From contig OY969811.1 in the NCBI GenBank assembly GCA_963703315.1, forward strand, positions 2,016,001-2,080,000: DNA of 64,000 bases. The letters run 5' to 3'. A model generated the notes under the pieces. It was given only the letters and a program-made list of their open reading frames with translations, was not told where the DNA came from and made no database searches. Origin of the DNA: an uncultured cyanobacterium. Lineage in GTDB: Bacteria; Cyanobacteriota; Cyanobacteriia; Pseudanabaenales; Pseudanabaenaceae. This document shows positions 1 to 64,000 of this stretch, in pieces (position 1 is the first letter of the stretch; every line of letters starts with the position of its first letter). Made by a program: the position numbers and the translations under genes.

Positions 1-172
1 AATAAAACTAGTTGCTAGAAGTGATGTAATTTTTGTATTCATGGAAGAAATTCCTCAATTTATGAAAGTCATCAAAGTAGAAGCAATAGGCATAAGTACA
101 CTAAAACCCTAGAAACTTGTTCCGCCCGCGTAGCGGGCGGAACAAGTTTCTAGGGTTTTGAGTTTGGGCTAC

Positions 173-760
173 TTATCGCAAAGAGGCTGTGCTTGTTCTA
201 CTAGAAGTATTTTTAGAATCGTAAATACCCCATTCATTGATGCCGTGACGTTGGAAAATCACCTCAGCTTGGCGAATCTCTTGATCAGAACCATCAACCA
301 TCACTAAATAATCTCCCTGCTCTACGCGATCGCTATAGACTGCGGCACGGTCTTTGGGAATACCCAAACCAACTAAGCCACCAATGAGAGTACCTGCGGC
401 TGCACCGATCGCTCCACCAGTGAGAGTTGTCGCTAAAGCCGTAGCCGCCGCACCAGCGAACATGATAGGACCAACCCCTGGGATTGCCACTAGCCCCAAA
501 CCCACCAACAAGCCAGTTAGTCCACCAACTGCACCACCAGAAGCCGCACCTGTAGCCGCACCTTCACCAGCTTTATTATCCAGATCATTGAGGTGTTTGC
601 CCTGTTGTGCGCCAGCCATATCAGAATTTCGATTAACATGATTACCGATGATCGAAATTTGATCCATATTAAATCCGCTATCTCTTAACTCATTGAGGCT
701 AAGTTTAGCTTCTTCATGATTAGAGAATGTCCCTGTAGCACGCTTATTTTGTCCACTCAT
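173..760 (-). CDS. General stress protein (17M/YflT-like) with glycine-zipper membrane segment
   Basis: N-terminal 'ATGTFSNHEEAKLSLNELRDSGF..ISII', central GAATGA..GGLTGLLVGLG..IPGVGP zipper, C-terminal 'LGIP..RA..Y..RV..GDYLVMV'. Confidence 0.75.
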   Translation of the reverse strand: MSGQNKRATGTFSNHEEAKLSLNELRDSGFNMDQISIIGNHVNRNSDMAGAQQGKHLNDLDNKAGEGAATGAASGGAVGGLTGLLVGLGLVAIPGVGPIMFAGAAATALATTLTGGAIGAAAGTLIGGLVGLGIPKDRAAVYSDRVEQGDYLVMVDGSDQEIRQAEVIFQRHGINEWGIYDSKNTSSRTSTASLR

Positions 761-884
761 AATCTTTTACTCCGTAAATAAATTGATGTTTTTTAGCGCT
801 TTTAAACAAGCGAGGTATAGAGGAGTGTTTCTCCACTTTCTGAAGAGAAACACTCCTCTATAAATTACTTCTGGGTAACAGGAG

Positions 885-1592
885 TTACTTAGAAGCTGAT
901 TTAGATGAATGATTTAGTGGATCTGCAATGTACTCAAAGTCAGGCTCTGAATTCCAAGAACCTCTTTCGTCTTTACCACTGCCGTCAGTTGATAGGTTGT
1001 AGTAAAGCTTCACAGTTTCGTCAGGTTGAATATTCCCAAAGAAAGGATCAGTTAACTTGTCGAGAGAATCCAAAGCTTTCATGAACATCTGCGTATGAGA
1101 AATCTCTCTAGTCAGCAGGTGATGTAATGTTTTTAAAGTCCCATCATCTGTTGCGAGTTTAATCAGAGATTCGTAGGTTTGCCGAGCGCCAGCCTCAGCA
1201 GCAATGTTGGCTCTGAGGTCACGCACTACATCACCACCTTCATTTAGGTAGTTGGCAGACCAAGCACTCCCTTGACTATCAAGAAAGTGTGGTCCCATAC
1301 CTTTTACTGCAAAAAGAGTACTTTTATAGGCTTCAGTTTGATCAACATCCTTAGTATGGATTTCAATCAGCTTGCCTACCATTTCTAAGTGACCAAACTC
1401 TTCAATAGCAATGTCTTGTAACATATCTTTGATGCCTGGCAGCTCAATATGAAATGACTGCACCCAGTATTGTAAAGCTGCGGAAAGCTCTCCTGTTGCT
1501 CCACCAAATTGTTCTAGTAAGAGTTGGGCAAAACGAGGATCAGCCTTATCAACTTGAACAGTGTGAATGGGATCTTTCTTATGAAAAAACAT
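885..1592 (-). CDS. katB: Manganese catalase (cyanobacterial KatB type)
   Basis: 'LLEQFGGATGELSAALQY', 'DIAIEEFGHLEMV', 'DLRANIAAE', 'LLTREISH' Mn-catalase metal-ligand motifs. Confidence 0.9.
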   Translation of the reverse strand: MFFHKKDPIHTVQVDKADPRFAQLLLEQFGGATGELSAALQYWVQSFHIELPGIKDMLQDIAIEEFGHLEMVGKLIEIHTKDVDQTEAYKSTLFAVKGMGPHFLDSQGSAWSANYLNEGGDVVRDLRANIAAEAGARQTYESLIKLATDDGTLKTLHHLLTREISHTQMFMKALDSLDKLTDPFFGNIQPDETVKLYYNLSTDGSGKDERGSWNSEPDFEYIADPLNHSSKSASK

Positions 1593-2107
1593 AATTTAAC
1601 ACTCAATTATTTTTGTGTAATTTATGTGGAATATCAATTAGCAATTTACTCACTGCAACTACCTTTACACTTGAATGTCATAAATCATGTATAGGCAAAT
1701 ATAAAAAACTGAATGAATTGTGTGAAATGGGTTAAAAGTATTTAAATTGTTACAGTAAACACTTTTATAGCCTATTGATATTTTATGTTGTATGAAAAGA
1801 TTTTAAATGTGGGGCGAAGTGTCACTTCTAAAAGCTTTCTGGGTTTCAAGTCAATGCAAATTTCTGCCTTCTCTAAAGGTATTTAGATACCTCTTTAGAG
1901 ATAGTTGTCACAAATATAATTAGAAAATAAAATAAATACAATAAACATTTTTTAATCTGGTCACAGTTTTAAAAGCTTGAAGATTTTATAGTAAAGATTT
2001 ATTTACTTTTAGCGCAATTCAATCAAGTTATACACTGCTTAAACACGAGATCAAACAATTGACTGTTAGATTTGATTTTGACTGATGAACTGCATACCAA
2101 ATGTTAG

Positions 2108-2692
2108 GTGAAACAAATGACTAAGATATTAGACAAGAAAAATGATCATAATTTCAATAGTCCTGTTACTGCGCTACTAAATGGCGTTAAGAAAGGACTT
2201 CTTTTCGCTATTGGATTCGCTGTGGTTTTGATGTTGCAAGTTAACTTTTTTAGTTCTGGAGCAAGCGCATCGCCTTTGGCTGGAATGTTCGGTAATAAAG
2301 TTGACGAGATGACCCAAGGTGTCAAAACAGACATGGCGATCGACAAAGCCGCAGGTATCACCAAGGAAATCGGTCGCGATCTTCGTGATGGTAGAACTGA
2401 CAAGGTAATTGATAAACTCGCGGACACCTCCAAAGACTTTGCCAAGGAAGCAGGAAATCGCGCTAAGGAATTAGCCAAAAATGTCAAGGAAGGTACTAAG
2501 GAAAATCTTGGCAAAGCGAAGGAAGTCGCTAAGGAGGCCAAAGCCAAAATCGGTGATGGTGTAGACAGTGCTAAGGAAATGGCAGGCGATCGCACCAATG
2601 AACTTAAAGATGGAGCCAAAGACTTACCTGAAAAAGCTGGTAACAAAGTCGATGAAGCGATCGATTCTGTCAAAAACTTCTTAGGACAGTAG
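2108..2692 (+). CDS. LEA/CsbD-like amphipathic repeat protein with N-terminal membrane anchor
   Basis: Hydrophobic segment, then K/E/A/D-rich helical repeats (AKE.AKE..K); ATG alternative at 2117. Confidence 0.6.
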   Translation: MKQMTKILDKKNDHNFNSPVTALLNGVKKGLLFAIGFAVVLMLQVNFFSSGASASPLAGMFGNKVDEMTQGVKTDMAIDKAAGITKEIGRDLRDGRTDKVIDKLADTSKDFAKEAGNRAKELAKNVKEGTKENLGKAKEVAKEAKAKIGDGVDSAKEMAGDRTNELKDGAKDLPEKAGNKVDEAIDSVKNFLGQ

Positions 2693-2781
2693 ATTCAGTC
2701 GAGATTACAGTCAAGATTTTGATTTTCCATTTTGCCTACAGCAAAATGGAAATCGCTAGATAAATAAATAGAGAGAAATAT

Positions 2782-3030
2782 ATGACATTCATTTGGTTTA
2801 TTCTGATCGGGCTAATTGCAGGTGCTTTAGCTGGACAAATCGTTCGCGGTGGTGGATACGGTATTGTTGGCGATATCGTTGTCGGCGTTATTGGTGCATT
2901 GTTAGGAGGATTCCTATTCAGTACCTTTGGTGTTTCCACAGGTGGAGGCTTGCTAGGTAGCTTGATTGTGGCAACTATTGGCGCAGTGGTTCTACTATAC
3001 GGGATTCGCTTGGTAAACAAAGCTTCCTAA
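2782..3030 (+). CDS. GlsB/YeaQ/YmgE (transglycosylase-associated) stress membrane protein
   Basis: 82 aa 'IGLIAGALA...GIVGDIVVGVIGALLGG...ATIGAVVLL' family pattern. Confidence 0.9.
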   Translation: MTFIWFILIGLIAGALAGQIVRGGGYGIVGDIVVGVIGALLGGFLFSTFGVSTGGGLLGSLIVATIGAVVLLYGIRLVNKAS

Positions 3031-3106
3031 TTTAAATGTCAGGATATACGTTACTTTGCAACGTATATCCTGAATCAATTATCAAGTATTTAAAGGATAG
3101 AAGATC

Positions 3107-3610
3107 ATGAATAACAGAAAAAATATGAACCCCGACAATCAAACTGATGCAAATCTTGATCCAATTTCTGGAGAAACTGGATCGCATCCTGTCGGTACAG
3201 GTGTAGGAGCCGCAGGTGCTGGTACTGTCGCCACAGTCATCGGTGGTGCTGTTGGTGGTCCCGTTGGCGCGGTAGTTGGTGCAGTAATTGGCTCCGTAGT
3301 TGGCGGTTTGGCTGGTAAGGATGTGGCTGAGCAAGTTAATCCTAGCTTTGAAGAAAACAATTGGCAGGAGACCTATACTTCTAGCACTTATGTTGATTCA
3401 GACAAAACCTACGAAGACTATCAACCTGCCTATCGCACTGGCTATGAAGGCTACGATCGCTATGGTCATAGTGGGCGCACTTACAGTGAAGTTGAGACAG
3501 ATTTACAGCGTGATTATCAAACAAATCAGACTGGAAGTTTACCTTGGGAACAAGCTAAACACGCAGTAAAAGATGCATGGGATCGCGCTGCTACCGCAAT
3601 TCGACGCTAA
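3107..3610 (+). CDS. Glycine-zipper stress protein
   Basis: 'HPVGTGVGAAGAG..GGAVGGPVGAVVGA..GGLAGK', followed by 'YQPAYRTGY' and 'WEQAKHAVKDAWDR'. Confidence 0.75.
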   Translation: MNNRKNMNPDNQTDANLDPISGETGSHPVGTGVGAAGAGTVATVIGGAVGGPVGAVVGAVIGSVVGGLAGKDVAEQVNPSFEENNWQETYTSSTYVDSDKTYEDYQPAYRTGYEGYDRYGHSGRTYSEVETDLQRDYQTNQTGSLPWEQAKHAVKDAWDRAATAIRR

Positions 3611-3916
3611 GAACAAATTTTGAAAGCGCGGCGAAGCCGCGCTTTCAAAATTTGTATTAGAAACAAAGTGTAATAGAACTTATGTTCTATTACACTTTGT
3701 TTCGTAGTAAAGCAAGTTCATCATGTCACTCAGGTAGTTGGACACGCCAATGTCATGATTTTTACTATAGAGAAGTAAGTAGCTAGGCATAAGTAAACTT
3801 AAAACCTAGAAGCTTGTGCCGCCCGTGTAGCGGGCGGCACAAGCTCTGGTTTTGGCTTTTAACTATGTTGATCTACTTAATTATCTCTTAAAACTACACA
3901 TCAGGATCAATCACCA

Positions 3917-4954
3917 ATGTCAGTAACACTTGAAGATACCAAACGCACTGCGATCGCCGTCAAATTAGCAGACATGAAGGCAACTCAAAACTTGTTGATT
4001 GCCAATGAAAAGAGTTTAATTGCTGCCTGTCCAGATCGAGAAATCACCAATCGCTTAGAAGGCTTTCTCAGAGATGATCAGAAGAACTTGGGCATTATCG
4101 ATACTGTAATTGTGCAGTATGGTATTAAAGCTGAACCAAAATCGACAATGCAGCAAGAGTTTGAAGAAGTCGGACAAATGATGCAAGACTCCGATCTCTC
4201 GTTGTTTGATAAAGTGGCAAAGCATGAACTTCTCAAACACACTCAAGCAATGGCAGGAGTTCTCGTTCACAAGGCTGGTCAAGTGGTGGGAGCCGATATT
4301 GCTGTAGCGATCGCTCCTCTCAATGTGGTTAACTTTGAAAATCGTGGACATGAGGAGCAACTCAAAGGGATTATGGAATCTCTAAGTACGATGGAACTCA
4401 CAGGCAAGCCTTCTGATAGTGGTCTGTGGTCAAGAGTACAGGATACCATCGCTGCCCTAAGTGGTATTGCTGGCAGTCTCATTAGTCGTACCGACCATGA
4501 GATCACCATCTGTGATCTGATTCGACTCGATCATACTAAGGTCTTTGCTCTGTTTTCTCAGATTAAAGCCACTGATGATCCTCAAAAGCTAGAGGAGTAT
4601 TTTGGGCAGGTCTACCAAGACTTGAGCGCTCACGCTGTCGCCGAGGAGGAAGTCATCTATCCAGTTGTACGTCCTTACTACAACGACATTCAGAGCCTGT
4701 ATGACGAGCAAGCCAAAATGAAGCAAGCGTTGGAACAGATTAAAGGCATGAACTGTGAAGATACGGTGGCTTTTAAAGCTGCGGTAGAGCTTTTGGCGGC
4801 AGATGTCAATGCTCATATCAAAGAAGAGGAAGATGAAATGTTTCCTCGTATTAATGGCAGTTTTGGTGACGAACAACAGAAACAACTCGCGACAGATTTT
4901 AAGACTGCCAAAAGCAAGATTCAAGATCAGCGACTAGTATCTGCTTCTCGCTAG
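3917..4954 (+). CDS. Hemerythrin-domain protein (Anabaena Alr3199 'DNA nickase'-like)
   Basis: C-terminal HHE motifs 'IRLDH', 'AHAVAEEEVIYP', 'AHIKEEEDEMFP'; N-terminal 'KRTAIAVKLADMK' typical of this cyanobacterial family. Confidence 0.75.
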   Translation: MSVTLEDTKRTAIAVKLADMKATQNLLIANEKSLIAACPDREITNRLEGFLRDDQKNLGIIDTVIVQYGIKAEPKSTMQQEFEEVGQMMQDSDLSLFDKVAKHELLKHTQAMAGVLVHKAGQVVGADIAVAIAPLNVVNFENRGHEEQLKGIMESLSTMELTGKPSDSGLWSRVQDTIAALSGIAGSLISRTDHEITICDLIRLDHTKVFALFSQIKATDDPQKLEEYFGQVYQDLSAHAVAEEEVIYPVVRPYYNDIQSLYDEQAKMKQALEQIKGMNCEDTVAFKAAVELLAADVNAHIKEEEDEMFPRINGSFGDEQQKQLATDFKTAKSKIQDQRLVSASR

Positions 4955-5005
4955 AGTGGCTTTTAAAATCTAGAAGGATGATAAGCACTTTGCGCTTATC
5001 ATCCT

Positions 5006-5131
5006 TAGGACTTACGCAGAATTTTCTAAGACCCTCACCCCTAGCCCCTCTCTCAAAAAGGGAGAGGGGAACAAGAAAAATCTCTTACTCCCCTTCTCCC
5101 GTTCTGGGAGAAGGGGTTGGGGGATGAGGGC
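5006..5131. repeat. CCCTCTCCC/GGGAGAGGG-family palindromic repeat preceded by TAGGACTTACGCA end motif
   Basis: 'ccctcacccctagcccctctctc..gggagagggg..ccccttctccc..gggagaaggggttgggggatgaggg'; same family as 10963-11064 and the leuS insert. Confidence 0.75.
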
Positions 5132-5492
5132 AATTTAGATTTTGCCCTTATCATCTTTCTAGATCCAAGAAAATCTCTTCTTACTATCATTAGGAGCGAA
5201 AATCATGATTGATTCTGACCGACCTTGGGAGACTTCTATAGAACAGCAAGTTATTAATGTTGGAGAATTCAACGATCGCGTCCATTGGGGTGCTTTTTTA
5301 GGATTATCGGCTTCAACATTTTGTGTTAATAGAGGCATTAACAATATACATACGCGCCACGTAAATTTTATATAACTTATGCAGTAGATCTGCCATCTCT
5401 TGCAAATATTTTACTCAGACTTAAACTGTTCAATGCCCCTCTCACTATACATTCTCGTAGAATGAACTCTAATCAAACATAAGTAGATAACC

Positions 5493-6377
5493 ATGTCTAA
5501 TTTAGAATACAATTCCGAGCGATTTTCGGTGTTGCCACTCGCTTATCAAAATGGCATCAGCCACATCTCTAAGACTGAAACAATGCCGACAATTCAAGCT
5601 TTTCGAGGTGAATCAAGAATTCTAGAAAACATCAAATTGCGTCAAGAAAAAGGATATACATCTATTCCTAAGTCTCAGAAAGAGCCTGAAGACGACTGTG
5701 CCACCTTTAAAGGTAATCCAGAGCGTCTAGTAGAATGCCATGAGAAGTTGGCACAACATTTACAAGAAGTTGCTCAGTTGGAACAAGAAATTACAAAACA
5801 TAAGAAGATTGAGCAAGAGCTTAGACAATCAGAGGCGGAATTAATCAAGGTAAATCAGGAACTTGAATATCTGGTCATGGTTGATGCCTTGACTCAAGTT
5901 GCTAACCGTCGTTGCTTTGATGATTCGCTCCATCGGGAATGGCAGCGATCGCTACGGGAGCAACAACCCTTATCTTTAATTCTTTTGGATATCGATTACT
6001 TTAAGGGCTATAACGACCTGTATGGACATCCCGCAGGCGATTGTTGCCTAACAAATTTAGCACAGGCTGTCAAACAATCTTTGCAACGCTCCACAGATTT
6101 AATTGCTCGCTATGGTGGGGAAGAATTTGCGATCATTTTGCCTAACACTACTACTCAAGGGGCAATTATTGTTACCGAATTAATTCAACAGACAATTTTT
6201 GATCTTTCGACTGTGCATGAGAATTCTGACGTGAGCAATATTGTGACAACTAGTTTAGGAATTGCCACAATTATTCCGATGGAAACACAAAAACCGAGCA
6301 TTTTAATTGATCAAGCCGATCAGGCTCTCTACAAAGCTAAGCAACAGGGACGTAATCGATATTCTGTCTATGTCTAA
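5493..6377 (+). CDS. Diguanylate cyclase (coiled coil + GGDEF domain)
   Basis: 'DALTQVANRR', 'DIDYFKGYND.YGH', RxxD I-site (RSTD), active-site GGEEF. Confidence 0.9.
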   Translation: MSNLEYNSERFSVLPLAYQNGISHISKTETMPTIQAFRGESRILENIKLRQEKGYTSIPKSQKEPEDDCATFKGNPERLVECHEKLAQHLQEVAQLEQEITKHKKIEQELRQSEAELIKVNQELEYLVMVDALTQVANRRCFDDSLHREWQRSLREQQPLSLILLDIDYFKGYNDLYGHPAGDCCLTNLAQAVKQSLQRSTDLIARYGGEEFAIILPNTTTQGAIIVTELIQQTIFDLSTVHENSDVSNIVTTSLGIATIIPMETQKPSILIDQADQALYKAKQQGRNRYSVYV

Positions 6378-6559
6378 GTCATCAAAAACTGGCTAATAAC
6401 GAAGTGCCGCGCGGAGCGCGGCACTTCGTTATTAGCCAATTGTGAATATATAGTTATGTTTAAGTAGTTAATCTTGATCTATGTGGTTATATCAAGAATA
6501 AGTAAGTTATACAAATATTTAATTAAGCTTGCTTAACTAAATATAAAACCCTAAAAATA

Positions 6560-6693
6560 TGTTTGAGAAGTTTTTTGCCTATTATAAATTTCATTTTTAC
6601 TCCCCTTAACCTCTCTTTGTAAACCTACGATATACACACAAGTTGTTAGCTATATCGGGAGGGGAGTTAAAAAGTGTAAAAACTTCTCAAACA
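6560..6693. mobile_element. MITE-like element with terminal inverted repeats TGTTTGAGAAGTTTT / AAAACTTCTCAAACA
   Basis: ~15-bp TIRs plus internal IR (tttttactcccct / aggggagttaaaaa); non-coding. Confidence 0.6.
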
Positions 6694-6794
6694 CTATCAC
6701 TATCTCAAAGTGGTGGCGATTGTTGTGCGCCACCACTTTGAGATCTGGTTATTAACTTATGTCAAAACATCAACATCTATGAGCTAACCGACCT

Positions 6795-9110
6795 ATGGCA
6801 AAGCGATCTCTACAAGCATCACCATCTGGAGTCAAAAAGGCTAAACAGCAATTTACCTCTAAAGGCTGGACACAGGAGTATCTAGCCCATGAAGTCGGGA
6901 TCAAAACCCGACAACCAATTTGGCGATTTTTTGCAGGGCAAGCGATCGAACGATATACGTTTTTTGAGATCTGTACAAGATTGGATTTAGACTGGCGAGA
7001 AATTGCGCTCAATCCGCCTCTAGACTATATCGAGCCAATTACCGATGAATCAAATATCGAAACGCTAGCACTTGATGATTTAGTGGAAATGGTGCGATCG
7101 CGCCACCGCGAAAAACTTAATCATCAATGCGGTATCTTGCAGTTATTAGATATCAATCATCCTGTTGCCCTTGAACAAATCTACATTGATGTCAATATTC
7201 TTGAACAGATCGCTAGTCAGCAATGGCTAGATATTTCTGAGCTTGGGAGCATTACACCTGAAGACGTGGATCGCTTTGGTCTAGGCAGGATTGAAGAAAG
7301 CCAAATTCCGGGGATGCAAGCGGTCGAAAGATATCACAAACTCCGAGTATTGGGTAGACCCGGTTGTGGTAAATCCACATTTCTCAAATATCTAGCTAGT
7401 CAATGCAACCATGCTCACTTTGCAGCAAAGCAAGTACCCATCTTCATTAAGTTGCGTGATTTTGCCGCCAGTTTACAAGATCACAATCCCGCTAATTTAT
7501 TGGAATTTATTCATCAAGAATTTCTCTCTTCCGATATTTCCCAACTATCAATTATCAAAAGGCTGCTGCAAGAGGGAAGAATATTACTCCTACTTGATGG
7601 CATGGATGAAGTTTCCAACGAAGAAGAGATAATTGTTCTCAATGAGATTCGTCGCTTTTTTGATAAATATCATAAAAACCAGTTCATCGCCTCCTGCCGT
7701 GTCGCATCTCAGAAGCTAGCATTAACAGGATTCACTGATGTCGAAATTGCTCCTTTTACAGAAGAACAAGTCAAAATTTTTGTGCGTAAATGGTTTGTCG
7801 AATTGAGTGGGACTAATGCTACAGGCGCATTAGCAAGTGCATCTCAGTTTATGGATAAATTAGAACTGCCCGAAAACTGGCGATTTCGGCGACTGGTGAC
7901 CACACCTCTGTTTTTGCACCTTGCCTGTTCTATATTTCACCGCGAAAAGAAGTTTCCCAACAAACAGGCAGAATTTTATAAACAAGCGATGGATCTGCTT
8001 CTCGGTAAATGGGATGAATCAAGGGGCATTGAACGCGATCAAATATATCAAGGATTTTTATTGCCGCAAAAACTTAAGCTATTGAGTCAGATTGCCTCCG
8101 CAACCTTTGAACAAAATCAATACTTCTTTGCCCAAGGTGTGGTTGAGAGACATATCAGTGATTATATGGAAGATCTTCCAGAAGCAAGCCTTGATCCCGA
8201 AGAAATTAGTCATATCAGTGAGTCAATACTCAAGGCGATCGAGTCCCAACATGGAGTTTTAGCCGAACGCGCACGTGGTATCTTCTCTTTTTCCTATGTA
8301 GCCCTACAGGAATATTTCACCGCCCGAAAAATTGTCGCTAGTCATAACCTCCAAGCCTTGGGATCATCGCTCAGTGGACTGGTAGACCATATTACTGATC
8401 CTTACTGGCGAGAAATCTTTTTGCTAACCGCAAGTATGCTCCGTAGTGCCGATAGCCTGATGCAATTGATGAAACAGGAAATTGATGCTCTAGTTTCTCA
8501 AGACCCTTATTTGCAAGAGTTTTTAGATTGGGCAAGCAAAAAATCAGAGACCAATCCAGCCGCCAATAGACCTGCGACAGGACGCGCTTTTTATCTGGCG
8601 CTGACTCGCGCACCGCATCTTGTCCCCCATTTCGCTTTGGCTTGCACTCTAGATCAAGGAGCCTTTCTGGATGCTGCCCTCGATGACTTATTGCAGAAAT
8701 GTATGCTAAGGGAAAGCCACAACTTTGCCTATGTCCATTCCTGTGCGAAGGCTCTCAGCAATATTTTAGGGATTGTGGTGGATCTAGGCTTTCATAAGTC
8801 TTTGCAAAAACTCAGTGATCAGTTACCAAATGGCGATCACACAAAGGCAAGCTTTGAGAGATGGTGTCATAAAAACTATGCAGCTTGGGTGATTGAGTTA
8901 CAGAAAGAGATCTCTACCCATCGTGATGTTAGTAATCAATGGGAGTTTGATGCTAGTCAACAGAAAGTCTTAGACAAATATTATGTTGCTAACCAACTGC
9001 TACTTGACTGTCTCAATAGTAATTGTGAAGTCACGACTAGCATTAGAGAAGAGATAGAAGCAACTTTATTAATGCCCCAAAAACAACTCGAACAACGCGA
9101 ATGGGCATAA
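6795..9110 (+). CDS. XRE-HTH + NACHT (STAND) NTPase
   Basis: N-terminal 'GWTQEYLAHEVGIKTRQPIWRFF' HTH, Walker A GRPGCGKST, Walker B LLLLDGMDE, 'TTPLFL', 'FSFSYVALQEYFTA'. Confidence 0.85.
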   Translation: MAKRSLQASPSGVKKAKQQFTSKGWTQEYLAHEVGIKTRQPIWRFFAGQAIERYTFFEICTRLDLDWREIALNPPLDYIEPITDESNIETLALDDLVEMVRSRHREKLNHQCGILQLLDINHPVALEQIYIDVNILEQIASQQWLDISELGSITPEDVDRFGLGRIEESQIPGMQAVERYHKLRVLGRPGCGKSTFLKYLASQCNHAHFAAKQVPIFIKLRDFAASLQDHNPANLLEFIHQEFLSSDISQLSIIKRLLQEGRILLLLDGMDEVSNEEEIIVLNEIRRFFDKYHKNQFIASCRVASQKLALTGFTDVEIAPFTEEQVKIFVRKWFVELSGTNATGALASASQFMDKLELPENWRFRRLVTTPLFLHLACSIFHREKKFPNKQAEFYKQAMDLLLGKWDESRGIERDQIYQGFLLPQKLKLLSQIASATFEQNQYFFAQGVVERHISDYMEDLPEASLDPEEISHISESILKAIESQHGVLAERARGIFSFSYVALQEYFTARKIVASHNLQALGSSLSGLVDHITDPYWREIFLLTASMLRSADSLMQLMKQEIDALVSQDPYLQEFLDWASKKSETNPAANRPATGRAFYLALTRAPHLVPHFALACTLDQGAFLDAALDDLLQKCMLRESHNFAYVHSCAKALSNILGIVVDLGFHKSLQKLSDQLPNGDHTKASFERWCHKNYAAWVIELQKEISTHRDVSNQWEFDASQQKVLDKYYVANQLLLDCLNSNCEVTTSIREEIEATLLMPQKQLEQREWA

Positions 9111-9167
9111 TATAGCGTTTTTCAAACAAGTAAGGTAAATAGGTTTGTTTGAAAAACGCTATAACTA

Positions 9168-9319
9168 TTAGGACTTACGCAACCCAACCAAGAACTCAAG
9201 TTCTTGGCTCAAAGCTAAAGTCAGCTAAAGCAGACTAAAAAATTCTTTAAACGAACCCGTTTCAACGGGTTTAAGCTTTCAGCCCGTAATTTATTACAGG
9301 GCTATTGCGTAAGTCCTAA
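9168..9319. mobile_element. MITE with 15-bp TIR TTAGGACTTACGCAA / TTGCGTAAGTCCTAA
   Basis: Perfect inverted termini, non-coding interior with small internal palindromes; same end motif at 5006. Confidence 0.75.
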
Positions 9320-9652
9320 CTAGTTATTATGCTCTGAGAAGAGGGTATCGGCACGGCTCTTATCGTTGATATAGTTTTCTGCTAGATAGCAGATGAGGCT
9401 ATACTGTACCTCTACAGCTAGAGATTCTAGATATTCTCTCAATCTTCCCATTTGCCACTGGTGAGATAGTGTACTGAAAGACTCTGATACTAGATTATGG
9501 TTTGCTTTTTTAAAATCTCTGTAGTGATTTTTATATTTCAGAGCTTGATTCACCTTGTCATGCCCAAACTCGCTGCACAAGATATCAATTACTAAGCAGT
9601 TATTTGGACTTGCTACTACACTTTCATTAGTCCCCATTTGGTCTCCTCGCAT
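9320..9652 (-). CDS. Hypothetical protein
   Basis: 110-aa ORF filling an intergenic space; no recognisable motif. Confidence 0.45.
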   Translation of the reverse strand: MRGDQMGTNESVVASPNNCLVIDILCSEFGHDKVNQALKYKNHYRDFKKANHNLVSESFSTLSHQWQMGRLREYLESLAVEVQYSLICYLAENYINDKSRADTLFSEHNN

Positions 9653-10354
9653 TCTTTCATAACTTAGGTATTGGGTTAATCTAGGAATAAACGTAAATAC
9701 TAAAAGTTATACTTAGAGCTATTTCAACAAACACAATCGTGTTGGATTAACTTAGCTATATCTTAGCTATATCAATGATTACACAAGTATTATTATTTTT
9801 ATAGAAGCAGTTAATTACTAATTTGTCTGTGCTTTAGATTACACAAAGTTGTGATCCAGCGCAAAGCGCTGAATTACTCCCAGAGAAACTTTTGAAAGCG
9901 CGGCTTCGCCGCACTTTCAAAAGTAAAGAACCAATTTTTTGTGACGCGGCGAAGCCGCGCTTTCAAAAAATTGCTTCTTTATTAAGCTATAACAGAGCCG
10001 TGATTAATTTGGCTCTAGATTGTCTCTCTTCCTTTGGATGGGGATAATCCTTAATTAAGTTTTACAACAAACTCAATCAAGTAAGTGATCCCACTTCTCA
10101 AGTCAATCATTGCCCTGAGAAAGTGATGAGATAGAAATTATAGCTGTCGTTCTTTGCATTAGAACAAATCAAAAAATAAGAAGTGAGTGCAACTTATCTT
10201 CTGTTTTTGTGTTCTAACAAGAATAGCAAGAGCTATAGAACCGACTAGTGAAGTATGGGATGGGTTTCTCGCCGAAGGTGGAAAACAATTTTCTGTGCCT
10301 CGCTCTTTTGAAAAGCACTATATCTAGATAAATAGATATTTGGGAGAAAATTTT

Positions 10355-10843
10355 ATGTCTATAACAACTGAACAAGAGATCTTGCTTGTTGATCAAATCA
10401 ATCAGTCAAATGGTCATACAGTCGATACTGAAGGCTTACTCAATAACTATGCGATCGAGCCAGAGATGTATGAAGAAGATGGTGGTGCGGTATCAGAAGT
10501 AGCTAGTGATAGGGTCACTGTTGTCGATATTTTTGATTCTGAGACAGAAGCAAAGAACGCCATTCTGGAAATGGAACAGAAAGGTTTGCGTTCTAATCAG
10601 ATTTCTATAATTGCCAAAGATTATGAGAATTCTGAAAGCTCAATGAGTTGGCAGAAGATCTCAGTAGGTGGTGGATTGACAAAGGTTTTACAAGAATTAG
10701 GGATTAGCGATCGCGCCATATCCCAATTTGAAGAAGCGATCGCTGAGGGCAAGTTTTTAGTGATTGAGATTGGTAGCGATCGCGAAGCTAGTCAGGCACA
10801 GCACGTTTTAGAGAAATCTGGACATTCCTTGCAAGAAGTCTAA
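10355..10843 (+). CDS. General-stress-like protein with N-terminal 'LLNNYAIEPEMY' motif
   Basis: ATG 10355 after GGGAGA; C-terminal domain 'VVDIFDSETEAKNAILEMEQKGL..ISIIAKD' related to 173..760 and 11130..11627. Confidence 0.65.
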   Translation: MSITTEQEILLVDQINQSNGHTVDTEGLLNNYAIEPEMYEEDGGAVSEVASDRVTVVDIFDSETEAKNAILEMEQKGLRSNQISIIAKDYENSESSMSWQKISVGGGLTKVLQELGISDRAISQFEEAIAEGKFLVIEIGSDREASQAQHVLEKSGHSLQEV

Positions 10844-10938
10844 AAGTTGTGGCGCACGCTGCGCGTGCGCCACAACTTTATAAATCTGGTTTTTAATTCA
10901 CAAAAGTGTGACCACACTTTTGTGAATTGCTATTAATT

Positions 10939-11091
10939 ACTAATGTTACGTGGAATGAATATCGCCCTCACCCCCCCAGCCCCCTCTCCCATTAAGGGAG
11001 AGGGGGAGCAAGACTAGTTTCTTGTTCCCCTCTCCCCTTTTGGGAGAGGGGCTAGGGGTGAGGGTCTTGTAAGCTTCCACGTAACATCAGT
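10939..11091. mobile_element. MITE with TIR CT(A/G)ATGTTACGTGGAA enclosing CCCTCTCCC/GGGAGAGGG repeats
   Basis: ctaatgttacgtggaa (10940-10955) / ttccacgtaacatcag (11075-11090), one mismatch. Confidence 0.7.
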
Positions 11092-11129
11092 TAATTATTT
11101 AAAAAAGAAGTATTTAAAAATAAAAAATT

Positions 11130-11627
11130 ATGATGATTAGAACCGAGTATACGACTGTTGAGTTTGATAGTGTCAGTACAGTCTCAACACAGCATTTAGA
11201 CACAGAATATCAGTCTAAACCGCTAAAACGTGATGCGATCGCCCCACCCCCCCATTTAGCAGGTGGGAAGGTGATCTCTGAAGTGATTGGTTTGTTTACT
11301 ATTGTAGCTATATTTCCAAACAAGGCAGAAGCTAAAAATGCCATCTTGGAAATGAAAAGTCAAGGTTTAAGTTCTTCGCAGATTTTGATGATTGCGAAGG
11401 AGTATCAAGCCCACGAAAACTCGATAAATTGGGAATATATTGCTGCGGATGGCGGCTTGGTAATATTTTTAACACAGTTGGGCATTGGTGTTCACGATAC
11501 CTTTGAGTTTGTCAATGCCGTTGATAGTTGCCAGTTTTTAGTGGTAGCAATCATTACCGATCGCTCTGCAAGTCAAGCCCAACATATCTTAGAAGGCATT
11601 GGACGTAAAGTTGTCTCTGTTTATTAA
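11130..11627 (+). CDS. General-stress-like protein, paralog of 10355..10843
   Basis: Shared 'EAKNAILEM..GL...QI..IAK.Y...E.S..W..I...GGL...L..LGI' and 'DR.ASQAQH.LE'. Confidence 0.65.
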   Translation: MMIRTEYTTVEFDSVSTVSTQHLDTEYQSKPLKRDAIAPPPHLAGGKVISEVIGLFTIVAIFPNKAEAKNAILEMKSQGLSSSQILMIAKEYQAHENSINWEYIAADGGLVIFLTQLGIGVHDTFEFVNAVDSCQFLVVAIITDRSASQAQHILEGIGRKVVSVY

Positions 11628-11939
11628 TCTGTTTATTAAAAGGAGCGTGACAGCGCCCCTCGCCGCTACTCTCTTTGGGATTTTTCCTAATATCATGGTT
11701 TTAAAAGCTAAAAATGGCGTTGCCATTTTTAGCTTTTGTATTATTGCGTGAGAAAAGAGTATATTTTTTCAAAACAAACAAAAATAGCGGGTATTGCTAA
11801 TTATTAGTCAGCAATCCGCGCTATAGAGGAATTATCCGAGACATGGAACTACACTAGCGACAAACAACTCTGCCAACATCAGCTAAATTACTTAACTTTT
11901 ACCCCCTTTATTTCTTCCTTGCAAAGTGGGAAGACTAGA

Positions 11940-12075
11940 AATCTTGTTCCCTCCCCTTTGCAAGGGCTACTGTGTACACACAAACCATAAAACCCCCTTT
12001 AGTTCCCCCTTGCAAAGGGGGAAGATTAGAAATCTTGTTCCCTCCCCTTTGTAAGGGGAGGGCTAGGGAGGGGTT
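11940..12075. repeat. CCCCCTT/AAGGGGG-family palindromic repeat cluster
   Basis: 'aaatcttgttccctcccctttg' occurs twice, plus 'cccccttgcaaaggggg'; related copies at 22208-22290 and 24327-24408. Confidence 0.65.
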
Positions 12076-12206
12076 ATTAATGAGATTTTAATCGCCTTGT
12101 AGCATAAGAACAAGGGGCTTAAGCCCCTTGCCTGTCATCACAAAAGTGGCGATCGCTTTTGATCTGATAAAGTGAGGAATAATTTCGATGACAGTTGATA
12201 CGACTA

Positions 12207-14363
12207 ATGCAGAATCTTGAACAACTCATTGCCCAAGAACTTTCCCTACGTCCTGAACAAGTTAAAAATGCCTTAGAGCTATTTGCTGAAGGAGCTACGG
12301 TTCCCTTTGTGGCTCGCTATCGCAAAGAGCGGACAGGAGAAATGAACGAGATTCAACTTAGGGATTTGCAAGATCGTTATACTTATTTGACGGAGTTACG
12401 CGATCGCCAAGCGGTCATTTTGCAAGCGATCGCTGAACAAGGCAAACTCACCGATGAACTGAAAGCCAAAATCGAAGCTTGTCTGCAAAAGACAGAATTA
12501 GAAGACCTCTATTTGCCCTATCGTCCTAAGCGCAGAACTAGAGCCGCGATCGCTAGGGAAAAAGGACTAGAGCCGCTTGCTGAAGCCATCAAAGGATTTA
12601 ATCGTCCCAATATTAATACCAATATTAATACAGCATCATTAACTCAGGAAGCTGCTAAATATTTATCGGAACCAGTCAAAACCGTTGAAGAAGCTCTCAA
12701 AGGTGCATCGGATATTCTCGCTGAAGAAGTTGCCGAAAATGCGGAATATCGTGCCTATATTCGGGACTATTTGATGCATTCGGGTTTGTTTGTCTCGCAC
12801 ATTAAAGCGGCTCACCCTGTTGGTACAACTAAGTTTGAGATGTATCGTGACTATCAAATTAAAGTCAAAGCGATCGCTCCTCACAATTTGCTTGCCCTGC
12901 TGCGAGGAGAAACGGAAGAAATTCTCACGCTTACTCTCGATTTTGATGAAGAATATGTACTAACTTATCTGGAGTCACAACAAATTCGGGCAAAAAACCC
13001 AGCGATTAGAGTTTTTTATCAAGATATGCTCAAGGATGCTTTTAATCGTTTGATGAAGACTTCGGCGATCGCTTCTGTCATTTCTGAGAAGAAAGCTTGG
13101 GCAGATGGTGAGTCGATCAAAACCTTTGAAGCGAACTTGCGCGACTTGTTACTAGCGGCTCCCGCAGGGATGAAACCAACCCTCGCGATCGACCCCGGAT
13201 TTCGGACAGGATGCAAAACAGCCGTAATCAGTGAGACGGGCAAGTTTCTCGAATATCAAACCATCTTTCCGCATCAAGCAGTCGCCCAAAGAGAACAGTC
13301 AGCGCGAACCTTGAGAAGTCTGATTGAGAAATATCAAATCCAATTAATTGCGATCGGCAATGGTACGGCGGGGCGGGAAACGGATGCTTTTGTAATGGAA
13401 GTAATCCAAGGACTCGCCAAACCACCGATCAAAGTCATGGTTAACGAATCGGGAGCATCAATTTATTCCGCTAGTTCTGTGGCGATCGCCGAATTTCCTG
13501 ATTTAGATTTGACTGTACGCGGCGCGATCAGCATCGGGCGACGACTCCAAGATCCCCTTGCGGAATTGGTCAAAATCGATCCTAAGTCCATCGGTGTGGG
13601 ACAGTATCAGCATGATGTCGATCAGAAATTGCTGAAAAAGAAGCTAGAAGAAACCGTTGAAAGTTGCGTGAATTTTGTCGGTGTAGACCTAAATACAGCC
13701 TCTAAAGAATTACTCACTTTTGTCTCAGGACTTAGCCCCACTGTGGCGAATAACATCATCACCTATCGTAATCAAAATGGAACTTTTCGCGATCGCCGCC
13801 ATCTGCTAAAAGTCCCAAAATTAGGCGCAAAAGCCTTTGAACAAGCGGCAGGTTTTTTGCGAATTCGCGGCGGTGACAATCCCTTAGACAATACGGCGGT
13901 ACATCCAGAAAGTTACAAGGTTGTAGAGGCGATCGCCCGTGACTTAAATGTGCCATTATCGGAAATCTCCCAAGCCTCTGACCAGCTAAAAACGGTCAAC
14001 TTGCAGAAATATGTGACCGAAGCGATCGGTGAACTCACTTTGCGGGATATCTTGCGAGAATTAGAAAAACCAGGACGTGACCCCCGCGCCGAATTTAAAT
14101 ACGCTAATTTTAGCGATGCCATTCAAAAAATCTCTGATTTACAAGTGGGCATGGAGGTAGAGGGTATAATTACGAATGTAGCTAATTTTGGCGCATTTGT
14201 TGATATTGGAGTACATCAAGATGGATTAATCCATATTTCACAATTAGCTAATCGCTTCGTTAGCGATCCTAAGCAAATCGTCAAAGTCGGACAGGTGGTA
14301 AAAGTACGAGTTTTAGAAGTGAATGAAGCTCTAAAACGAATTAGTTTATCAATGAGGCTATAG
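12207..14363 (+). CDS. tex: Tex family RNA-binding transcriptional accessory protein
   Basis: 'EGATVPFVARYRKERTG', 'DPGFRTGCK', 'VNESGASIYSAS', 'KIDPKSIGVGQYQHD', C-terminal S1 domain; ATG at 12207. Confidence 0.95.
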   Translation: MQNLEQLIAQELSLRPEQVKNALELFAEGATVPFVARYRKERTGEMNEIQLRDLQDRYTYLTELRDRQAVILQAIAEQGKLTDELKAKIEACLQKTELEDLYLPYRPKRRTRAAIAREKGLEPLAEAIKGFNRPNINTNINTASLTQEAAKYLSEPVKTVEEALKGASDILAEEVAENAEYRAYIRDYLMHSGLFVSHIKAAHPVGTTKFEMYRDYQIKVKAIAPHNLLALLRGETEEILTLTLDFDEEYVLTYLESQQIRAKNPAIRVFYQDMLKDAFNRLMKTSAIASVISEKKAWADGESIKTFEANLRDLLLAAPAGMKPTLAIDPGFRTGCKTAVISETGKFLEYQTIFPHQAVAQREQSARTLRSLIEKYQIQLIAIGNGTAGRETDAFVMEVIQGLAKPPIKVMVNESGASIYSASSVAIAEFPDLDLTVRGAISIGRRLQDPLAELVKIDPKSIGVGQYQHDVDQKLLKKKLEETVESCVNFVGVDLNTASKELLTFVSGLSPTVANNIITYRNQNGTFRDRRHLLKVPKLGAKAFEQAAGFLRIRGGDNPLDNTAVHPESYKVVEAIARDLNVPLSEISQASDQLKTVNLQKYVTEAIGELTLRDILRELEKPGRDPRAEFKYANFSDAIQKISDLQVGMEVEGIITNVANFGAFVDIGVHQDGLIHISQLANRFVSDPKQIVKVGQVVKVRVLEVNEALKRISLSMRL

Positions 14364-14420
14364 GTTTGAGGAATTTGCTGGCTATGTAAGTTTCATTTAT
14401 TCTTGTTCTGGTTTAAGTTT

Positions 14421-17400
14421 ATGCAGAAACCTCAAATACCATCAAATGAAAGCGATCGCCAAGCGGCTCTTGATCGCTATAACGTTCTCGATACATTACC
14501 AGAGCAGGAATACGATGACTTGACTCAGCTAGCCGCCAGTATCTGTGGTACACCGATCGCTTTGATATCGTTAATTGATCGCGATCGGCAGTGGTTTAAG
14601 TCAAAGGTCGGCATTGACGCAGCAGAGACACCCCGCGATATTTCATTTTGTGGTCATGCAGTTGCCGAAGATGCATTGTTAAATGTCCCCGACGCGCTTC
14701 AAGATCCGCGTTTTGCTGACAATCCCTTAGTAGTTAACGATCCTAAGATTCGTTTCTATGCGGGTGTGCCTTTAATGACATCAGATAATTTTGCCTTAGG
14801 CACTTTATGTGTCATTGATAGCCAGCCACGGGACTTGACTCCTGCTCAGATTCAACAACTTGAATCCCTGAGTCGTCTGGTAATCAGCCAGTTAGAATTA
14901 CGGCGTAACAATAAAGCAGCGAATCTTCTTGTGTCCGTTCTTGAATCATCCAAGAAAGTATCGATACTGCAACAAGCAATCTTAGATAGCGTTAATTTGG
15001 GGATTATTGCTACTGACGTGCAAGGTATAATTCAATCCTTCAACTCAGGCGCAGAAGCAATGTTGGGGTATGAGGCATCGGAAGTCATTGGTCACAATCC
15101 TGCCATTTTCCATGATATTAATGAAATCGTTGAGAGTTCCATTCAATTATCAGCCGAATTAAACCAAACTATTGAAGCTGGTTTTGAGGTGTTTGTCGCT
15201 AAGGCAAAGTTAGGACAAGTATTTGAAAGAGAATGGACTTACATTTGTAAAAATGGCGATCGCATTCCTGTTTTGCTATCAGTTACAGCTATTCGTAATG
15301 AGCATAAAGAGATTACAGGATTTCTAGGAGTCGCCAAAGATATTACTTCGCAAAAGGAGGCTGAACGCGATCGCCTACGCCGTCGCCAGACCGACAAATT
15401 AGTAACTGCCCAAAATCAAATCGCACTAGTTCTTGCGGAATCATCGAGCTTTAGTAGTGCAGCCATTAGGATTTTACGCACACTATGTGAACAGTTGTCT
15501 TGGGATATTGCCGAACTATGGCTGACCAGTAGTTATCCTCGCAACTTAACGCTCATGACCAGTTATGCTAAACCCATAATTGATGCAGTAGAGCTAATTC
15601 AGACTCATCAAATCATGTCCATTGAATATGGTTCTGGTTTGATTGGCTCCGTGTGGTCAGAGGGAAGCGCTAAATATGTGGAGATTGACCAATATCCTAA
15701 TTTTTATAAATCGGAAGTTGTCAAAAAAGTAGGAATCAACTATGCGTTAAGTTTCCCTGTATATGGGGAAAACGAGGCGATTTTGGCAGTGATTACGATG
15801 TTTAGTCGTCAGTACCATAACTCTAGTCCTGAACTACTCAGTGTGGTGTCAGCGATCGGTCGGCAGATCGGACAGTTCATGGAAAAGCGCAAAATCGAAA
15901 GAGATCTGCACAAACAAAATTGGCGATCGCTTTTGCTTTCTGACATCGCCCTGCGGATTCGCCAGTCTCTCAATCTCACCGAAATCCTCAATACATCCGT
16001 GAATGAAATTCGCAAATTTATTAGAGCCGATCGCGTTCTCATTTACCGATTTCATCCCGACTGGACTGGAGCGGTAGAAGTAGAATCGATTAATTCTAAA
16101 TGGCGTTCCACTCTAAATACGGACATTCAAGATAATTGTTTTCAATCAGAATATTGGCAAGTCTATCAAAAAGGACGAAAACTAACAATCGATAATGTTG
16201 CTGAGTCTAATCTTAGTGAATGTCATAAAAAACTTTTGACGAGTTTCCAAGTCCAAGCAAATCTCGTTGTTCCCATCCTCGAAAATGAGCAGCTATGGGG
16301 ATTATTAATCGCTCACCAATGTTCAGCGCCCAGACATTGGGAATCCTTTGAAGTTAATCTGTTGAGTCAACTTGCTGACCAAATTGGCATCGCGATCGCC
16401 CAGTCACGATTGCTTGCCCAAGAAAAAGAACAACTCAAACTTTTACAAGAACAAAATGTAGCTTTAGAGATTGCTCGTGCGGAGGCAGAACAAGCAGCGA
16501 TCGCTAAGAGTTCTTTCCTAGCAATGATGAGCCATGAAATTCGCACGCCGATGAATGCCGTGATTGGGATGACAGGATTGTTATTAGACACAACTTTAAA
16601 TGATCAACAAAAGGACTTTGCTCAAACTATCCGCAGTAGTGGCGACCATTTGCTAAATCTCATTAACGAAATTCTCGATTTCTCCAAATTAGAAGCAGGG
16701 GAAATGTTGTTGGAGAATCTAGAATTTGATTTAGAAGTGAGCATCGAAGAAGTCGCCGAAATTTTAGCTGCAACTGCCCAAACCAAAGGGCTAGAGCTAA
16801 TTACATTTATTCATGATGATGTTCCTAAGGGTCTACAGGGAGATATCGGTCGCCTGCGTCAGGTTCTCTTAAATTTAGTCAATAACGCGATCAAATTTAC
16901 AGCGACAGGGGAAGTAACTATCGAAGTTAGTCTAGTCTCAGAAGATGCGATCGCCGCAGTGCTACGTTTTTCTGTAATCGATACAGGTATAGGTGTTCCC
17001 GAAGCAGCGCAGTCAAAATTATTTCAGCCTTTCACCCAAGTTGACGCTTCGACTACACGTAAATATGGGGGGACAGGTTTGGGACTAGCGATCTGTAAGC
17101 AAATTGTGGAGTTAATGGGTGGCAAAATCTATTTAGAAAGCAAAGAAAATCATGGATCAACCTTTTGGTTTGAACTTCCCTTTGAAAAACAATCTCATTC
17201 TCCCACTCATAACATTGGTGTTGATACGTTACGAGGAGTTAGGGTTCTAGTTGTAGATGATAGTACGACTAACTGTCGGATTCTCGAGCATCAACTCGGT
17301 GCTTGGGAAATGCGAGTTGATACCGTTGAACATTCTCTTGATGCAATGTCTTACCTCTATCGAGCCATTGAAATGGGAGATCCCTATCAACTGGCAGTGC

Positions 17401-18566
17401 TAGATATGCAAATGCCCGATCTTGACGGCGAGAGCTTGGGCAAACAAATTAAAGAATCCCCAATCCTCCAGAATACGCATCTAATTATGTTGACTTCGCT
17501 CGACCAAAACGGTGCAGCGCAACGGATGCTGGAAATTGGTTTTACCTACTACCTGCGAAAACCAGTAAGGAAAATGCGTCTGTTAAGCTGTATCATTGAC
17601 GCGCTCACAGGCATTCGTCAAAATCTATTTGGGAATAAGAAAAAGCAAGATGCGTCAGTAGATTTACCTTCTCTTGTACCATCGAAGCTAAAAATCTTGT
17701 TGGCAGAAGATAGTCCCATCAATCAAAAAGTAGCACTCAATCAACTAGCCAATTTGGGCTATCATGGCGATGTAGCAGGGAATGGTAAAGAAGTTCTAGA
17801 AATGCTTGTCCAGATTCCCTATGACATTATTTTGATGGATTGCCAGATGCCAATCTTAGATGGCTATGAAACTAGTCGCCGTATTCGGTCTTTGGAGACA
17901 GAAACTAAAAAAGCTGGTTCTGCACAGGTGATTATCATTGCGCTCACTGCCAATGCGATGAAAGAAGACCGCGATCGCTGTTTGGCTTCAGGGATGGATG
18001 ACTATCTCAGTAAACCAATTCGGAAAGAAGATTTAGGAAATAAACTTGCCTATTGGTATGAAATTCTAGCCGCGCGAGAACAGCAACAACAGCAGGAGCA
18101 TAAATTACAATCTGATGCGACTATCAGCGATTCCTTGTCTTCTGAAGTAATCGCTGGAGTTTCAATAGATGATTCTGGAAAATCCAATCAAAAATCTGGA
18201 GATGAATCTGAGTATCAAGATATTAGCGAACTGGAAATTGACTGGCAATATTTAGAAGAAATGTCGAGCGGTAATGCTGAATTTAAGCAAGAACTATTAG
18301 GAGCATTTTTAGAATCATTGCCTGAACATATAGAAACTCTCAAAATTGCCGTTTCTCAACAGATGTACATTGACGTAGAACGTGAGGCACATTTTATTAA
18401 GGGATCGAGCGCAACGATTGGGATTGTCGGAATTGCCAAAATTGCTGATCTGTTAGAGAGTCAGGTCAGAAACAAACAATTACCCGCAAATGCTTCAGTT
18501 CTGATTCAGAAAATAAGTAATGGTGTAGAGCATATTCAAGGCTTGATTCAAGCTATAGGATCATAA
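14421..18566 (+). CDS. Hybrid sensor kinase GAF-PAS-GAF-GAF(CBCR)-HisKA-HATPase-REC-REC-Hpt
   Basis: 'SFCGHA' GAF, PAS, CBCR GAF with 'QDNCF' and 'ECH', H-box '[10 protein letters not shown]', G-boxes, two receivers, Hpt 'AHFIKGSS'. Confidence 0.9.
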
Positions 18567-18967
18567 TGCTTGATGATTAACATACAATTGCGATCGCCTA
18601 TACGTTCATAACTAAATACATCAACAATTTGATGGATCAAGTCTAAACCTCGTCCCCCCAATGCATTAATATCGATATCATCAAGACTAGAGAGTTTACT
18701 GGATAAATCAAATCCAGATCCAAAATCAAAGACTTTCACTTCTAGAGTATTTTCAGTTAATGTTGCCTCAAGATTAATGACAGTTTCCTGCGGCATATCT
18801 TTATGGGCATGGCGAACCGCGTTTGTAAAAACTTCAGCCAAAGCAGTTTTGCAACCCAACCAATCACTCTTAGACATTGTATCGTGGTGAATCTGCTCAA
18901 ACCAATCTAATACTGTGGTGAGTTCATTCAGATCAGTATTAACTTGTATCGCGATCGCTTGAACCAC
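18548..18967 (-). CDS. RsbW-like anti-sigma factor / HATPase_c Ser kinase
   Basis: '[14 protein letters not shown]', 'VFDFGSGFD', 'GGRGLDLI'. Confidence 0.85.
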
Positions 18968-19039
18968 AGGAAACCTGCCAAAATATATACTAGTTGATGC
19001 AAATTATATAACTCTTCACGATCTTAATTTCTTGAAAAC

Positions 19040-19143
19040 TAAGTAGCTGGGCGCAATTAAATATAAAACCCTAAAAACTGTGGCGCACGCGCAGCGTGCG
19101 CTACAGTTTTTTGCGCTGGTTTTTAATTATGTCCAGCTACTTA
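19040..19143. repeat. TAAGTAGCT...AGCTACTTA-bounded REP/MITE-like element with central hairpin
   Basis: Inverted termini and central GCACGC-GCA-GCGTGC hairpin; related copies at 3776-3878 and ~78-175. Confidence 0.65.
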
Positions 19144-19269
19144 TAGCAATAATTGAGTGAATTAGGAAAAGATTGACGAAGCGCTGCTATCAATCTTTTG
19201 GGTTAAGAAAAAGCTTTTACCTAAAGTATTTTTACAAGCGATACCGCATTCCTAATATGCTTTTGGGAA

Positions 19270-20181
19270 CTAAGGATTGCAATAGGAGCAGTACATAGGA
19301 TCGGCTTGCATTCCATTTGGGAATAGTTGCTCCTGCCGAAACTTACAGCGATCGCAACCATATACATGAATGCGACTAAATTGGGTAGGAAGCCCACACA
19401 GGTTACAAGGCAAACCTTTAATTTTTTCTATTACGTCGAAATTGACAAAATTACAATTTGGGCAGAGTTGTTGCAATTTACGAACTAAATCTTCGGTAGC
19501 TTTAACAATATTTTTCATGCGCGTGGGATTGTAGAGCGCTCGCATATCTGTCTCGATCTGGATTTGAGGCGATCGCTGCAACATTTCATAGACAGATTCT
19601 TTGAGCAAACTTTCTGAAGTGATACCTTTATAAATGGTCTCCTTTGCTGAGATTTGAGCGTCTTGCCTCAGCACGATCGCATGATCAGGAAAGCCCACTT
19701 TCAGTGCAAATTCATAGGCTTGCTCATAGCTAGAAATGATCTGATGGCGAAAGTTCGTATCAGGAGAAAGAGATTCTCCGTAAACAGTGAAATTATGTTT
19801 TTGATCTAGTAATAATACAATTTCGCGATTGAAAGGAATACCTAACATCGGATGTGGGAAAAAGCTACCTTCACTAGCGATCGCTAAATCAGCATCGGCT
19901 AGACTCAAAGCATTCTCTGCCTTGAGCCTAGCCGTATCAATCTGATTAGCAGGGCGCTCAATGTCGCGGGTAAATGTGCCAAAGCGATCGCTATCAAAAT
20001 CTTGAGGTACGGTAACTCTCATGCCCAATGATGTTTGTAAGACTGGCGCGATCGCTAATTCCTTGCGATGCATGGTCGCGATTACCACTAGGCGATCGCT
20101 AAACTCGACAAGGTTATCTTGCCCTCTCATTTCATTAATAGAAGATTTCTGAAAGGCGACTTTTTGATCTTTAATAGACAT
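19270..20181 (-). CDS. DUF6671-like protein with C-terminal Cys-rich (Zn-binding) region
   Basis: 'ATMHRKE', 'DRFGTFTRDIER', 'ASEGSFFPHP', 'ETDMRALYNPTRM', four CxxC pairs. Confidence 0.6.
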   Translation of the reverse strand: MSIKDQKVAFQKSSINEMRGQDNLVEFSDRLVVIATMHRKELAIAPVLQTSLGMRVTVPQDFDSDRFGTFTRDIERPANQIDTARLKAENALSLADADLAIASEGSFFPHPMLGIPFNREIVLLLDQKHNFTVYGESLSPDTNFRHQIISSYEQAYEFALKVGFPDHAIVLRQDAQISAKETIYKGITSESLLKESVYEMLQRSPQIQIETDMRALYNPTRMKNIVKATEDLVRKLQQLCPNCNFVNFDVIEKIKGLPCNLCGLPTQFSRIHVYGCDRCKFRQEQLFPNGMQADPMYCSYCNP

Positions 20182-21049
20182 TTAGATTATAAATACGCTG
20201 TTTGCCAGATGGTGATTCAACAACTACCTGAATTTCACTTCTGTAGATTGAATTAGTTATTAGTTCTAATCTAAATTGACCATTGCGATCAACATTTTGT
20301 TCGACTCCATCAACTGATACTGTATTTGCAAAATCAACTTTGCCTACCAAAACCACTTGACGACCATTGTATTCAAAGAGTTTTAAAAATTCGTAATCTA
20401 ATTCACCATTATCTTTAATTGGGACAGGTTGTGAAGGCGGTTCACCTAAAATTGTCTGATTTTGGAATCCTTTTTCAACCAATACTCCAACATTTTGTGC
20501 TTCTGTCTGTACTGCTCCATCAAATGTAGCAACTACGGATCGACTATCATTTTTGACAGAGACAATGTAATCTGTACCACGAACCCCTGCAACAACGCCT
20601 GGAGTTACAACATTAAAAATTGAACTAGGATTGCTAAACTTTCTAACTTGTAAGCGTACTTTCCCTTTCGGTATCAGTAAACTGGTAACTCTTCCATTAC
20701 TGCTAGTAACTTGTAAAGAATTAATACGGACAACTGTGTTCTCCGAAACACTTACAGAGCCAATACCTGTATCGATGTTGAGCAAGGCTGTCGATCCTTT
20801 ACCTGTAACGATCTCATCACCAACATTTGATATGATATCCCCTCTTTTAGCAGATCTATTTGCATTTTGAGAATTAATAGATACGTTGCCAGTCACTCGT
20901 TCGACTTGCAAGTAGCGGCTTTTTGTTATTTGTAGTTGTGATTGAGCATTGCTCAATTCAGCTTTTCCAAATATTAACAATAGACTCCCCAGACTAGCAC
21001 GCCAAAACAAACGAAAAAGATATTTCCCAGAAAAAAATTGATACATCAT
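20171..21049 (-). CDS. FecR-domain secreted protein
   Basis: Signal peptide, 'GDEIVTGKGSTALL', 'VTPGVVAGVRGTDY' FecR motif. Confidence 0.8.
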   Translation of the reverse strand: MMYQFFSGKYLFRLFWRASLGSLLLIFGKAELSNAQSQLQITKSRYLQVERVTGNVSINSQNANRSAKRGDIISNVGDEIVTGKGSTALLNIDTGIGSVSVSENTVVRINSLQVTSSNGRVTSLLIPKGKVRLQVRKFSNPSSIFNVVTPGVVAGVRGTDYIVSVKNDSRSVVATFDGAVQTEAQNVGVLVEKGFQNQTILGEPPSQPVPIKDNGELDYEFLKLFEYNGRQVVLVGKVDFANTVSVDGVEQNVDRNGQFRLELITNSIYRSEIQVVVESPSGKQRIYNLNVY

Positions 21050-21327
21050 ACTAGTTATTATTTAGGCTCAAACCCCGATCTTAATACATCTAGACCTACC
21101 CATGTCGATCTACCACCCAGTAAAACTGTAGTATATCTTGAGAATACCGTTAATCTGTGCTTTTGTCTTTAAGTCATTCTGCTTGTTAATCCAATTTTGA
21201 TTAAGATTGTCGATAGCTTAGATAATTATCGTAATTTCAATAGGGTAATTTTCAAACTCAAATAGAAGCTCCTAACTCTTTCACTGAAAGAATTAGGAGC
21301 TTCTATTTGAGTTAGGAGAAGAAATTC

Positions 21328-22164
21328 CTATTCATCATGAGCAAAGCGATTATATAGGAAGTCTAAAGCCGTATTTCTCAGATCATAGTATAGAGGATCT
21401 TCCATAATTTGAGCGCGATCGCGGGGACGAGCAAAGGGAATCGTTAAAACTTCACCGATACTTGCGGCGGGACCATTGGTCATCATCACAAGGCGATCGG
21501 CTAGGAATAAAGCTTCATCAATATCGTGGGTGATCATCAATACTGTGCAGCGATGTTCTGTCCAGATTTGCAAGAGTTCTTCTTGCAGTTCTTCTTTGGT
21601 GATTGCATCCAAAGCGCCAAAGGGTTCATCAAGGATGAGAACTTCGGGACGGATCGATAAGGCTCTAGCGATCGATACACGCTGTTTCATGCCTCCTGAA
21701 ATTTGGGTTGGCTTTTTCTCAGCCGATTCACTCAAACCCACCATTGCTAAATGATGGCGGACGATATCATTTTTCTCGCTTTTCGACATATTGGGATTAA
21801 CCGAGTCTACCGCCAGCATGACATTTTCGTATACTGTGAGCCAAGGCAAGAGGGCATAACCTTGGAAAACAACCATGCGATCGGGACCTGGTTTGGTAAT
21901 CAGTTTGCCATTAACTAAGACTTCGCCGATCGATGGTTTTGAGAAGCCGCCAACCATGTTTAAGAGTGTTGATTTACCACAGCCAGAGTGACCGATTAGG
22001 CAAATAAATTCACCTTCTTGGACATGAAGATTTACATCTTCTAGAACTACATATTGACCGTTATTAGGTGTGGGATAAATTTTGGAAACATTTTCAATGC
22101 GAAGGAAGGATTCTTGAGGCGGAATAGTGGCAGATGTTGTGGGATTAATGGTAGTTTGGGTCAT
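21328..22164 (-). CDS. cmpD: Bicarbonate/nitrate ABC transporter ATPase (D subunit)
   Basis: GHSGCGKST, ISGGMKQR, LDEPFGALD; last gene of the cmpA-led operon (symbol assigned by position). Confidence 0.75.
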   Translation of the reverse strand: MTQTTINPTTSATIPPQESFLRIENVSKIYPTPNNGQYVVLEDVNLHVQEGEFICLIGHSGCGKSTLLNMVGGFSKPSIGEVLVNGKLITKPGPDRMVVFQGYALLPWLTVYENVMLAVDSVNPNMSKSEKNDIVRHHLAMVGLSESAEKKPTQISGGMKQRVSIARALSIRPEVLILDEPFGALDAITKEELQEELLQIWTEHRCTVLMITHDIDEALFLADRLVMMTNGPAASIGEVLTIPFARPRDRAQIMEDPLYYDLRNTALDFLYNRFAHDE

Positions 22165-22207
22165 TTTCTTTTTAACTTTTTAATTTTGTTCTTAAAGTTT
22201 GAGATCT

Positions 22208-22290
22208 AGATCCCCCTCAATCCCCCTTAAAAAGGGGGAAGAATAAAAGATTAATTCTCACCCCTTTTTAAGGGGGGCTGGGGGGGATCG
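22208..22290. repeat. CCCCCTT/AAGGGGG-family palindromic repeat
   Basis: 'gatccccctcaatcccccttaaaaaggggg...ccccttttta aggggggctggggggatc' between the C and D genes. Confidence 0.7.
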
Positions 22291-22293
22291 AAT

Positions 22294-24291
22294 TTAAGCA
22301 ACCATTCGCATAGAATCCATGCCAATCTCTGCCATCGTTATATTGCGCTTAATCTCTAGATGATTGAGATAATCAATGGGATCTTCGGCATTAAAGGGAA
22401 TGTCGTCAAAAAGTTGAATCGCATTGCGGCTGTAAGTGATATCGGTCAAACCAAGCTCCCGCGCTGCGGTACTGAAGACTCCAACCCGACAGCTTTTTTC
22501 GAGAACTTCTACCCAGTTGCGAGGGAAGGGAACATCGCCCCAACGAGCCATCTGGGTAATGTGCCAGAGATGCTCGGAACGGCTAGGGCGGTTGACACCA
22601 GCACCATAGAACTGGTGGTGAGCAGGTTCGCGCATCGGGGAATCGATCGCACAGGTGACATCATCAGGATTACCTAAATGGATGTAATTAACATTCGTGC
22701 TGACATAGGCGCGGCGCGACAAGATCTGGCGAATCTCCTCTGAATTATTGGGATCGGCGCAATACATACAGGCTTCTAGTAAAGCTTTGACGAGAGCGAT
22801 GTGGGTATTGGGATAGGCATTAGCCCAATCTTCGCGCACACCGAGAACTTTGCCAGGGTGTCCTTGCCAAATTTCCAAATCAGTTGCCACAGTGAAGCCA
22901 ATATTTTCCATCGCGGCGCGGAAGTTCCAAGGCTCGCCAACACAGAATCCATCGATGCTACCTGCTTTGAGGTCAACTACCATTTGGGCAGGGGGAATGG
23001 TTTTTAGCTCGACATCGCGATCAGGGTCGATGCCTCCTGCGGCTAACCAGTAGCGCAGTAGCAGATTATGCATTGAAGATGGATGAACTACACCCATACG
23101 GTGAGAGCGATCGCGTGTATCTTGGAGTAAATTTTTGAAATCGCTAAGGGTATGAATACCGCGATCGTAAAAGCGGCGATCGAGACTAATCGCGTTACCA
23201 TTACGGGTCATGGTTAGCGCCGTTACAATGGGTTTGCAAGCACCAGCACCGCCGAGGGTCATCCACATCGGTAAACCTGAAGGCATTTGCGCTGCGTCGA
23301 GATAGCCACCTGCAATACCATCGACAATGCCGCGCCAACTGGTTTCGCGCACTAGCGAGACTTCATCAAGTCCATGCTTTTGAAAGAAGCCTTTCTCTTT
23401 TGCGACAGCGATCGGCGCACAGGCAGTTAAGGGAACGAAGCCGATCTCTAGATTGACCTTTTCTAGACCATGACGAGCCACTGTGGTTACGGTACGCGCA
23501 TTTAGCTTTTTAACACGCTTCTGTTGGTTTAAGAAATAGATGATTTCGCTGCGTAAGCTGTAGTAGCTGGGATGCTTAACCGCTTCTAGTCTTTGACGAG
23601 GACGAGGAATATCTACTTCCAAAATGCCGCCAATTTTCGAGGCGGGACCATTGGTGAGCATGACAATGCGATCGCTTAGCAAGACAGCTTCATCAACATC
23701 ATGTGTGACCATTACTGCCGTAATTTGGTCTTCGTTACAAATCTGCATTAATTTCTCTTGCAGATTACCGCGAGTCAGCGCATCCAAGGCTCCAAAGGGT
23801 TCATCAAGTAATAGAAGTTTTGGACGCACTGCCAAGGCACGGGCGATCGCAACCCTCTGGCGCATACCGCCTGATAGCTGTGTGGGTGGCTTATCGATCG
23901 CATGGGCAAGCCCCACCATTTTTACATAGCGCTCCACTAAATCATGACGCTCACCCTTGGGTAAATGGGAAAGCACTTCGTCAACTGCCAGAGCTACATT
24001 GTCGCGTACCGATAGCCAAGGCAAAAGCGAATAGTTCTGAAATACCACCATGCGATCGGGACCGGGGCGAGTTACGCGCTCATCTTCGAGCATCACTACG
24101 CCGCCACTGGGTAAGTCCAAACCTGCGATCATGTTCAGTAAGGTTGACTTACCACAACCAGAGTGACCGATTAGAGAGATAAATTCACCTTTTTTTATTT
24201 GGAGGTCAATTCCTTTAAGGGCAATATATTCTTTGCCTCCGCCCAAAGGAAATGTTCTCTCTACCTGATCGACTAAAACAAAATCCTGCAT
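22294..24291 (-). CDS. cmpC: Bicarbonate ABC transporter ATPase with C-terminal regulatory binding domain
   Basis: 'YIALKGIDL', 'HPSYYSLRSEIIYFLNQQKRVKK', 'VARHGLEKVNLEIG', 'LVRETSWRGIVDG' match recalled CmpC rather than NrtC. Confidence 0.85.
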   Translation of the reverse strand: MQDFVLVDQVERTFPLGGGKEYIALKGIDLQIKKGEFISLIGHSGCGKSTLLNMIAGLDLPSGGVVMLEDERVTRPGPDRMVVFQNYSLLPWLSVRDNVALAVDEVLSHLPKGERHDLVERYVKMVGLAHAIDKPPTQLSGGMRQRVAIARALAVRPKLLLLDEPFGALDALTRGNLQEKLMQICNEDQITAVMVTHDVDEAVLLSDRIVMLTNGPASKIGGILEVDIPRPRQRLEAVKHPSYYSLRSEIIYFLNQQKRVKKLNARTVTTVARHGLEKVNLEIGFVPLTACAPIAVAKEKGFFQKHGLDEVSLVRETSWRGIVDGIAGGYLDAAQMPSGLPMWMTLGGAGACKPIVTALTMTRNGNAISLDRRFYDRGIHTLSDFKNLLQDTRDRSHRMGVVHPSSMHNLLLRYWLAAGGIDPDRDVELKTIPPAQMVVDLKAGSIDGFCVGEPWNFRAAMENIGFTVATDLEIWQGHPGKVLGVREDWANAYPNTHIALVKALLEACMYCADPNNSEEIRQILSRRAYVSTNVNYIHLGNPDDVTCAIDSPMREPAHHQFYGAGVNRPSRSEHLWHITQMARWGDVPFPRNWVEVLEKSCRVGVFSTAARELGLTDITYSRNAIQLFDDIPFNAEDPIDYLNHLEIKRNITMAEIGMDSMRMVA

Positions 24292-24326
24292 TTTAAAATT
24301 CTCCTTCGTTTTATAAAACTGTTTTT

Positions 24327-24408
24327 AACCCCTCCCTAACCCTCCCCTTGAAAGGGGAGGGAATTCAAATTCTTGTCTCCCCCCTTTCAAGGGGGGACTA
24401 AGGGGGGT
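24327..24408. repeat. CCCCCTT/AAGGGGG-family palindromic repeat
   Basis: 'cccctccctaaccctccccttgaaaggggaggg...ccccctttcaaggggggactaagggggg' between the B and C genes. Confidence 0.7.
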
Positions 24409-24409
24409 A

Positions 24410-25246
24410 TTACTTCTGTTCTTCAGGCAAAATCAAATTTTGAAGCCAGCCGATCCCACGGTCAAGAATCAAGCCGACAGCACCGATATAAACTAGAGCG
24501 AGAATAACTTCACCGACCTTATCGTTAGTGTAAGAATTCCAGATAAAGAAGCCGATACCGACGATACCTGACATGATGATTTCGGCGGCGATAATGGCAA
24601 GCCATGCTAGACCAATGGAAATGCGTAAACCTGTGAAAATATAAGGCAATGCGGAAGGAATCAGAATCTTAAAGAAATACTTTTGCTTAGAGAGTTGTAG
24701 CACTCGCGAAACGTTGCGATAGTCTTGAGGGATTTGCTTAACGCCCACAGCGGTGTTTAACAAGATTGGCCAGACTGCGGTGATGAAAATAACAAACAAG
24801 GCGGCTGGTTCATTTTGACGGAGTGCAGCCAGAGCGATCGGAACCCATGCAAGTGGTGGAACGGTTCGCAAAAACTGGAACAATGGATCGAGCGCTTTGT
24901 CAATAACCGCATTAGTGCCAACCAGAATTCCCACGCCAATACCAACGATCGCTGCGAGTGAGTAACCCTTAGCAACCCGCTCAAAGCTAGCAAGGGTTTG
25001 CCAGAATAGCCCTTTATCCGTACCACCGCGATCAAAAAATGGATAGAGCAGTAGATTGCGAGTAGATTTTTCGTAAAGAATATCCCAAGGACTGGGTAGT
25101 TTAAGGATGCCCGTACCAGAGAGAACTTGCCAAACTAGCAAAAATCCTAAAATACCGATGACGGGAAGTACCCAATTCTGAGCATTTTTCTGCCAAAACT
25201 TCGCGATCGCATTTGATGAATTGCGATTACCAATACTTGCTGCCAT
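24410..25246 (-). CDS. cmpB: Bicarbonate/nitrate ABC transporter permease
   Basis: 'PFFDRGGTDKGLFWQTLAS', 'PLAWVPI', 'GLAWLAIIAAE'; symbol assigned by position. Confidence 0.75.
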   Translation of the reverse strand: MAASIGNRNSSNAIAKFWQKNAQNWVLPVIGILGFLLVWQVLSGTGILKLPSPWDILYEKSTRNLLLYPFFDRGGTDKGLFWQTLASFERVAKGYSLAAIVGIGVGILVGTNAVIDKALDPLFQFLRTVPPLAWVPIALAALRQNEPAALFVIFITAVWPILLNTAVGVKQIPQDYRNVSRVLQLSKQKYFFKILIPSALPYIFTGLRISIGLAWLAIIAAEIIMSGIVGIGFFIWNSYTNDKVGEVILALVYIGAVGLILDRGIGWLQNLILPEEQK

Positions 25247-25268
25247 AAACTTGTTACTCCTAAATGAA

Positions 25269-25371
25269 TTAGCTGTTAGCTGTTAGCTGTTGATTAGTTA
25301 AAAATTGATTAGAGAATGCGGAGATTATCGGCTTTAAGCTAAAAGCTAATGGCTAAAAGCTAATAGCCAAA
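25269..25371. repeat. STRR-type heptamer tandem repeats (TTAGCTG x3; AGCTAA(A/T)-like x5)
   Basis: Seen directly in the cmpA-cmpB spacer; the two blocks are mutually complementary. Confidence 0.7.
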
Positions 25372-25373
25372 AA

Positions 25374-26723
25374 CTAAACCTTCTTAATCTTCAAACTATC
25401 TAGATAAGCCTGTGGATTTTCAGGGTCGAACTTTACACCATCAAAGAATTCTTCAATGCCACGAGATGTGCTAGTCGGAATATCTGCTGTAAATCCTGCT
25501 TCCTTGGCTGCTTCGCGCCAGAGATCTTCACGGTTGACCTTTTTAATCCAATCCTTCGCCTTTGCGAGAGAATCTTTTGGTAAGAAGCCCCAGCGTACAC
25601 TCTCGGTAATGAACCAAAGATCATGACTTTGATAGGGATAGGAAACATTTCCCTTAGCATCTTTCCAATAGAGAGGAGCCATGCTCTTGTCATCGATAAT
25701 GCGCCCATCGCCCATGTCATACTTGCCCATCATCGGTTCTTCAAGGATATTAACGGGTACATCGAAGTAATTTTTACTCGATACAATCTGCACCAATTCC
25801 TTACGGTTATCGAAATTGTCACACCATTGCTGAGCTTCCATAATGGCTTTCAGCATTGACTTGGTTGCTTTAGGATACTTATCCACCCAATCCGATCGCA
25901 TTGCTAGATATTCCTCAGGATGTCCTTTCCACATTTCTGCTGTCAGCGCAGAAAGAAACCCAATTTTCTCTTTGACAATACGGAACGGCCAAGGATCGCC
26001 AGTGCTGAAGGCATCCATTGTTTCCGTTTTCATGTTGGCAACGGTTTGAGCGCTAGGAACTGTTAGCAACTCCGTGTCAGTATCTGGGTCAATGCCATTA
26101 GCGGCTAACCAGTAACGAATCCAAAATTCTTGATTAGCTCTAGGAAAGGTATAGGCAGCTTTAAACCTACTTCCTGCGGATTTCATCTTGTCAAAAGTAG
26201 CTTTAGCATTGTCAATTTTTAGACCCATACCAGTGCCTTTGTGCTTAGCAGAAATTGCGATCGCATTGCCATGGGTATTCAATTGCAGCAATACATACAT
26301 GGGGATTTTTTGATTGTCAGTAATGATGCCCTCAGAAATCAGATAAGGCATCGGCATTTGCCACTGACCGCCATCAATGCCACCAGCAGAAGAGCCAATT
26401 TTGACATTATCTCTAGCGGCTCCCCAGTTGGCTTGCTTCGATAGATTGACTTCCGTCAAACCATATTTGGCGAAATATCCTTTCTCTTTGGCAATGACAA
26501 GAGCAGCAGCTTCGATAATTGGTAGGTAACCGAGTTTAATCTTTGTTGTTTCAGGAACTTGATCAGGAGGAAGATTGATTTTAGTAGCATTAGTAGAACT
26601 TATAGTTGGCGTGTCTTCAGGTGGGTTCCCCAGACATCCTTTAAGAAGCACAGAACTAAGAGCCGTTGCCCCTGCTGTAGCAAGAAAACGTCGCCGTGAA
26701 AAGGTGTTATTCCAATCAGACAT
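25374..26723 (-). CDS. cmpA: Bicarbonate-binding lipoprotein CmpA
   Basis: Tat/lipoprotein signal 'SRRRFL...LKGCLGNPP', '[12 protein letters not shown]', 'GGQWQMPMP' (CmpA-type signature). Confidence 0.85.
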
Positions 26724-26821
26724 AACTTTTTTAAATGGTTAGTAAAAACGATTGATTTATTTCTATTGATATCTTAGAGTGAAGTGTAAGTAGAGTAAAG
26801 TCTATTGTTTTTATAATAAAG

Positions 26822-26837
26822 ATAGATAAAAATCTAT
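26822..26837. promoter_or_regulatory. ATAG-N8-CTAT LysR (NdhR/CcmR-type) operator upstream of cmpA
   Basis: ATAG-ATAAAAAT-CTAT ~100 bp upstream of the cmpA start, within the divergent promoter region. Confidence 0.55.
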
Positions 26838-27022
26838 GTATTTTTTCTGATAGGGTGATCTTTATATGTATCCATCTTGATCTATATATTGGTCATAATA
26901 ATCCACACAAAATCACGTCCTAATGCTTATCAAGACTGACTTCCAGCAATAATCTGAATGATTAATTAGATAAATAAATCTAATTAATCATTCAGCCATA
27001 CCAATTTCATGAATTAAAAACA

Positions 27023-29788
27023 ATGCTGTCTAACATACCTGAGCAACAAATACGAAAAGTCCGTTGGGTCTTAACCTGTGCTTGGTTACTGCTCATTGCT
27101 TCACTCTTTTATGATCCGATTTCTCCTCTAATTACAACTCCCGATCGCCTTTGGAGTCCTTTTCGCATTAAGCCCGAAGATTGCATCCCTGTACAAAATA
27201 CCTGTTTAGATCTGCAACCCTATCCCCTTGGCGCACCGATATTTTGGGGAATCATTGTCCCTAGTTCAATCTTTATCTTGTTAGTATTTGGACATGAGCT
27301 ATGGCGGCGTATTTGTCCTTTATCCTTCCTATCGCAAATTCCTCGCGCCTTGGGATGGCAAAGACAAATAAAAAGAACTGATAGTAAAACGGGGAAAGTC
27401 CGTTATGAAATTCCGAAAGTTAAGAAAGATTCTTGGCTAGGAAAAAATTATTTATATCTTCAGTTTGGACTATTATTTATCGGTTTATGTAGTCGGATCT
27501 TGTTTATTAATGGCAATGCGATCGCTTTAGGGATTTGGCTATTAATAACAATCGCCGCCGCAATCACAGTCGGCTATCTCTATGGTGGCAAGACTTGGTG
27601 TAATTATTTCTGCCCGATGGCTCCTGTACAGAAAATCTATGCGGAACCATCAGCACTATTGGCAACTAAAGCCCACATGAGTGAAGTCCCAATTACCCAA
27701 TCTATGTGTCGGACAATCACCGATGGTAAGGAGCAAAGCGCCTGTGTCGCTTGCCAAAATCCTTGTATTGACATCGACTCTGAGCGATCGTACTGGGATG
27801 GCATAGAGAAACCAGAATCTAAATTCCTTTACTATTGCTATTTGGGATTAGTAGTTGGTTATTTCTTCTATTACTATCTCTATGCAGGAAGTTGGGACTA
27901 TTACTTCTCTGGCGCTTGGGCGATGGAGGGTAACTCTATCCAGAACCTCTTGTCTGCTGGATTCTATTTGTATGGGCAAGTTATTCCAATCCCTAAATTG
28001 ATCGCTGTTCCCCTTACCTTGTCTCTGTTTACTGGATTAGGATATCTATTGGGGCATCTTTCAGAACGGATCTATCGCTCCTATTTACACTTTTATAAAC
28101 AGAAAGCACCAATCACCCTAATTCGGCATCATTTATTTAGCGTTTGCACCTTTATTGCTTTTAACCTATTCTTCATTTTTGGCGGTCGCCCATTTATCCG
28201 TCTATTGCCTAATTTTTTCCAAGAAACTATTGATGTAGTCATTGTCTTACTCAGCACTTTATGGCTCTATCGCACGATCAAACGCGATCCTGAATTGTAT
28301 GCTAAGGAAGGGCTAGCAGGAAGATTTCGCAAACAGTTAATCAAGATGAATTTTCCTCTGGAACAATATTTTACGGGCAAAGATATTGAACAGCTAAATC
28401 CCCATGAAGTTTATGTCCTAGCAAAAGTTTTACCGGGATTTACGAAACAAAAACGTTACGAAGCTTATAAGGGTGTATTGCGTGAAGCCTTGGAGGAAGG
28501 ATATACCAATTCATCTAGTAGCTTAGAGGTGCTGGGACAGTTACGCACCGAATTAGACATTTCCGATACGGAACACCGTACTCTTTTAGATGAGTTAGGC
28601 GTAGAAGATCCGCAACTCCTCGATCCTAGCCGCCAACGTAATTTGGAAAATTTAGTGCGGATTTCTGGATATCGTAAAGCTATGGAAAGATTGATGTATT
28701 TGCAAAATTTAGATGTAACTACAGCGTCTCAGAAAGTGGCTAAGACCTATAGCATTACGCCTGCGGAAGAGCGCGAGATTATGCAAGATTTTGATCGGGA
28801 GGCTTCTCTCAAACAAAAATCCTATTACTATCTTGAGAGTTTAACGCGACTCTTACGTTTGTATCATAGTCTCAATCAATCTTTTTTACTTGACGAAAGA
28901 GCCATAGTATCACTACTTTTAGAGGCAATTCGCCGCAAGAAGCAGATGTTGGTTTTAGCGATTTTAGAGGCGATCGCGACATTAAATAATGAAGAAGCAA
29001 GAGATATTGCGAGAACTTTAGGGAATCTCTCGCCTATAGTTTTACAGGACATTTTAGATGATGGTGAGTCTGAATGGTATCAGAGACTGGATGCCAGCCT
29101 AATTACAATTTTGAAAAGATCTGGTCAAGATGCGGCTTGTTCGGTCTCACTAGAAATTGCTGAAGTTGCTGATGCTTTAACAACACTTTTGCAAGAGCAA
29201 AATCCCCTGATCCAGTCCGCTAGTTTATATCTCTTACAAAAAATTGATTTCCCTCTAGGTCATTCTCTAGCTGTAGATGTAAATAGTAAGCATCCGTTAG
29301 TAGAAGAAATCATCAATTTTATTACTAAGACTAATCACTCAGTCGCTCTCGCAAATTTTCCAATCTTAGAGCGCGTTGTGTACCTTTTTAATAGTGACTT
29401 TTTCCATTCTCTCGACAATGAAATTTTAATAGAGTTAGGTAATCGCGCCTATGTCAAGTCCTATCAAGAGGAAGAGCATATTAGTGAAGCTGGTGATACT
29501 TGTCGGGAACTGTTGCTATTGATTGAAGGGACTGTGGAAATCAGAGTAAAACGCGCTGACCAAACGGAAATTATTTCCCATCTTTTGCCGGGAAAAGTAC
29601 TGGACGAGTTGGAAGTCCTAACCCATACTAATCAGACAGGAACGATCACCGCAAAAGCGTCTCCCACTAGAGTATTAGCGATTCCTGTCGATACCTTTGA
29701 TGATCTGATGGATCGCGATCGCCATCTTGCCATCAAAGTTTTGGAGCTAGAAAGCCTCCGAATTAAAGGACTTTTAGGGACTGCGTAA
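27023..29788 (+). CDS. Polytopic membrane 4Fe-4S (NapH/CcoG-like) protein with C-terminal cyclic-nucleotide-binding domain
   Basis: 'WRRICPL', 'WCNYFCPM', 'CVACQNPC', many TM segments; C-terminal 'GDTCRELLLLIEG..' CAP/cNMP-like domain. Confidence 0.75.
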   Translation: MLSNIPEQQIRKVRWVLTCAWLLLIASLFYDPISPLITTPDRLWSPFRIKPEDCIPVQNTCLDLQPYPLGAPIFWGIIVPSSIFILLVFGHELWRRICPLSFLSQIPRALGWQRQIKRTDSKTGKVRYEIPKVKKDSWLGKNYLYLQFGLLFIGLCSRILFINGNAIALGIWLLITIAAAITVGYLYGGKTWCNYFCPMAPVQKIYAEPSALLATKAHMSEVPITQSMCRTITDGKEQSACVACQNPCIDIDSERSYWDGIEKPESKFLYYCYLGLVVGYFFYYYLYAGSWDYYFSGAWAMEGNSIQNLLSAGFYLYGQVIPIPKLIAVPLTLSLFTGLGYLLGHLSERIYRSYLHFYKQKAPITLIRHHLFSVCTFIAFNLFFIFGGRPFIRLLPNFFQETIDVVIVLLSTLWLYRTIKRDPELYAKEGLAGRFRKQLIKMNFPLEQYFTGKDIEQLNPHEVYVLAKVLPGFTKQKRYEAYKGVLREALEEGYTNSSSSLEVLGQLRTELDISDTEHRTLLDELGVEDPQLLDPSRQRNLENLVRISGYRKAMERLMYLQNLDVTTASQKVAKTYSITPAEEREIMQDFDREASLKQKSYYYLESLTRLLRLYHSLNQSFLLDERAIVSLLLEAIRRKKQMLVLAILEAIATLNNEEARDIARTLGNLSPIVLQDILDDGESEWYQRLDASLITILKRSGQDAACSVSLEIAEVADALTTLLQEQNPLIQSASLYLLQKIDFPLGHSLAVDVNSKHPLVEEIINFITKTNHSVALANFPILERVVYLFNSDFFHSLDNEILIELGNRAYVKSYQEEEHISEAGDTCRELLLLIEGTVEIRVKRADQTEIISHLLPGKVLDELEVLTHTNQTGTITAKASPTRVLAIPVDTFDDLMDRDRHLAIKVLELESLRIKGLLGTA

Positions 29789-29871
29789 GTGAGCAAAGTC
29801 AAATAATAACCCCGCCGCAAGCGGGGTTATTCATCTAATTATCATTGGGACAGATGACTAGTGCCAATAGT

Positions 29872-30309
29872 TTAGGTAAGCCCTGTACTACCAAAACCAC
29901 CAATACCGCGATCGCTGGTTCCTAGCTCTCCTTCAATATATTGAGCTTGAGTTACTGGTTTTAAAACTAATTGAGCGATTTTTTGACCTTTAGCAAAGGT
30001 ATAAGTTTCTGTTCCAAGGTTAATCACAATTATTTGGATTTCGCCGCGATAGCCAGCATCGACAGTCCCTGGGGAATTAAGAACGGCAATACCATGTTTA
30101 AGGGCAAGTCCACTTTTAGGACGCACTTGAATTTCGTAACCAATGGGAATATCGACAGCTAAACCCGTAGGAATTGCCGCACGATTTAGAGGTTGCAGAG
30201 TGACTTCCGCAACAGAATAGACATCGGCTCCCGCATCACCAACATGGGCATAGCTAGGAACCTGTGCATCGGGATGGAGCTTTTGAAATTTGATTTCTAT
30301 GGTTTGCAT
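29872..30309 (-). CDS. dut: dUTP diphosphatase
   Basis: 'DAGAD', 'RPKSGLA', 'NSPGTVDAGYRGEI', 'RGIGGFGSTG'. Confidence 0.95.
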   Translation of the reverse strand: MQTIEIKFQKLHPDAQVPSYAHVGDAGADVYSVAEVTLQPLNRAAIPTGLAVDIPIGYEIQVRPKSGLALKHGIAVLNSPGTVDAGYRGEIQIIVINLGTETYTFAKGQKIAQLVLKPVTQAQYIEGELGTSDRGIGGFGSTGLT

Positions 30310-30325
30310 TAATTAAGGAGATAGA

Positions 30326-32074
30326 TTAAAAACTAGTGGGATTTTTTGGACTGGAAGTGGTTTGGGGTGGCTCAGGGACAGGCTCACTGCTAGGAATGGG
30401 CGACGGCGATCGCGTTGGCTCTGTAGTAGAAATAGGTGTGGGTAAAGAAGTTGGTCGAGATGATTCTGTTGGTTTAGCAGTACTTGAAGGATCAGGCGAT
30501 GGACTAGTTGTTGGCTGCTCCGTAGGTGTAGCAGTGGGCTTAACTGTGGGCGTTGGGGTAAATGTTCTAGTGGGAGTTGGCTGTGGTCTTGGCGGAGCGT
30601 CTAGTTGTACTTCTAATTTATAAGTAGTTTCATTCGTACCAGTGGTTTTGATTTTGATGTAATAAACGCCATCCTTTTTTAACTTCCCTTTCCAATATCC
30701 CAATGCATTATTGATCGCTTTGCTATCTAAGCTAATTTCGTCATCGCTTTGAATTGTCATCTGTAAATCTGCACCAGTGAGGGATACAGTGAGCGAGCTA
30801 TCTTTTTCACCATTAAATCGTACATTTACGACTTGACCAGCCGCAATCTTCTCACTCACAACTCCCCGCTCTTGTCCTTCTCTAGTGGACTTGAGATCAA
30901 TACTGGTATTGATATTGGTGACATTGGCATTGCTGGGTGTGGCACTAGGTGAGGCGATCGCTGTTTCTGTAGGATTAACCGCAAGACGGTTGCGACCAAA
31001 AAAGAAAGAAGTGACTGCCCATGAGCCAATACCTGCAACTAAAATGATCAGAATTCCCACAAACCAGTTCACCCCGCCGCCATTATTACCACTAGGCTGA
31101 TTGGGGTTGCTATTTCCATAGTTTGCAGAAGAACGATTATTTGCACCTGCAACGACAGTCCTTTGAGGAATGCTCGCAGCTACATTCGATGGCACGGCTC
31201 GACCGACGACATAAGTTTTTGCCCCTGAGAAAGAAGCTTGAGCAACTTGAAGAGCTTGAATCACTTCATCGGCTGAACGGTAGCGATTGGTGGGTTTATA
31301 GCTCAACATTTGATTGATCACTCTGGCAAAGGCAGGATTGACATTGGTGAACTGTTGCCAATTCCACGCCAGATTGATGCTATCAAATAGTTCTGATGGT
31401 TCTTTCCCTGTCATCAGCACAATGGAAGTTACTGCCAGAGCATAGAGATCGCTATTAGCATAGGCGCTTCCTGACTGCAATTGCTCTGGTGGTGCATAGC
31501 CCGCTTTCCCCGCTACCGTTGAAGCAGGAATTCCCATTTGCGAATTGAGTTTGGCAGTGGTTTCTTGGACGACACCAAAATCGATGAGTACAGGCAAATT
31601 ATCCTGCGATCGCAACATCAAGTTTTCGGGAGAAATATCACGGTGAATAATATTATGACCATGCAAATAGCTCAGCACGGGCAGAAGCTGCTGCATCAGC
31701 GCAAAAATTTCATTCTCGGAAAAGGTTTGACCAACTTTTAGGCGATCGAGTAGTAAATTTCGATAGTTTTTACCTTCCACATAGTCCTGTACTAAGAGCA
31801 GCCTTCCCTCTGACTCAAAGGTGGCACGAAACTCAGGCACTTGGGGATGGCGAATTTGATATAGCACCGAGGCTTCACGCCGAAATAACTCCTTCGCTTT
31901 TTCGGATACTTCTAGGGAATCTTGCGGAGGGATAAATTCCTTAAGTACACAAGTCTCGTTAAATCGCTCTAGGTCTTGCGCTAAGTAAGTGCGCCCCATA
32001 CCACCCTGTCCAATCGTTGAGCGGATAGCATAGCGACCTTTAAGAACAAAACCTTGGGGGAATGGGGGTTGCAT
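30326..32074 (-). CDS. Pkn2-type membrane Ser/Thr protein kinase with PPC-like domain and Pro/Thr-rich tail
   Basis: GQGGMG, HRDISPEN, DFG, GYAPPE, one TM segment, PT repeats. Confidence 0.9.
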   Translation of the reverse strand: MQPPFPQGFVLKGRYAIRSTIGQGGMGRTYLAQDLERFNETCVLKEFIPPQDSLEVSEKAKELFRREASVLYQIRHPQVPEFRATFESEGRLLLVQDYVEGKNYRNLLLDRLKVGQTFSENEIFALMQQLLPVLSYLHGHNIIHRDISPENLMLRSQDNLPVLIDFGVVQETTAKLNSQMGIPASTVAGKAGYAPPEQLQSGSAYANSDLYALAVTSIVLMTGKEPSELFDSINLAWNWQQFTNVNPAFARVINQMLSYKPTNRYRSADEVIQALQVAQASFSGAKTYVVGRAVPSNVAASIPQRTVVAGANNRSSANYGNSNPNQPSGNNGGGVNWFVGILIILVAGIGSWAVTSFFFGRNRLAVNPTETAIASPSATPSNANVTNINTSIDLKSTREGQERGVVSEKIAAGQVVNVRFNGEKDSSLTVSLTGADLQMTIQSDDEISLDSKAINNALGYWKGKLKKDGVYYIKIKTTGTNETTYKLEVQLDAPPRPQPTPTRTFTPTPTVKPTATPTEQPTTSPSPDPSSTAKPTESSRPTSLPTPISTTEPTRSPSPIPSSEPVPEPPQTTSSPKNPTSF

Positions 32075-32130
32075 AAAACATTAACTAAATGAATATAAAT
32101 GGTTTAAATTTGGCTTTGCCAAATTTAGAC

Positions 32131-32652
32131 TTAATACCTTACTGCCATCGCACTACCACGAATCAAGTACTTCGACCCCTCAATATCTATAGATGTGCCG
32201 ACCTTGACCTTTTCATTGCCAAATACCACACCATCATTGGTGACTCTGGCAGTGGCTTCGAGGGTGAGGGCTAAGTCAGATTGAGAGGTGGAGACAGCAC
32301 GGGGATCTTCAAAATAGACCGCAGTGCCATCGGCTTTGGCAGCAACAACTTTGGGTATGGAGATGTCAACTTTTTTGATCGTGACTTCGCCGCGTGGTTG
32401 GTTGCGGATGATGATATTTACCTTGTCGCCAACCTTGACCAGATTTTGGGGATTAGTTGCACTTAAACCACGTACATTCATCTCTACTTGAACAGTTTTG
32501 TTCTCAGCCGATATCATTTGGGCGATCGAGCTACCGTTATTGCCAGGGACAACGAATAAGCCGATCAGGACGATCAAAATTGTGGCGATCGCACCGATGT
32601 CCAAAATGCTAAGTTTGCCAAATAAACGACCTTGCCGATCTAAAAGTGCCAT
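32131..32652 (-). CDS. DUF4330 family protein
   Basis: 'LDRQGRLFGKLSILD', 'IIIRNQPRG', 'KVKVGTSIDIEG'. Confidence 0.75.
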   Translation of the reverse strand: MALLDRQGRLFGKLSILDIGAIATILIVLIGLFVVPGNNGSSIAQMISAENKTVQVEMNVRGLSATNPQNLVKVGDKVNIIIRNQPRGEVTIKKVDISIPKVVAAKADGTAVYFEDPRAVSTSQSDLALTLEATARVTNDGVVFGNEKVKVGTSIDIEGSKYLIRGSAMAVRY

Positions 32653-32874
32653 GCGTATTTGCTAAATGTAACGGTGGAAATATATTGAAAGAGCGAAAAT
32701 TTGAGGATGCGAATAAACGCTGTCAGCATTACAGTATAAGTGCAAATTGAATCGGTAAAGACATCTGTGAAGACAACCAAAGTCGGGTTGTAGGCTTTCT
32801 CCCAAAAATCTGCAAAAAATTTAGTCAATAAGCAATTTTTGGTGGTGCAGCTAAGCTGCACCACCAAAAATTGC

Positions 32875-33504
32875 TTATTTCGGTTTTGACAATACATTCA
32901 ATAGCTCTTCAGCAATGATTTCTTGCAAAATGCTAGACATTTTAGGCATCAAAATTTCGTTAGTCCGTTTGAAAGAGTCATTGAAGATTTGGGGCATGAT
33001 GGCGATCGCCTTTTTACCCGTTGAGGATTTATAAAAACTAATGATGTCGCGTAGTTCTGGCTCACTAAAGTACTTGTCATAGATCGGATAGGACACTTGC
33101 TCGATTAGCTGACTAATATCAATTTTTTTGGCTACGCGATCGCGATATTTCCCAGCCATGCGCGAGATGATTTCGCTAAATTGCTTTTGGACTTCGGGGC
33201 GATCGCTATCCAGATAGGGAGCATCTTTTAACACTGTAGATACGAGCTTGGGTAACTCTGCGCGCACCATTGAGTCCATGACTTGACTGGCATTTTTAGT
33301 GGCTTGAGTAATTTCCAGTAGCTCTTTGATCAAGGCACGCTTTTCTGAGGAAATAACGGTTGAGGTTGATTGTTTTGGTTGACTAGTTTCACTGCTCTCT
33401 TGAGGTACTTGCGCGATCGCCTTTGGTAAATTTAGCGATGGCAATATTGAAGCCGCCGTGATCAACGAAGACAGCGTAACAGTTGCAAAAATACGATTAA
33501 TCAT
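32875..33504 (-). CDS. DUF2059 family secreted protein
   Basis: Signal peptide; 'YDKYFSEPELRDIISFYKSSTGKK'. Confidence 0.8.
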   Translation of the reverse strand: MINRIFATVTLSSLITAASILPSLNLPKAIAQVPQESSETSQPKQSTSTVISSEKRALIKELLEITQATKNASQVMDSMVRAELPKLVSTVLKDAPYLDSDRPEVQKQFSEIISRMAGKYRDRVAKKIDISQLIEQVSYPIYDKYFSEPELRDIISFYKSSTGKKAIAIMPQIFNDSFKRTNEILMPKMSSILQEIIAEELLNVLSKPK

Positions 33505-33517
33505 AATTAAAAGCCAA

Positions 33518-34141
33518 TTATTTTTGTTGTTCGAGATTGTAAGCCAATTTATCAGCGATCGCGGTTACCCAGTTTTCATCTTGTTTGGTATAGCTGCGTG
33601 CAACATTTGCTCCTAAGACCATGACTCCTTTTTCGCCCAGAGGTTGCACAATTACACCTTGAGTATTTTCGGGCAAATAGTCAAACTCTACACGCCCAGG
33701 ATAAAGCTCTAATTTCACTAAATAAACAGGCTTTTGAGTTTTCATTACCCTTTCGGCGATCGTGCCAATATTTACTTGTTTGCTCTTGCCCAAAATACCT
33801 CTGCGGAGAATAGTTTGGCGATCGTAATAAATAGCTACAACCTTAGTCACCGTATTAGTTAATAAAATATGCGATGCCCATGCTAATTCTGTCTTGATTA
33901 CTTCTGGTAAATTTTCACCAATTTCAAAACCTTCCTCGCCAACTAAAGTCACAGCATCAGGTGGTTTTGGTTGTACTTGCTGCCAGAGCAACCCAATCAA
34001 AATCAAAACTGCGCTCAATAAAATCCCTAAAGCATCAGCCCGTGATTGACTAGAGGTGAGATTTGCCGTCACCATGCGATTTGCTAACAGCGCTAAGCCG
34101 CCCACTATTCCCACCACAAGGGGCAAGTATCGAATCATCAT
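33518..34141 (-). CDS. ccb4: Cofactor assembly of complex C subunit B (CCB2/CCB4 family)
   Basis: Two N-terminal TM segments, 'ELAWASHILLTNT', 'LYPGRVEFDYLPENTQGVIVQP'; ATG at 34141 preferred. Confidence 0.7.
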   Translation of the reverse strand: MMIRYLPLVVGIVGGLALLANRMVTANLTSSQSRADALGILLSAVLILIGLLWQQVQPKPPDAVTLVGEEGFEIGENLPEVIKTELAWASHILLTNTVTKVVAIYYDRQTILRRGILGKSKQVNIGTIAERVMKTQKPVYLVKLELYPGRVEFDYLPENTQGVIVQPLGEKGVMVLGANVARSYTKQDENWVTAIADKLAYNLEQQK

Positions 34142-34268
34142 TTTTAAAACCAATAAAATCAGAGGTGATGCAAAGCATCACCTCTGATTTTATTGGTTTT
34201 AAAACATTTCTTGCCATAAAAAACTTATCATCGTTTTTTGTTACCCAACTCTAACAAATTCATAATTT

Positions 34269-35483
34269 ATGTTGCCTAGCGAACTCTTGATGCATCGACT
34301 GAATGGCGAAACTGTCGTTCCCAAAAGATTGAAATTGGATGATAAGCATCAGGCGATCGCTACGGAATTAATTGCTATTTTTGAGAGTTGTAAGGGATTA
34401 CCCCAGAGGGAACTCGATCGCCAATTGCAAGAACTAGAAGGTGATACGCCCGATTATCGTGTGAAGCGGGGACTAGCGCATATTCTCAAATCCAGCTTTA
34501 GCACCTTTGAAATCATTAGTCCCCTCGAACCGCAAGAACTGCGCCGCCGCATATTTGAACTTTCGGCTCAAGTCATTCCCAGTCAGCAAGCCACTGAGGA
34601 AACTTTAGCGAAACTTGCAGATAAACTCACTCCAGAACTCAATCGCGAAGTACTTCCTTCGCAAATTACTCAAGGGCTTTATGCTGACCTAATGGAGAAT
34701 CGAATTCTTACGCAATTCGATCCTCCAACTCCTGAAGACTTAATCCATCGCTATAATCTCTCGCAAGTGCAAGGGATCTTTTATCGCGCCAGTCAGATGA
34801 CGCTGAATGTGCATCGCAATGATCCAGGGGAATATAAGCTTCTCTTTCGATATCTCAAGCTCTTTCAATTAATGTCCTATATCGAAGGGGATGTGGATTA
34901 TGGCTTTACGATTACCGTTGATGGAGCTACCAGTTTATTTGGCACAAGTACCCGCTATGGACTAGCGATCGCCAAGCTTCTCCCTGCTTTACTCCATGTT
35001 ACTAAATGGAGCCTAAACGCCACCCTCGTCGAAAAAGATGCCTATTCAAAACAAAAGCGTACAGGTTTATTTACTCTCAATTCAGACTGTGGTTTAGTCA
35101 GTCATTATCCTGCTGGTAAAATGTATGACAGTGCGATCGAAGCTTCCTTCGCAGAGAAATGGGCTGATCTAAAAACGGAATGGAAATTAGAAAGAGAAGT
35201 GGATTTAATTCCTATTCCTGGAAGTGTGATGATCCCTGATTTTCGACTGGTACATCCTGACGGGCGGAGTTATTTATTAGAGATTGTTGGCTATTGGCGA
35301 CCCGAATATTTACGCAAAAAGTTTTCGCAAGTACGACAGGCTAATTGTGAAAATTTGATTTTGGCAATTTCCGAGCGGCTAAATCTCGAAAAAGCTGGAG
35401 TAAAGGTGAGCGATGTACCTGCGCTAACGGTTTGGTTTAAAGACAAGCTTTTACCAAAGTCCATTTTGCAAGTAATTCCATAG
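34269..35483 (+). CDS. DUF790 (Bax1-like) endonuclease
   Basis: 'MLPSELL', 'RYNLSQVQG', 'YDSAIEASFA', 'IPDF', 'LEIVGYWRPEYL'. Confidence 0.85.
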   Translation: MLPSELLMHRLNGETVVPKRLKLDDKHQAIATELIAIFESCKGLPQRELDRQLQELEGDTPDYRVKRGLAHILKSSFSTFEIISPLEPQELRRRIFELSAQVIPSQQATEETLAKLADKLTPELNREVLPSQITQGLYADLMENRILTQFDPPTPEDLIHRYNLSQVQGIFYRASQMTLNVHRNDPGEYKLLFRYLKLFQLMSYIEGDVDYGFTITVDGATSLFGTSTRYGLAIAKLLPALLHVTKWSLNATLVEKDAYSKQKRTGLFTLNSDCGLVSHYPAGKMYDSAIEASFAEKWADLKTEWKLEREVDLIPIPGSVMIPDFRLVHPDGRSYLLEIVGYWRPEYLRKKFSQVRQANCENLILAISERLNLEKAGVKVSDVPALTVWFKDKLLPKSILQVIP

Positions 35484-35561
35484 CAATAGTTTCTCGGTAT
35501 CAGCGATCGCCTAAATCCTTAATTGTCATATTTTAGGCGATCGCTAAGCGTCATAATTTAA

Positions 35562-35779
35562 CCCACATTCCGCTCGTAATGGAAGCCTAAAAATATTTAC
35601 AACGAGACAATGAGGGTTTCAGCGATTTTCTGAAAAATTAATGATAATAACTCCTATTAGTACGTCATTATTGACAATATTAAGATAGTGGTATTTTTCT
35701 GACGAAAGCCCAAAATACTTACTGTATAAGGATTTGTTTTCTAAATATTTTTTTCAGTAAAATAAGAGCGGAATGTGGG
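35562..35779. mobile_element. 218-bp non-autonomous MITE sharing ends with the IS1634-family element at 45368
   Basis: Left CCCACATTCCGCTCGTAATGGAAG, right GAGCGGAATGTGGG, 6-bp target duplication ATTTAA (35556-61 / 35780-85). Confidence 0.9.
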
Positions 35780-36926
35780 ATTTAAGTATTTAGCACGTTT
35801 TATATTTAACTTGCTGGGTTTCGATGTGTTGCCAGTATTTGATTTGGGCTTCTTGATGGCAATGCAAAATACCGAACCATTCTAGGCGTTCGAGGTTTTC
35901 TGAAATTGCATTTTTATAGCGGCTACCGTTTTTAAATTGGGCGGCGCTTTGGGCGATCAGTTGTTGCGATCGCGAGATCAATATGATTTACAGCTAAAAT
36001 GTTTACAATAAGAAATTGGGTAAAAAACTTTCGTATTTATGCAAAATAAAAATTTCTGGGAGGCATGTGTTGGTAAGACTATTGACGATAGGTATAGTTT
36101 GGAAAAGCTGATTGGTTCAGGTAGTTTTGGTGGAGTATTTCAGGCAAAGATGGTTGTGTTAGGGCATACGTTGCAAAAAAAAGTTGCCGTTAAACTAATG
36201 CAGGATGGTGATGTGGGAGGTATGCAGCACTGTGAACTTAAATCTGCGCTGAATTTGCCTTCTCATGACAGCCTTGTCCAGCATTTTAATTGGGGACAAG
36301 TGAAAATTAATGATTTCCCTATGCTTTATCTAGTTATGGAACTTGGAGAATATTGTCTAGATAGCTATAGAAAAGATAGACAAGTACTAAGTTCAGATGA
36401 AGTAAAGGAGATAGTTCTATCTGTAGCTGAAGGCTTATGTTATATGCATAGCAAGGTACATGGTGGTAGCGAACTCACTCCTCCTGAACAACTGACCCAT
36501 CGAGATCTTAAGCCAGCAAATGTTATCAAAGTTGGTAAAAAATGGAAAATGGCTGATTTTGGTTTTGGTAAGTCTCTTAATAAAGGCTCTGTGCAAGCGA
36601 CTCTGATTGGTGGTACAGATCGTTATATGCCGCCAGAAATTTTTGAAAGACAGTGGATATCGACGAAAGGAGATATATGGGCTTTAGGAGTAATGATAGT
36701 TGAAATGCTTGCAGGGCATCATCCTATTAAAGTTCCAATTACTAGCGCAACTATTCAAAAAGAACCTATTGATCTTGACGGCGTACCTGATGAATGGATA
36801 GAAATTGTAAATGGATGTTTGCAAAAAGACCATAAGGAAAGATGGACAGCACAACAAGTTTTAGATGCTGTAGAAACTTGGGACAAAAGCTTATCTGTTG
36901 AAGAACTTTATAATCAAGCATTTGAA

Positions 36927-37764
36927 GGTAATGTGTCAGACTTGTTGGAAGGTATAGTAACAAGGGTAAGAATAAGTAGGAAAAAAAGATGGTATTTGAA
37001 GTAGTCGAATGTCCAACCTGCGGAGGTGTAAACATCCACCGACATGGACAAAGTGCCACAGGTAAAAAACGATACATTTGCTTAAACATAGAATGTATGC
37101 GAAAGACGTTTATTCTTGATTACACCTATCAAGGGTATCGTCCAGAAGTAAAAGAGCAAGTGTCAGAAATGGCGGTCAATGGCAGTGGCATTAGAGATAC
37201 AAGTCGAGTATTAAAGATTAGTCCGAATACTGTCATCAAAGAGTTAAAAAAAAAGAGGAAGACATCGAATCTGTAAACTATTCTCTGCTAGAGCAACTTG
37301 ACATAGAAACGCTTGATGTTGACCTTTATCAAGTAGAAGAAGCAGAAATGGATGAGATGTGGAGTTTTGTTGGCAGCAAGAAACAGCAAAGATGGCTGTG
37401 GCACGCTATTGATCATGTGACTGGAAGGGTCTTAGCTTATGTTTTAGCTCCGCATAAAGATGAAGCCTTGGTTAAGCTCGTGAATTTGCTAAAACCGTTT
37501 GGAATCAAGCATTTTTTCACCGATGCATGGGGTGCATACGAAAGGATTCTTGATCCTCACACTCACCTAATCGGCAAGAAAAATACTCAGAAGATTGAAC
37601 GAAAGCATCTAACTTTGAGAACGAGGATTAAGCGTTTAGCTAGAAAGACGATTTGCTTTTCTAAATCGATTGTGATGCATGATATTGTCATTGGTCTGTT
37701 TATCAACAGATATGAGTTTTCGTTTCAATCCCATTGAACGCTCCAACAAATGTGACACATTACC
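36927..37764 (+). mobile_element. IS1-family insertion sequence (838 bp)
   Basis: Imperfect TIRs GGTAATGTGTCAGACTTGTTGGA / TCCAACAAATGTGACACATTACC; 8-bp TSD CATTTGAA. Confidence 0.95.
36989..37737 (+). CDS. insAB: IS1 transposase InsAB (insA 36989-37276; insB in the -1 frame, joined at the A9G run 37246-37255)
   Basis: InsA Zn-ribbon CPTC..C..C plus HTH; InsB 'MDEMWSFVGSK', 'TDAWGAY', 'TQKIER'; -1 frame open across the A-run. Confidence 0.9.
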
Positions 37765-38559
37765 CATTTGAACACTATAGATATGGAAGTTATGAAGCTG
37801 CAATCTCTAAATATAATGCAGCAATTCAACTTAAGCCTGATTACATTCTTGCTTATGCAGCAAGAGGAAGAGTTTTCAAATTTATGAACGATGATACTAA
37901 ATCCAAACAAGATCTAGAAAAAGCTATTACCTTATTCCCAATATTAACAGCCGAAGCTTATCACGCTAGAGCCATTGCTAAATCTGGATTGGAGGATAAG
38001 CAAGGTGCGATCGATGATCTTACTAAAGCTATTGAACTTAAACCCAATTATGTCGCTGCATACCGAGCGCGTGGAATAATACTAAAAGAGATGGGAGATA
38101 AAGATGGAGCCACATCAGATTTTTCCGAAGCAATTCGTATAGATCCTGACTATGCTGAGTCTTATTACAGCCTTGGCGTAGAAAAGTCTGACAAAGAGGA
38201 CAAAAAGGGAGCAATAGCCGATTATACTAAGGCAATTCTCCTTAAACCTAATTTTGCTGCGGCATTTATTAATCGTGGTTCTATAAGGTCTGCATTAGGG
38301 GAAATACAAAAAGCTATAGAAGATTATACGGAGGCAATCCGCATTCAACCTTGTTATGCCAATACATACACTTATCGTAGTAGTTGCTATGATAAGTTAG
38401 GAAAAAGACAAGAAGCTCTTGCTGATTTACGAGAAGCATCAAGACTTTATAAATTACAAGGGAAAGTAGATGAATACAATAATTCTCTAATCCGTATTAA
38501 AACGCTAGGAGGCTAATGGCATCATAATATTCTAGAAAGAATGTAAATTTACATTCTTT

Positions 38560-39333
38560 CTACGCAAGTTGACGCTGTGAAATAGCTAACCGTCTTTGTT
38601 TGACTAGCTCAGGAGTAGAACGATTTTTATCATCTTGCGAATCAAAACCAAGACGAACATAAACCTCACCACCAATTCCCGGAACAATAATTCCTTCAGG
38701 CGTTTTTACATCATCCTCAGCTAAGTACACATACCGAAACTTGTTATAAATATCCTCAGAAAATCCTTTTTTTAAACGATCCTCTGCCCCTTGATAAATA
38801 ACAGGTGCAACGATAAATATTTGTTTTGGTGATATCCTTGCGATCGTGTCAATCAAGTTAGTCCGCACAACACAAGCCCCTGAAATAATCGACTTAACGA
38901 TAATCAAGCTATCTACTTGAGCATCTGATGGTTCGAGATAACGCTTTAAGATAGGAGCAACTTGTAAATCAGCAATACCAAACGGCTTAAACCTTTTATT
39001 CCAAAAGCAAGAAAAAGTAACCTTGGCAAGAGTGCCATCCAATCGGCTAAGAATTCCTTTTGCAAGAAAATCAGCATCTTCAGCCGTACAAGCTAAATGT
39101 GCCGAACTTGAATTACTAACAATTTGCGATAAAACAGCGCCTGCCAGACTTTCTCCTAGTTGATACATACTTTGCCGATAGGAATCAATACTGCTATCCT
39201 TATCAGCAAGAGCATCGAGCAGCACTTTTTCCTTATCTCCAGCAAATTGTGTGTACTTTCTAGACACGGTTGCGATCGCTTGATTTTTTGTAAATATTAC
39301 CTTAAGTATAGACTCTCCCAAGAATTTGTACAA
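38560..39333 (-). CDS. Uracil-phosphoribosyltransferase-fold protein with degenerate PRPP loop
   Basis: 'SYRQSMYQLG', 'LIIVKSIISGACVV' at the PRPP-loop position, C-terminal 'IIVPGIGG..Y.RLG'; the true start may be the internal GTG (MSRKY..). Confidence 0.55.
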   Translation of the reverse strand: MYKFLGESILKVIFTKNQAIATVSRKYTQFAGDKEKVLLDALADKDSSIDSYRQSMYQLGESLAGAVLSQIVSNSSSAHLACTAEDADFLAKGILSRLDGTLAKVTFSCFWNKRFKPFGIADLQVAPILKRYLEPSDAQVDSLIIVKSIISGACVVRTNLIDTIARISPKQIFIVAPVIYQGAEDRLKKGFSEDIYNKFRYVYLAEDDVKTPEGIIVPGIGGEVYVRLGFDSQDDKNRSTPELVKQRRLAISQRQLA

Positions 39334-39334
39334 C

Positions 39335-40246
39335 CTAAAGCAAATTTTCTAAATCTTCAAATGTCGTAGGGCTTATTTGCAGAATAAGATTCTGTAATTT
39401 TTGAAACTCTTCACTCTCAAGACTGAAAGGATATGTACCATCCATTCCTAATACTGGATATTCCCAATAAAAAAAACCTCTAGAAATAGAATAGGTAAAT
39501 CCATTAATACTTTGTAGAATCGAGATAACTTTTGGCTCAAGAGCAAATGAATCATCTGATTTAAAAGAACGGATAAAGGATGGTTGACAGTTTTGCGCTT
39601 TCTCCAGAACATTACGCACAGTAGTTTGCGATGTATCACTGGATACCCATGCTCCTATTAAAACTGTTGCAACACATTCGATTTTGTCTTGCGTCGGATT
39701 CTCGAAAGCTGTTAAATAGGAAATAGCTTCTCTCAGTTGATTATTAACTGTCAATAATTCATTTATCGTTTTTCGATAAGGGAAGAAAATTACTGAGCTA
39801 TAAGCCTGAATATCCATAGGCATTTTCGCAATTAATTTGTTAGCCACATCTTCAGATGAAACAACGACTGACATTATAGATGAGCGATTGAGAGCATTTG
39901 TGTTAAGTTGAAATTGCATCCTAAAATCAAAAGCAACTTTGACATCGCTATTATCTGTTCCCCATGAAAGTGATTGTGATTCTTTAATTTGGAAGTGCTG
40001 TAAATCTAAGCCTACTCCGCGATCAATAATCAGATCGTCTACAAAAGCCACAATCTGACTAAAAATATCAATGTCCTCTAACTCTTGAATAATGATTTCT
40101 TTTGCCAGTAATGCTATTTGATAAATTGCAAAGAAATTTTCGTATGAGTTGCCCTTTTGATTAACCTGTCCTCCCCGATGTTTATTCCGTAAATAATTAA
40201 TATTTTCCTCATTGAGATTGGCTGCAAGCTGTCTGTCGGAATACAT
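39335..40246 (-). CDS. PD-(D/E)XK nuclease, DUF4297/Cap4-like N-terminal domain
   Basis: 'RGG....KGNSYENFFA', 'FVDDL', 'HFQIK' follow the G..Y(Q/E)..DD..QxK pattern. Confidence 0.6.
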   Translation of the reverse strand: MYSDRQLAANLNEENINYLRNKHRGGQVNQKGNSYENFFAIYQIALLAKEIIIQELEDIDIFSQIVAFVDDLIIDRGVGLDLQHFQIKESQSLSWGTDNSDVKVAFDFRMQFQLNTNALNRSSIMSVVVSSEDVANKLIAKMPMDIQAYSSVIFFPYRKTINELLTVNNQLREAISYLTAFENPTQDKIECVATVLIGAWVSSDTSQTTVRNVLEKAQNCQPSFIRSFKSDDSFALEPKVISILQSINGFTYSISRGFFYWEYPVLGMDGTYPFSLESEEFQKLQNLILQISPTTFEDLENLL

Positions 40247-40543
40247 TAAGGATTATCCTAATATTTAAGAATATCTTCTAAAATAGCTCAAAATCAGACA
40301 TCCTAAACACAAAGCCAAACACAATTCGCTAAAAAATCTAATAGTTCATTTCCATGTGAGCCTTGCCATTTAGCTAAAAACCCCTGAATATTTGTGCGAT
40401 CGCGATCTACCATGATATCTACTGAAACTTTCGGACAATTCTAACATTTTGTAGGCAATTTGAGGCGATCGCCTTTATCTAAAAACTAAATGAGCCTGAT
40501 AATATAGAAATCATATTTTTGTCGTCAACCAGCCACAACAGCC

Positions 40544-41170
40544 ATGATGATTCAAACTTTACCGAAAGTGACGACCTTTGATGAATTTGTGGGATTTCTT
40601 CCCGAAAATTCTGGCGTGCGTTACGAACTACATAACGGAAATATTATTGAAATGGCTCAACCAGTTGGAGATCACGAAGAAGTTAAAAGCTTTTTAGGTG
40701 TGGAAATCCCCTTTGAAATCAAACGATTGGGACTACCATACGGTATTCCTAACCAAGTGATCGTCAGACCTGAAGGTAAAGATTCTGGATATTTCCCAGA
40801 CATATTGGTAATGAATCGCGCCAACTTAATTAACGAACCACGCTGGAAAAAAGAATCAGTTCTTAGTCAAGGTGCATCCATACCTTTAGCGATCGAAATT
40901 GTATCTACCAATTGGCGAGATGATTATCATTTGAAATTTGCCGATTATGAGGAAATGGGAATAGCTGAATATTGGATTATTGACTATGCGGCACTGGGTG
41001 GACGAAACTTTATTGGTAATCCCAAACAGCCAACTATATCAGTTTGTAATTTGGTGGATGGAGAATATCAAATTAGCAAATTCCAAAATAGCGATCGCCT
41101 AATTTCGCAAATCTTCCCTGAACTAAATCTCACTGCCAATCAAATTTTTACATCAGAGCTTCCCAATTAA
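40544..41170 (+). CDS. Uma2 (DUF820) family endonuclease
   Basis: 'RYELHNG', 'PD', 'IEIVSTNWRDDY..K..DYE.MGIAEYWIID'. Confidence 0.9.
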   Translation: MMIQTLPKVTTFDEFVGFLPENSGVRYELHNGNIIEMAQPVGDHEEVKSFLGVEIPFEIKRLGLPYGIPNQVIVRPEGKDSGYFPDILVMNRANLINEPRWKKESVLSQGASIPLAIEIVSTNWRDDYHLKFADYEEMGIAEYWIIDYAALGGRNFIGNPKQPTISVCNLVDGEYQISKFQNSDRLISQIFPELNLTANQIFTSELPN

Positions 41171-41726
41171 AAATCACATCAGGAAATGTAAGTAGAGAGA
41201 GGGTATCACCCTGTTCATAGCGCTGCGATCGCTTATAGCCTGAAGCTGACGGTTGGGAATAACCTTCGATACTTTGTTGATTGACATCAAAAAGCCACAT
41301 TTCAGGAATCCCATTAGCAGCATATAGGAGCGCTTTCACATCGCGGTCATAGGCGATCGTGCTGTCAGCAACTTCGATAATCAACAAAATATCCTCTGGT
41401 GTTGGCAAAGCACTAGCATAAAAATCATCACGCCATTTGAGGATGGCAAGATCTGGTTGAGGTTCTGAATTATTTGATAGGCGGATTGGGTTTTGCGTCC
41501 AAATAATTGTCTGATCGCCTAATTTCCTTTCAAAATTTTTAGTCAAACGAGTCACACAAACCGCGTGCTTGATGCCAATCGGGGACATTTCTCTGATTTC
41601 TCCATTAATTAATTCATAGCGATCGCCGACCGCAAACACACCCGCTTCATGCATAAGATAGTATTGCTGCACGGTGAACTTATGGATATTGCTCGTAAAA
41701 CTGGGTGTAACTAGTTGGGCTGTCAT
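41148..41726 (-). CDS. Uma2 (DUF820) family endonuclease
   Basis: 'YELINGEI..MSPIG..H', 'SEPQPD', 'IEVADST..YDR.VK..LYA..GIPE.W'. Confidence 0.9.
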   Translation of the reverse strand: MTAQLVTPSFTSNIHKFTVQQYYLMHEAGVFAVGDRYELINGEIREMSPIGIKHAVCVTRLTKNFERKLGDQTIIWTQNPIRLSNNSEPQPDLAILKWRDDFYASALPTPEDILLIIEVADSTIAYDRDVKALLYAANGIPEMWLFDVNQQSIEGYSQPSASGYKRSQRYEQGDTLSLLTFPDVIFNWEALM

Positions 41727-41750
41727 CGTATTTCACCTGAATTCGGATAG

Positions 41751-41855
41751 ATTAGAGCTTTCATGCTAGATGTTTAGTATTGTTAGACTCAAGATTAGCG
41801 ATTTAAGCGATCGCTTACTTCTTTATTTGCATATTTTCGCATATTGATTGATAAG
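41751..41855 (+). repeat. ~105-bp direct repeat, copy 1 (copy 2 at 51203-51412, upstream of leuS)
   Basis: attagagctttcatgct..atgtttagtat..agactcaaga..gcatattttcgcatattgattgataag present at both sites. Confidence 0.85.
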
Positions 41856-41965
41856 CGCCAATTCAAGGATGAAATGCAACACCGAGAGATCTTTGCGTAA
41901 AGGGACTTATAAGGATACAGTGACCAATGCCAAAGCACTGCCAATTCTTGATTAGTAAAGGAATA

Positions 41966-43636
41966 TTAAAAACTAAATACTGTGCGTAAGCTCAAGATCG
42001 AGATTGTGCCATTAGTACTGTTGTTATTAGGATTAAAGATCATCTGCAAATCTGGCGTGATTGTAATCTGCGAGGAAATGGGGAATTTAACAAATAACTC
42101 AAGATTAGTTTGAGTCGCGTTGCCCACATTTCCATCGATAAAGGGTTGCCCGATCGCGATCGCGCCCAAACCACCTTCAGTAAATAAATCGGGAAAGGAC
42201 AGTCCTAATGACCATGTTTGCGGCTGAATGGAACTACCTGCAAAGTTGGCATTGATATAGGTGGGTAATGCATCACGAATAGGATTGTCGCGGTTTTGAA
42301 TGGAACCGAATCCATATCTGCCAAATACTGCGAAGCCTTTGTTAATTAACCATTCAAAGTTCAGACCACCGATATTGTAATCCAGATTATTGACGGAGCC
42401 ATTGGTATATTGCAAACGGATAGATACAGGTGTGTTTTCTTGGGCATCTTTTGGCGCAAATTCTAATTCAGCGATCGCTTGATAGGGGTCGCCAAATAGC
42501 CCTTGATTAATATTGCGAGTCGGATCACTGGTAGCAAATCCTGCGCCAGTCGTGACATAACCTAATCTCAAAGTAAAGTCTCCTTGATGAGGATTCCATT
42601 CAACTAAGCCGCCAGTGCCATCATTTACAGGCAATAAAAGCGGATTACTGATAAAGATACTGGACGAAAAATCTATAGTTTCGTCATTAGAGAAGCTGTT
42701 TAAATCAAAATAATCATTTAGGGCTAATACTGGTGCGATCGTGACTTTGATATCTTTGTCTATCGGAAATGTATAGCGAAAAGCCCCCAAATAAAATTCT
42801 GGAGAAATTCCTCCATATTCTAATTCAGAACTACTAGCAAAACCACCATAGCCAATAAATTGGTCGGGTTGGTCTAAAAAGCTGCCAACACTTAAGCCAC
42901 TGTTACCAGCTTCTAGTCTGGTATATAAGAGATCTTCCCCAGTAAAGCTGGTACTTAGATTCAATCTCACGATCGCGATCACATTAGTATTCGGGTTTAA
43001 CTGGCTGGAAATGATTGAGTTTTGATCGACATCTAAAGCAGGTTGAGCAAGGTCACTTTTACTGGCGTAATTAGCAGCGATCGCCATAATCGCCACTCCA
43101 TTCAATTTAGTTGTGGGTGAGAAAGAGTTTGCTTCTAAATCGTTGGTTTTAGCTTCCAGATTGGTGACGGTATTAGTTAGCGATGATAGCTCTGTCGCAA
43201 AGTTTGCTTGCAATTTTTGTAAAGTAATGAAGTCTGTTTGACTTAGTTTATTTTCTAGAGCAGTTTGCAGTTGCTGCGTTAGGCGATCGCTGCAAGCTCT
43301 GAGCGCGGCGGCAAATTCATAACGAGACAAAGCGCGATCGCCTTGATAAGTCAAATTTGGATAGCCGACTAGGCATTTATAGCGATCGACAAGGGATTGC
43401 AAGGCGACAAAAGCCCAATCCTGAGAGCTAATGTCTGTGAGTTGAGAAACATTTGGATAGGAGTTAGATGCTTGAGACAAAAAAAGTACATTGTCACTAT
43501 CATTGCGATTTGAAACTTTGTTTAATTCAGGAGTCTCTTGCGCCAATAGCTGATTCAGAAAAGAAGTGTTTGCTGAAAAAATAATTGCGCCAAACAATAG
43601 CAATTTACCAAAAGATTTATCTAACAATAGAGCCAT
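41966..43636 (-). CDS. SLH + OprB-type cyanobacterial outer-membrane porin
   Basis: 'VSQLTDI...DWAFVALQSLVDRYKC', 'SRYEFAA', 'FSPTTKLNG', C-terminal 'LRTVFSF'. Confidence 0.9.
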   Translation of the reverse strand: MALLLDKSFGKLLLFGAIIFSANTSFLNQLLAQETPELNKVSNRNDSDNVLFLSQASNSYPNVSQLTDISSQDWAFVALQSLVDRYKCLVGYPNLTYQGDRALSRYEFAAALRACSDRLTQQLQTALENKLSQTDFITLQKLQANFATELSSLTNTVTNLEAKTNDLEANSFSPTTKLNGVAIMAIAANYASKSDLAQPALDVDQNSIISSQLNPNTNVIAIVRLNLSTSFTGEDLLYTRLEAGNSGLSVGSFLDQPDQFIGYGGFASSSELEYGGISPEFYLGAFRYTFPIDKDIKVTIAPVLALNDYFDLNSFSNDETIDFSSSIFISNPLLLPVNDGTGGLVEWNPHQGDFTLRLGYVTTGAGFATSDPTRNINQGLFGDPYQAIAELEFAPKDAQENTPVSIRLQYTNGSVNNLDYNIGGLNFEWLINKGFAVFGRYGFGSIQNRDNPIRDALPTYINANFAGSSIQPQTWSLGLSFPDLFTEGGLGAIAIGQPFIDGNVGNATQTNLELFVKFPISSQITITPDLQMIFNPNNNSTNGTISILSLRTVFSF

Positions 43637-45367
43637 AAACTTGTTACAGATCTTAACTGAGATCCGCTTTATTTAATAATTTTAGCAAAAAATTACAAGT
43701 ATAAATGACAAAATTTACGATTGTAATCAGTCTAATTAATTGTAATTTTATAATACAATTAATTAGACATTTTTTAAAATCTTGGTTTCATAGTCATAAT
43801 TTCTGTAAACCTTTGTTTTTGAGCCTCATGATTTCCTCATTTTTTAGTGCAATACTTCCGACAGTTCCAAAACCTTGTGTCAACGACCCCATATGTATAT
43901 GGCTAGTATTTTGGTCTTTATTTAAATTACCGTTAGCTTTTGAGCCAACAGCCAACTAAATCAAAATACTGCACAAAAAGCCTTATAGACTCGTTAAAAA
44001 AATGTCCGAAGTATTGATAATAGAAATTCTGAATTAGCAATCGATCATAGAACAAAATGCTTTTGCAAATTTATTAAGATTGACATACAATTATTATTAG
44101 TTGATTTTAACAACTAATAATAAGTATTTTTAACTATTAAGTCCGTAAATACTTATTAGTTAAAAATACCTATTAGTTAAAAATAACAATCTATAGCACT
44201 CCTAAATCTATAAAAATGCCTAAATTATTTGTAGATTTTTAGATTTGCTATATTCGTCTTCAAGTTATAGTGAGGATCGCCATTATAAATATGTTTGTTA
44301 AACTACAAAATTGCTACTTTTTATTATTAATTTGATCTGTAATCAGAAATATTTATGACGCAATATTGAGAAATCATCTTTTCGATTGAGTGTATTCCTA
44401 GTCAATATTTATAACTGTGGGCTGTTTTATGCCACTCATCTCAGAATCTGCACAACCAAAGTCTCAAAAACAGGGTATATCCTTACAGCTTTTGTTAGTC
44501 GTGCCATTTGTTTTGCAGATTTTTGCAGCAGTAGGGATTACAGGATATATCTCACTACGCAATGGTCAACAATCTGTCAACGATCTTGCCAGTCAGTTAA
44601 ATAGCAAAACTGGTCGTCTGGTTGAGCAGCATTTAGATAGTTATTTGGGTGTTCCTCCCAAAATCAATCAAATTAACGTTGATGCGATCGCCGTTGGTTT
44701 ACTTGACTTAAAAGATTTTGCAAAGGCTGGGCGCTATTTTTGGAAGCAAATGCAAGCTTATAATGTTGCCTACATTAGTTATGGATTAGCAAACGGGGAC
44801 TATATCGGTGCAGGTTATCTCAAGGAAGGCTCGGAAATCGTTATTGATGAAATCTCTAGCAAAACTAAAGGTAAAGCTTTTACTTATAAGGTCGATGTCG
44901 ATGGCAATCGTCTGGAAAAATTTCGTAAATATGAGTATAAACCTTTGGAGGAGTCTTGGTATCCTAGAACTGTAGAGGCTAACAAACCAATTTGGACAGA
45001 AGTTTACGCTTGGGATAATGGCAAAGGGGATTTTGGTATTTCTCACAATCAACCTATTTATGGGAAGCAGAAAGAAATTGTCGGGATAATGAGTGTCGAT
45101 TTTTTATTGAGTGGAATTAGTGACTTTCTGACTCGAATTCAGCTTAGTCCTTCCGCGCAAATATTTGTGATTGAACGAAATGGGCTGTTAGTCGCTAATT
45201 CTAATAAGCAAAAAGTGATTGCGACTATTAATGGTAAAGAAGATCGCCTTAATATTCTTCAAAGCCAAGATCCACTGGTACGCGAAACTGCAAAGCATTT
45301 ACAGCAAAAGTTTGGTGATTTTAAGACGATCCAAACGGAATTTCAAAGCTCAGACTTTATATACCAA

Positions 45368-47083
45368 CCCACATTCCGCTCGTAATGGAAGGGTAAAATA
45401 ATTAACTAAAGGTAAGGCACAAGAGCAAAAAGAGGAGGCAGGTATTAATACAGAGATGAAAGTAACGAACCTAGACCATCTAGGGATCGTGGCAGGAATC
45501 ATCGACGAGATGGGAATCGTGGAAGAAATAAACACGATAATCGGGAGAAGCTCAAGAGAAAAAGTAAGTGCAGGAGTAATTGTCAAAGCCATGCTCCTGA
45601 ATGGATTAGGATTTGTATCAGCACCCCTGTATATGTTTGGTAAATTCTTTGAAGGGAAACCAACCGAGCACTTATTGGGGGAAGGGATAACAGCCGAACA
45701 AATCAATGATGACCGCATCGGTAAAGTACTGGATGACTTACATGAAGCAGGACTGAGTGAGACATTTTTAGGAATCAGCCTGAAAGCAGTAGCAAAATAC
45801 GATGTCAAGGTAGAAACAGGACATATAGACTCAACCTCATTTCACGTAGATGGGGAATATGGCAGAGAGGAAGAAGGGAGTATCGAAATCACACACGGAT
45901 ATTCACGCGACCATCGCCCCGACCTGAAGCAATTTATGATGAACCTGATCTGTGTAGGAGATGGAGACATTCCCGTGATGATGGAAGTGGTAAGTGGAAA
46001 TCAAGCCGACAAAGCAAGATTTGCAGGACTATTACAAGAATTCAAAACCCAGTGGACATTTGAGGGAATATGCGTAGGCGATGCAGCGCTATACAGTGAA
46101 GAAAATCTGGTAGCAATGACAGGACTAAAATGGCTAACCCGAGTGCCATTAAGCATCAAAACTGCAAGTGACTTAGTGTCAAGCACAACTGACCTACAAG
46201 AAAGTAAATTTAAGGGATACAGGACAGCCGAAACTGTGAGTGAGTATGGTGGTGTAAGACAGAGATGGATTTTAGTTGATAGCCAAGCAAGACGTAAATC
46301 AGACATCAAAAAGTTAGACAAAAAGCTTGAGCAAGTCCAGCAAAAATGTCATCAAGATTTACACACTTTGGCGGGACAAGATTTTGCCTGTGCTGCTGAC
46401 GCGATCGCTGCTGCTGAAAAATTATCAACCAAGATGAAATGGCATCAACTCGACCATATTCAGGCAGTAGAAAAACCACATTATGCGAAACGGGGTAAGC
46501 CACAACCTGATGCTATACCCACCAGCATTAGTTATCGGATTACTGCAACGGTGATTCCTATAGACTCAGAAATCTTGGCTCAGCAACAGCGTTGTGGCAG
46601 GTTTATTTTAGCCACGAATATTCTTGATTCCTTACAATTCACGGCTGATGATGCTTTACGGGAATACAAGGCTCAGCAGAGCACTGAGCGTGGTTTTCGT
46701 TTCCTCAAAGATCCTTTGTTTTTTACTTCGAGTGTTTTTCTCAAGTCTGCTAAACGCATTGAGGCTTTGGGCATGATTATGGCACTGTGCTTGCTCGTTT
46801 ATAATTTAGCCCAACGTCAACTCAGACTTGCCTTAGCCATCGCTCAAGATACTATTCCTAATCAATTGGGTAAACCCACTAATTCGCCAACTTTGCGTTG
46901 GATTTTTCAATGTTTTATGGCGGTTCATTTAGTTTCTTTTCAGAACCTGACTCAAGTTGCAAATTTGTCTCCGCTTCGCCTTCACATTTTGAATTTCTTT
47001 TCTCCCTCCTGCCAACGCTACTATTTGCTCCCTGCTCCTGTTTCGTAATTGTTTTTTTTCTTCCATTACGAGCGGAATGTGGG
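45368..47083 (+). mobile_element. IS1634-family insertion sequence (1716 bp)
   Basis: Perfect 24-bp TIR CCCACATTCCGCTCGTAATGGAAG; 6-bp TSD TACCAA. Confidence 0.93.
45456..47048 (+). CDS. IS1634-family DDE transposase
   Basis: 'LDHLGIVAG', 'HIDSTSF', '[12 protein letters not shown]', 'VGDAALY', '[10 protein letters not shown]'. Confidence 0.9.
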
Positions 47084-48894
47084 TACCAAGGCGAGCACCA
47101 ATTTTTGCAAGTCACACCTTGGCGTGATCGCTATGGATTAGATTGGCTGGTGGTGGTAGTCGTGCCTGAGTCAGACTTTATGGCGCAGATCAATGCCAAT
47201 ACGCGCACCACGATTTTGCTTTGTCTTGTGGCACTGGCGATCGCCATTTTGGTGGGACTGATCACATCGCGTTGGATCGCCAAACCGATTCAAGGTTTAA
47301 ATAAAGCTGCCGCCGCGATCGCTGAGGGCGAACTAGAAACTCGCGTAAATATTCAAGGCATTAATGAATTAGAAGTCCTATCAACTTCCTTTAATCAGAT
47401 GGCTTCCGAACTGCAAGAATCCTTTGAAAATCTGGAAGATAAAGTTGCCGATCGCACGATAGAACTCCAAAAAGCCAAGGAACAAGCTGAAGTTGCCAAT
47501 GTTGCCAAAAGTGAATTTCTCGCTAACATGAGCCATGAACTGCGAACACCATTAAATGCGATCTTAGGCTTTACCCAAATCATGAACCGCGATCGCAGCC
47601 TCAATAAATCACAACTTGAGAATCTCGGTATCATCGGTCGTAGCGGCGAGCATTTATTGGCTCTGATTAATGATGTCCTTGATATGTCCAAAATTGAATC
47701 AGGAAGAATCGCCCTCCATGAGACTGATTTTGACCTACGCGAAACTCTTTATTTGGTCGTAGAAATGTTTCAAATGCGTGCTGATACTAAGGACTTATAT
47801 CTTAAACTCGAACAATCAGCCGACCTCCCTCAATTTGTCCGCACTGATGAAAAGAAACTACGCCAAGTCTTGATTAATCTGATTAGTAATGCCCTTAAAT
47901 TCACGAAAACAGGCGGAATTACCATCGAGGTGAAGCTTGAGAATTTAAGAGATAATAATTCATTAGCAAATATCCATTTTTCAGTTAGCGATACTGGTGA
48001 TGGCATTGCTGCCGATGAAGCCGATAAGGTCTTTGATCCATTTATGCAAACAGAATCAGGACGCAAATCTGAGCAAGGTACAGGTTTAGGCTTACCAATC
48101 AGCCGTAAGTTCGTGCAACTCATGGGCGGCGATATCACCTTCAAGAGTGAAGTTGGCATTGGTACAGTTTTTGAGTTTAGTATCCAAGCAAAAATAAGTG
48201 AATCGGCTAAGGCGATCGCTGCTAAACCCATCAGTCGAGTCATTGGTCTCGCACCCAATCAAAAAAACTATCGAATTTTAGCCGTTGACGATCGCTGGGA
48301 AAATCGTCAAATTCTTTTAAAACTATTGACTCCAATTGGCTTTGAAGTAAAAGAAGCTGAAAATGGACAGATCGCGATTAATATTTGGGAACAATGGCAA
48401 CCAGATTTAATTTGGATGGATATGCGAATGCCTGTAATGAATGGCTATGAAGCTACTACCCAGATCCGATCCCACCTCAAAGGTCAAGCAACTACAATTA
48501 TCGCGCTCACAGCCAGTACCTTAGAAGAAGAAAGAGCAATCGTCCTATCGGCAGGTTGTGATGATTTTGTACGCAAACCCTTTCTCGAAGATACTATCTT
48601 TGAGAAGATGTCACAATATCTTGGTGTGCAGTACGTTTATGAAGCGATCGCCCCCAGTCAGCCAAAATCTAGTGAAGCTCCAGTCAAATTCACGGCTGAG
48701 TCGCTGTTGGTAATGCCCAAAGCATGGCTAATCGAACTTGAGCAGGCTGCTTCACAACTAGATGGCAATGCGATCGCGCAGTTATTAACCCAAGTACCAC
48801 AGGAGCATTTCCTGATTACTAAAGAGATTGAAGATCATGTTAATGATTTTGACTTTGATCGAATTATCACTTTGGTGCAAGAGGCAATTTCCCC

Positions 48895-51151
48895 ATGAAT
48901 GAATCTATCAACTCACCTCAAAATTCATCTTCAGCGATTATAACTGGATTCACAAAAACAGAAAGAGTGATTTTGATTGTTGATGACTTACCTGACAATC
49001 TCCGTGTTTTGTCCGCCGCCTTGTCAGGACAAGGATTCCAAATTCGTTGCGCTAAAAGTGGGGCGATCGCACTGATGGCAGTCCAGACAACTTGTCCAGA
49101 TTTGATCTTGCTAGATATCAAAATGCCTGACATGGACGGTTACGAAGTTTGTCAGCGACTCAAAGCATCTGAATCTACTTGCGATACTCCGATCATCTTT
49201 TTAAGTGCCTTAGATGATGTTTTTGATAAGGTCAAAGCTTTTAACCTTGGTGGTGCTGACTATATTACCAAGCCCTTTCAAGTTGAAGAAGTCTTAATCC
49301 GTGTTAAACATCAACTATCAACTTAAAGCCGCCCAAGCCGAAATTTTTCAACTTAATCAGCAACTCGAAGAACGTATTCAGCGTCGTACTCAACAGTTGG
49401 AAATCACCAATCAAGCGTTACAGCAAGAAATTACTGAACGTCAACTTATCCAAGAATCTTTGAAAGTGAGTGAAGAGCGATTAGACAGTATTCTAGGTGC
49501 GATCGAAGATGTTGTTTGGTCTATGGATGAAACTATGTCCAAGACTCTCTATCTTAACTCTGCTGTAGAAAGAATCTATGGTTATCCAATGTCTGATTTC
49601 TTGGAAGATCATCACCTCTGGCTAAAGGTTATTCATCCTGAGGATCGTCTTCGTGTTAAAAATATTACGCACACGATCCTGCTCACAGGTAGTTTTAACG
49701 AAGAATATCGGATTTTACGCCCCGATCAGGAAATTCGCTGGATCAACAATCAGGGACATTGTATTTACGATCGCGATGGCAAGCTGCTCCGTATTGATGG
49801 CATTGTCCGCGATATCACCGCGCAGAAAAAGGCACAGCAGCAACTAGTCCATGATGCGTTCCATGACGCACTGACAAATTTACCTAATCGCAACCTGTTT
49901 ATGGAAAGGATTGAGCAAGCCCTCAATCACAACAAACGACATCCCCAATATCTGTTTGCGGTCATGTTTATCGATCTAGATCGATTCAAGATGATTAACG
50001 ATAGCCTCGGTCATGCAGTTGGTGATCAGTTTTTGCAAGCGATCGCCAAACTATTGGCAAGCTGTCTCCGAGGAGGCGATACTGTGGCGCGTCTTGGTGG
50101 TGACGAATTCACAATTCTAGTTAACGATATGCGTGAACCTAGCGAGGCAGTGATGATTGCTGAGCGCATTCTCAATAAATTTCTACATCCAATTGAGATA
50201 GATAATCAATCCATCTTTGGCAGTGTGAGTATCGGTATCGTGATCAGCAACCCAGAATATGAGACTGCTGATAATTTACTTAGAGATGCTGATATTGCGA
50301 TGTATCGCGCCAAAGCTCTTGGTAAAGGCAGGTACACGATGTTTGACAAGGAAATGTATGAGCAAAATCTTAAGACGATTCAACTTGATAACGATTTGCG
50401 CTACGCCCTAGAACGCCAAGAATTTGAGCTATATTATCAACCGATCATCCATCTACCCTCTGAGAAATTAGCTGGTTTTGAAGCGCTAATCCGTTGGCAT
50501 CATCCTGAACGCGGCTTAGTGCCACCGAATGAGTTCATCTCCCTTGCCGAAGAAACGGGCTTAATTATTGCGATCGGTGATTGGGTTCTCCATCAAGCTT
50601 GTCAACAAATGCGTACTTGGCGAAGCAAATTTCCTGAAGCCCAATCGCTTAAGATGAGTGTTAATCTTACTTGTCAGCAAATACGCGAAAAAGATCTAAT
50701 CGAGAAACTAGATCGGGTCTTAGCGGTATCAGGAATCGATGGTAGTATCCTCCGTCTAGAAATCACCGAAAGCTCAATGATGGATCAAGGTGAAGAAACG
50801 ATCTCCAAACTAGAAGAATTACGCGCCCGCAATATCCAACTGAGCATTGATGACTTTGGACAGGGTTATTCTTCTCTCAGCTATCTCCATCGCTTTCCCG
50901 TAAATACTCTCAAAATTGATCGCAGTTTTGTGGAACTAATGAGCCTCGGCGGACAAAATCTTGCGATTATCCGCACGATTATCATTCTTGCCCATGCTCT
51001 AGATATGAATGTAGTAGCAGAAGGTGTAGAGACCCGTGAACAGATGTCCATGTTAAAGCAATTGGGCTGTGAGTATGGTCAAGGCTATTTTTTCTCTCGT
51101 CCGATCATCGCTGCGGCTGCCGAACAAATAATTAACAACCAAAAGATATAG
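48895..51151 (+). pseudogene. REC-PAS-GGDEF-EAL response regulator split by a +1 frameshift near 49318
   Basis: REC ORF ends ..KHQLST*; the overlapping frame continues QLKAAQAEI.., then PAS, GGDEF (RLGGDEF) and EAL (FEALIRW, DDFGQGYSS). Removing 1 nt gives 751 aa. Confidence 0.8.
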
Positions 51152-51202
51152 CTCGCTATTAGGACAAATCAAAACCCACTTATCCTATTGATCTATCAAC
51201 AA

Positions 51203-51412
51203 ATTAGAGCTTTCATGCTAAATGTTTAGTATTATTAAGACTCAAGACTAGCGATCTAATACCAATTCACGAAAGTGTGACTACACTTTTGTGAATTAAA
51301 AACCAAACCCAGTAAGGATTTTCAGATTAAGAAATGGCTACGCCATTTCTTAATCTGGTATGAGCAATCGCTTGCTTTCCTATTCGCATATTTTCGCATA
51401 TTGATTGATAAG
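51203..51412 (+). repeat. Direct repeat copy 2, carrying a ~100-bp palindromic insert (51259-51361)
   Basis: Matches 41751-41855; insert bounded by ATACCA/TGGTAT, with a hairpin related to 10895-10928. Confidence 0.8.
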
Positions 51413-51414
51413 TA

Positions 51415-53997
51415 ATGGATACCAGCAGATATACCCCCCAACAGATCGAACCCAAGTGGCAAAAAGTTTGGGCTGAGAAACAACTTGACAAAGTAAATAA
51501 CGACGCAATCGGTGCAGAAAAAAAGAAATTCTATGCGCTGTCAATGTTTCCCTATCCATCGGGCGATCTGCACATGGGTCATGTCCGTAACTACACGATC
51601 ACCGATGTAATAGCCCGTTACAAAAGAATGCAAGGCTATCAGGTGCTGCACCCTATGGGCTGGGATGCCTTCGGGTTGCCTGCGGAAAATGCAGCGATCG
51701 ATCGCAATACCCATCCTGCCAAATGGACTTATGCGAATATCGCCAATATGCGATCGCAGCTTCAGCAAGTGGGCTTGTCCTACGACTGGGATCGTGAATT
51801 AGCGACCTGTTCACCCGACTATTACAAATGGACGCAATGGATCTTTTTACAATTTTTGGAAGCGGGTTTGGCTTATCAAAAGGAAGCAAAGGTTAACTGG
51901 GACCCAATTGATCAGACCGTAATTGCCAATGAACAGGTGGATAGTGAAGGTCGTTCTTGGAGATCGGGTGCGATCGTTGAAAAACGCAAATTGCGTCAAT
52001 GGTTTTTCAAAATCACCGACTATGCCGAACAACTTTTGCAAGATCTAGACAAGCTCACCGACTGGCCTTCTAATGTCAAGATCATGCAAGCCAACTGGAT
52101 TGGCAAGTCTACAGGCGCAGAGCTAAGTTTTCCCATCGTTGGCAGTGACGAAAAAATCACAGTTTTTACGACGCGCCCCAATACGGTTTATGGTGTGAGC
52201 TATGTCGTACTTGCCCCTGAACACCCCTTAGTCGAGACTTTGACAAGTACTGCTCAAAAAGAAGCCGTTGAAGCGTTCATTCAGGAAGTCAAAAATCTCA
52301 GCGAAATCGATCGCACTTCCGATGATCGCCCCAAACGTGGCGTAGCGATCGGCGCAAGTGTAATCAATCCATTCACAGGTAAAGAAGTTCCGATCTGGAT
52401 TGCTGATTATGTTCTCTTTGAATATGGCACAGGCGCAGTGATGGGGGTTCCTGCCCATGATGTTCGCGATTTCGCCTTTGCGAAGCAATACAATCTTCCC
52501 ATCCAAACTGTCATCACACCAAACTCTCCTCTCCCACAGGGAGAGGGGCAGGGGGGGAGGGAATCCGCTTACACCGAAGCAGGAATCATGGTCAATTCGG
52601 AAGAGTTTGACGGCTTAGATTCCGTAACTGCGAAAACTAAGATTGTGGAACTTGCGGAAAACAATCAATGGGGAACCGCCAAAATCACCTATCGCTTGCG
52701 TGACTGGTTGATTTCGCGCCAAAGATATTGGGGCTGTCCAATTCCTGTCATCCATTGCCCGAAATGCGGAATAGTTCCCGTTCCCCATGCCGACTTGCCG
52801 ATCGCTTTGCCCGAAGATGTCGAACTCACAGGTCGCGGCGCGTCCCCATTAGCACAATTAGACTCTTGGGTAAATGTCCCCTGTCCTAAATGCGGCACGG
52901 CTGCCAAGCGCGAAACCGACACGATGGATACTTTTATCGATTCCTCTTGGTATTTCTTGCGGTTTGCTGATGCAAAGAACGATCAAGAAATCGGCGATCG
53001 CCATGCTATTAATAATTGGATGCCCGTCGATCAATATGTCGGCGGTGTCGAACACGCGATTTTGCATTTACTCTATTCAAGATTTGTGACTAAAGTTTTG
53101 CGCGATCGCGGTTTGCTGAATTTCGATGAACCCTTTACGAGATTGCTGACTCAGGGAATGGTGCAGGGATTGACCTACATGAATCCTAACAAGAGTGGCA
53201 AAGATAAATGGGTTCCCTCGGCTTTAGTCGATCCTAAAGATCCCAAAGATCCCAAAACAGGTGAACCTTTGCAAGCGCTATTTGCCACGATGTCCAAATC
53301 AAAGGGCAATGGTGTATCTCCTGAACAGGCGATCGCTAAATATGGAGCCGACACTTTGCGGATGTTCACTCTTTTCAAAGCTCCACCCGAAAAGGATTTG
53401 GAATGGGAAGATGCGGATGTCGAAGGTCAACAGCGCTTCTTAAATCGCGTGTGGCGCTTAGTCTCTAGCTTTGCTGAAACCAAGCAGAATGGCATCTCTA
53501 AAAAAGTCGATAAGAACTTACGCAGAGCCATTCACATCGCGATTAAGGAAGTCTCTGAAGATTTCGATGGAGGCTATCAACTGAATACCGCCATTTCGGA
53601 AATGATGAAGCTTAGCAATGCTTTGCAAGATGCTGAAGATAAGAGTTCGGCTACTTTCTTAGAAGGTATCGAAACTCTCTTAACCTTGCTTGCTCCCTTT
53701 GCACCACACATTGCTGAGGAACTTTGGTCATTGATTGGAAATGAAGGCTCGATTCATTTGCAGCCTTGGCTTACCCACGATCCCAATGCGCTCACCGTTG
53801 ATGAGATTACCCTCGTCATTCAAATCAATGGCAAAGTGCGCGGCAGTCTCCAAGTGCCATCTAGCGCTAGCAATGATAAGCAAGCATTGGAAGAATATGC
53901 TCGCAGTTCAGAAGCAGCGCAGAAGTATCTTGAAGGTAAGGAGATTAAGAAGGTGATTGCGGTTGTCGGCAAGTTGGTGAATTTTGTAGTTGTTTAA
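51415..53997 (+). CDS. leuS: Leucine--tRNA ligase
   Basis: '[13 protein letters not shown]', '[12 protein letters not shown]', '[11 protein letters not shown]', 'TMSKS'. Confidence 0.97.
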
Positions 53998-54057
53998 GTC
54001 TGTGGGTGGTGTTTATCACCACCCTATCTATTTACTCAATAACGAGGCTATATTTTT

Positions 54058-54492
54058 ATGGAAGAATTATTGACTCTGAAGGAATTGCTAGTTTGTGGGG
54101 ATATTCCTGCGGCGATGGTTTTGGTTGAGGAAATGACGGAGATGAGTAAGGATGATAAAATTAGCAAAATTTTCAGCTACAGTATTATTCTGCTAGTTCA
54201 TCTCATCAAGCAAAAGACAGAAAAACGTTCCACGCGATCGTGGGATCTCTCGATTTATAACTCGACCACTCAAATTCGGCGTGCAAATCAGCGTCGTAAG
54301 GCTAAGGGAACTTATCTTAGTCAATTAGAACTTTATGAAACTTTAGCAGAGGCTTATAATATTGCTCTTTCTAGTGCAGCGATCGAGGCTTTTGAAGGTC
54401 GCTATGAGGCGGATGAGTTAGCGGCAATGTGCGATCGCGATGAGATTTTGGCAAATGCAGTAAAATTAATCGAGCAGGAATCAGTTAATTAA
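54058..54492 (+). CDS. DUF29 family protein
   Basis: 'MEELL.LK', 'EEMTEMSKDDKI', 'LLVHLIK', 'RSW..SI'. Confidence 0.8.
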   Translation: MEELLTLKELLVCGDIPAAMVLVEEMTEMSKDDKISKIFSYSIILLVHLIKQKTEKRSTRSWDLSIYNSTTQIRRANQRRKAKGTYLSQLELYETLAEAYNIALSSAAIEAFEGRYEADELAAMCDRDEILANAVKLIEQESVN

Positions 54493-54521
54493 GTATTTAC
54501 AAGCAAATAATAGGAGTTTAT

Positions 54522-56018
54522 ATGCATTTACAAAGGGTTCAGGTTCCTGATTTTCGGGTTCTAAAAGATGTAGATATCACTTTCGAGAAAGATTTTAATC
54601 CGAGAGTTTTCCCCCTTGGCAGTCAAAATGGTGGTGGGAAAAGTACTTTATTGCAGCTAATTTTTGTATTGCTACATTGCTCAGCTAATTCTGATAGGTT
54701 ATTCGCTTTAAAAAATCTACTAAATGGATTTGATTTACGTAAAAGTGAAGATAAAAGACAGCTAGCAATATTTGATATTTGGGACGGGGAAAAAATTGTA
54801 CAGTTAGAATTCTTTGTTTGCGAGAATTCTTATATTAATCAAGATTTAACACTAGGAAATTCAACAGAAGATCAACAAGTATCTAACAAGTTAACTTTTT
54901 CTTTGATTACTGATTTAGAAAATACAAAAACACAGATAAACAACTTATCTAAAGACATGAATCGAGCATCAGATATTTTAAAGACACTATATTCCGTCTC
55001 TAGAGGGAAAAAAGAGATTGCTCCCAATGGCTTAAGACATCTTAGTTTTGATCTACGGCACTTTGACATTGAAGTGCCAAATTCTTTGCCAGTAGATCCC
55101 CAACTTTTATCAGTAGTTTATAAAGATATTGAAGAAACTCTACAAGATAAACATCAGAATATCAAGCTCAAAATAGATATACTAAAAAACCAACTTAAAG
55201 ATTTAACTAGATTGGTAGATGAATTAATGTTGATTCTCGGATCTAAAAATGTTGATTATATACTCAGTTACACACCTAAAACTAGTGCAAATAAATCTAA
55301 AACATTACTTTGCAAAACTAATGGTCTCGACAATAAACAAACTCAATATTTCCTAAAAACTATATCGAATAAAGTGTTTTTAGCAGCTCCTTCAACTCAA
55401 GTATTTCTGTTTCTATCTCAAGAAGTTAGAAAGTTATTATTTGCAGAACGTGGACATAGTTTTGTAAAGCATACTAGTTACCTTAAGAAGCTTAAAGATA
55501 CAAACAATTATTTGAGTGGACTCTTTACATATGACTTTCTAGCTGTTGATTTACTTATCGAATCTTTTAAGGATGCTAGAGATAAAGATTTTAGGCAAGC
55601 TTTGGAAACTGGTGAGTATGGAAATAGTTATAAAGCTTTATTAAATGACTTAGATGCTCTTTTAAATAATAAGCGCGTGAACCTAAAACCAGATTTTTCT
55701 GCATTAACTTTTACAACAAATTTGACTAATGATGACGTTGAGCTATATCCAGAGGATTTGAGTCATGGAGAACTGAAACGACTAAGTATTTATATGTGGC
55801 TAAAACACCTAAATATTGAAGATGCAATTGTACTAATGGATGAAGTTGATCTTGCATTGCATCCAGATTGGCAATATAGAATTACAACAGACTTAGTTGA
55901 ATGGTCTCCTAGTAATCAATATATATTAGCAACTCATTCTTACGAAGTATGCGAAGCGCTAACCCCCTCTCATGTAAAGATATTAAAACCAAAACTCACT
56001 GAAAGACGCGCTAACTAG
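54522..56018 (+). CDS. ABC-type (AAA_15/AAA_21) ATPase, AriA/OLD-like
   Basis: Walker A GSQNGGGKST, signature LSHGE, Walker B/D-loop VLMDEVDLALHPDWQ, H-loop ATHS; no TM segments. Confidence 0.85.
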   Translation: MHLQRVQVPDFRVLKDVDITFEKDFNPRVFPLGSQNGGGKSTLLQLIFVLLHCSANSDRLFALKNLLNGFDLRKSEDKRQLAIFDIWDGEKIVQLEFFVCENSYINQDLTLGNSTEDQQVSNKLTFSLITDLENTKTQINNLSKDMNRASDILKTLYSVSRGKKEIAPNGLRHLSFDLRHFDIEVPNSLPVDPQLLSVVYKDIEETLQDKHQNIKLKIDILKNQLKDLTRLVDELMLILGSKNVDYILSYTPKTSANKSKTLLCKTNGLDNKQTQYFLKTISNKVFLAAPSTQVFLFLSQEVRKLLFAERGHSFVKHTSYLKKLKDTNNYLSGLFTYDFLAVDLLIESFKDARDKDFRQALETGEYGNSYKALLNDLDALLNNKRVNLKPDFSALTFTTNLTNDDVELYPEDLSHGELKRLSIYMWLKHLNIEDAIVLMDEVDLALHPDWQYRITTDLVEWSPSNQYILATHSYEVCEALTPSHVKILKPKLTERRAN

Positions 56019-56020
56019 TT

Positions 56021-57013
56021 ATGAGCTTTAAGCAAGAAGAATTACAAAATTATTGTAAGTACATTTTAAAGCAAGAAAGGATTCGTGATAGGCTTCTTGT
56101 TCTGTGCGAAGGAAAGATATTGAAGGAAGAAGTTAGAATATCTAGAAGATCACCTGAGTCATATCAAATCCAATCACCTCAAGTTGATCAAGATGAAAAG
56201 ACAACACCAGATTCATCTTTTTATAAAAAATGTATTCCAGATTCTTGGTTTCAGTTTGATTTAGTACCAAAGTTTTTTAACTGTGGAAACTGTGATGATG
56301 TAATAAAAATCTATCTTACCCTATCAGAAATAATTTCTCAGGATGCAGATAAAAAATATATCCATCCTAAAGAAATATTTGCCATCATAGATTTAGATAA
56401 TCAAATAAGAAAGATTAACAACTATCCATTTAAAACCACACAAGAGATATTTTTTAATCTTTACGAAAATACAAAAATAAACAAATCTAATGCTGAAGCA
56501 AATCATAAAATTTGGGTAACAGGTTTGATTCATAAAGAAGCTTATTTTCTAATTCCAGAACTTCAGGAATTTTTCGATAGTTATAAACCACAGTTTCTTT
56601 ACAGAAATAGCAAAATATTACTTCAAGATGTTTATCATTCAATGATTCTTGAAATTGAACAAGACAAAAATTTAGCTGCTAATTTTGAAATGATTAGCCC
56701 TCGCATAAAAAACTGTCTAGGACTAGATTTCAATAATTTAGATCAATTAAAAGATATTTGGTTAAATCTATTTAAAAGTGAGGCTAACGAGAATAGAAAG
56801 CGCGAACTAATACTAAGTTTACTTACTGTGATAAAAGTTAAAGATAATTACTGGAAAAACATCAAGCCAGAGCAAGGTCTAAACTCTCATCAACATAGAG
56901 AACAACTAGAGTTAGAAATTGCCAGCAAATTTTATGCAAAACAAACCGACGATGAAGCGGCGGCGAAATATCATATTCCCTACTTCTTTAAAATGTTGCG
57001 TAAATTTGCTTGA
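56021..57013 (+). CDS. TOPRIM-like (DUF4435/AriB-like) putative nuclease
   Basis: 'LLVLCEG', 'CGNCDDV', 'AIIDLD' (DxD), 'HKEAYFL'; starts 2 nt after the ATPase stop. Confidence 0.55.
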   Translation: MSFKQEELQNYCKYILKQERIRDRLLVLCEGKILKEEVRISRRSPESYQIQSPQVDQDEKTTPDSSFYKKCIPDSWFQFDLVPKFFNCGNCDDVIKIYLTLSEIISQDADKKYIHPKEIFAIIDLDNQIRKINNYPFKTTQEIFFNLYENTKINKSNAEANHKIWVTGLIHKEAYFLIPELQEFFDSYKPQFLYRNSKILLQDVYHSMILEIEQDKNLAANFEMISPRIKNCLGLDFNNLDQLKDIWLNLFKSEANENRKRELILSLLTVIKVKDNYWKNIKPEQGLNSHQHREQLELEIASKFYAKQTDDEAAAKYHIPYFFKMLRKFA

Positions 57014-57221
57014 GGGGGAGGCTATTTCCGATACTATTTTTACCTATAGCAATTTCTACACTAGTGAGCTATAGGTAAGTAGCTTAAGCCCCTTGTTCAG
57101 ATAGCTTAATGTACCTCACTAGATTGAGAACCGCTATATATTTTTTAGTGGAGATGGTCAGATAAAAATAGCGATCGCCTAAAATGACGATCGCTTTAAA
57201 AATTGGTCAGAATATCTAAAA

Positions 57222-57779
57222 GTGAAACTTAAAGAGCAACTTAGAAAATCATTGCTTACCCAACGTCGCCAAATTCCTTATGAAATTTGGCAGCAAAAAA
57301 GTCAAGCTCTATGCGATCGCCTCAACAATTGGCAAATATTCCAACAGGCGCAAAATATCCTTGCCTTTACCAGTTTTCGGCAAGAGCCAGATTTAAGTCA
57401 CCTTTGGCAAAAATTTCCTGACAAAAATTGGGGCTTTTCGCGCTGTATCGACAAAGATTTAATTTGGCATCAAGTGGCGATCGCTGATTTCTCAAACCAG
57501 ATGCAATCAGGCACCTTTGGTATTCTTGAGCCACTTCAAAATTTGCCACTTATGGATTTAGCAAATATTGATCTAATTTTGATACCTGCGGTGGCTGGCG
57601 ATCGCCAAGGCTATCGACTAGGTTATGGCGGCGGATTTTATGATCGCTGGTTGCCCTATTCTACAGGTAAGAAAGTAGGCGTAGTTTTTGATGAGTTTTA
57701 TTTAGACGAATTACCTAACGACCCTTGGGATGTGAAATTAGAGGCAATTATTACGGATCTACGGGTTATTTATGCTTAA
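57222..57779 (+). CDS. 5-formyltetrahydrofolate cyclo-ligase
   Basis: 'K.QLRK', 'FGILEP', 'IDLILIP', 'GYRLGYGGGFYDR', 'PWDV'. Confidence 0.92.
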   Translation: MKLKEQLRKSLLTQRRQIPYEIWQQKSQALCDRLNNWQIFQQAQNILAFTSFRQEPDLSHLWQKFPDKNWGFSRCIDKDLIWHQVAIADFSNQMQSGTFGILEPLQNLPLMDLANIDLILIPAVAGDRQGYRLGYGGGFYDRWLPYSTGKKVGVVFDEFYLDELPNDPWDVKLEAIITDLRVIYA

Positions 57780-57813
57780 TGCTAGGATCATGTGAGCGTT
57801 CAACTGGATAAAT

Positions 57814-58281
57814 ATGGCGATCGCATCAGACAAAACGCAAATAAAATCCCATCATGATCTCTATGAAGAGGACTTTTGTCTGTGGATAGATCAGGCATTA
57901 GTATTGCTACGTCAAGGCAACCTTAGAGATTTGGACTTGAAAAATTTGCTCGAAGAAATTGAAGACATGGGGAATAGCCAAAAACAGGCATTAGAGAGCA
58001 ATTTAAAAGTTATTCTCATGCATTTACTTAAATACAAATACCAACCTGAAAAATGCTCTAATAGTTGGCTGTATACCCTAGCGGAGCATCGCCAGAGAAT
58101 ACGCAAAGCTTTCAAAAACAGTCCTAGTCTTAAGAGGCATTTTTTGCAAGAATTCGCTGATGTTTATCTAGAGGCCAGAAAACTCGCTGCGATTGAAACA
58201 GGACTACCAAGCCACATCTTTCCCCCAGAATCCCCATTTACTCCCGATCAAGCCGCAGACGAAGAATACTTGCCTAAATAG
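57814..58281 (+). CDS. DUF29 family protein
   Basis: 'LYEEDF.LW', 'LDLKNLLEEIEDMG', 'HLLKYKYQP', 'SPSLK'. Confidence 0.9.
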   Translation: MAIASDKTQIKSHHDLYEEDFCLWIDQALVLLRQGNLRDLDLKNLLEEIEDMGNSQKQALESNLKVILMHLLKYKYQPEKCSNSWLYTLAEHRQRIRKAFKNSPSLKRHFLQEFADVYLEARKLAAIETGLPSHIFPPESPFTPDQAADEEYLPK

Positions 58282-58352
58282 CAAAAGTTAATCAAGAAGC
58301 GATTTTTGGTGGGGTGAAAAAAGCCGCCCCACCAAAAATCGCTTCTTTGTTT

Positions 58353-58368
58353 GTACGGTAAGCCGATC
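58353..58368 (+). promoter_or_regulatory. K-box-like element upstream of groES
   Basis: GTACGG-TAAG-CCGATC versus recalled consensus GTTCGG-NNAN-CCNNAC (2 mismatches), just upstream of CIRCE. Confidence 0.45.
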
Positions 58369-58394
58369 TAGTGACTGACTCTTTTCGCAGTATA

Positions 58395-58421
58395 TTGGCA
58401 CTCAACGACATAGAGTGCTAA
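58395..58421 (+). promoter_or_regulatory. CIRCE (HrcA operator)
   Basis: TTGGCACTC-N9-GAGTGCTAA upstream of groES. Confidence 0.9.
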
Positions 58422-58493
58422 AGCTTGCAAAAATGATTAATCAATCGCTTGCAATGCTTACTCTGACTTAGATTTTCAGGAGGTATAGATATA

Positions 58494-58805
58494 GTGGCAG
58501 CGTTAACCCTAAACAAAAGTACATTACAACCCCTAGGCGATCGCCTATTGGTGAAAGTAGCAACTAAGGAAGAAAAAACTGTAGGCGGTATTTTCTTGCC
58601 CGACACAGCCCAAGAAAAACCTCAAATCGGCGAAGTCGCAGCAGTTGGACCTGGCGCACGCAATGACAAAGGTACTCGCGTTGCTCTAGAAGTCAAAGTT
58701 GGCGACAAAGTTCTTTACTCAAAATATGCAGGCACTGAAGCCAAAATTGACGGCGTAGATTATTTGTTGCTTGCTGAAAGAGACGTTCTCGCGATCGTTG
58801 AATAA
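58494..58805 (+). CDS. groES: Co-chaperonin GroES
   Basis: 'PLGDR', '[13 protein letters not shown]', '[14 protein letters not shown]'; GTG start after AGGAGG. Confidence 0.97.
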
Positions 58806-58844
58806 ATAATTTGATTTGTACTTCGTACAAATCAAAAAGAATAA

Positions 58845-60527
<1,683 letters not shown>

Positions 60528-60551
60528 TTGCCGCTTACTAGCTTGCTAATA

Positions 60552-60771
60552 GACAAGGGGTTTAAGCCCCTTGTTCACCAAAAAAGAGAGAGACGCTTTG
60601 CGTCTCTCTCTTTTTTGGTCTGAAAAACAGATAAGATTTACATAGCGATCGCCAAGACACAAACCCAGAAAGCGAGTGGCGGCGCTAAGCGCCGCCACTC
60701 GCTTCGACTTATCCTAATAAAGTGAATAATTGGAGGTGCGAGTCTTTGCCGCGCACCTCCAATTATTCACT
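60552..60771. repeat. Array of four consecutive palindromes downstream of groEL (the second could act as a bidirectional terminator)
   Basis: caaggggtttaagccccttg; accaaaaaagagagagacgc-ttt-gcgtctctctcttttttggt; agcgagtggcggcgc-taa-gcgccgccactcgct; agtgaataattggaggtgcg..cgcacctccaattattcact. Confidence 0.75.
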
Positions 60772-60806
60772 GGGAAGAGATTCGCTAATTAAAATAGGAC
60801 AATTAT

Positions 60807-62000
60807 ATGACTAATCCTAAATACCGCATTTTACTAGTTTCTTCTCAGCCAATTCAATCTTCAAATAGCATAGAGATTCTATCAAAATATCCGCAATTAG
60901 AAATACTAGTTGCTTATTGTAGTATTCCAGAAGAAAAACTATGGAAAGGTATTGAGTCTATTAACAAACACGTATTTGAAACTAAAATTTCAGGTAATTA
61001 TCCTTGGACTTATTTACCTAATTACTCACCAATACCTAGTTTGAACAAAGCATTCGGATTAATTAATCTAGGTATCATAAAACTAGTCCCTAAGTTTGAT
61101 TTTTGTATTGTTTATGGTCATAACTTTGTTAGTTTTTGGTTAGCAATTATTACGGCGAAGTTATTTCACAAGCCCTTATTTTTATCTACTGATGCAACCT
61201 ATTTAGAAGCTGCTTCAGGAAGTAGCGATTGGAAAGTATCACTTAAGCGACTACTACTACCATTTCTTTATCAAAATATTGCTGATGGAGTCCTAGTTCC
61301 TTCCACTGCTTCTAAAAAATTTCTACATTCTCTGGGAGTTAATGAAGAAAGAATTTTTATTGCGCCTTATGTTGTTGATAATGAAGCAATTAGTAAAGTT
61401 GCTCGCATGACCGATAGAGTACAAATACGTTTAGGCTGGAAAATCCCATCAGAGGCAGTCGTTATCGGCTTTTGTGCTAAGTTTATTGCGCGTAAACGTC
61501 CGCAAGATCTTGTTAAAGCTTTTGCGCTAGCTAATGTTGATCATAGTTATTTAGTATTTGTGGGAGACGGACCTCTAAACGAATCTTTGCAAAAGGAAGT
61601 TGCCCAGTTAGGGATTACAGAGAAAGTAAGATTTTTAGGGTTTGTTAACTACTCTGTATTGCCAGAATTTTATGCAAGTATTGATTTATTAGTCCATCCT
61701 GCTGAATGGGAACCTTACGGATTAACAGTTAATGAAGCAATGGTTTGTGGTGTTCCTGTGGTTGTTAGCGATCGCGTTGGTGCTGGCTATGACTTAGTAC
61801 AGGAAGGTGTGACTGGATTTACTTATCCTAGTGGGAATGTAGATGCCCTAACAGCAATTTTGAAGAGAACTCTCGGTAATCCAGAGACTCTAAGACTAAT
61901 GGGTGAGTCAGCTATTGCCCGAATGCAAACTTGGTCATTTCGAGAAAATGCTGAGGCTCATGTCAAAGCGATCGAGACAATAATCAATAAACGAGAATAG
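60807..62000 (+). CDS. Glycosyltransferase family 4
   Basis: 'RKRPQDL', 'VGDGPL', 'EPYGLTVNEAMVCGVPVVVSD'. Confidence 0.9.
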   Translation: MTNPKYRILLVSSQPIQSSNSIEILSKYPQLEILVAYCSIPEEKLWKGIESINKHVFETKISGNYPWTYLPNYSPIPSLNKAFGLINLGIIKLVPKFDFCIVYGHNFVSFWLAIITAKLFHKPLFLSTDATYLEAASGSSDWKVSLKRLLLPFLYQNIADGVLVPSTASKKFLHSLGVNEERIFIAPYVVDNEAISKVARMTDRVQIRLGWKIPSEAVVIGFCAKFIARKRPQDLVKAFALANVDHSYLVFVGDGPLNESLQKEVAQLGITEKVRFLGFVNYSVLPEFYASIDLLVHPAEWEPYGLTVNEAMVCGVPVVVSDRVGAGYDLVQEGVTGFTYPSGNVDALTAILKRTLGNPETLRLMGESAIARMQTWSFRENAEAHVKAIETIINKRE

Positions 62001-62032
62001 ACAATGCAAAGCATTGTCTATTCTCGTTTATT
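61986..62032. terminator. 22-bp perfect hairpin between convergent genes (probable bidirectional terminator)
   Basis: AATAAACGAGAATAGACAATGC-AAA-GCATTGTCTATTCTCGTTTATT, overlapping both stop codons. Confidence 0.6.
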
Positions 62033-63794
62033 TTAATTTTAATTCTTCTATATTCCATAGCGCACCCTGTTCAGAGGGTTTCACATTTTCAATGCGATCG
62101 CGTATAGCAATTAGATATAGAGGAACTGTCAAATGAATTAGGGGCAACTGCTCCTGAACTAATTGCTGATATTCAGCATAAATAGCTTTACGCTTAGTAT
62201 CGTCTAATTCTTGAGCGCCCTGAACCATCAAGTCATAGATCTTTTGTTCCCAATCAGCAATTTCTCGACCAGGAAAAGGTTTCTCGTCACCAACTGCTCC
62301 TTTGTTAAATAGATGAGAATCACCATCAGGAGCCCAAAGATTAATAGAATTATTTGGTTCCGCCCCTCCAGTAAATCCCAGCATCGTCGCATCCCATTGT
62401 TTCGAGTTATCCAGCTTATCAACAATAATCCGAAAATCTACTGGTGTGAAGTCAACTTTGATGCCAATTTTTTCTAAATCAGCTTTGATTTGCGCTCCTA
62501 ATGCGACTCTGCCCCCAGCAGGAGCAAGTAAGGTAAAACGTACTAAATTGCCTTGAGAGTCTAATAATTGTTGCTGAGCATCGTATTGATAACCTGCTTT
62601 CAAAAGAATCTCTTTTGCTTTTTCAGGCTGATAGTCATAAACTTTGAGTCCTTGTTCGGCAGAGAAGAAGAAGGGACTCGGTACGGAAACTGGTGAGTTT
62701 TGAGTTTGGGCTAACCCGCGTGATAAGTTGGTAATCATCGCCTCGCGATTAAGGGAATAGGCAACTGCGCGACGAAAGTTAACATCATTGAACCATTTCG
62801 ACTTGATTGGCTCCACAAAAGGCTCATTGGTTTTGGGATTGCGTCCTTTATTCAAGTTAAACATGAGAAAGGATTGACCTGTGGCAGGACCAACATTGTA
62901 GATTTTGTAACCATCACGTTTTTCAAAACGTTTGAGGAGTTGGTAATCTTCTCCGCGAAGTTTGTACATATCTAGTTCGCCTGACCGAAACCTTAATAGG
63001 GCTGTGTCGGGAGATTCTACAATTTGCAGAACAAATTTTTCGATATAGGGCTTACCTTTTTTCCAATAGTAAGGATTAGGTTTATAGATAATCCGTTGGG
63101 AAGGACGATATTCTTGAATTAGGTAAGCACCACTGCCCACTAGTTGATCTACAGGGGTATTGATAGTCCATGTCTCTAAAAATTTGAGTTTCTTGTCATC
63201 AGTTCCTTCTTTGAGAGTTGGTTCAAAAATATGTTTTGGTAAGACACTCGTACCGCCTAAGGTGCGTAAAGCGGGGGCAAAAGGTTCACTGAGAAAGAAA
63301 GAAATGCGGCGATCATCAAGCTTTTCCAGTTTGGGGAGAGTCTTAGATTTGCCAATTCGTAATATATCCCGATTCCCTGATGGAATCTTCTCATTAAAGA
63401 TAATGTTGTTATAGGTAAATAGGACATCATCAACAGTAAGGGGCTGACCATCTGACCATTTAAGATCTGGACGTAAGGTAAAAATAAGTTGTTTGCCATC
63501 TTGTTGAAATTCCCATTTTTCAGCTAGGTCAGGTTCTAATTCTTTAGTAATGGCATTTTCGCTAACTAGCCCACTGAGGGTATAGCCGATCGCAATGCCG
63601 CTATAGGCATCATTAACTAGGACTGGGTTAAAGGTTTTGATATCGTTGTCAAGGGAAACAACTAAACGATCCTTCATTACTTCTGATTTGACTGAGCAAC
63701 CCCAAAGTAGCAGTGAACACATCCCAATGAGCAGTAGTAGCACTGCTGCTTTCCATTGTTTGACCTTAGTTCTTTTCTGCATACTTCTCTTCAT
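62028..63794 (-). CDS. Peptide/oligopeptide ABC transporter substrate-binding lipoprotein (SBP family 5)
   Basis: Lipobox 'LWGC', 'KTFNP', 'LRPDLKWSDGQPLTVDDVLFT', 'FRRAVAY'. Confidence 0.9.
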   Translation of the reverse strand: MKRSMQKRTKVKQWKAAVLLLLIGMCSLLLWGCSVKSEVMKDRLVVSLDNDIKTFNPVLVNDAYSGIAIGYTLSGLVSENAITKELEPDLAEKWEFQQDGKQLIFTLRPDLKWSDGQPLTVDDVLFTYNNIIFNEKIPSGNRDILRIGKSKTLPKLEKLDDRRISFFLSEPFAPALRTLGGTSVLPKHIFEPTLKEGTDDKKLKFLETWTINTPVDQLVGSGAYLIQEYRPSQRIIYKPNPYYWKKGKPYIEKFVLQIVESPDTALLRFRSGELDMYKLRGEDYQLLKRFEKRDGYKIYNVGPATGQSFLMFNLNKGRNPKTNEPFVEPIKSKWFNDVNFRRAVAYSLNREAMITNLSRGLAQTQNSPVSVPSPFFFSAEQGLKVYDYQPEKAKEILLKAGYQYDAQQQLLDSQGNLVRFTLLAPAGGRVALGAQIKADLEKIGIKVDFTPVDFRIIVDKLDNSKQWDATMLGFTGGAEPNNSINLWAPDGDSHLFNKGAVGDEKPFPGREIADWEQKIYDLMVQGAQELDDTKRKAIYAEYQQLVQEQLPLIHLTVPLYLIAIRDRIENVKPSEQGALWNIEELKLK

Positions 63795-63869
63795 AGTTAC
63801 TCTTTCCTAATCTTTACTTAAATATTTTCCAAGTGAAATAGTATATTTAGCCCATCAGGGCTAAATATA

Positions 63870-64000
63870 CTATTTCACCAATAAAACTACTGCATGAACA
63901 GCGATCGCCTCTTTCTGCCCGATCGCATCCTGCCCCTCATTAGTAGTTGCCTTCACACTTACACAGTCAATCGGTAAGTTCATCGCTTGTGATAGGCGAT
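63870..64000 (-). CDS. ispF: 2-C-methyl-D-erythritol 2,4-cyclodiphosphate synthase, 3' end (partial; absent from the ORF track)
   Basis: Manual translation ..RLSQAMNLPIDCVSVKATTNEGQDAIGQKEAIAVHAVVLLVK*; 'VKATT.E..G..E.IA..AVVLL' is the IspF C-terminus. Confidence 0.8.
   Translation of the reverse strand, partial: RLSQAMNLPIDCVSVKATTNEGQDAIGQKEAIAVHAVVLLVK

Follow-up and report, generated by a model that had tools for sequence, protein, structure and literature searches.

One nuclease fold is shared by the effectors of several anti-phage systems, namely Cap4 of CBASS, LmuA of Lamassu, Avs3, HerA-DUF4297 and the Hachiman entry 8zue. The known switches of such DNases are cyclic-nucleotide domains or SMC, STAND and helicase partners. 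The PRTase superfamily is also used in defence, by retron III-A, ShosTA/PsyrTA, Ophion (OpnC) and the PRTase of DefensePredictor. The available parts of the corresponding reports present the PRTases of Ophion, retron III, ShosTA and PsyrTA as effectors or toxins (10.1101/2025.09.30.679545), that of the retron III-A Eco11 as a toxic/essential effector with an acidic PRPP motif (PMC12746101) and that of DefensePredictor as a single 343-aa retron-III-like protein, different from the UPRTase-fold protein discussed here (PMC13092281). In the gene pair described below, a Cap4-like nuclease is accompanied by a UPRTase-fold partner, and a known effector class is thus apparently found under a new kind of control subunit. 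The pair is real, conserved and mobile, and apparently undescribed, no description having been found in a full-text literature search that covered few subscription papers.

The pair lies on the minus strand of the window, i.e. the whole 64-kb stretch of cyanobacterial DNA that was analysed, and is organized as follows.
39335..40246, minus strand: gene 1, nuclease, an ORF of 303 aa whose first Met aligns with the family start
39268..39334, minus strand: spacer of 67 nt between the nuclease and partner genes
38560..39267, minus strand: gene 2, UPRTase-fold partner, 235 aa, start GTG at 39267
40247..40450, minus strand: upstream region that moves with the pair, up to the outer cassette edge, as seen in contigs of related strains

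These two minus-strand ORFs are at the place given in a preliminary description of this DNA and contain all the motifs quoted there. The 1-nt gap that it reported between them is wrong and amounts to 67 nt, since the family alignment sets the start of gene 2 at GTG 39267, the ORF-track start at TTG 39333 being too early. The spacer contains a HIP1 site (39272-39279) and a sigma70-like match (39332-39305, 9/12), which is no evidence of function since the promoter scan found fewer sites than in shuffled sequences. Contigs of related strains, one of them 28 kb long, match positions 38560-40450/40451 and are unlike the window outside both edges and, because the similarity stops there, 38560-40450 can be delimited as a mobile unit, a cassette of 1.9 kb. 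The closest named relatives of the window pair are from Pseudanabaena. The pair is AT-rich as previously claimed (GC content of 0.367 vs 0.422 for the genome, with 6% of stretches of equal length as low), while its alleged paucity of HIP1 sites is weak for the pair itself (one site vs 3.0 expected, 23% of equal stretches having at most one) and becomes clearer over 35974-40395 (one site vs 7.9 expected). RNA-library contigs span the pair, although such contigs cannot show transcription.

Judging from its modelled fold and its motif, the product of gene 1 is a Cap4-like nuclease, which would act as a DNase. Two features define it.
Residues ~20-224: Cap4/LmuA/Avs3-like PD-(D/E)XK DNase domain, by fold match, followed by a small C-terminal domain predicted to contact the partner
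39983..40141, minus strand: catalytic motif E36...D70...Q86-x-K88, from the alignment of relatives

In a fold search that barely covered the C-terminal domain (~225-303), the AF2 model of the nuclease (pLDDT of 96.5) gave VIA Z-scores of 11.8 to Cap4 (6vm6, rmsd 3.7 over 167 residues), 11.2 to Avs3 (8dgc), 10.8 to the Hachiman entry 8zue and 10.1 to LmuA, within an overall range of 8.7-11.8 for Cap4-type effectors, while restriction enzymes reached at most 7.5. Foldseek returned LmuA and Cap4, in agreement with this ranking, and the earlier assignment to DUF4297/Cap4-type nucleases, with an intact motif, is therefore upheld. A profile search retrieved 650 representatives at E <=0.001, and in the 148 aligned sequences E36, D70 and Q86 are found without exception and K88 in 143; the four residues are all present in 102 of 104 intact paired nucleases. 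The dN/dS of the gene is 0.10-0.24 against three relatives. Sequence models fail to recognize the window nuclease, for which there was no match in Pfam, PADLOC or NCBIfam, and the Pfam Cap4_nuclease model (PF14130) weakly matches 10 of the 148 relatives (best E 1.4e-5) and not the window protein. A few relatives match LmuA models, and when the nuclease profile was run against PDB sequences, a designed helical protein was the sole match (E 0.41).

Gene 2 encodes a protein whose fold is that of a UPRTase and whose active site is no longer that of a UPRTase, as can be seen in four segments.
39070..39087, minus strand: T-x-E-D-A-D loop (residues 61-66), which replaces the UPRTase I-L-R-A-G pyrophosphate loop
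38932..38997, minus strand: flexible-loop hairpin (residues 91-112), the predicted main nuclease interface, with invariant P105
38869..38895, minus strand: PRPP loop K-S-I-I-S-G-A-C-V (residues 125-133), without acidic residue, with invariant K125 and C132
38668..38688, minus strand: I-V-P-G-I-G-G uracil-hood motif (residues 194-200), in which the catalytic Asp has become invariant G200

The AF2 model of the partner (pLDDT of 94.6) has a VIA Z-score of 23.6 to UPRTase 1vst, with an rmsd of 2.1 Å over 192 residues; UPRTases as a group score 20-23.6, whereas other PRTases score at most 12.6. The whole fold is common to both, the N-terminal helices and the C-terminal hood motif align, and a profile match to UPRTase was also obtained (E 7e-4), so that the UPRTase fold proposed from sequence landmarks is confirmed by structure search. 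Searches started from the window protein and from a Pseudomonas-type relative yielded 754 and 314 relatives, respectively, and an alignment of 149 of them was compared with nine true UPRTases at the active site. Unlike in UPRTase, the partner T-A-E-D-A aligns with I-L-R-A-G, which turns the Arg into an invariant E63, UPRTase P-G-L-G-D reads P-G-I-G-G, and ~20 residues of the N-terminal beta-arm are missing. The flexible-loop Arg appears to be replaced by N90, as judged by strand register rather than by the aligner. The PRPP loop has indeed lost its acidic residue, as noticed previously, with K125 fixed instead; its register differs by one residue between two alignments, in one of which S-G-A/S-C is aligned with T-G-G-S and may keep the phosphate cup.

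According to the available part of PMC3570474, the replaced Arg and Asp residues are tied to PRPP binding and catalysis in UPRTase, and these swaps suggest that the partner would no longer carry out UPRTase chemistry. However, the label 'degenerate' given to this protein fits only in part, because the pocket is not drifting: E63, D64, D66, W89, N90, K125, C132, D185, G200 and Y203 are found in 149/149 aligned partners, and the active site has been re-fixed with other invariant residues instead of decaying. The dN/dS of the partner is 0.07-0.13 against two relatives. A housekeeping UPRTase was considered and rejected in view of the patchy occurrence of the gene, the upp of the host and the replaced active-site residues. 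Unlike upp, the partner gene is found in only 11 of 401 cyanobacterial genomes and comes in addition to a canonical upp, which is present elsewhere in the host genome. The window partner protein had no match in Pfam, PADLOC or NCBIfam; at the level of the family, 56/149 members weakly match one retron III-A PRTase model (best E 5.8e-6) and 16/149 match upp, neither of which is a family-level match. No match to the partner was found in annotated phage genomes, and a viral structure library returned generic PRTases only. In several close relatives the partner carries a C-terminal DUF2188 domain (L003:7001-7930; P0047-P0052), and in one locus (L028:7001-12763) it lies in a single 1920-aa frame with a DruE-like helicase.

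The two proteins very probably form a direct complex, according to structure prediction. A 1:1 model of the nuclease and partner scored 0.88 in three runs, compared with 0.00 for the best of three controls, the runs sharing at least 96% of contacts with a partner pLDDT of at least 90; the multimer modelling proposed for this pair has thus given a positive answer. The mark used for complexes is reached by 116 of 157 solved pairs and 2 of 215 mismatched ones, counts that are only roughly valid with the alignments used. Since no similar complex was found in searches of the PDB, it is unlikely that the score reflects a memorized structure. On the nuclease, the interface is as follows.
39428..39694, minus strand: surfaces touching the partner in the complex model (helix 185-202, residues 220-224 and strand 265-273)

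The partner hairpin 91-112 pairs in this model with strand 265-273 and helix 185-202, and the nuclease active site is absent from the predicted contacts, which makes control through allostery or oligomeric state likelier than plugging of the active site. In neither protein does conservation at the interface exceed that elsewhere. Because it includes only 2 of the 39 near-invariant partner residues, the others would be conserved for something else, and in the model nuclease binding leaves the conserved pocket unexplained.

Homologues of the two genes pair across phyla, in cyanobacteria, Proteobacteria, Bacteroidota and myxobacteria, as the earlier proposal of a linked module would have it. Named hosts include cyanobacteria, Pseudomonas, Marinobacter, Neptuniibacter, Enterobacterales, Bacteroidota and Nannocystis, and both genes were also found on two plasmids. 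Among 174 partner-anchored loci (some redundant), 173 have a partner ORF, with a nuclease ORF directly upstream in 133, too little DNA to tell in 12 and none in 28. When the partner is complete and at least 1150 nt are available upstream (136 loci), the nuclease is intact in 104 loci, whereas 18 have a broken one and 14 none, and the two genes overlap by 4 nt in 53 of the 104 intact pairs. To guard against anchoring bias, genome surveys were run with the profile of each gene on the same genome samples. There were 7 full-length nucleases and 11 partners in 401 cyanobacterial genomes, and 12 and 17 full-length proteins, respectively, in 389 genomes of one cyanobacterial family. Once repeats were removed, a full-length partner was found directly downstream of 17/17 full-length nucleases in these cyanobacterial surveys, whereas 7/24 full-length partners had no intact nuclease, an asymmetry with a Fisher P of 0.029 and a sign test P of 0.016 among kin that are not independent. 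In 401 genomes of a gammaproteobacterial order, surveyed with the nuclease profile only, 3/3 nucleases were paired, bringing the surveyed full-length nucleases to 20/20 paired, in a small and non-independent sample.

The loss of genes is therefore one-way: all seven single-gene loci of the surveys have kept the partner and none has only an intact nuclease. In matched loci (L084/L082, L035/L058, L103/L111 and L141/L136), one member of each pair has had its nuclease excised and retains the partner. Three broken partners were found, each where there was no intact nuclease, as well as one frameshifted nuclease without partner. This order, in which the nuclease goes first and the partner is left, is what one would predict for a nuclease that does harm in the absence of its partner, and its polarity suggests a resemblance to a toxin and its antitoxin. 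Orphan partners mostly keep the invariant residues (12/14), which could mean that the loss is recent or that they have a function of their own. Changes at invariant sites, found in 2/14 orphans, 0/18 partners next to a broken nuclease and 2/104 paired ones, do not establish relaxed selection on orphans. No replacement effector was seen upstream of orphan partners, where the genes listed are unrelated each time. Distances between nucleases are correlated with those between partners (Mantel r of 0.94), which shows that the genes travel together and not that they have co-adapted. In a 97%-identical relative (L001:4505-6460), nested insertion sequences interrupt the nuclease gene and the partner is intact. 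One genome (G166, L180) runs counter to this loss order: its partner, in which the pocket is altered (K125E, G130D), is fused to an HExxH-motif domain, and the nuclease keeps all four catalytic residues with a drifted C-terminus; both genes look drifted.

The genomic context of relatives was examined for 38 paired loci, picked for long flanks from 80 partner relatives, by scanning the two nearest genes on each side with PADLOC and comparing them with 38 random stretches from ten cyanobacterial genomes (150/151 proteins scanned). Defence neighbours were counted by hand as strong matches to system genes (E ~1e-40 or better), generic matches to kinase, FtsH, TPR, transposase-like and ABC proteins being disregarded. 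They were found in 17/38 paired loci vs 4/38 random stretches (P 0.0017), and still in 11/32 vs 4/38 (P 0.02) with an operon type present in six copies, and a related pair of BREX loci, each counted once; 21/38 of the tested relatives have no known defence gene within two genes. The pair is often inserted into operons, where it separates the methylase from the large helicase in a DISARM/Druantia-like cluster or lies within BREX or in Hma, and it is also found after type I and III RM genes, beside Dsr2 and beside cas1/cas4. Another 25 loci, most of them metagenomic, were scanned with Pfam alone; there, integrases, insertion sequences and genes for conjugation were commoner and defence genes fewer. 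The expected proximity to defence genes was hence observed for relatives and not for the window copy, for which a PADLOC scan of the 64-kb window found no known defence neighbour. A recurrent cyanobacterial operon (L006, L018, L027, L028, L038, L040 and L249) consists of genes for an SNF2 helicase, an N6 methylase and a large DEAD/DruE-like helicase, the methylase and the latter helicase being separated by a cargo slot; its PADLOC matches are mixed (DpdE/DrmD, DrmMI/IIG, DruE) and no single system fits cleanly.

None of the described systems that were compared accounts for this pair. The constant companions of Cap4-type effectors in CBASS, Lamassu, Avs and Hachiman are absent here: SAVED/CARF, cyclase, SMC, STAND ATPase and helicase proteins are never constant neighbours, and specifically no cyclase, SMC ATPase, STAND ATPase or HamB helicase occupies such a position in 63 scanned loci and the window, the UPRTase-fold protein being the only constant partner of the nuclease in the scanned loci. 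The partner differs from the defence PRTases in that its gene can persist by itself, and no genes for RT, DprA or radical-SAM proteins were seen among the scanned neighbours. The motifs of retron III-A (acidic PRPP, Gx14PNNxP) and its C-terminal winged helix, as given in the available part of PMC12746101, are absent from the partner alignment. Unlike in ShosTA/PsyrTA and DprA-PRTase, the protein found with it is a Cap4-like nuclease, and there was no PADLOC match to these systems among 149 members. PyrR and PurR show that PRTase folds have been turned from enzymes into transcription regulators. Such folds are among the structural matches of the partner, at far lower scores (Z ~10), whereas the target of the partner is predicted to be a nuclease that it contacts directly. 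PADLOC system models (2023 version) fit neither protein nor the pair, in line with the earlier failure to match it to a named system; an extensive table of predictions or a newer release may nonetheless already contain the family without naming it. A search with five family motifs returned a single, unrelated match in the available part of the PMC13092281 supplement, and the terms searched for do not occur in 10.1101/2025.01.08.631966.

Our main reading, to which we assign a probability of about 0.5, is a mobile toxin-antitoxin-like anti-phage module acting by abortive infection, where the nuclease is held back by the UPRTase-fold subunit until infection lifts this restraint. A two-gene operon with a binding partner, as in type II toxin-antitoxin systems, is what was found, the coupling being observed and the complex predicted. 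Gene 1 would make a Cap4-family DNase, to which the product of gene 2 is predicted to bind via its flexible-loop hairpin, away from the active site. In uninfected cells, binding of the partner would keep the nuclease off, which we infer because the loss is one-way. Upon infection, the restraint would be lifted, most likely via the re-fixed pocket, whose flexible loop is the predicted interface and might move when a small phosphorylated ligand is bound or lost or when a phage protein makes contact. The freed nuclease would then assemble and degrade phage and host DNA, aborting the infection by analogy with Cap4 and LmuA. A defence role for the pair is probable, inhibition of the nuclease by the partner is the side on which we come down with some reserve, and the odds that the pocket reads the trigger are even; nucleotide sensing by the partner is an inference. 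Of the options put forward at the outset, that of an antitoxin gains comparative support from the surveyed loci, where the nuclease is lost alone and the partner never is. A bolder proposal, which we put forward only tentatively, is that a housekeeping UPRTase has been rebuilt as an immune receptor, whose charge-reversed pocket would monitor a nucleotide metabolite of the host or altered by the phage and gate the Cap4 DNase via the flexible loop.

The same predicted geometry might serve the opposite purpose, with a nuclease inert alone and a partner that binds an infection-induced nucleotide and oligomerizes the nuclease into activity, like SAVED in Cap4. The invariant pocket outside the interface is compatible with such a sensor, as are an interface formed by the flexible loop with a free active site in the model and the activated nature of Cap4-type nucleases in CBASS and Lamassu (10.1101/2022.05.11.491447, in the part available). 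However, either gene could then go first, yet the seven single-gene loci all kept the partner, and we consider this activator rather unlikely. Against the preferred reading, one-way loss would also be expected if an activated nuclease were simply the costly part. The conserved pocket would also suit an active enzyme whose chemistry is new and which produces or removes a nucleotide signal, or is a second effector; E63/D64/D66, K125 and C132, present in 149/149 relatives, would be its catalytic residues. Described defence PRTases do act as enzymes or toxins (PMC12746101 and 10.1101/2025.09.30.679545, in the parts available), 56/149 members show a weak likeness to the retron III-A PRTase model and orphans persist intact. 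Nevertheless, the Arg and Asp residues for PRPP binding and catalysis are replaced and the very persistence of orphans argues against a toxic partner, which leaves this enzyme improbable.

Toxin-antitoxin behaviour could also be purely selfish, i.e. an addiction cassette that stabilizes mobile DNA without a real anti-phage role. Copies on two plasmids and in prophage-like contigs, others with integrases or conjugation genes as neighbours, and the 21/38 loci without defence neighbours point that way, whereas enrichment beside or inside RM, BREX and DISARM/Druantia-like operons does not, and the closest nuclease folds are all defence effectors; we give this little credence. Even less probable is a modification-dependent restriction system in which the uracil hood would recognize phage DNA by its uracil or modified pyrimidines and aim the nuclease at it: the IVPG-x-G hood motif is kept and the pair is often inside restriction-type operons, but no DNA-reading feature was seen, the PPi loop has turned acidic and a nuclease without a host target need not be lost first. 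For the preferred module, in which the partner restrains the nuclease, orphan partner genes in viral contigs deserve a mention (L082:6001-6708 and L174:7043-7672), one of which adjoins terminase and capsid-like genes: they could have a counter-defence role if the partner is an antitoxin.

If the preferred reading is true, the family reverses the role of defence PRTases, which in the reports cited here are the toxic or catalytic part, the PRTase fold being the control subunit of a nuclease. The bolder immune-receptor proposal would, if true, amount to a one-step metabolite-sensing immunity without cyclase, ATPase or second messenger. The family is compact (1.9 kb), spread over several phyla and predicted with high confidence to form a complex, and offers a short list of invariant residues. 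Few defence systems have been tested in cyanobacteria, to which the pair would add one. Complete genomes of E. coli gave no match to one proteobacterial-type DNA query at the sensitivity of blastn, and this absence, judged by a single query, may explain why E. coli-centred screens would miss the family.

As for the immediate surroundings of the window copy, which are not a defence island, they comprise an IS-split kinase-TPR gene, a MITE-like element and two Uma2 genes, and the IS, MITE and Uma2 neighbours announced previously have thus all been found.
36927-37764: IS1 element with 23-nt inverted repeats and an 8-nt target duplication, 3 copies in the genome
35562-35779: MITE-like element bounded by imperfect inverted ends of 41 nt and present in 15 near-full genome copies

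The kinase-TPR gene (36039-38516) is split by IS1 and is intact, with 548 aa, in a relative (L002). A perfect 30-nt palindrome (38533-38562), unique in the genome, lies between convergent genes and overlaps the stop codon of gene 2, and it is inside this palindrome, at 38560, that similarity to related strains ends. Further away, a sensor histidine kinase gene (44417-48898) is apparently split by a 530-aa transposase-like ORF (45456-47048).
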